Part shown: piece after piece, positions 1 through 7,407 of the stretch | How the letters are laid out: each line of letters opens with the position of its first letter | Numbering within the stretch: the stretch's first letter is position 1 | Origin: a virus | Lineage: Duplodnaviria > Heunggongvirae > Uroviricota > Caudoviricetes | Virus record (IMG/VR): IMGVR_UViG_3300028976_000046 | DNA length: 7,407 nucleotides | Reading direction: 5' to 3' (one strand) | Translations under genes and position numbers: made by a program | Notes under the pieces: generated by a model | The model's input: only the letters and a program-made list of their open reading frames with translations | Database searches by the model: none | Told to the model about the DNA's origin: nothing

Positions 1-318
1 ATGAAAAAGATAGCTGCTATATCATTAATTAGTGTTTTTCTTATGTCTGGGTGTGCTGTACATAATGATGAGACAAGTATCGGTAAATTTGGTCTTGCAT
101 ATAAAAGTAATATTCAGCGTAAACTCGATAACCAATACTACACCGAAGCCGAAGCTTCTTTAGCCAGGGGTAGAATATCTGGTGCAGAAAATATAGTAAA
201 AAATGATGCAGTTCATTTCTGTGTTACTCAGGGCAAAAAAATGCAGATAGTTGACCTGAAGACAGAAGGTGCAGGATTACATGGCGTCGCTCGTCTGACA
301 TTCAAATGTGGAGAGTGA
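1..318 (+). CDS. Small putative secreted protein or lipoprotein (105 aa), function unknown; AT-rich gene in the flank left of the att core
   Basis: ORF starts exactly at window position 1. N-terminus MKKIAAISLISVFLMSGC is a signal peptide with a lipobox-like LMSGC (Cys18). Low GC compared with the phage region. Its size (105 aa) and position would fit E. coli yegR beside the cyaR/P2 locI site, but that is synteny reasoning from memory, not sequence recognition. Confidence 0.55.
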   Translation: MKKIAAISLISVFLMSGCAVHNDETSIGKFGLAYKSNIQRKLDNQYYTEAEASLARGRISGAENIVKNDAVHFCVTQGKKMQIVDLKTEGAGLHGVARLTFKCGE

Positions 319-337
319 GAATAGATTCAAGACTACC

Positions 338-463
338 ATGCACATATTTATTTTATCTGTGATGGGATATTCTTCAACACCATTATTGAATGTGAGTAAT
401 AATGACAAACAGATAGATGAAACTAAAGCAGAATTTTTATTTTATGCAGCCATCAGAAAATGA
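338..463 (+). CDS. Possible micro-ORF (41 aa) with hydrophobic N-terminus, directly downstream of the lipoprotein gene
   Basis: ATG at 338 to TGA at 461-463 reads MHIFILSVMGYSSTPLLNVSNNDKQIDETKAEFLFYAAIRK. It is below the length cut-off of the supplied ORF track. No clear Shine-Dalgarno sequence, and the region is AT-rich, so a chance ORF is quite possible. Confidence 0.15.
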   Translation: MHIFILSVMGYSSTPLLNVSNNDKQIDETKAEFLFYAAIRK

Positions 464-646
464 TGTCAAAAATGTTCCAATGCTTTAGGTTCATTTTTTG
501 GTAAGCGTCAAACATGCGCGTTCTGGCTGTGCGTAACCGGAACCTGTGCGAGCACGATGTCGATAAGTGAAAAGCATCGTGCTATGAAGGAGGATTCTAT
601 CGATGTGGTCAATGGAAGACGGTGACCAGGGATAGGGCTTATGCAT

Positions 647-673
647 AAAAAATAAGCCCGTGTAAGGGAGATT
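647..673. other. attL: P2-type attachment core (27 bp), interpreted as the attL junction between host flank and prophage P' arm
   Basis: Sequence AAAAAATAAGCCCGTGTAAGGGAGATT equals the 27-bp P2 att core as I recall it. It lies about 80 bp beyond the 3' end of int, as in P2 where int is transcribed toward attP. On the minus strand it reads AATCTCCCTTACACGGGCTTATTTTTT, a short GC stem plus T-run identical to my recollection of the 3' end of the CyaR sRNA (the locI attB). Confidence 0.55.
647..673 (-). terminator. Probable intrinsic terminator for int, formed by the att core on the minus strand
   Basis: Minus-strand reading CCCUUACACGGG followed by CUUAUUUUUU: a short GC stem and U-run located downstream of the int stop at 753. 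Confidence 0.35.
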
Positions 674-752
674 TAGGGTGTCACCAGTAGGGGCTTTCAA
701 CGGTACAATGCGGGTTTGAGCGGCATAAATTACCACTGAAAGCCCTTAAACG

Positions 753-1762
753 TTACTCTACTGTGGACACTGTGTGGACACTCTCGGCCTCAGTACCACC
801 TCTTAGCGGATTAAGAGAAATGGCGTCCTGAAGGTACTCTGGCGCAAAATGAGCGTAAACCATAGTTTGCTCAATCCGCGTGTGACCTAGTATCCGTTGT
901 AGCGTGATAATACTTCCTCCATTAATCATGAAATGAGTGGCAAAGCTGTGCCTTAGTGCATGTGTGGCTTGCCCCATTGGCAAATCCGGTTTTATTGCTT
1001 TCATTGTTCGTCTGAAGCGAGGGTAATCAGCATCAGGGAATAAAAAACCTCGTTTGTTATCCGCGATCATTTTGGCAACAGCCTCTGAGATCGGGACGGT
1101 GCGTGGTTTGTTTTCGTTTTAACAAACGTGACGCGGTTATGGATGATATTTTCTGCTTTCAAACGAGCTGCTTCTCCCCAACGTGCTCCAGTACTCAGGC
1201 AAAGAATCGCAATCTTTTTGTTGTCGCCGTCAAGAGCAGCAAGCAGTAAGGCAATTTCTTCCTGCGTGAGATAGCCTGTGTCTGGTTTTTCCTCCTTAAG
1301 CCTTTTTGTCCCTCTGATAGGGTGCTCACCAAAGAATAACTCCGCTTCAATCAGGGCTGTAAACATGCCGCTAATACATGTTAAATCACGATTGATACTC
1401 GAAGGTTTAATACCCTGACTTCTTCGGGTGGCGCAGTACTGGCTGATAAGCGATTTCGTAATTTGAAATGCGCATGGGTTATTCGTTATTTTTGTGAAGA
1501 TTTCAATTTTTCCAAGATTAGATTTCCCATGCTCTTCGTGTTTACCCTTTAAATCCCACCAGATCTGTGTCAGCTCCGACAGACGTCGCTTGTCTGTTGG
1601 TTTTGATAGCCATTCTTTATTGTGGTGGTTGTACAACGTGTATTTCTCGAAAGCGACAGCTTCGCTTTTCTTATCAAACTTCCTACGGATGCGTTTTCCA
1701 TTACGTCCAGTAGGGCGGATGTCCACTTCATATCGACCATCATCGAGTTTTTTGATTGCCAT
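753..1762 (-). pseudogene. int: P2-type tyrosine integrase, disrupted by a frameshift and read as two ORFs (N-terminal part 1067-1762, C-terminal part 753-1070)
   Basis: The two adjacent minus-strand ORFs (231 aa and 105 aa) are in different frames and together give about 337 aa. The C-terminal part contains the catalytic-domain motifs HALRHSFATHF and LGHTRIEQTMVYAHF with the active-site Tyr. The frame change maps to the AAAACAAACC run (plus-strand GGTTTGTTTT, about 1104-1113). A sequencing error cannot be excluded. Confidence 0.8.
762..781. promoter_or_regulatory. Tandem direct repeats TGTGGACAC x2, candidate Int arm-type binding sites of the P' arm, overlapping the 3' end of int
   Basis: Copies at 762-770 and 773-781, 11 bp apart. 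TGTGGACA is the P2 Int arm-site consensus as I remember it. A second feature nearby is a 9-bp inverted pair GGGCTTTCA (691-699) and TGAAAGCCC (738-746). Confidence 0.4.
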
Positions 1763-1877
1763 CAGAAAACCCTCCGAGTGGTGTGTTTTTTTGCGACTAC
1801 TAATCGCTTTTTTCGTGGTGGCTGAAATTTAGCCACCAATAGTAGGCACTTGTGATGAATATATTCACGATGAATTG

Positions 1878-2177
1878 TTAACCAGTCTTTTGACCGGAGT
1901 GGGGCGACGTTGTTTCGTTTTGCCCAAAGTGTGCGAGAGCGGGCGCAATTTGCCCGGACTCAGGAGCGACCTGATTGGTCATGAACCATAAAGTGTATTT
2001 GGTGAATTGTGGGGTCTGCAGGATGTTCATCATGACATCTGTTGGAGGTGTTGAACGACCACTTTCATAGTAACTCAGCGTGCCATACGGAACCCCTGTT
2101 AAATCAGCAAGTTGTTGTCTGCTCAAATACTCTGATTTTCGCATTAAGACTATCTTCTCGCTTATCGTGTTTGACAT
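1878..2177 (-). CDS. C: Immunity repressor C (99 aa)
   Basis: 99-aa ORF divergent from cox, with an HTH segment (LSRQQLADLTGVPYGTLSYYESG). Length and sequence match my recollection of P2 C. Its start codon (2175-2177) overlaps the -35 of the early promoter. Confidence 0.85.
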   Translation of the reverse strand: MSNTISEKIVLMRKSEYLSRQQLADLTGVPYGTLSYYESGRSTPPTDVMMNILQTPQFTKYTLWFMTNQVAPESGQIAPALAHFGQNETTSPHSGQKTG

Positions 2178-2210
2178 GGTGTTTAGATCTCAATAGTATT
2201 TGGTTTAGAT
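2171..2210 (+). promoter_or_regulatory. Early promoter Pe with operator direct repeats O1/O2
   Basis: -35 TTGACA at 2171-2176, a 17-bp spacer, and -10 TAGTAT at 2194-2199. Two identical 8-mers GTTTAGAT at 2181-2188 and 2203-2210, 22 bp centre to centre, flank the -10, which is the P2 C-operator arrangement. Confidence 0.6.
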
Positions 2211-2240
2211 GTAGATTGTTTAGTGCTTGGATGTGGGCAC

Positions 2241-2270
2241 TAAAAGGCATTATAAGGCATTAAACGCAAT
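2241..2270 (-). promoter_or_regulatory. Candidate Pc (repressor promoter) -10 with three tandem 10-bp cox-box-like repeats
   Basis: Minus-strand TATAAT (plus coordinates 2249-2254), oriented toward C and convergent with Pe. Tandem units TAAAAGGCAT, TATAAGGCAT and TAAACGCAAT at 2241-2270; the third contains TTAAACGCA, fitting the recalled Cox-box consensus TTAAA(G/C)NCA. The -35 is weak. Confidence 0.4.
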
Positions 2271-2291
2271 TCATGAGGGCTGGGGGACGAC

Positions 2292-2567
2292 ATGAGCAAG
2301 CAAGTAACACTCATGACTGATGCGATTCCTTATCAGGAGTTCGCAAAACTAATAGGAAAATCGACAGGAGCGGTTCGTCGGATGATCGATAAAGGAAAGC
2401 TGCCTGTAATTGATATGACCGATCCACAATCAGCTTCAGGTCGTGCAGGTGAATATTGGGTATACCTTCCGGCATGGAATAACGGACTAAAACTGGCTTA
2501 TGAAAGCCGCCCTAAAGAGATTCGTGACGGCTGGTTGATGTGGTTAGGTCTCGGTGAACCACGTTAA
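2292..2567 (+). CDS. cox: Cox (91 aa): excisionase and repressor of Pc
   Basis: 91-aa ORF, first gene rightward from Pe, with a G-rich ribosome-binding site upstream. Sequence matches my recollection of P2 Cox. Confidence 0.85.
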   Translation: MSKQVTLMTDAIPYQEFAKLIGKSTGAVRRMIDKGKLPVIDMTDPQSASGRAGEYWVYLPAWNNGLKLAYESRPKEIRDGWLMWLGLGEPR

Positions 2568-2577
2568 GGAGAACCGT

Positions 2578-2748
2578 ATGAACGAGCCTCGTTGTATTGC
2601 TCAGTTATTGCGTAACGAAAGCCCCAGGGCGATTGACTTCACCATCACCCACGGTAAGGGGCGTAAGGGAATCATTATCCGCACCAAAAAACAGAGTCCG
2701 TTAAAGAAGGCTCTGACCTTTCTGAAAAGCCGGAGGGTCTGGAAATGA
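2578..2748 (+). CDS. Small early protein, P2 orf78-like (56 aa from the ATG; the ORF track extends it to a GTG at 2554)
   Basis: ATG at 2578 is preceded by AAGGAGA at 2565-2571. The stop overlaps the B start (ATGA). Position between cox and B matches P2 orf78. Confidence 0.55.
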   Translation: MNEPRCIAQLLRNESPRAIDFTITHGKGRKGIIIRTKKQSPLKKALTFLKSRRVWK

Positions 2749-3245
2749 CAGTGATGACGCTCAATCTCGTCGAAAAACAGCCAGCAGCTATGCGCCGGAT
2801 AATTGGCAAGCATCTTGCCGTCCCTCGCTGGCAGGAGACATGTGATTATTATAATCAGATGATGGAGCGCGAACGGCTAACGGTTTGCTTTCATGCGCAG
2901 TTAAAACAACGTCACGCAACGATGCGTTTTGAAGAAATGAACGACGTCGAACGTGAACGGCTGGTTTGTGCAATTGATGAACTGCGTGGGGCATTCTCAA
3001 AACGCCGTCAGGTCGGTGCAAGTGAGTATGCATATATTAGTTTTTTAACAGTCAGTCAGCGTCGTACTTTATTTATGCATGCGGGATTGACAGAAAAAGA
3101 ATTCAATCAGCCGTACTGGCGCATTAATGAAGAATCATGTTACTGGCGTGATGCTTTATTCCGTGCATTACGTGAATTGTTCAGCCTGTTTGAGTATGCA
3201 CCGACAATTCTGACATCGGTAAAACCAGAGCAATATCTGCATTAA
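2745..3245 (+). CDS. B: Replication protein B (166 aa), needed for lagging-strand synthesis and thought to act as a helicase loader
   Basis: 166-aa ORF translationally coupled to orf78; size and position as in P2 gene B. Confidence 0.75.
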   Translation: MTVMTLNLVEKQPAAMRRIIGKHLAVPRWQETCDYYNQMMERERLTVCFHAQLKQRHATMRFEEMNDVERERLVCAIDELRGAFSKRRQVGASEYAYISFLTVSQRRTLFMHAGLTEKEFNQPYWRINEESCYWRDALFRALRELFSLFEYAPTILTSVKPEQYLH

Positions 3246-3266
3246 GTAAGTAACCAGAGTTTCTAA

Positions 3267-3294
3267 CGCACTTAATTGTGCGGGGCTTCTTTTT
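3267..3294 (+). terminator. Weak hairpin plus T-run downstream of B (possible attenuator)
   Basis: CGCAC (3267-3271), loop TTAATT, GTGCG (3278-3282), then GGGCTTCTTTTTG. The stem is only 5 bp, so this is tentative. Confidence 0.25.
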
Positions 3295-3308
3295 GCCTGG
3301 AGAAAGTC

Positions 3309-3533
3309 ATGCATACAGTTTCTGAAAATCAGTGCGGTAAATACGCATTACTGCTGCAACAGACCAGAACCGAAGCACAGGCCGACGCGGCGACGCGCTT
3401 TTCTTCTCATCTTGACGCCATGATTCGCCACATCACAAAGGCGGAGTTATCCCGCGTGGAGATAGTCGAGCTGCTCAGTCAGGAGTCGGAAAAATTTCAC
3501 AATATCGGATTGTCTCGCGGGGAGGTACTTTGA
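3309..3533 (+). CDS. Small early protein, P2 orf80-like (74 aa from the ATG; track ORF begins at TTG 3276)
   Basis: ATG at 3309 preceded by GGAGAAA. Protein [17 protein letters not shown]... has no recognisable domain. Confidence 0.55.
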
Positions 3534-3832
3534 TGTCCTGTTCTCATTCAGTTGTATTACTGAATAACGCCTTAAAAATCGCCGTTATGGAAAATGGTGA
3601 TTTGTCTCTTATTCAACTTTGTCTTGATAAAGAAAAACGCGACATAACTGAATCTGTTATCGCGATTTATCAGAATGAATTAAACCTCCTGTCTGATGTG
3701 GTCAATTTACTTGTTAAACGCGCTGTATTCCACAAGCAAATTTCCTCCGTGGATGAACTGACAAAATTAACGACAGAACTTGCCAGTTATTGCGCTGATG
3801 TATCCAGGAAACTTAACGATAAAAGGAGCTGA
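3533..3832 (+). CDS. Small early protein, P2 orf81-like (99 aa), predicted helical, function unknown
   Basis: ATG at 3533 overlaps the orf80 stop (TGATG) and is preceded by GGGGAGG, indicating translational coupling. Confidence 0.55.
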   Translation: MSCSHSVVLLNNALKIAVMENGDLSLIQLCLDKEKRDITESVIAIYQNELNLLSDVVNLLVKRAVFHKQISSVDELTKLTTELASYCADVSRKLNDKRS

Positions 3833-3834
3833 TA

Positions 3835-4059
3835 ATGCCGGACAACGTAGATTTTATTCAGGAACAACAGGCTGAATTACTGGAGCGCCAGATTAACGCG
3901 GCAAGGGTAAAACATTGCGGTGCTTCTGCGCTGGTTTGCGAAGAGTGTGACGCGCCAATACCTGCTGCCCGTCGTGCGGCTTATCCGTCAGCCACGCGTT
4001 GTGTTTCCTGTCAGTCAGTCTTTGAAGCAAAAAACAAACATTACCGGAGAACGGCATGA
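3835..4059 (+). CDS. DksA/TraR-family C4 zinc-finger protein (74 aa), P2 orf82-like
   Basis: CxxC...CxxC arrangement (CEECDAPIPAARRAAYPSATRCVSCQ) near the C-terminus, typical of the TraR/DksA C4 zinc-finger family. AAGGAG ribosome-binding site upstream. Confidence 0.7.
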   Translation: MPDNVDFIQEQQAELLERQINAARVKHCGASALVCEECDAPIPAARRAAYPSATRCVSCQSVFEAKNKHYRRTA

Positions 4060-4331
4060 GTATTCGTATTGAAATTGGCGAACGTTATGTCGTTACCAGT
4101 GACAGCTTTCAGTTTATTCTCCACGAGAAAAAGAGAGCGGAAAGCGGTAAAAACGCCGGTCAGGAATGGCTGGCAGTGGTTGGTTATTACCCGAAATTAA
4201 GCCAGCTCGTTTCCGGCCTGATGCATCACGATATTCTGACCGGAAGCGCAAAGTCTTTCGCTGATTTAAACGCGCAGGTTGAGCAACTCAGCAGGCGTTG
4301 TTCAGAGGCTTTTGGCTCATATGGCCGTTAA
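4056..4331 (+). CDS. Small early protein, P2 orf83-like (91 aa), function unknown
   Basis: ATG overlaps the orf82 stop (ATGA). It is the last small ORF before gene A. Confidence 0.55.
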   Translation: MSIRIEIGERYVVTSDSFQFILHEKKRAESGKNAGQEWLAVVGYYPKLSQLVSGLMHHDILTGSAKSFADLNAQVEQLSRRCSEAFGSYGR

Positions 4332-4701
4332 AGCCTCCGGGCGTTTTGTCCCTCCGTCAGCATTTGCCGCAGGCACCGGTGAGACGTTTACCGGTGCTTA
4401 TGCATGGAATGCGCCACGCGAGGCCGTCGGGCGCGAAAGACCCCTTACACGTGACGAGATGCGTCAGGTGCAAGGTGTTTTATCCACGATTAATCGCCTG
4501 CCTTACTTTTTGCGCTCGCTGTTTACTTCACGCTATGACTACATCCGGCGCAATAAAAGCCCGGTGCACGGGTTTTATTTCCTCACATCCACTTTTCAGC
4601 GTCGTTTATGGCCGCGCATTGAGCGTGTGAATCAGCGCCATGAAATGAACACCGACGCGTCGTTGCTGTTTCTGGCAGAGCGTGACCATTATGCGCGTCT
4701 G
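4321..4701 (+). pseudogene. A: 5' fragment (about 127 codons) of rolling-circle replication initiator gene A, interrupted by an IS
   Basis: From MAVKASGRFVPPSAFAAGTG... to ...LLFLAERDHYARL the sequence agrees with my recollection of the P2 gpA N-terminus (761 aa in P2). After codon 127 the reading frame runs into the IS terminal repeat and stops at 4750-4752. Confidence 0.75.
4698..4701. repeat. Candidate 4-bp target-site duplication TCTG (left copy; right copy at 7281-7284)
   Basis: TCTG directly abuts both ends if the IS spans 4702-7280. A 4-bp duplication is known for IS21. With this model the A reading frame continues in phase across the insertion. Confidence 0.4.
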
Positions 4702-4773
4702 CGTATTTTCATGAAAGGAGATCACTCAATAACTTCCATCGAGATCGGGTAATAACATTTGAACAGATCGCTG

Positions 4774-4837
4774 AATAACATCGATGGAGATCACTTTTGA
4801 CTCATTTTGTTATTCAGTGATCTCCATCAATGTTATT
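4774..4837. repeat. Internal inverted pair of the terminal-repeat motif in the IS left end
   Basis: AATAACATCGATGGAGATCAC (4774-4794) and GTGATCTCCATCAATGTTATT (4817-4837) are inverted copies matching at 20 of 21 positions, separated by a 22-bp spacer, in the istA leader. Confidence 0.6.
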
Positions 4838-4892
4838 GGAACTTCACAGGTGTGTTGATCTGTATCTTTTGCCATTCCGGTAAAGGATACCT

Positions 4893-6434
4893 ATGCCAAC
4901 AGTTCCAATTTCTATGAGAAAACTTAAAGAAATTCTTAGGCTTAAATACGGTGTTGGACTCAGCCATCGACAAATTGGTCGTAGTCTTGCAATCTCCCCT
5001 TCCGTTGTATCCAGATATGCTAATCGGGCGGCTCAACTTGGCATAAAGCAGTGGCCCTTACCTACAGGATGGGATGATACAAAACTAAAACATGCGTTCC
5101 TTCAGACCCAGGTTAAGATGAAGAAGCACTCTCTGCCTGACTGGGCTACAGTACACCGGGAACTGCGTAATAAATGCGTGACGCTGCAGCTACTCTGGGA
5201 AGAATACTGTGAGCGTAATCCAGGCGGTTTTTACAGCTATAACCATTACTGCCGGATGTACCGTGAATGGCTCAAAACCACTTCACCATCAATGCGTCAG
5301 GTACATAAAGCTGGCGAAAAACTTTTCGTTGATTACTGTGGACCTACCGTTGGCGTTACCGACCCTGAGACCGGAGAAATAAGAACTGCTCAGGTCATCG
5401 TAGCTGTTCTCGGGGCATCAAGTTACACATGGGCAGAGGCCACCTGGTCTCAGCAGCTTGAAGACTGGGTGATGAGTCATGTTCGCTGCTTCCAGTGGTT
5501 GGGTGGCGTTCCTGAACTTGTTGTTCCGGACAATCTGAAAAGCGCCACATCCAGGGCATGTAAGTATGATCCTGACGTTAACCCTACCTACCAGCAGATG
5601 CTTGAGCATTATAATGTCGCAGTTTTGCCTGCGCGGCCACGTAAACCGAAAGATAAAGCCAAAGCTGAAGTTGGCGTTCAGGTTGTTGAACGCTGGATCA
5701 TGGCCCGAATCAGGCATGAGATCTTCTACAGCCTTGCATCGCTTAATCAGCGCATTCGGGAGTTGCTGGAAAGACTGAATAACAAAATAATGCAGAAGTT
5801 GGGTTATTCACGTGCAGAACTCTTCATCCAGCTTGATAAACCCGCACTGAAGCCTCTTCCTGAAGCCAGTTACAGTTACACCCTGGTGAAGAAAGTCAGA
5901 GTTCATGCCGATTACCACGTGGAAATCGACAAACATTACTACTCGGTTCCATGTTCGCTGTTAGGCCAGCAACTGGAAGCATGGATCTCCGGAGAACTGG
6001 TAAGACTCTTCAATCAGGGGCAGGAGGTTGCTGTGCACCCGCGCAAGCGTACTTATGGCTACAGTACCCGCAACGAGCACATGCCTGAAGCTCATCGACA
6101 GCATGCCACCTGGACGCCAGAGCGTCTTCTGGAATGGGCGGGGCACATAGGCAGTGAAACTCATAGTTATGTGCTTCATATACTGAACTCTCGTCCACAT
6201 CCGGAACAAAGCTATCGCTTCTGCCTTGGACTCCTGAACCTTCATAAAAAATACAGTAAAGCCAGACTTAATGCAGCATGTGCAAGAGCTCTGAAAACAA
6301 AGGTATGGCGTCTGTCAGGTATTAAATCGATCCTGGAAAAAGGTCTGGATAAACAACCTGTTCAGGATCCAAAACCAGATCTGTTATCCACGATGGAACA
6401 CGAAAACGTACGCGGCAGTGAGTATTACCACTGA
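4893..6434 (+). CDS. istA: IS21-family transposase IstA (513 aa)
   Basis: N-terminal HTH (LSHRQIGRSLAISPSVVSRYA), long catalytic region, immediately followed by istB. Ribosome-binding site AAAGGA upstream. Confidence 0.9.
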   Translation: MPTVPISMRKLKEILRLKYGVGLSHRQIGRSLAISPSVVSRYANRAAQLGIKQWPLPTGWDDTKLKHAFLQTQVKMKKHSLPDWATVHRELRNKCVTLQLLWEEYCERNPGGFYSYNHYCRMYREWLKTTSPSMRQVHKAGEKLFVDYCGPTVGVTDPETGEIRTAQVIVAVLGASSYTWAEATWSQQLEDWVMSHVRCFQWLGGVPELVVPDNLKSATSRACKYDPDVNPTYQQMLEHYNVAVLPARPRKPKDKAKAEVGVQVVERWIMARIRHEIFYSLASLNQRIRELLERLNNKIMQKLGYSRAELFIQLDKPALKPLPEASYSYTLVKKVRVHADYHVEIDKHYYSVPCSLLGQQLEAWISGELVRLFNQGQEVAVHPRKRTYGYSTRNEHMPEAHRQHATWTPERLLEWAGHIGSETHSYVLHILNSRPHPEQSYRFCLGLLNLHKKYSKARLNAACARALKTKVWRLSGIKSILEKGLDKQPVQDPKPDLLSTMEHENVRGSEYYH

Positions 6435-6445
6435 TACGGGATCCA

Positions 6446-7195
6446 ATGATGAATCATCTTTACGAACAACTGACCGCACTTAAACTCACCGGCTTCCGTG
6501 ATGCGCTTAAAAAGCAACTTGCTCAGCCGGGCACATACCAGGAGCTGGGCTTCGAAGAACGCCTGTCATTACTGACAGCAGAAGAACTAACCTGCCGTGA
6601 AAACAGGAAGGCAGAGCGTCTGATCAAACATGCACGGTTCAGACTTAATGCTGAGTTATCAAAGCTGGATTATCGTAACAATAGAGGGCTGGACAGGGCC
6701 CTCATCCGTTCACTCAGTCAGGGAAACTGGTTAACCCTGAAACAAAATATTTTACTGACCGGGGCCACCGGCAGCGGTAAAACGTTCCTGGCATGTGCAC
6801 TTGGTCATAATGCCTGCCGACAGGGATACAAGGTCTACTATTATCGCCTTAAAGCGCTGATGGAACAGTGCTATCAGGGGCATGCTGATGGAAGATACAG
6901 CAAACTTTTGACCAGGCTGAATAATAGCGATCTGCTGCTTCTGGATGACTGGGGGCTGGAACCTCTCTCATCAGAACAGCGTAGCGACCTGCTGGAAATA
7001 GTGGATCTGATGTACCAACGAGGCTCAATCATCGTAGTGAGCCAGTTGCCGGTGGAAAACTGGTACAAAATGATCGGAGACTCCACACATGCGGATGCCA
7101 TCCTAGATCGACTGGTTCATGGCAGTATCAAGATCGAACTTAAAGGAGAATCAATGCGGAAAATACAATCACCGTTGACCGAAGGAGATCAGTGA
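6446..7195 (+). CDS. istB: IS21-family ATP-binding helper protein IstB (249 aa)
   Basis: Walker A GATGSGKT and Walker B LLLLDDWG motifs; starts 11 bp after the istA stop. Confidence 0.9.
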   Translation: MMNHLYEQLTALKLTGFRDALKKQLAQPGTYQELGFEERLSLLTAEELTCRENRKAERLIKHARFRLNAELSKLDYRNNRGLDRALIRSLSQGNWLTLKQNILLTGATGSGKTFLACALGHNACRQGYKVYYYRLKALMEQCYQGHADGRYSKLLTRLNNSDLLLLDDWGLEPLSSEQRSDLLEIVDLMYQRGSIIVVSQLPVENWYKMIGDSTHADAILDRLVHGSIKIELKGESMRKIQSPLTEGDQ

Positions 7196-7231
7196 AGGTA
7201 ATTTAAAAACGGTTCTGTGAAAGTGACACGA

Positions 7232-7280
7232 ACCGATCTCCATCGATGTTACTCACCGATCTCCTTCACGGTAATACGCA
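7232..7280. repeat. Right terminal inverted repeat of the IS, with two GGAGATC-containing repeat units
   Basis: Its reverse complement aligns with 4700-4750 at about 37 of 49 positions. The inner unit GATCTCCATCGATGTT (7235-7250) is a perfect inverted match to AACATCGATGGAGATC at 4777-4792. Confidence 0.7.
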
Positions 7281-7284
7281 TCTG

Positions 7285-7407
7285 ATTACTGCTGCCCTGA
7301 TTATTGTCTGTTTTGTTGTTCTCCTGCTTATGCCTTTTCCGGGCGTCCCCCTGGCGGGGCGGGCTGTCGTGAACGGAGCCAGCGGAGCTGTCTCCGCCCT
7401 GGCGGGC
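7285..7407 (+). other. Open frame in the right flank, running off the window end; identity unresolved
   Basis: One frame is open to the end: LITAALIIVCFVVLLLMPFPGVPLAGRAVVNGASGAVSALAG, hydrophobic then Gly/Ala-rich. The other two plus frames have early stops. The region is GC-rich, and two minus-strand frames are also open, so coding status is uncertain. Confidence 0.25.

What the first reader, a model, noticed from the sequence alone, without database searches (positions are those of the whole stretch)
4321..7284. IS21-family element inserted in replication initiator gene A of a P2-like prophage
Gene A encodes the cis-acting rolling-circle initiator, so an insertion after codon 127 should abolish prophage replication. 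The IS has ~50-bp imperfect terminal inverted repeats and a candidate 4-bp direct repeat TCTG at both junctions, which fits a simple IS21-type transposition event. Together with the int frameshift this makes the prophage doubly defective.
Basis: partly seen in the sequence, partly recalled or inferred. Interest (0 to 1): 0.5.

Follow-up and report, generated by a model that had tools for sequence, protein, structure and literature searches.

The report
ISEc12 joining prophage and plasmid DNA
A well-known E. coli jumping gene (ISEc12) does cut the replication gene of a dormant P2-like virus, but the DNA on its far side belongs to a conjugative plasmid, so this is an ordinary mobile element with mismatched flanks, most likely an assembly join.

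Summary
The element is real and already known. Window 4700-7280 is a complete 2581-bp ISEc12 (IS21 family: istA, istB, ~50-bp imperfect inverted repeats, TG...CA ends). It is identical to copies in other E. coli. Its left flank is the first 127 codons of gene A of a P2-like prophage next to yegR. That prophage also has a 4-bp frameshift deletion in int.

The TCTG "direct repeat" is spurious, because its left copy borrows the IS's own terminal TG. With the ends fixed by more than 15 other copies, the flanks are GCGTC and TCTGA. And 7281-7407 is not gene A: it is 100% identical to the leading region of IncF plasmids.

Each junction has its partner elsewhere:
- A sibling assembly is identical over 1-7280 and then resumes gene A, with an 8-bp duplication TGCGCGTC.
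- A metagenome contig carries the plasmid's left junction, with a 6-bp duplication TCTGAT.

So the window combines halves of two ordinary insertions, joined through the identical IS. The join is either an assembler path through the repeat (about 70%) or real recombination that integrated the plasmid (about 25%). Short reads cannot tell these apart. Interest is low.

The parts
1..318 (+). Host gene yegR (lipoprotein). This is the chromosomal border of the prophage.
   Evidence: Window 1-4702 is 100% identical to the E. coli MS7163 and S88 chromosomes.
753..1762 (-). P2-type integrase gene, split into two ORFs by a frameshift. The cause is a 4-bp deletion near 1105, relative to the intact int of the ATCC 11775 prophage.
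   Evidence: One search shows ORFs at 753-1070 and 1067-1762. RefSeq marks the gene 'frameshifted' in MS7163.
1878..4331 (.). P2-like early region: C repressor (1878-2177, minus strand), cox (2292-2567), orf78-like, B (2745-3245), and the orf80-83 homologues up to 4331.
   Evidence: same gene order as P2.
4321..4699 (+). 5' fragment of replication gene A (codons 1-126, plus the first base of codon 127). The reading frame continues into the IS and stops at 4752, giving a 143-aa product without the catalytic domain.
   Evidence: There is no Pfam or NCBIfam hit. The P2 ori nick site is at codon 620.
4692..4699 (.). TGCGCGTC, the left copy of the 8-bp target duplication of the gene A insertion. 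Its right copy is absent from the window.
   Evidence: Sibling locus L006 reads ...TGCGCGTC|IS|TGCGCGTCTGCCGGGG.
4700..7280 (+). Complete ISEc12 (IS21 family), 2581 bp, with ends TGCGTATT...AATACGCA.
   Evidence: There are 0 mismatches to the copies in L006, the ATCC 11775 prophage and plasmid pMS7163A.
4700..4757 (+). Left terminal inverted repeat, with GGAGATC-type internal repeats. Further copies lie at 4786 and 4819.
4893..6434 (+). istA, the DDE transposase (513 aa).
   Evidence: NF033546 scores 310 bits against a cutoff of 160. PF00665 and PF22483 also match.
6449..7195 (+). istB, the AAA+ helper ATPase (248 aa). Walker A is GATGSGKT and Walker B is LLLLDD.
   Evidence: NF038214 scores 270 bits against a cutoff of 200. 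PF01695 scores 227 bits.
7224..7280 (-). Right terminal inverted repeat.
7281..7407 (+). IncF plasmid leading-region sequence, lying between hok/psiA and the ssb-like, DUF932 and traM genes. It is not gene A. The first 6 bases, TCTGAT (7281-7286), are the right copy of the duplication of a plasmid-borne ISEc12 insertion.
   Evidence: The partner junction ...GACTCTGAT|TGCGTATT is in metagenome contig L024.

Best explanation
Window 4700-7280 is an intact copy of ISEc12, a known and active IS21-family insertion sequence. It transposes using the IstA DDE transposase, with the IstB AAA+ ATPase delivering the target, and it makes 5-8-bp target duplications.

In an ExPEC lineage related to S88 and MS7163, ISEc12 inserted into codon 127 of gene A of a P2-like prophage at yegR. 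This leaves a 143-aa stub and cuts the promoter-proximal part of the gene off from the catalytic domain and the internal ori. That prophage already had a frameshifted int, so it should be unable to excise or to replicate.

The right-hand junction in the window belongs to a second, sequence-identical ISEc12 copy. That copy was inserted, with a 6-bp duplication TCTGAT, into the leading region of an IncF plasmid.

The window therefore joins the left junction of one ordinary insertion to the right junction of another, through the 2581-bp repeat. I think the join was most probably made by the assembler following a path through the repeat (about 70% of my belief). The main alternative is a physical crossover between the two copies.

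Shown here: the identity and ends of the IS, both flanks, the lack of a duplication, and both partner junctions in other sequences. Inferred: the loss of gpA function and the cause of the join.

The confidence of 0.7 applies to the whole statement, including the assembler origin of the join. For the parts shown directly (ISEc12, hybrid flanks, no duplication) my confidence is above 0.95.
For: Identity and ends of the IS:
- NCBIfam and Pfam hits for IstA and IstB are above their cutoffs.
- RefSeq names identical copies ISEc12.
- There are 0-2 mismatches over 2581 bp to 14 other copies.
- The ends are TG...CA in every copy. Each of the 15 single insertions with both junctions visible has its own matched 5-, 6- or 8-bp duplication, and the tandem in L020 has one at its outer flanks. 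The published ISEc12 duplication ACTGC in tssM agrees (PMC10711316).

Left flank:
- Window 1-4702 is 100% identical to the S88 and MS7163 chromosomes, where gene A is intact.
- The exact 143-aa stub occurs on 17-24 other contigs.
- In L006 the sequence is identical over 1-7280 and gene A then resumes after TGCGCGTC.

Right flank:
- It is 100% identical to IncF plasmids. Of 4811 places, 4756 are on plasmids. There is no phage match.
- pMS7163A, from the same lineage, carries a 100% identical ISEc12 in its leading region.
- Metagenome contig L024 shows the matching plasmid left junction with TCTGAT.

Assembly reading:
- The window ends exactly 127 nt past the IS, and 127 is a common maximum k-mer size.
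- L024 ends 55 nt into the IS and L007 ends 91 nt into it. This is the behaviour of de Bruijn contigs at repeat borders.
- Neither junction pairing occurs in 5426 complete E. coli genomes or in 72,556 plasmids.
Against: - No reads or long-range data were available, so the assembler explanation is inferred from contig-end arithmetic and from priors.
- An assembler normally breaks at a 2.6-kb repeat rather than crossing it. The crossing could therefore reflect real linkage information.
- The source assembly could not be identified, so the IS copy number in that genome is unknown.
- L024 comes from a different sample and stops inside the IS. It shows that a plasmid left junction with TCTGAT exists, but not what lies beyond that IS copy.
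- Loss of gpA function is inferred from domain content and was not tested.
Confidence: 0.7

Rival explanations
1. The join is a real chromosome-plasmid junction. Homologous recombination between the gene A copy and a plasmid-borne copy of ISEc12 has integrated the IncF plasmid into the prophage. Alternatively, an IS21-type replicon fusion started from the chromosomal copy and used the plasmid target TCTGAT. Either way the result is an Hfr-like state, and it may be present in only part of the population.
For: - The two IS copies are 100% identical over 2581 bp, so they are good recombination substrates.
- The contig does run uninterrupted from the chromosome through the IS into plasmid DNA.
- IS21-family elements are known for replicon fusion through tandem copies (references 36 and 37 as cited in PMC10122671).
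- A natural tandem (ISEc12)2 with a 3-bp spacer exists in L020.
- 55 of the 4811 places of the 127-bp flank are chromosomal, so plasmid segments do become integrated.
- The plasmid left junction in L024 is equally compatible with a cointegrate.
Against: - Integration gives exactly the same four junction sequences as two separate insertions, so the window carries no information that favours it.
- Fixed integration of large IncF plasmids is rare, at roughly 1% of the places.
- The contig stops exactly one k-mer length into the plasmid. This points to a tangled assembly graph rather than long-range support.
- No complete genome shows this arrangement.
Confidence: 0.25
2. This is a simple IS21-type insertion into gene A with a 4-bp TCTG duplication and gene A continuing at 7281.
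For: The four bases TCTG can be read at both junctions. The left flank is gene A.
Against: - The left TCTG includes the invariant terminal TG of the IS.
- 7281-7407 shares at most 12-nt chance matches with P2 or with the sibling prophage and matches no phage record.
- It is 100% plasmid sequence.
- The true simple insertion at this site has TGCGCGTC and is followed by ...TGCCGGGGATGAATG.
Confidence: 0.01
3. The IS-to-plasmid junction arose by an IS-adjacent deletion. In this model, the ISEc12 copy that already sits in the plasmid leading region (as at 18095-20675 of pMS7163A) deleted about 9.25 kb up to position 29931.
For: pMS7163A has an identical ISEc12 in the same orientation, 9.25 kb upstream of the 127-bp site.
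Against: A deletion would leave no target duplication and no new left junction. Yet L024 shows the plasmid sequence running uninterrupted up to TCTGAT and then into the IS left end. That is the signature of a fresh insertion at this site.
Confidence: 0.04

Closest known systems
ISEc12 (IS21 family), for example the copy that interrupts tssM in E. coli ST131 clade C/H30 (PMC10711316)
   Same: It is the same element: 2581 bp, with 0-2 mismatches, the same TGCGTATT...AATACGCA ends, the same istA and istB, and gene inactivation by insertion. The ACTGC-flanked tssM copy was recovered here as L012 and L019.
   Different: The target is gene A of a P2-like prophage. In sibling assemblies the duplication at this site is 8 bp rather than 5 bp. 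In this window the two flanks come from different replicons.
ISEc12 in gene A codon ~432 of the cpxP-linked P2-like prophage (L005; 74 of 5426 complete E. coli genomes)
   Same: The same IS, in the same orientation, in the same gene of a P2-like prophage. That case is a clean simple insertion with the duplication AGAGG.
   Different: It is a different prophage, attachment site and lineage, and the insertion lies about 900 bp further into the gene. Both flanks there are gene A.
IS21 tandem (IS21)2 and cointegrase-mediated replicon fusion (plasmid R68.45; Reimmann and Haas, and Schmid et al., as cited in PMC10122671)
   Same: It is the same family, with the same two-protein machinery. A natural (ISEc12)2 with a 3-bp junction was seen in L020. 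A fusion would give exactly the chromosome-IS-plasmid junction seen here.
   Different: No tandem is present in the window, and there is no evidence that a fusion, rather than an assembly join, produced this sequence. The R68.45 details rest on my own knowledge and on the reference titles. Those papers were not held in the library.
Bacteriophage P2 gene A (gpA), the replication endonuclease that nicks at an ori inside its own gene
   Same: The first 127 residues are 124/127 identical to P2 gpA, and the upstream gene order is the same.
   Different: Only the N-terminal sixth of the 761-residue protein is present. The PF05840 domain and the nick site at codon 620 are missing from the window.

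Membership tests
IS21 family insertion sequence | Two consecutive genes, istA followed by istB, on one strand | tested here: met
   The ORFs are at 4893-6434 and 6449-7195, 14 nt apart.
IS21 family insertion sequence | IstA is a DDE (rve-type) transposase with an N-terminal helix-turn-helix | tested here: met
   NF033546 transpos_IS21 scores 310.5 bits against a cutoff of 160. PF00665 scores 40.8 bits and PF22483 scores 59.6 bits. There are weak HTH hits at residues 10-46.
IS21 family insertion sequence | IstB is an AAA+ helper ATPase with Walker A and Walker B motifs | tested here: met
   NF038214 scores 270 bits against a cutoff of 200. PF01695 scores 227.5 bits. The motifs are GATGSGKT at residue 105 and LLLLDD at residue 162.
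IS21 family insertion sequence | Imperfect terminal inverted repeats that end 5'-TG...CA-3' and contain repeated internal motifs | tested here: met
   The ends are TGCGTATT and AATACGCA. About 50 nt align with one indel. GGAGATC/GATCTCC motifs occur at 4717, 4786, 4819, 7184, 7235 and 7258.
IS21 family insertion sequence | A short (4-8 bp) direct target duplication flanking the element | tested here: not met
   In the window the flanks are GCGTC and TCTGA (1 of 5 bases match) or, taking 8 bp, TGCGCGTC and TCTGATTA. The feature is met for the same element elsewhere. Across the other copies examined the duplications are 5, 6 or 8 bp, including TGCGCGTC in the sibling L006. The failure reflects hybrid flanks, not the kind of element.
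ISEc12 (named element) | Near-identity in DNA to copies annotated as ISEc12 | tested here: met
   There are 0-2 mismatches over 2581 bp to copies whose genes RefSeq names 'IS21-like element ISEc12 family'. The ISfinder reference entry itself was not available.
P2 gpA replication endonuclease (Phage_GPA, PF05840) | The N-terminus is homologous to P2 gpA | tested here: met
   124 of 127 residues and 372 of 379 nt are identical to P2. DNA identity to Peduovirus genomes is 98.9%.
P2 gpA replication endonuclease (Phage_GPA, PF05840) | The catalytic Phage_GPA domain and the internal ori nick site are present | tested here: not met
   The 143-aa product has no Pfam or NCBIfam hit. In the sibling, PF05840 lies in the 3' fragment. 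The P2 nick is at codon 620. Nothing after 7280 is gene A.
Simple (single-event) IS insertion in gene A | The target sequence continues on the far side of the IS after a duplicated target | tested here: not met
   The right flank is IncF plasmid DNA. Continuity is seen only in sibling L006.
IS-mediated plasmid integration (Hfr-like cointegrate) | Both hybrid junctions lie on one molecule, shown by long-range data | not testable with these tools
   Only one hybrid junction is visible and only 127 nt of plasmid are present.

The most novel reading that the evidence does not exclude
The contig is physically correct. In that case, in a natural ExPEC isolate of the S88/MS7163 type, an IncF plasmid has been integrated into the chromosome through ISEc12, inside a cryptic P2-like prophage. 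The plasmid backbone is the kind that carries sit and other virulence genes in this lineage. This would be a naturally occurring Hfr-like state, or a subpopulation that switches between a free and an integrated plasmid.
Probability: 0.22. Interest if true: 0.35.

Novelty: already known. Interest (0 to 1): 0.15.

Why it matters
The result matters mainly as a correction. The element is a catalogued IS, and disruption of a prophage gene by an IS is routine. Anyone using this contig should not read it as evidence of a clean gene A insertion with a 4-bp duplication. Without long reads, it should also not be read as evidence that plasmid genes lie in the chromosome.

If the junction were real, it would document ISEc12-mediated integration of a large conjugative plasmid in an extraintestinal pathogenic lineage. 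That would be relevant to chromosome mobilisation and to the stabilisation of plasmid virulence genes.

The side observation that ISEc12 has hit P2-like prophages at five or more independent sites, always in one orientation, might interest people who study IS target choice or prophage decay.

Tried and rejected
1. The IS ends fixed by other copies place TG inside the IS.
2. Aligning 7281-7407 to gene A, P2 or any phage gave no match.
3. I searched for the exact right junction in several collections and found it in none:
   - 5426 complete E. coli genomes
   - PLSDB
   - GTDB representative genomes
   - JGI and other metagenome contigs
   - IMG/VR
4. The left junction was absent from the complete genomes and from IMG/VR.
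5. I tried to trace the source contig in three ways, without success:
   - Through the 143-aa stub. This returned siblings only, and similar places are collapsed by the tool.
   - Through IstB. It occurs in 42,388 blocks, which is too many.
   - Through a protein search with junction-spanning peptides. None of the best 120 hits carries IS-derived residues.
6. The IS-adjacent deletion model for the plasmid junction is made unlikely by the TCTGAT left junction in L024.
7. An Rfam scan of the window found nothing.
8. The classical IS21 papers (PMC552178, PMC11337337) are not held in the library. The cointegrate mechanism is therefore cited second-hand from PMC10122671 and from my own knowledge.
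9. A literature search for cis-action of P2 gpA returned nothing useful. That point rests on the P2 RefSeq annotation and on general knowledge.
Full report
**What is in the sequence**

The window opens with the host gene yegR (1-318). It then runs through the early region of a P2-like (Peduovirus) prophage, in P2's gene order:
- int on the minus strand, split into two ORFs (753-1070 and 1067-1762)
- the C repressor
- cox
- an orf78 homologue
- gene B
- four small ORFs
- the start of gene A at 4321

Window 1-4702 is 100% identical to the chromosomes of E. coli S88, MS7163 and others. In those genomes int is likewise annotated as frameshifted, and gene A is intact at 2283 bp. Compared with the intact int of the prophage at the same site in ATCC 11775, the window lacks 4 bp near position 1105.

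Bases 4321-4699 are 98.9% identical to gene A of many Peduovirus genomes. They encode 124 of the first 127 residues of P2 gpA.

**The insertion sequence**

The element has the following features:
- ORFs at 4893-6434 and 6449-7195 encode an IS21-family transposase (NF033546, 310 bits, cutoff 160; rve and Mu-transposase C-terminal domains). They also encode an IstB helper ATPase (NF038214, 270 bits, cutoff 200; PF01695, 227 bits; Walker A GATGSGKT, Walker B LLLLDD).
- RefSeq names identical proteins 'IS21-like element ISEc12 family'.
- I extracted both junctions of the element from more than 15 other loci with unrelated flanks. In every one the element starts TGCGTATT and ends AATACGCA and is 2581 bp long.
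- In the window this places it at 4700-7280.
- It has 0 mismatches to the copies in sibling locus L006, in the ATCC 11775 prophage and in plasmid pMS7163A. It has 2 mismatches to most other copies.
- The two ends align over about 50 nt with one indel and carry repeated GGAGATC motifs.

The element is therefore ISEc12, a known IS21-family member.

**The claimed duplication fails**

Every other single insertion with both junctions visible has a matched direct repeat immediately outside TG...CA. The tandem in L020 has one (CCTGC) at its outer flanks:

| Length | Duplications seen |
|---|---|
| 5 bp | CCTTG, AGAGG, CCTTT, TCTGT, ACTGC, ACGTA, ACTTT, CTGGT, GCACC, TATGG |
| 6 bp | CTTTGC, TCAGTA, CCTCTC, GTGCTC |
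| 8 bp | TGCGCGTC |

The published ISEc12 insertion in tssM of ST131 has ACTGC (PMC10711316).

In the window the flanks are ...GCGTC and TCTGA..., which match at 1 of 5 positions.

**The right flank is plasmid, not gene A**

- Bases 7281-7407 match no phage record, even at low stringency.
- They share only chance matches of 12 nt or fewer with P2 or with the sibling prophage.
- They are 100% identical to a stretch of IncF plasmids in 2237 of 5426 complete E. coli genomes. Of 4811 places, 4756 are on plasmids.
- In p120899_146 and pMS7163A the stretch lies in the leading region, between psiA/hok and the ssb-like, DUF932, SLT and traM genes.
- The plasmid reads ...CCTGTTCTGAC|TCTGATTACTG..., so homology starts exactly at 7281.

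**Both junctions have partners elsewhere**

The exact 143-aa product of the truncated gene A (127 gpA residues plus 16 IS-encoded residues) is on record in 17-24 other contigs, for example from E. coli KTE5 and KTE7.
- In L006 (GCA_000459375.1) the sequence is identical to the window from 1 to 7280. It then continues ACGCA|TGCGCGTCTGCCGGGGATGAATG..., which is gene A resuming after an 8-bp duplication TGCGCGTC. The rest of the prophage follows.
- In L007 the contig stops 91 nt into the IS.

For the plasmid side, I searched for the predicted left junction. It turned up in metagenome contig OAUY01000412.1 (L024):
- The contig is 98.8% identical to pMS7163A 25439-29937.
- It runs ...CTGTTCTGACTCTGAT|TGCGTATTTTCATG... 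and ends 55 nt into the IS.
- Together with the window's ACGCA|TCTGATTACTG, this defines an ordinary ISEc12 insertion into the plasmid with a 6-bp duplication TCTGAT.
- It also argues against an IS-adjacent deletion from the copy that pMS7163A already carries 9.25 kb upstream.

**Interpretation**

The window contains the left half of one standard insertion (gene A, duplication TGCGCGTC). It also contains the right half of another (IncF leading region, duplication TCTGAT). The two are joined through an IS body that is identical in both copies.

Two states of the genome would produce these junction sequences:
- Two separate copies, one chromosomal and one on the plasmid.
- A plasmid integrated by recombination or by IS21-type replicon fusion.

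Both states contain the same four junctions, so short-read data cannot separate them.

I favour an assembler path through the repeat, at about 70%, for these reasons:
- The window ends exactly 127 nt beyond the IS, and 127 is a usual maximum k-mer size.
- L024 and L007 end exactly 55 and 91 nt into the IS. This is the expected behaviour of de Bruijn contigs at the first shared k-mer of a repeat.
- The same logic implies that the plasmid flank is itself a branching node in the source graph.
- Fixed chromosomal integration of these plasmids is rare, at about 1% of places.
- No complete genome or PLSDB plasmid has either hybrid arrangement.

This remains an inference. I could not reach the source assembly or its reads.

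Real recombination stays at about 25%:
- The two copies are perfect 2.6-kb homologies.
- IS21-family elements are known for replicon fusion through tandem copies (references cited in PMC10122671).
- A natural tandem (ISEc12)2 with a 3-bp ACG spacer exists in L020.

**Functional consequence**

In the lineage that carries the gene A insertion, the early operon would produce a 143-aa stub. The stub has no recognisable domain. The Phage_GPA domain lies beyond the IS, and so does the ori nick site, which is at codon 620 in P2.

With int frameshifted as well, calling the prophage doubly defective is reasonable. It is an inference from sequence. That gpA acts in cis is general P2 knowledge and was not tested here.

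In L006 a 648-aa ORF starts inside the IS right end and reads into the 3' part of gene A. Whether it is expressed is unknown.

**Comparison with what is known, and verdict**

ISEc12 is catalogued, and it commonly inactivates genes, such as tssM in ST131 (PMC10711316). It also sits in gene A of another P2-like prophage, at about codon 432 with the duplication AGAGG, in 74 of 5426 complete genomes. It occurs at three further sites in P2-like prophages as well.

The finding is a real but ordinary feature, with an incorrect duplication and an incorrect reading of the right flank. Novelty: already known. Interest: about 0.15.

Noticed in passing
L005 5537-8117; L009 8657-11237; L010 7546-10126; L011 4991-7571; window 4700-7280: ISEc12 has inserted into P2-like prophages at five or more independent sites, each time in the same orientation as the early operon. 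The sites are gene A codon 127, gene A codon ~432 (74 of 5426 complete genomes), an AAA ATPase gene downstream of A in ATCC 11775, between the DUF7380 and portal genes, and a DUF5405 ORF. This could reflect target or orientation preference, or simply the abundance of both elements.
   Followed up: partly
L020 4252-9416 (GCA_041899235.1, CP169118.1): This locus holds a head-to-tail tandem (ISEc12)2. The abutted ends are separated by only 3 bp (ACG) and the outer duplication is CCTGC. This is the arrangement described as the reactive transposition intermediate of IS21.
   Followed up: partly
window 7281-7407; L022 (pMS7163A) 29931-30057, 24546-24667, 21323-21410: The 127-bp plasmid flank is one of three related copies in the IncF leading region (100%, 93%, and 98% over 88 nt). 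Each copy lies upstream of ssb-type or anti-restriction-type genes. The region to its right folds more stably as single-stranded DNA than shuffled controls (z = -2.9). From memory it might correspond to the Frpo/ssi-type single-strand promoters, but this was not tested.
   Followed up: partly
window 1067-1110 (int, minus strand): The int frameshift is a 4-bp deletion (GTTT in the plus-strand alignment) near 1105, relative to the intact int of the ATCC 11775 prophage at the same yegR site. S88 and MS7163 share it, so it predates the IS insertion.
   Followed up: yes
L006 12926-14872: In the sibling with the simple insertion, a 648-aa ORF starts inside the right end of ISEc12 and reads in frame into the 3' part of gene A. 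That part contains the Phage_GPA domain. An N-terminally truncated gpA could in principle be made from IS-borne signals.
   Followed up: no
window 4692-4699 and L006 12961-12968; other loci: The same IS makes target duplications of 5, 6 and 8 bp at different sites. The 8-bp target TGCGCGTC begins with the same four bases as the IS end (TGCG).
   Followed up: partly
window end (7407); L024 end; L007 end: Three contigs end at distances from an IS border that could equal assembler k-mer sizes. These are 127 nt past the IS in the window, and 55 and 91 nt into the IS in L024 and L007. The window also starts exactly at the ATG of yegR, which suggests that the left edge was cut at a gene boundary and that the right edge is a contig end.
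   Followed up: partly
L008 1571-4150 (pA468_p1); H61, H62 and H112-H114: Other IncF plasmids carry ISEc12 in the same orientation in or beside this leading-region segment. In pA468_p1 its right end lies 33 bp upstream of the window's junction (duplication CCTTT). In H61, H62 and H112-H114 the istB end and a flank-like match are joined within 443-561 bp of the record. pMS7163A has a copy 9.25 kb upstream. The leading region seems to be a repeated landing zone.
   Followed up: partly

What the first reader, a model, noticed from the sequence alone, without database searches (positions are those of the whole stretch)
4720..4860. Dam sites (GATC) concentrated in the IS terminal repeats
Six GATC occur within 141 bp of the left end (4720, 4743, 4766, 4789, 4819, 4857) and three within 75 bp of the right end (7187, 7235, 7258), against roughly one expected per 256 bp. 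Most sit in a recurring GGAGATC unit that appears to be the core of the transposase-binding repeat. This raises the possibility that transposase binding or istA expression depends on methylation state, as is known for IS10 and IS50 but not, to my knowledge, for IS21-type elements.
Basis: seen in the sequence. Interest (0 to 1): 0.45.

Follow-up and report, generated by a model that had tools for sequence, protein, structure and literature searches.

The report
GATC inside ISEc12 transposase-binding repeats
The GATC cluster is real, but it exists because the known insertion sequence ISEc12 carries eight copies of a transposase-binding repeat whose core happens to read GATC; whether Dam methylation controls the element is untested and gets no special support from comparison with relatives.

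Summary
All nine GATC positions are correct. The element is ISEc12, an IS21-family insertion sequence at window 4700-7280. It is 99.8-100% identical to copies in 1911 of 5426 complete E. coli genomes. Eight of the nine GATCs sit at the same position of a 23-bp repeat: L1-L4 direct plus one inverted copy on the left, and R1-R2 direct plus one inverted copy on the right. This is the multiple-terminal-repeat layout already described for IS21-family ends.

In 32 distinct relatives from the same clade (IstA 55-93% identical) the GATC is kept in essentially every repeat. Sister clades keep the same register but read GAAC, GACC, GAGC, GTCC or GGCC, each equally invariant. GATC is therefore one version of a shared core (mostly GA-N-C), conserved by transposase recognition.

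GATC cores arose independently in ISSso4, in IS100/ISSen3 and in a group of marine MAG elements. Association with Dam-carrying host orders is not significant (lineage-level p = 0.59). No consensus promoter overlaps a GATC, and the coding body is not GATC-enriched.

By position, the GATC lies in the block that IstA's first HTH reads through the major groove. A Dam effect is therefore physically plausible but unproven.

The parts
4700..7280 (+). ISEc12, an IS21-family insertion sequence of 2581 bp with tips TGCGTATT...AATACGCA
   Evidence: Megablast matches with many different flanks begin and end at these bases. A 2581-bp Enterobacter contig (L001) has the same tips.
4708..4730 (+). Left repeat L1 (23 bp), core GATCAC at 4720-4725
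   Evidence: Register is shared by all relatives: 23-bp units start at nt 9 from the tip, with the core at unit positions 13-18.
4731..4753 (+). Left repeat L2, core GATCGG at 4743-4748
4754..4776 (+). Left repeat L3, core GATCGC at 4766-4771
4777..4799 (+). Left repeat L4, core GATCAC at 4789-4794, followed by the TTTT run that ends the direct array in nearly all relatives
4812..4834 (-). Inverted copy of the repeat (L5), GATC at 4819-4822. With L4 it forms a 22-nt, 95% complementary inverted repeat (4774-4795 / 4816-4837).
   Evidence: repeat I6. An inverted copy is present at the equivalent place in most relatives of every clade. As RNA it folds at -32.2 kcal/mol, z = -6.7.
4857..4860 (.). 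Sixth left-end GATC. It is not in a repeat. It lies in a block upstream of istA (about 4845-4870) that is conserved in the clade, but the GATC itself is shared only with the two closest relatives; more distant clade members mostly read TAAC here.
4893..6434 (+). istA, a 513-aa transposase: N-terminal HTH, rve catalytic core, Mu-transposase C-terminal domain
   Evidence: Pfam. Residues 107-391 align to IS5376 IstA structures 8b4h and 8q4d, E = 3e-13.
6446..7195 (+). istB, a 249-aa AAA+ helper ATPase
   Evidence: PF01695, E = 2e-67
7181..7195 (+). Inward-facing inverted copy of the repeat core at the right end (GAAGGAGATCAGTGA, GATC at 7187-7190). It overlaps the istB stop codon.
   Evidence: repeats I11, I12. 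The equivalent inverted core lies about 90 bp from the right tip in most relatives; the IS with three direct right-end repeats lack it there.
7228..7250 (-). Right repeat R2, core GATCGG, GATC at 7235-7238
7251..7273 (-). Right repeat R1, core GATCGG, GATC at 7258-7261

Best explanation
The GATC cluster is a by-product of how IS21-family ends are built.

ISEc12 carries an array of 23-bp repeats at each end. There are four direct copies plus one inverted copy on the left, and two direct copies plus one inverted copy on the right. These repeats are the binding sites of the IstA transposase. Each unit holds two conserved blocks, (A)ACAT and GATCAC.

The GATCAC block lies 21-26 nt from the tip. 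That is the same position as the CS2 block (TCCCCA) of IS5376, which the first HTH of IstA reads through the major groove in the cryo-EM structure.

An IstA tetramer would bind L1+L2 and R1+R2, synapse the ends and cut at the terminal CA. The extra copies (L3, L4 and the inverted copies) probably load additional IstA or regulate, but their role is unknown.

The four bases at the start of the block form a lineage-specific recognition code, mostly GA-N-C. It co-varies with the transposase, and ISEc12 and its clade use the T version, which reads GATC.

Shown: the repeat architecture, the register, the conservation and the clade-specific core. Inferred: IstA binding, HTH-1 contact and the tetramer model, all by homology to IS5376.

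In E. coli these sites will be Dam-methylated. Whether that matters for the element is open.
For: Identity to ISEc12 and exact boundaries. istA and istB domains.

Eight of the nine GATCs are at unit positions 13-16 of a 23-bp repeat.

The same register is seen across the loci whose ends could be located, in relatives down to 49% IstA identity (80 loci fetched). The core tetranucleotide is near-constant within each element and differs between clades: GATC, GAAC, GACC, GAGC, GTCC, GGCC.

In the ISEc12 clade, 32 distinct left ends have 3-6 GATC (median 5) and 24 right ends have 2-3. Spacing is 23 bp in 83 of 94 successive pairs.

PMC10122671 reports that IS21 TIRs are 23-bp direct repeats, that two complete repeats are required for integration, and that CS1 and CS2 are read by HTH-2 and HTH-1 in the major groove. 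The IS5376 TIR sequences place CS2 at nt 21-26.

The coding body is not GATC-enriched: codon shuffles give istA 7 observed vs 5.4 expected and istB 7 vs 6.5.
Against: No binding data exist for ISEc12 IstA. The N-terminal HTH matches Pfam HTH families only below their thresholds and does not align to IS5376 IstA by sequence. The CS2/HTH-1 assignment therefore rests on position alone.

The functions of L3, L4 and the inverted copies are not explained by the two-repeat tetramer model.
Confidence: 0.85

Rival explanations
1. Dam coupling (the reader's idea; it adds to the best explanation rather than excluding it). N6-methyladenine at the GATC cores changes IstA affinity. Fully methylated ends would be poor (or good) substrates, and transposition would be timed to the hemimethylated window behind the replication fork, as for IS10, IS50 and IS903.
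For: The GATC lies in a block that is read through the major groove in the homologous IS5376 complex, and the methyl groups project into that groove (position-based inference).

Every IstA site of ISEc12 carries a GATC.

The clade is found almost only in Enterobacterales, Aeromonadales and Alteromonadales. These are the orders of the 'Dam cohort' (PMC8826520, plus established knowledge).

GATC cores also occur in the enteric elements ISSso4, IS100 and ISSen3.
Against: Equal invariance of GAAC, GACC and GAGC in sister clades shows that conservation needs no Dam.

At lineage level, 3 of 10 lineages in Dam-cohort hosts have GATC cores against 1 of 8 elsewhere (p = 0.59). That is about the 1 in 4 expected if N in GA-N-C were free.

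Counter-examples exist both ways: ISAs29 (GAAC) in Aeromonas and Providencia, and a GATC-core group in Cellvibrionales and Oceanospirillales MAGs.

The left and right sites are in opposite orientation. In any hemimethylated daughter duplex the two ends therefore carry opposite hemimethylation states relative to the motif. This does not fit a simple 'one active hemimethylated form' model (inference).

No paper linking IS21-family elements to Dam was found.
Confidence: 0.3
2. SeqA sequestration. After replication the hemimethylated GATC arrays (5 in 103 bp on the left, a density like that of oriC) would bind SeqA. This would hide the ends from IstA or prolong their hemimethylated state.
For: GATC density is about one per 21 bp at 4720-4822. 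SeqA binds pairs of hemimethylated GATCs that lie roughly on the same helix face, and clusters permit sequestration with few molecules (PMC2691817).
Against: The 23-bp spacing is about 2.2 helical turns, so the sites are not cleanly in phase. That spacing is dictated by the IstA array and is identical in clades without GATC. No data bear on this.
Confidence: 0.1
3. Dam control of istA transcription. A GATC would overlap the istA promoter, as in IS10 pIN or the IS50 T1 promoter.
For: The sixth GATC (4857) lies 36 bp upstream of the istA start, in a block conserved in the clade. IS5376 TIRs are reported to contain -35 and -10 elements.
Against: No sigma-70 consensus match was found anywhere in 4650-4950 or 7100-7407. 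The 4857 GATC is shared only with two relatives that are at least 91% identical; more distant clade members mostly read TAAC there.
Confidence: 0.07
4. Chance clustering with no meaning.
For: The whole-window GATC count equals the chance expectation.
Against: P = 0.002 for the local cluster. Spacing is exactly 23 bp. The same sites are conserved in 32 distinct relatives.
Confidence: 0.01

Closest known systems
ISEc12 (IS21 family, ISfinder/NCBI name)
   Same: 99.8-100% nucleotide identity over 2581 bp, with the same tips, istA and istB.
   Different: Nothing in the element itself differs. This copy has no target-site duplication and joins two unrelated flanks.
IS5376 of Geobacillus stearothermophilus (IS21 family; IstA-TIR cryo-EM structures 8b4h, 8q4d)
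   Same: TG...CA tips. Direct repeats of 23 bp, each with two conserved blocks. The second block lies at nt 21-26 from the tip. The catalytic core is homologous, E = 3e-13.
   Different: IS5376 has two repeats per end with GC-rich blocks GCCG and TCCCCA and no GATC. ISEc12 has 4+1 and 2+1 copies, blocks ACAT and GATCAC, and a 513-aa IstA against 400 aa.
IS10, IS50 (Tn5) and IS903: Dam-regulated insertion sequences
   Same: A GATC inside a transposase-binding end sequence in a Dam-carrying host.
   Different: In IS10 and IS50 the GATCs are few and asymmetric (inner end only), they also overlap the transposase promoter, and dam dependence is shown experimentally (Roberts 1985 and Yin 1988, cited). 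ISEc12 belongs to a different family, has a GATC in every site at both ends, has no promoter overlap detected, and has no experimental data.
ISSso4, IS100 and ISSen3 (other IS21-family elements of enterics)
   Same: Their repeated end motifs also contain GATC: tcGATCAc in ISSso4 and tGATCCAC in IS100 and ISSen3.
   Different: These are separate lineages: IstA is 46% (ISSso4) and 23% (IS100) identical to ISEc12. Second blocks and spacings differ. Close relatives of the IS100 group (ISKpn7 and a Salinivibrio element) read GACC instead.
oriC / dnaA-promoter GATC clusters (SeqA sequestration sites)
   Same: Similar GATC density, about one per 21 bp.
   Different: The spacing is set by a transposase-site array, there is no replication function, and SeqA binding is untested.

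Membership tests
IS21 family (ISEc12) | Two consecutive genes: istA (DDE transposase with rve core) and istB (IstB_IS21 AAA+ helper) | tested here: met
   PF00665 plus PF22483 in istA. PF01695 (E = 2e-67) in istB. Catalytic core aligns to IS5376 IstA.
IS21 family (ISEc12) | Terminal inverted repeats ending 5'-TG...CA-3' and made of multiple direct repeats spaced 23 bp | tested here: met
   TGCGTATT...AATACGCA tips. L1-L4 and R1-R2 at exactly 23 bp. The feature is defined in PMC10122671.
IS21 family (ISEc12) | Near-identity to the reference element | tested here: met
   99.8-100% over the full length in thousands of records annotated as ISEc12.
IS21 family (ISEc12) | Short target-site duplication flanking the copy (5 bp reported for IS5376) | tested here: not met
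   The flanks are GCGTC and TCTGA. The left flank is P2-like gene A and the right flank is F-type plasmid DNA, and they are never contiguous elsewhere. This concerns the history of this copy, not the family assignment.
Dam-regulated insertion sequences (IS10 / IS50 type) | GATC within the transposase-binding sequence of an end | tested here: met
   GATC lies in the conserved core of all eight repeat copies. That these are IstA sites is inferred by homology.
Dam-regulated insertion sequences (IS10 / IS50 type) | GATC overlapping the -10 or -35 of the transposase promoter | tested here: not met
   No consensus promoter was found in either end. The scan is crude and the real promoter is unmapped.
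Dam-regulated insertion sequences (IS10 / IS50 type) | Transposition or transposase binding altered in dam- hosts or on hemimethylated DNA | not testable with these tools
   This needs genetics or biochemistry. No report was found in the searchable literature.
Dam-regulated insertion sequences (IS10 / IS50 type) | GATC-bearing ends preferentially found in Dam-carrying hosts (comparative expectation) | tested here: inconclusive
   3 of 10 lineages in Dam-cohort hosts against 1 of 8 elsewhere, Fisher p = 0.59. Host Dam status was taken from taxonomy, not checked gene by gene.
SeqA sequestration sites | Cluster of closely spaced GATCs on one helix face, bound by SeqA when hemimethylated | tested here: inconclusive
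   The density criterion is met (5 in 103 bp). The 23-bp spacing is about 2.2 turns. Binding is not testable.

The most novel reading that the evidence does not exclude
IS21-family elements whose IstA-site core reads GATC (the ISEc12 clade, ISSso4, IS100/ISSen3) sense the host's Dam methylation state at every transposase-binding site of both ends. Transposition, or the replicon fusion typical of this family, would then be gated by replication through hemimethylation and possibly SeqA occupancy. This would be a multi-site form of Dam control in a family where none has been described. It would also bear on IS100-driven genome rearrangement in Yersinia pestis.
Probability: 0.25. Interest if true: 0.55.

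Novelty: already known. Interest (0 to 1): 0.3.

Why it matters
As it stands, the finding shows that a striking local GATC excess is the footprint of a repeated transposase-binding motif in a catalogued, very common E. coli insertion sequence.

Two things go a little beyond the catalogue.

- The first four bases of the second conserved block in the IstA site behave as a clade-specific code (mostly GA-N-C, with all four bases used at N). This offers a natural series for working out how the IstA HTH reads DNA.
- GATC versions of that code recur in several enteric IS21-family elements, including IS100. Because the block is read in the major groove in the solved homologue, a Dam effect is cheap to test with dam- hosts and methylated oligonucleotides.

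If a Dam effect were found, it would extend replication-coupled control of transposition to a family that drives plasmid-chromosome fusions.

Tried and rejected
- Promoter scan of both ends for a GATC-overlapping promoter: none found.
- General GATC enrichment of the IS body, which might have pointed to wider Dam or SeqA selection: none once codon and amino-acid content are fixed. One shuffle script timed out first.
- Literature searches for IS21 or IS100 together with Dam or GATC: nothing relevant.
- Host association of GATC cores: the raw counts look strong, but they collapse to three or four independent lineages and are not significant.
- Search for a clade-1 copy in a host lacking Dam, since ISPsy14 of Pseudomonas is the name NCBI gives to some relatives: none found among plasmids, so this counter-test stays open.
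- Sequence alignment of the IstA N-terminus to the solved IS5376 IstA, to name the contact residues: only the catalytic core aligns.
- An earlier idea that one IstA site is GATCAC plus the downstream AATAAC was dropped. Comparison with the IS5376 TIR supports the ACAT-N6-GATCAC register instead.
- Search for the uninterrupted target, to define a target duplication: the two flanks are unrelated.

Full report
**1. The observation**

A search for GATC finds 29 sites in the window. The whole-window count matches chance (28.2 expected), but the distribution does not.
- Six sites within 141 bp was reached in only 0.2% of 5000 dinucleotide-preserving shuffles.
- GATC is the only 4-bp palindrome enriched in the ends.
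- The first four sites are spaced exactly 23 bp apart, as are 7235 and 7258.

The sites are copies of one motif, not independent events.

**2. What the element is**

The ORFs at 4893-6434 and 6446-7195 encode two proteins:
- a 513-aa transposase with an rve core and a Mu-transposase C-terminal domain;
- a 249-aa IstB_IS21 ATPase.

Megablast of 4690-7290 finds 99.8-100% identical copies annotated as ISEc12 in 1911 of 5426 complete E. coli genomes and on 994 plasmids. With many different flanks, the matches begin at 4700 and end at 7280. The element is therefore ISEc12: 2581 bp, tips TGCGTATT...AATACGCA.

**3. Anatomy of the ends**

Counting from the left tip, 23-bp units start at nt 9.
- L1 4708-4730, L2 4731-4753, L3 4754-4776, L4 4777-4799. 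Each has GATC at unit positions 13-16.
- An inverted copy lies at 4812-4834 (GATC at 4819). With L4 it forms a 22-nt, 95% complementary inverted repeat. As RNA this would fold at -32.2 kcal/mol, z = -6.7.
- On the right, R1 (7251-7273) and R2 (7228-7250) are direct copies.
- An inward-facing inverted core (7181-7195, GATC at 7187) overlaps the istB stop codon.

Eight of the nine GATCs are therefore the same position of one repeated unit. The ninth (4857) is not in a repeat.

This is the layout known for the family. PMC10122671 describes IS21-family TIRs as 23-bp direct repeats (L1-L2, R1-R2) and shows that two complete repeats are needed for integration. It also shows that each repeat has two conserved blocks, CS1 and CS2, read in the major groove by HTH-2 and HTH-1 of IstA.

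The IS5376 TIR given in that paper's supplement places CS2 (TCCCCA) at nt 21-26 from the tip. That is exactly where ISEc12 has GATCAC. Two further points bear on homology:
- ISEc12 IstA residues 107-391 align to the solved IS5376 IstA, E = 3e-13.
- Its residues 10-50 give only sub-threshold HTH matches.

Placing the GATC in the HTH-1 contact block is therefore an inference from position and homology, not a demonstrated contact.

**4. Relatives**

An alignment of 16 IstA homologues was used to fetch 80 loci from one genome per species, with IstA 49-93% identical. Across these loci, wherever the tips could be located, the ends share one plan:
- the tip TGCRTATT;
- the 23-bp register;
- usually four direct left repeats, the last followed by TTTT;
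- in most elements, one to three inverted copies before istA;
- usually two direct right repeats, three in some;
- in most elements, an inverted core about 90 bp inside the right tip.

Within each element the tetranucleotide at unit positions 13-16 is almost always the same in every repeat, but it differs between clades: GATC, GAAC, GACC, GAGC, GTCC, GGCC.

On an IstA neighbour-joining tree, the ISEc12 clade is monophyletic and entirely GATC. Within that clade:
- 32 distinct left ends carry 3-6 GATC in the first 125 bp (median 5);
- 24 right ends carry 2-3 in the first 100 bp;
- spacing is 23 bp in 83 of 94 successive pairs;
- the three bases before GATC vary between elements (GCC 52, CGC 17, TTT 14, GGA 13);
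- AC follows GATC in 121 of 173 sites.

The conserved core is therefore GATC(AC).

**5. Does conservation point to Dam?**

The comparison also removes most of the force of that conservation, for three reasons.

First, GAAC, GACC and GAGC are just as invariant in their own clades. Recognition by a co-evolving transposase is enough to explain it.

Second, GATC cores arose more than once:
- in a second group nested among GAAC elements (Halieaceae, Spongiibacteraceae, Motiliproteus and unclassified MAGs);
- in ISSso4 of E. coli and E. albertii (IstA 46% identical; sister to a GGCC element);
- in the very distant IS100/ISSen3 lineage (tGATCCAC; IstA 23% identical to ISEc12; IS100 and ISSen3 are 85% identical to each other).

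Meanwhile ISKpn7 and a Salinivibrio element read GACC, ISAs29 in Aeromonas and Providencia reads GAAC, and IS21 itself and ISEc10 have no GATC in their ends.

Third, the host association is weak. Hosts of the ISEc12 clade are almost all Enterobacterales, Aeromonadales and Alteromonadales. These are the orders that carry the Dam/SeqA/MutH 'cohort' (PMC8826520, plus established knowledge). But this is a single phylogenetic event. Counting lineages, 3 of 10 in such hosts have GATC cores against 1 of 8 elsewhere, Fisher p = 0.59. That is close to the 1 in 4 expected if the third base of GA-N-C were free. Host Dam status was taken from taxonomy and not verified gene by gene.

**6. Other tests of the Dam idea**

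- No sigma-70 consensus promoter is found in either end, so nothing resembles the IS10 pIN or IS50 T1 arrangement.
- The 4857 GATC is shared only with two relatives that are at least 91% identical. More distant members of the clade mostly read TAAC at that place.
- The coding body is not GATC-enriched once amino-acid and codon content are fixed: istA 7 observed vs 5.4 expected, istB 7 vs 6.5.
- Left and right sites are in opposite orientation. A hemimethylated daughter duplex therefore presents opposite hemimethylation states at the two ends, which fits poorly with a simple 'one active form' model (inference).
- No paper connecting IS21-family elements with Dam was found in the searchable library.

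On the other side, the methyl groups of GATC lie in the major groove, and the block is a major-groove contact in the homologue. ISEc12 clearly thrives in a host that methylates these sites. IstA must therefore either tolerate methylation or exploit its transient absence.

**7. Verdict**

What is there is the known multiple-terminal-repeat array of a known, abundant insertion sequence. The GATC excess is the T version of a core shared across this group (mostly GA-N-C), repeated eight times.

The Dam-dependence hypothesis is physically plausible and easy to test, but the comparative data neither support nor refute it. I put it at about 0.25-0.3.

Novelty: already known as a feature. The Dam angle is an untested hypothesis.

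**8. Seen in passing**

- This copy lacks a target duplication. It joins the 5' part of a P2-like replication-endonuclease gene (intact in E. coli S88) to F-type plasmid DNA. This suggests a replicon fusion or recombination between two ISEc12 copies.
- The prophage part of the window is GATC-poor: 6 sites against 16-18 expected.

Noticed in passing
window 4321-4699 and 7281-7407: The IS has no target-site duplication (flanks GCGTC / TCTGA) and joins unrelated DNA. On the left is the first ~380 nt of a P2-like replication endonuclease gene (gene A), which is intact in the same prophage of E. coli S88. On the right is DNA found on 3390 mostly conjugative F-type plasmid records. No E. coli genome has the two flanks adjacent. 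This looks like an ISEc12-mediated replicon fusion or recombination between two copies. An assembly chimera is not excluded.
   Followed up: partly
window 1-4699: The P2-like prophage part is GATC-poor: 6 sites against 16-18 expected from composition or a second-order Markov model (Poisson P about 0.001-0.004). The adjacent IS has 23 in 2581 bp.
   Followed up: partly
window 4774-4837, and 7181-7195 with 7253-7267: Each end carries an inward-facing inverted copy of the IstA-site core beyond the direct array. On the left it makes a near-perfect 22-nt palindrome with L4 (RNA fold -32.2 kcal/mol, z = -6.7). On the right it overlaps the istB stop codon. Both are present at equivalent places in most relatives of every clade, whatever the core sequence. 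The two-repeat tetramer model does not explain their role; an operator, decoy or read-through barrier are possibilities.
   Followed up: partly
L083/L084 (ISSso4), L092 (IS100, Y. pestis pPCP), L089 (ISSen3), L091 (ISKpn7): Other enteric IS21-family elements also have GATC in their repeated end motifs: ISSso4 has 5 left and 3 right copies of tcGATCAc, and IS100 and ISSen3 have tGATCCAC at L1, L2, R1 and R2. ISKpn7 mixes TGACCCAC (three copies) with TGATCCAC (one copy).
   Followed up: partly
L001-L087, left and right ends: The tetranucleotide at unit positions 13-16 of the 23-bp repeat is almost always constant within an element and switches between IstA clades: GATC, GAAC, GACC, GAGC, GTCC, GGCC. 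At least one switch occurs inside a clade, where L058 (GAAC) is nested among GATC elements. This is a natural series for the IstA HTH recognition code.
   Followed up: partly
window 4845-4870: A block upstream of istA (CACAGGTGTGTTGATCTGTATC here; GTAGGTGTGTTTAACCGTTAT in many relatives of the ISEc12 clade) is conserved across much of the clade. It may be part of the istA promoter, operator or leader. The sixth GATC lies in it but is not itself conserved.
   Followed up: no
window 491-1762 (- strand): The phage integrase reading frame is broken into several ORFs; the 231-aa piece has the Int N-terminal domain and only the start of the catalytic domain. The S88 copy of the same prophage is annotated as a frameshifted integrase. 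The prophage is probably defective.
   Followed up: no

What the first reader, a model, noticed from the sequence alone, without database searches (positions are those of the whole stretch)
7281..7407. Right flank is in phase with A but does not look like P2 gpA
Under the 4-bp TSD model the A frame continues uninterrupted across the insertion into the only open plus-strand frame of the flank. That frame encodes a hydrophobic, membrane-like stretch (LITAALIIVCFVVLLL...) in GC-rich DNA, which does not match the gpA continuation I recall for P2. Either A diverges sharply here in this phage, or the IS marks a deletion or rearrangement joining A to unrelated DNA and the TCTG and frame match are coincidence. 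The two readings predict very different prophage structures.
Basis: inference. Interest (0 to 1): 0.55.

Follow-up and report, generated by a model that had tools for sequence, protein, structure and literature searches.

The report
IS-bridged prophage-to-plasmid junction
The 127 bases after the insertion sequence are not the rest of the phage replication gene A but a piece of an F-type plasmid, joined to the prophage through an ISEc12 copy that is identical in chromosome and plasmid; this is an ordinary IS-mediated (or assembly-made) join.

Summary
The flank (7281-7407) is real and is not gpA. It is 100% identical to F-type plasmid leading-region DNA (pECOS88 46579-46705), found almost only on plasmids and in no phage. 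It lies in a conserved module next to the Frpo1-type single-strand promoter repeat, 110 bp short of the promoter homolog.

The IS is ISEc12 (IS21 family), 4700-7280, with TG...CA ends. ISEc12 makes 5-bp or 8-bp duplications, and the window's flanks (GCGTC / TCTGA) match under neither.

Sister genomes (E. coli KTE5, KTE7 and others) are identical to window 1-7280. There the IS is a simple insertion with an 8-bp duplication (TGCGCGTC), followed by the normal 648-aa remainder of gpA. So A does not diverge. The window's IS has a chromosomal left flank and a plasmid right flank.

The same 2,581-bp IS (0 mismatches) sits in the pS88-type plasmid of this lineage and occupies different sites in sister plasmids. 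The exact IS terminus at 7280 shows the right junction was made by transposition. Whether A and the plasmid DNA are physically linked (Hfr-like integration) or joined by an assembler across the repeat cannot be decided from 127 bases. The hybrid junction occurs in no collection searched. Ordinary biology, low interest.

The parts
1..318 (+). yegR, chromosomal lipoprotein gene flanking the prophage (context: shows the left side is chromosomal)
   Evidence: 100% identical to the S88 chromosome, annotated yegR; PF27694 YegR in L005
753..1762 (-). P2-type integrase gene, frameshifted (ORFs 753-1070 and 1067-1762)
   Evidence: Two ORFs of 105 and 231 aa; annotated 'phage integrase, frameshifted' in S88
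1878..4331 (.). P2-like early region: C repressor (1878-2177, -), cox (2292-2567), B (2745-3245), DUF2732, DUF5405, TraR-like zinc finger, DUF5405
   Evidence: 97.3% identical to phage P2 AF063097.1
4321..4699 (+). 5' fragment of replication gene A (codons 1-126 plus 1 base), identical to S88 A
   Evidence: Window identical to the S88 chromosome up to the IS; S88 A is intact, 2,283 bp
4321..4752 (+). Truncated A'-IS fusion ORF (143 aa: 127 aa of gpA plus 16 aa read from the IS left end); a marker of the lineage's A::ISEc12 insertion
   Evidence: The exact product is on 17-24 contigs, e.g. E. coli KTE5 and KTE7
4692..4699 (.). TGCGCGTC, the 8-bp target. It is duplicated on both sides of the IS in sister genomes, but only this left copy is present in the window.
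   Evidence: L005 left ...ATTATGCGCGTC|IS and right IS|TGCGCGTCTGCC; window right IS|TCTGATTACTGC
4700..7280 (+). Complete ISEc12 (IS21 family), 2,581 bp, termini TGCGTATT...AATACGCA
   Evidence: 0 mismatches to the copies in L005, pECOS88 and pMS7163A, where it is annotated ISEc12
4893..6434 (+). istA, IS21-family DDE transposase (513 aa)
   Evidence: NF033546 310 bits (cut-off 160); PF00665 rve, PF22483
6446..7195 (+). istB, IS21 helper AAA+ ATPase (249 aa)
   Evidence: NF038214 270 bits (cut-off 200); PF01695
7281..7407 (+). Fragment of an F-type plasmid leading region (= pECOS88 NC_011747.1 46579-46705), between hok/flm and the Frpo1-type repeat. 7281-7333 is a variable pyrimidine-rich tract and 7334-7407 is the start of the conserved repeat core.
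   Evidence: 100% identity; 4,756 of 4,811 places in complete E. coli genomes are on plasmids; no phage match

Best explanation
The window holds a 'hybrid' ISEc12: its two flanks come from different replicons. Shown: an ST95/S88-type lineage carries ISEc12 as a simple insertion in gene A of a P2-like prophage next to yegR, and the window shares that left junction and the IS base for base. Shown: the 127 bases to the right are F-type (pS88/ColV-like) plasmid leading-region DNA that starts exactly at the IS terminus, so this junction was made by the ISEc12 transposase acting on plasmid DNA. Shown: an identical ISEc12 lives in that plasmid family and occupies different leading-region sites in sister plasmids. 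Inferred: the window's strain has A::ISEc12 in the chromosome and an ISEc12 at a new site (pECOS88 position 46578/46579) in its plasmid. Inferred and narrowly favoured: the contig runs from the chromosomal left flank through 2,581 bp that are identical in both replicons and out into the plasmid right flank because the repeat could not be phased, so the A-to-plasmid linkage is an assembly join and not a structure in the cell. In either case the frame match and 'TCTG' are coincidences, gene A is simply interrupted, and its 3' part lies elsewhere in the genome.
For: The flank is 100% identical to pECOS88 46579-46705 and similar plasmids, and has no phage match. Window 1-7280 has 0 mismatches to L005 (GCA_000459375.1), where the IS has an 8-bp duplication and is followed by the 648-aa gpA 3' product (PF05840), DUF7380, portal and terminase. 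There is no target duplication in the window, against clean duplications at five other ISEc12 copies. The IS is identical (2581/2581) in the window, in L005 and in plasmids pECOS88 and pMS7163A, so nothing inside it can phase the flanks. The IS is at different sites in pECOS88 and pMS7163A, each with the other's site empty, and a further independent insertion lies 34 bp away in pA468_p1, so a new plasmid site is unremarkable. The hybrid junction is absent from 5,426 complete E. coli genomes, 72,556 plasmids, GTDB representatives, JGI metagenomes and IMG/VR. It is also absent from the proteins of ~15 billion gene calls, while the left junction is present on 17-24 contigs. The window stops 127 nt after the IS, which is SPAdes's largest default k-mer; this is a weak hint of a short-read graph contig end (inference only).
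Against: A contig in a public assembly is more often right than wrong, and standard short-read assemblers usually stop at a multi-copy 2.6-kb IS instead of running through it. If the source is a long-read assembly, the linkage would be physical. I could not identify the source record, so the sequencing platform and the sequence beyond 7407 are unknown. The plasmid-side left junction predicted by this model (plasmid ...CTGAC+duplication|ISEc12 left end) was not observed anywhere.
Confidence: 0.48

Rival explanations
1. The linkage is physical: a pS88-like F-type plasmid (or part of it) is integrated into the chromosome at the A::ISEc12 copy, as in an Hfr strain. One route is RecA recombination between the chromosomal ISEc12 and a plasmid ISEc12 at position 46578/9, the classical route of Hfr formation. 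The other is IS21-type replicon fusion, in which a tandem (IS)2 of the chromosomal copy attacks the plasmid at that site. The predicted structure is A5'-IS-plasmid(46579 onward ... 46578)-IS-A3'. oriT would lie about 2.7-3 kb right of the junction, oriented so that transfer proceeds leftward through the IS, the prophage early region, yegR and the gat operon.
For: The sequence as given shows exactly one such junction. The right junction is at the precise IS terminus. IS21-family elements are known for tandem-dimer replicon fusion and adjacent rearrangements (PMC9333248 citing Reimmann and Haas 1987; PMC9330008 citing Berger and Haas 2001). Replicon fusion needs only one event to create the private junction. 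The leading-region sequence occurs on chromosomes at 55 of 4,811 places in complete genomes, so integration happens. SLT, traM and the tra genes follow the flank in pECOS88 in the stated orientation.
Against: No second junction, no reads and no sister assembly show it. All 21 long contigs with the same left junction appear to be grouped with the simple insertion, although the tool's grouping of similar places cannot strictly exclude a variant right side. Integrated F-like leading regions are rare (about 1% of places). A short-read assembly graph is identical for the integrated and non-integrated configurations, so the contig alone cannot prove linkage.
Confidence: 0.4
2. The right junction arose by an ISEc12-adjacent deletion inside the plasmid. 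The resident pECOS88-type copy (in the parB-like gene) would have fused its right end to a site 3,810 bp downstream, deleting parB', psiB, psiA and hok/flm. That copy is then joined, physically or in silico, with the chromosomal copy. This is a variant of how the plasmid-side junction was made, compatible with either linkage model.
For: In pECOS88 the IS right end (42768) and the flank's native site (46579) are 3,810 bp apart and in the same orientation, as an adjacent deletion requires. IS21-family elements cause unidirectional adjacent deletions of 0.5-4.5 kb (PMC9330008).
Against: The sister plasmid pMS7163A shows that the IS also relocates by ordinary insertion, so proximity is not compelling. 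Deleting hok/sok should be counter-selected (argument in PMC9849209). The left side of the plasmid copy is unseen.
Confidence: 0.15
3. Simple ISEc12 insertion in A with a 4-bp duplication TCTG, and gpA of this phage diverges into a hydrophobic sequence after residue ~127.
For: Only the frame arithmetic and the four matching bases.
Against: The IS ends are TG...CA, so TCTG is not a duplication. The flank is 100% plasmid DNA with no phage match. Genomes identical through the IS continue with normal gpA. The native ORF stops 3 codons past the window.
Confidence: 0.01

Closest known systems
A::ISEc12 simple insertion in the yegR-adjacent P2-like prophage of E. coli KTE5, KTE7 and GCA_000459375.1 (sister genomes)
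   Same: Identical sequence from yegR through the last base of the IS (window 1-7280, 0 mismatches); same A'-IS fusion ORF.
   Different: Sisters have the 8-bp duplication TGCGCGTC and the gpA 3' part after the IS. The window has plasmid DNA and no duplication.
Hfr formation by recombination between IS copies on F and on the chromosome, and IS21/R68.45 replicon fusion through (IS21)2 tandems
   Same: One IS copy flanked by chromosomal DNA on one side and conjugative-plasmid DNA on the other, without a target duplication pair; the IS is of the IS21 family.
   Different: Only one of the two required junctions is seen. Linkage across the IS is not demonstrated, and no tandem IS junction is present in the window.
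Chimeric contig paths through multi-copy insertion sequences in draft assemblies
   Same: Flanks from two replicons joined across a repeat identical in both (2581/2581); the junction is unique to this record; the window ends 127 nt after the repeat.
   Different: The assembler and the reads are unknown. The right junction itself is a genuine transposase-made end, not a random chimera.
Frpo1/ssiD single-stranded promoter repeat of F-like plasmid leading regions (Masai and Arai 1997; Couturier et al. 2023, PMC9849209)
   Same: The flank lies in the repeat copy located between hok/flm and the ygeA-type genes, the position of Frpo1 in F. All three ssiD-homologous copies in pECOS88 carry the same extra conserved module that contains the flank.
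   Different: The 127 nt do not overlap the ssiD/Frpo homolog, which starts 110 bp further on and outside the window. The promoter hairpin is therefore not in the window.

Membership tests
P2 gpA (replication endonuclease, PF05840) continuation | Sequence after residue 127 is homologous to gpA (PGMNDKELKK... in P2 and S88) | tested here: not met
   The flank differs from the S88 and L005 continuation at 94 of 127 positions when laid in register. It has no match in 50,697 phage records even in distant mode.
Simple IS insertion | Direct duplication of the target (5 or 8 bp for ISEc12) on both sides, and a contiguous target once the IS plus one duplication copy is removed | tested here: not met
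   Left GCGTC or TGCGCGTC against right TCTGA or TCTGATTA. The left flank is chromosomal and the right flank is plasmid.
ISEc12 / IS21 family | About 2.6 kb, TG...CA termini, istA (DDE transposase) followed by istB (AAA+ helper) | tested here: met
   2,581 bp, TGCGTATT...AATACGCA, identical to RefSeq-annotated ISEc12 copies. NF033546 and NF038214 score above their cut-offs.
F-type plasmid leading region | Sequence identity and synteny with the hok/flm - repeat - ssb-like - ygeA-like - DUF932 - SLT - oriT - traM segment | tested here: met
   127/127 identity to pECOS88 46579-46705 and many IncF plasmids; 4,756 of 4,811 places are on plasmids. Synteny beyond 127 nt cannot be seen in the window.
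Frpo/ssi single-stranded DNA promoter | Homology to F ssiD or Frpo and the long hairpin that rebuilds the -35 and -10 boxes | tested here: not met
   ssiD maps to L004 26816-27165 and the flank to 26580-26706. There is no significant alignment of the flank to ssiD or to the Frpo2 construct.
Hfr-type integration or IS21 cointegrate | Two directly repeated IS copies bracketing the plasmid, with the reciprocal junction plasmid-IS-A3', and physical continuity shown by spanning reads | not testable with these tools
   Only one junction lies in the window. The source record and its reads were not found.
Real small membrane protein gene in the flank | Conserved ORF with a curated family or a coding-type substitution pattern | tested here: inconclusive
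   The ORF is open in all three pECOS88 copies, with an in-frame 6-nt indel, but is broken by a 1-nt deletion in pA468_p1. The C-terminal half is conserved at the DNA level. It matches no Pfam or NCBIfam family, RefSeq annotates the opposite strand as a pseudogene, and 4 of 6 frames are open.

The most novel reading that the evidence does not exclude
The join is physical: a natural Hfr-like strain of the ST95 O45:K1 neonatal-meningitis lineage, in which the pS88-type ColV virulence plasmid is integrated into a defective P2-like prophage through ISEc12. oriT would lie about 3 kb from the junction, oriented to mobilise the yegR-gat side of the chromosome.
Probability: 0.4. Interest if true: 0.4.

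Novelty: already known. Interest (0 to 1): 0.18.

Why it matters
The prophage's A gene is not a divergent variant; it is a P2-type gene interrupted by ISEc12, and the DNA after the IS belongs to a conjugative plasmid. For annotation, the 'membrane-like' ORF must not be fused to gpA, and the contig should be flagged as a possible chromosome-plasmid mis-join. If the linkage were physical, it would be a natural example of IS-mediated integration of a virulence plasmid, able to mobilise chromosomal genes. That would be of moderate interest to plasmid and ExPEC biologists, but mechanistically it is textbook.

Tried and rejected
(1) Divergent gpA: rejected. (2) 4-bp TCTG duplication: rejected after defining the IS ends on five other copies. 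(3) The flank as tail or other P2 DNA: no phage match. (4) The flank as the Frpo promoter itself: it lies 110 bp outside the ssiD homolog. (5) Known RNA family: none anywhere in the window. (6) Looking for SNPs inside the IS to locate a crossover: the chromosomal and plasmid copies are identical, so this is uninformative. (7) Finding the source or a second example of the hybrid junction. I tried exact DNA patterns in genome, metagenome and viral collections, BLAST in complete E. coli genomes and PLSDB, two homology searches with junction-spanning peptides, and exact look-ups of seven modelled junction products. All were negative. (8) pA468_p1 looked like the same junction but is an independent insertion 34 bp upstream with its own duplication CCTTT. 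(9) Proteins with foreign N-termini joined at ...LITAALIIV (P0162, P0195) turned out to be other upstream contexts of the repeat, not ISEc12 junctions. (10) The 127-nt flank length equals SPAdes's top k. I considered using it as evidence of a graph contig end, but neither the integrated nor the non-integrated configuration gives such a contig under plain de Bruijn logic, so I keep it only as a hint.

Full report
WHAT THE WINDOW IS. The left 4.7 kb is E. coli chromosome. It holds yegR (1-318) and then the early region of a P2-like prophage: a frameshifted integrase (753-1762, minus strand), C, cox, B, four small ORFs, and the start of replication gene A at 4321. Bases 1-4701 are 100% identical to the chromosomes of E. 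coli S88, MS7163, N53 and N62. In S88 the same genes are annotated and A is intact at 2,283 bp.

THE INSERTION SEQUENCE AND ITS TRUE ENDS. The element in A is ISEc12 of the IS21 family. istA (4893-6434) matches NF033546 at 310 bits and istB (6446-7195) matches NF038214 at 270 bits, both above their cut-offs. The DNA is identical to copies that RefSeq annotates as ISEc12. I fixed the ends on independent copies whose targets can be reconstructed:
- SCEC020022 chromosome: TSD (target-site duplication) ATGAC.
- pECOS88: TSD CTGTC.
- pMS7163A: TSD TATGG.
- pA468_p1: TSD CCTTT.
- Sister chromosome L005: TSD TGCGCGTC.
All of these copies begin TGCGTATT and end AATACGCA. The IS in the window is therefore 4700-7280 (2,581 bp). 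The real flanks are GCGTC (or TGCGCGTC) on the left and TCTGA (or TCTGATTA) on the right. There is no target duplication.

WHAT THE FLANK IS. Bases 7281-7407 are 100% identical to pECOS88 (NC_011747.1) 46579-46705 and to many other IncF plasmids. In 5,426 complete E. coli genomes the sequence occurs at 4,811 places, of which 4,756 are on plasmids. It has no match in 50,697 phage records, even in distant mode. In pECOS88 it lies between the hok/flm locus and a run of ssb-like, hypothetical and DUF932 genes, then SLT, then traM and the tra operon. That is the plasmid leading region.

The sequence is one of three dispersed repeat copies. Using the published F ssiD/Frpo sequence (supplement of PMC11541004), the Frpo homolog maps to L004 26816-27165, 18839-19187 and 15581-15914. 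The window's flank maps to 26580-26706. So the flank belongs to a conserved module that accompanies each Frpo copy. It occupies the position of Frpo1 of F, between flmAB and ygeA/ygeB (PMC9849209). It stops 110 bp short of the promoter homolog.

THE 'HYDROPHOBIC ORF'. An alignment of the copies shows that 7281-7333 is a variable pyrimidine-rich tract and that the conserved core starts near 7334. The hydrophobic translation comes from that T/C-rich tract. In the native context the frame is a 66-aa ORF that stops three codons beyond the window's end. It matches no curated family. RefSeq annotates the opposite strand as a pseudogene. Four of the six frames are open across the 127 nt. The frame match with A is therefore a 1-in-3 coincidence with no meaning. 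Whether the small ORF is a gene in plasmids remains open. It is open in all three pECOS88 copies, with an in-frame indel, but it is broken in pA468_p1.

WHAT NORMALLY FOLLOWS THE IS. The truncated A'-IS fusion product (143 aa, 4321-4752) is unique to the left junction, so I looked it up by exact sequence. It is on 17-24 public contigs, including E. coli KTE5 and KTE7. In GCA_000459375.1 (L005) the window matches at every base from 1 to 7280. L005 then reads TGCGCGTCTGCCGGGGATGAATG..., which is an 8-bp duplication followed by the rest of A. A 648-aa product with PF05840 follows, then a DUF7380 gene, portal and terminase. So the lineage has a plain A::ISEc12 insertion and A does not diverge. The window shares that left junction and the whole IS but has a different right neighbour.

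WHERE THE RIGHT JUNCTION COMES FROM. The junction sits exactly at the IS terminus, so it was made by transposition and not by a random break or a chimeric read. The same 2,581-bp IS, with 0 mismatches, is carried by the pS88-type plasmids of this lineage. It sits in the parB-like gene in pECOS88 but in the DUF1380 gene in pMS7163A. Each has a 5-bp duplication, and each plasmid has the other's site empty. Another plasmid, pA468_p1, has an independent ISEc12 only 34 bp from the window's junction. A further plasmid-side insertion at 46578/9 is thus unremarkable. An alternative origin is an adjacent deletion from the pECOS88-type copy. The native site of the flank is 3,810 bp downstream of that copy's right end and in the same orientation. 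IS21-family elements cause unidirectional adjacent deletions of 0.5-4.5 kb (PMC9330008).

IS THE A-TO-PLASMID LINKAGE PHYSICAL? A hybrid IS without a duplication pair is the classical signature of recombination between two IS copies or of replicon fusion. IS21 is the textbook case of tandem-dimer replicon fusion (PMC9333248 and PMC9330008). If the linkage is real, the strain is Hfr-like. oriT would lie about 2.7-3 kb to the right (between SLT and traM), oriented to transfer the IS, the prophage early region, yegR and the gat operon first.

However, the chromosomal and plasmid IS copies are identical over all 2,581 bp, so nothing in the window phases the two flanks. A short-read assembly graph is the same for the integrated and the non-integrated configuration. 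The hybrid junction is in none of the collections searched, and I could not find the source record. The window ends 127 nt after the IS, which equals SPAdes's largest default k; I treat this only as a hint of a short-read contig end.

Weighing base rates gives nearly even odds. Integrated F-like leading regions are about 1% of occurrences. Mis-paired IS traversals in draft assemblies are also rare. Replicon fusion needs one event, whereas the artefact needs one transposition plus one assembler error. I narrowly favour an unphased assembly join (0.48) over physical integration (0.40).

VERDICT. The flank is real, G+C-rich and not gpA, but the TSD and 'only open frame' premises are wrong. The biology is ordinary: an active IS21-family element shared by chromosome and plasmid. 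Novelty: already known. Interest: low (0.18). It would rise to about 0.4 if long reads showed a natural Hfr-type integration of the virulence plasmid.

Noticed in passing
window 753-1762 (- strand): The P2-type integrase is split by a frameshift into ORFs of 231 and 105 aa. The same frameshift is annotated in S88. Together with A::ISEc12, the prophage in this lineage is doubly defective (no excision, no replication).
   Followed up: partly
L005 14989-16821 (sister genome, just beyond the A gene; outside the window): The P2 'tin/old' cargo position holds a 610-aa DUF7380 protein that matches the PADLOC candidate defence family PDC-S39 (E 8e-85).
   Followed up: partly
L004 20189-22769 (pECOS88) and L008 9601-12181 (pMS7163A): Two almost identical plasmids (133,853 and 133,843 bp) carry the same 2,581-bp ISEc12 at different leading-region sites (parB-like gene, TSD CTGTC; DUF1380 gene, TSD TATGG), and each has the other's site empty. 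In all four plasmid-side junctions seen (these two, pA468_p1 and the window), the IS has the same orientation as the leading-region genes.
   Followed up: partly
L004 26550-26815, 18574-18838, 15317-15580 (window 7281-7407 is part of the first): Each of the three Frpo/ssiD-homologous copies in pECOS88 carries an additional conserved G+C-rich module of about 240 bp on the side away from the transcribed genes. The T-strand fold is somewhat more stable than shuffles (z = -2.6). Its function, and whether its 61-66-aa hydrophobic ORF is a gene, is unresolved. Public records call the ORFs on its two strands 'transporter', 'pilus protein' or 'yubN'.
   Followed up: partly
window 4692-4699 compared with L005: The lineage insertion in A has an 8-bp target duplication (TGCGCGTC), whereas four other ISEc12 insertions have 5 bp. 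It could also be read as 5 bp (GCGTC) plus 3 extra bases (TGC) carried in at the right end, reminiscent of the 2-3 bp spacer of IS21-type reactive junctions.
   Followed up: no
L003 (E. coli SCEC020022 chromosome) 4141-6721: An independent ISEc12 insertion in gene A of a different P2-like prophage (next to pflA), about 155 bp upstream of the window's insertion point, with a 5-bp duplication ATGAC. This is two separate hits in the first 380 bp of A.
   Followed up: partly
window end (7407): The window stops exactly 127 nt after the IS terminus, which equals the largest default k-mer of SPAdes, and it starts exactly at the yegR start codon. This suggests a region cut at a gene start and running to a short-read contig end, but it could not be verified.
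   Followed up: no
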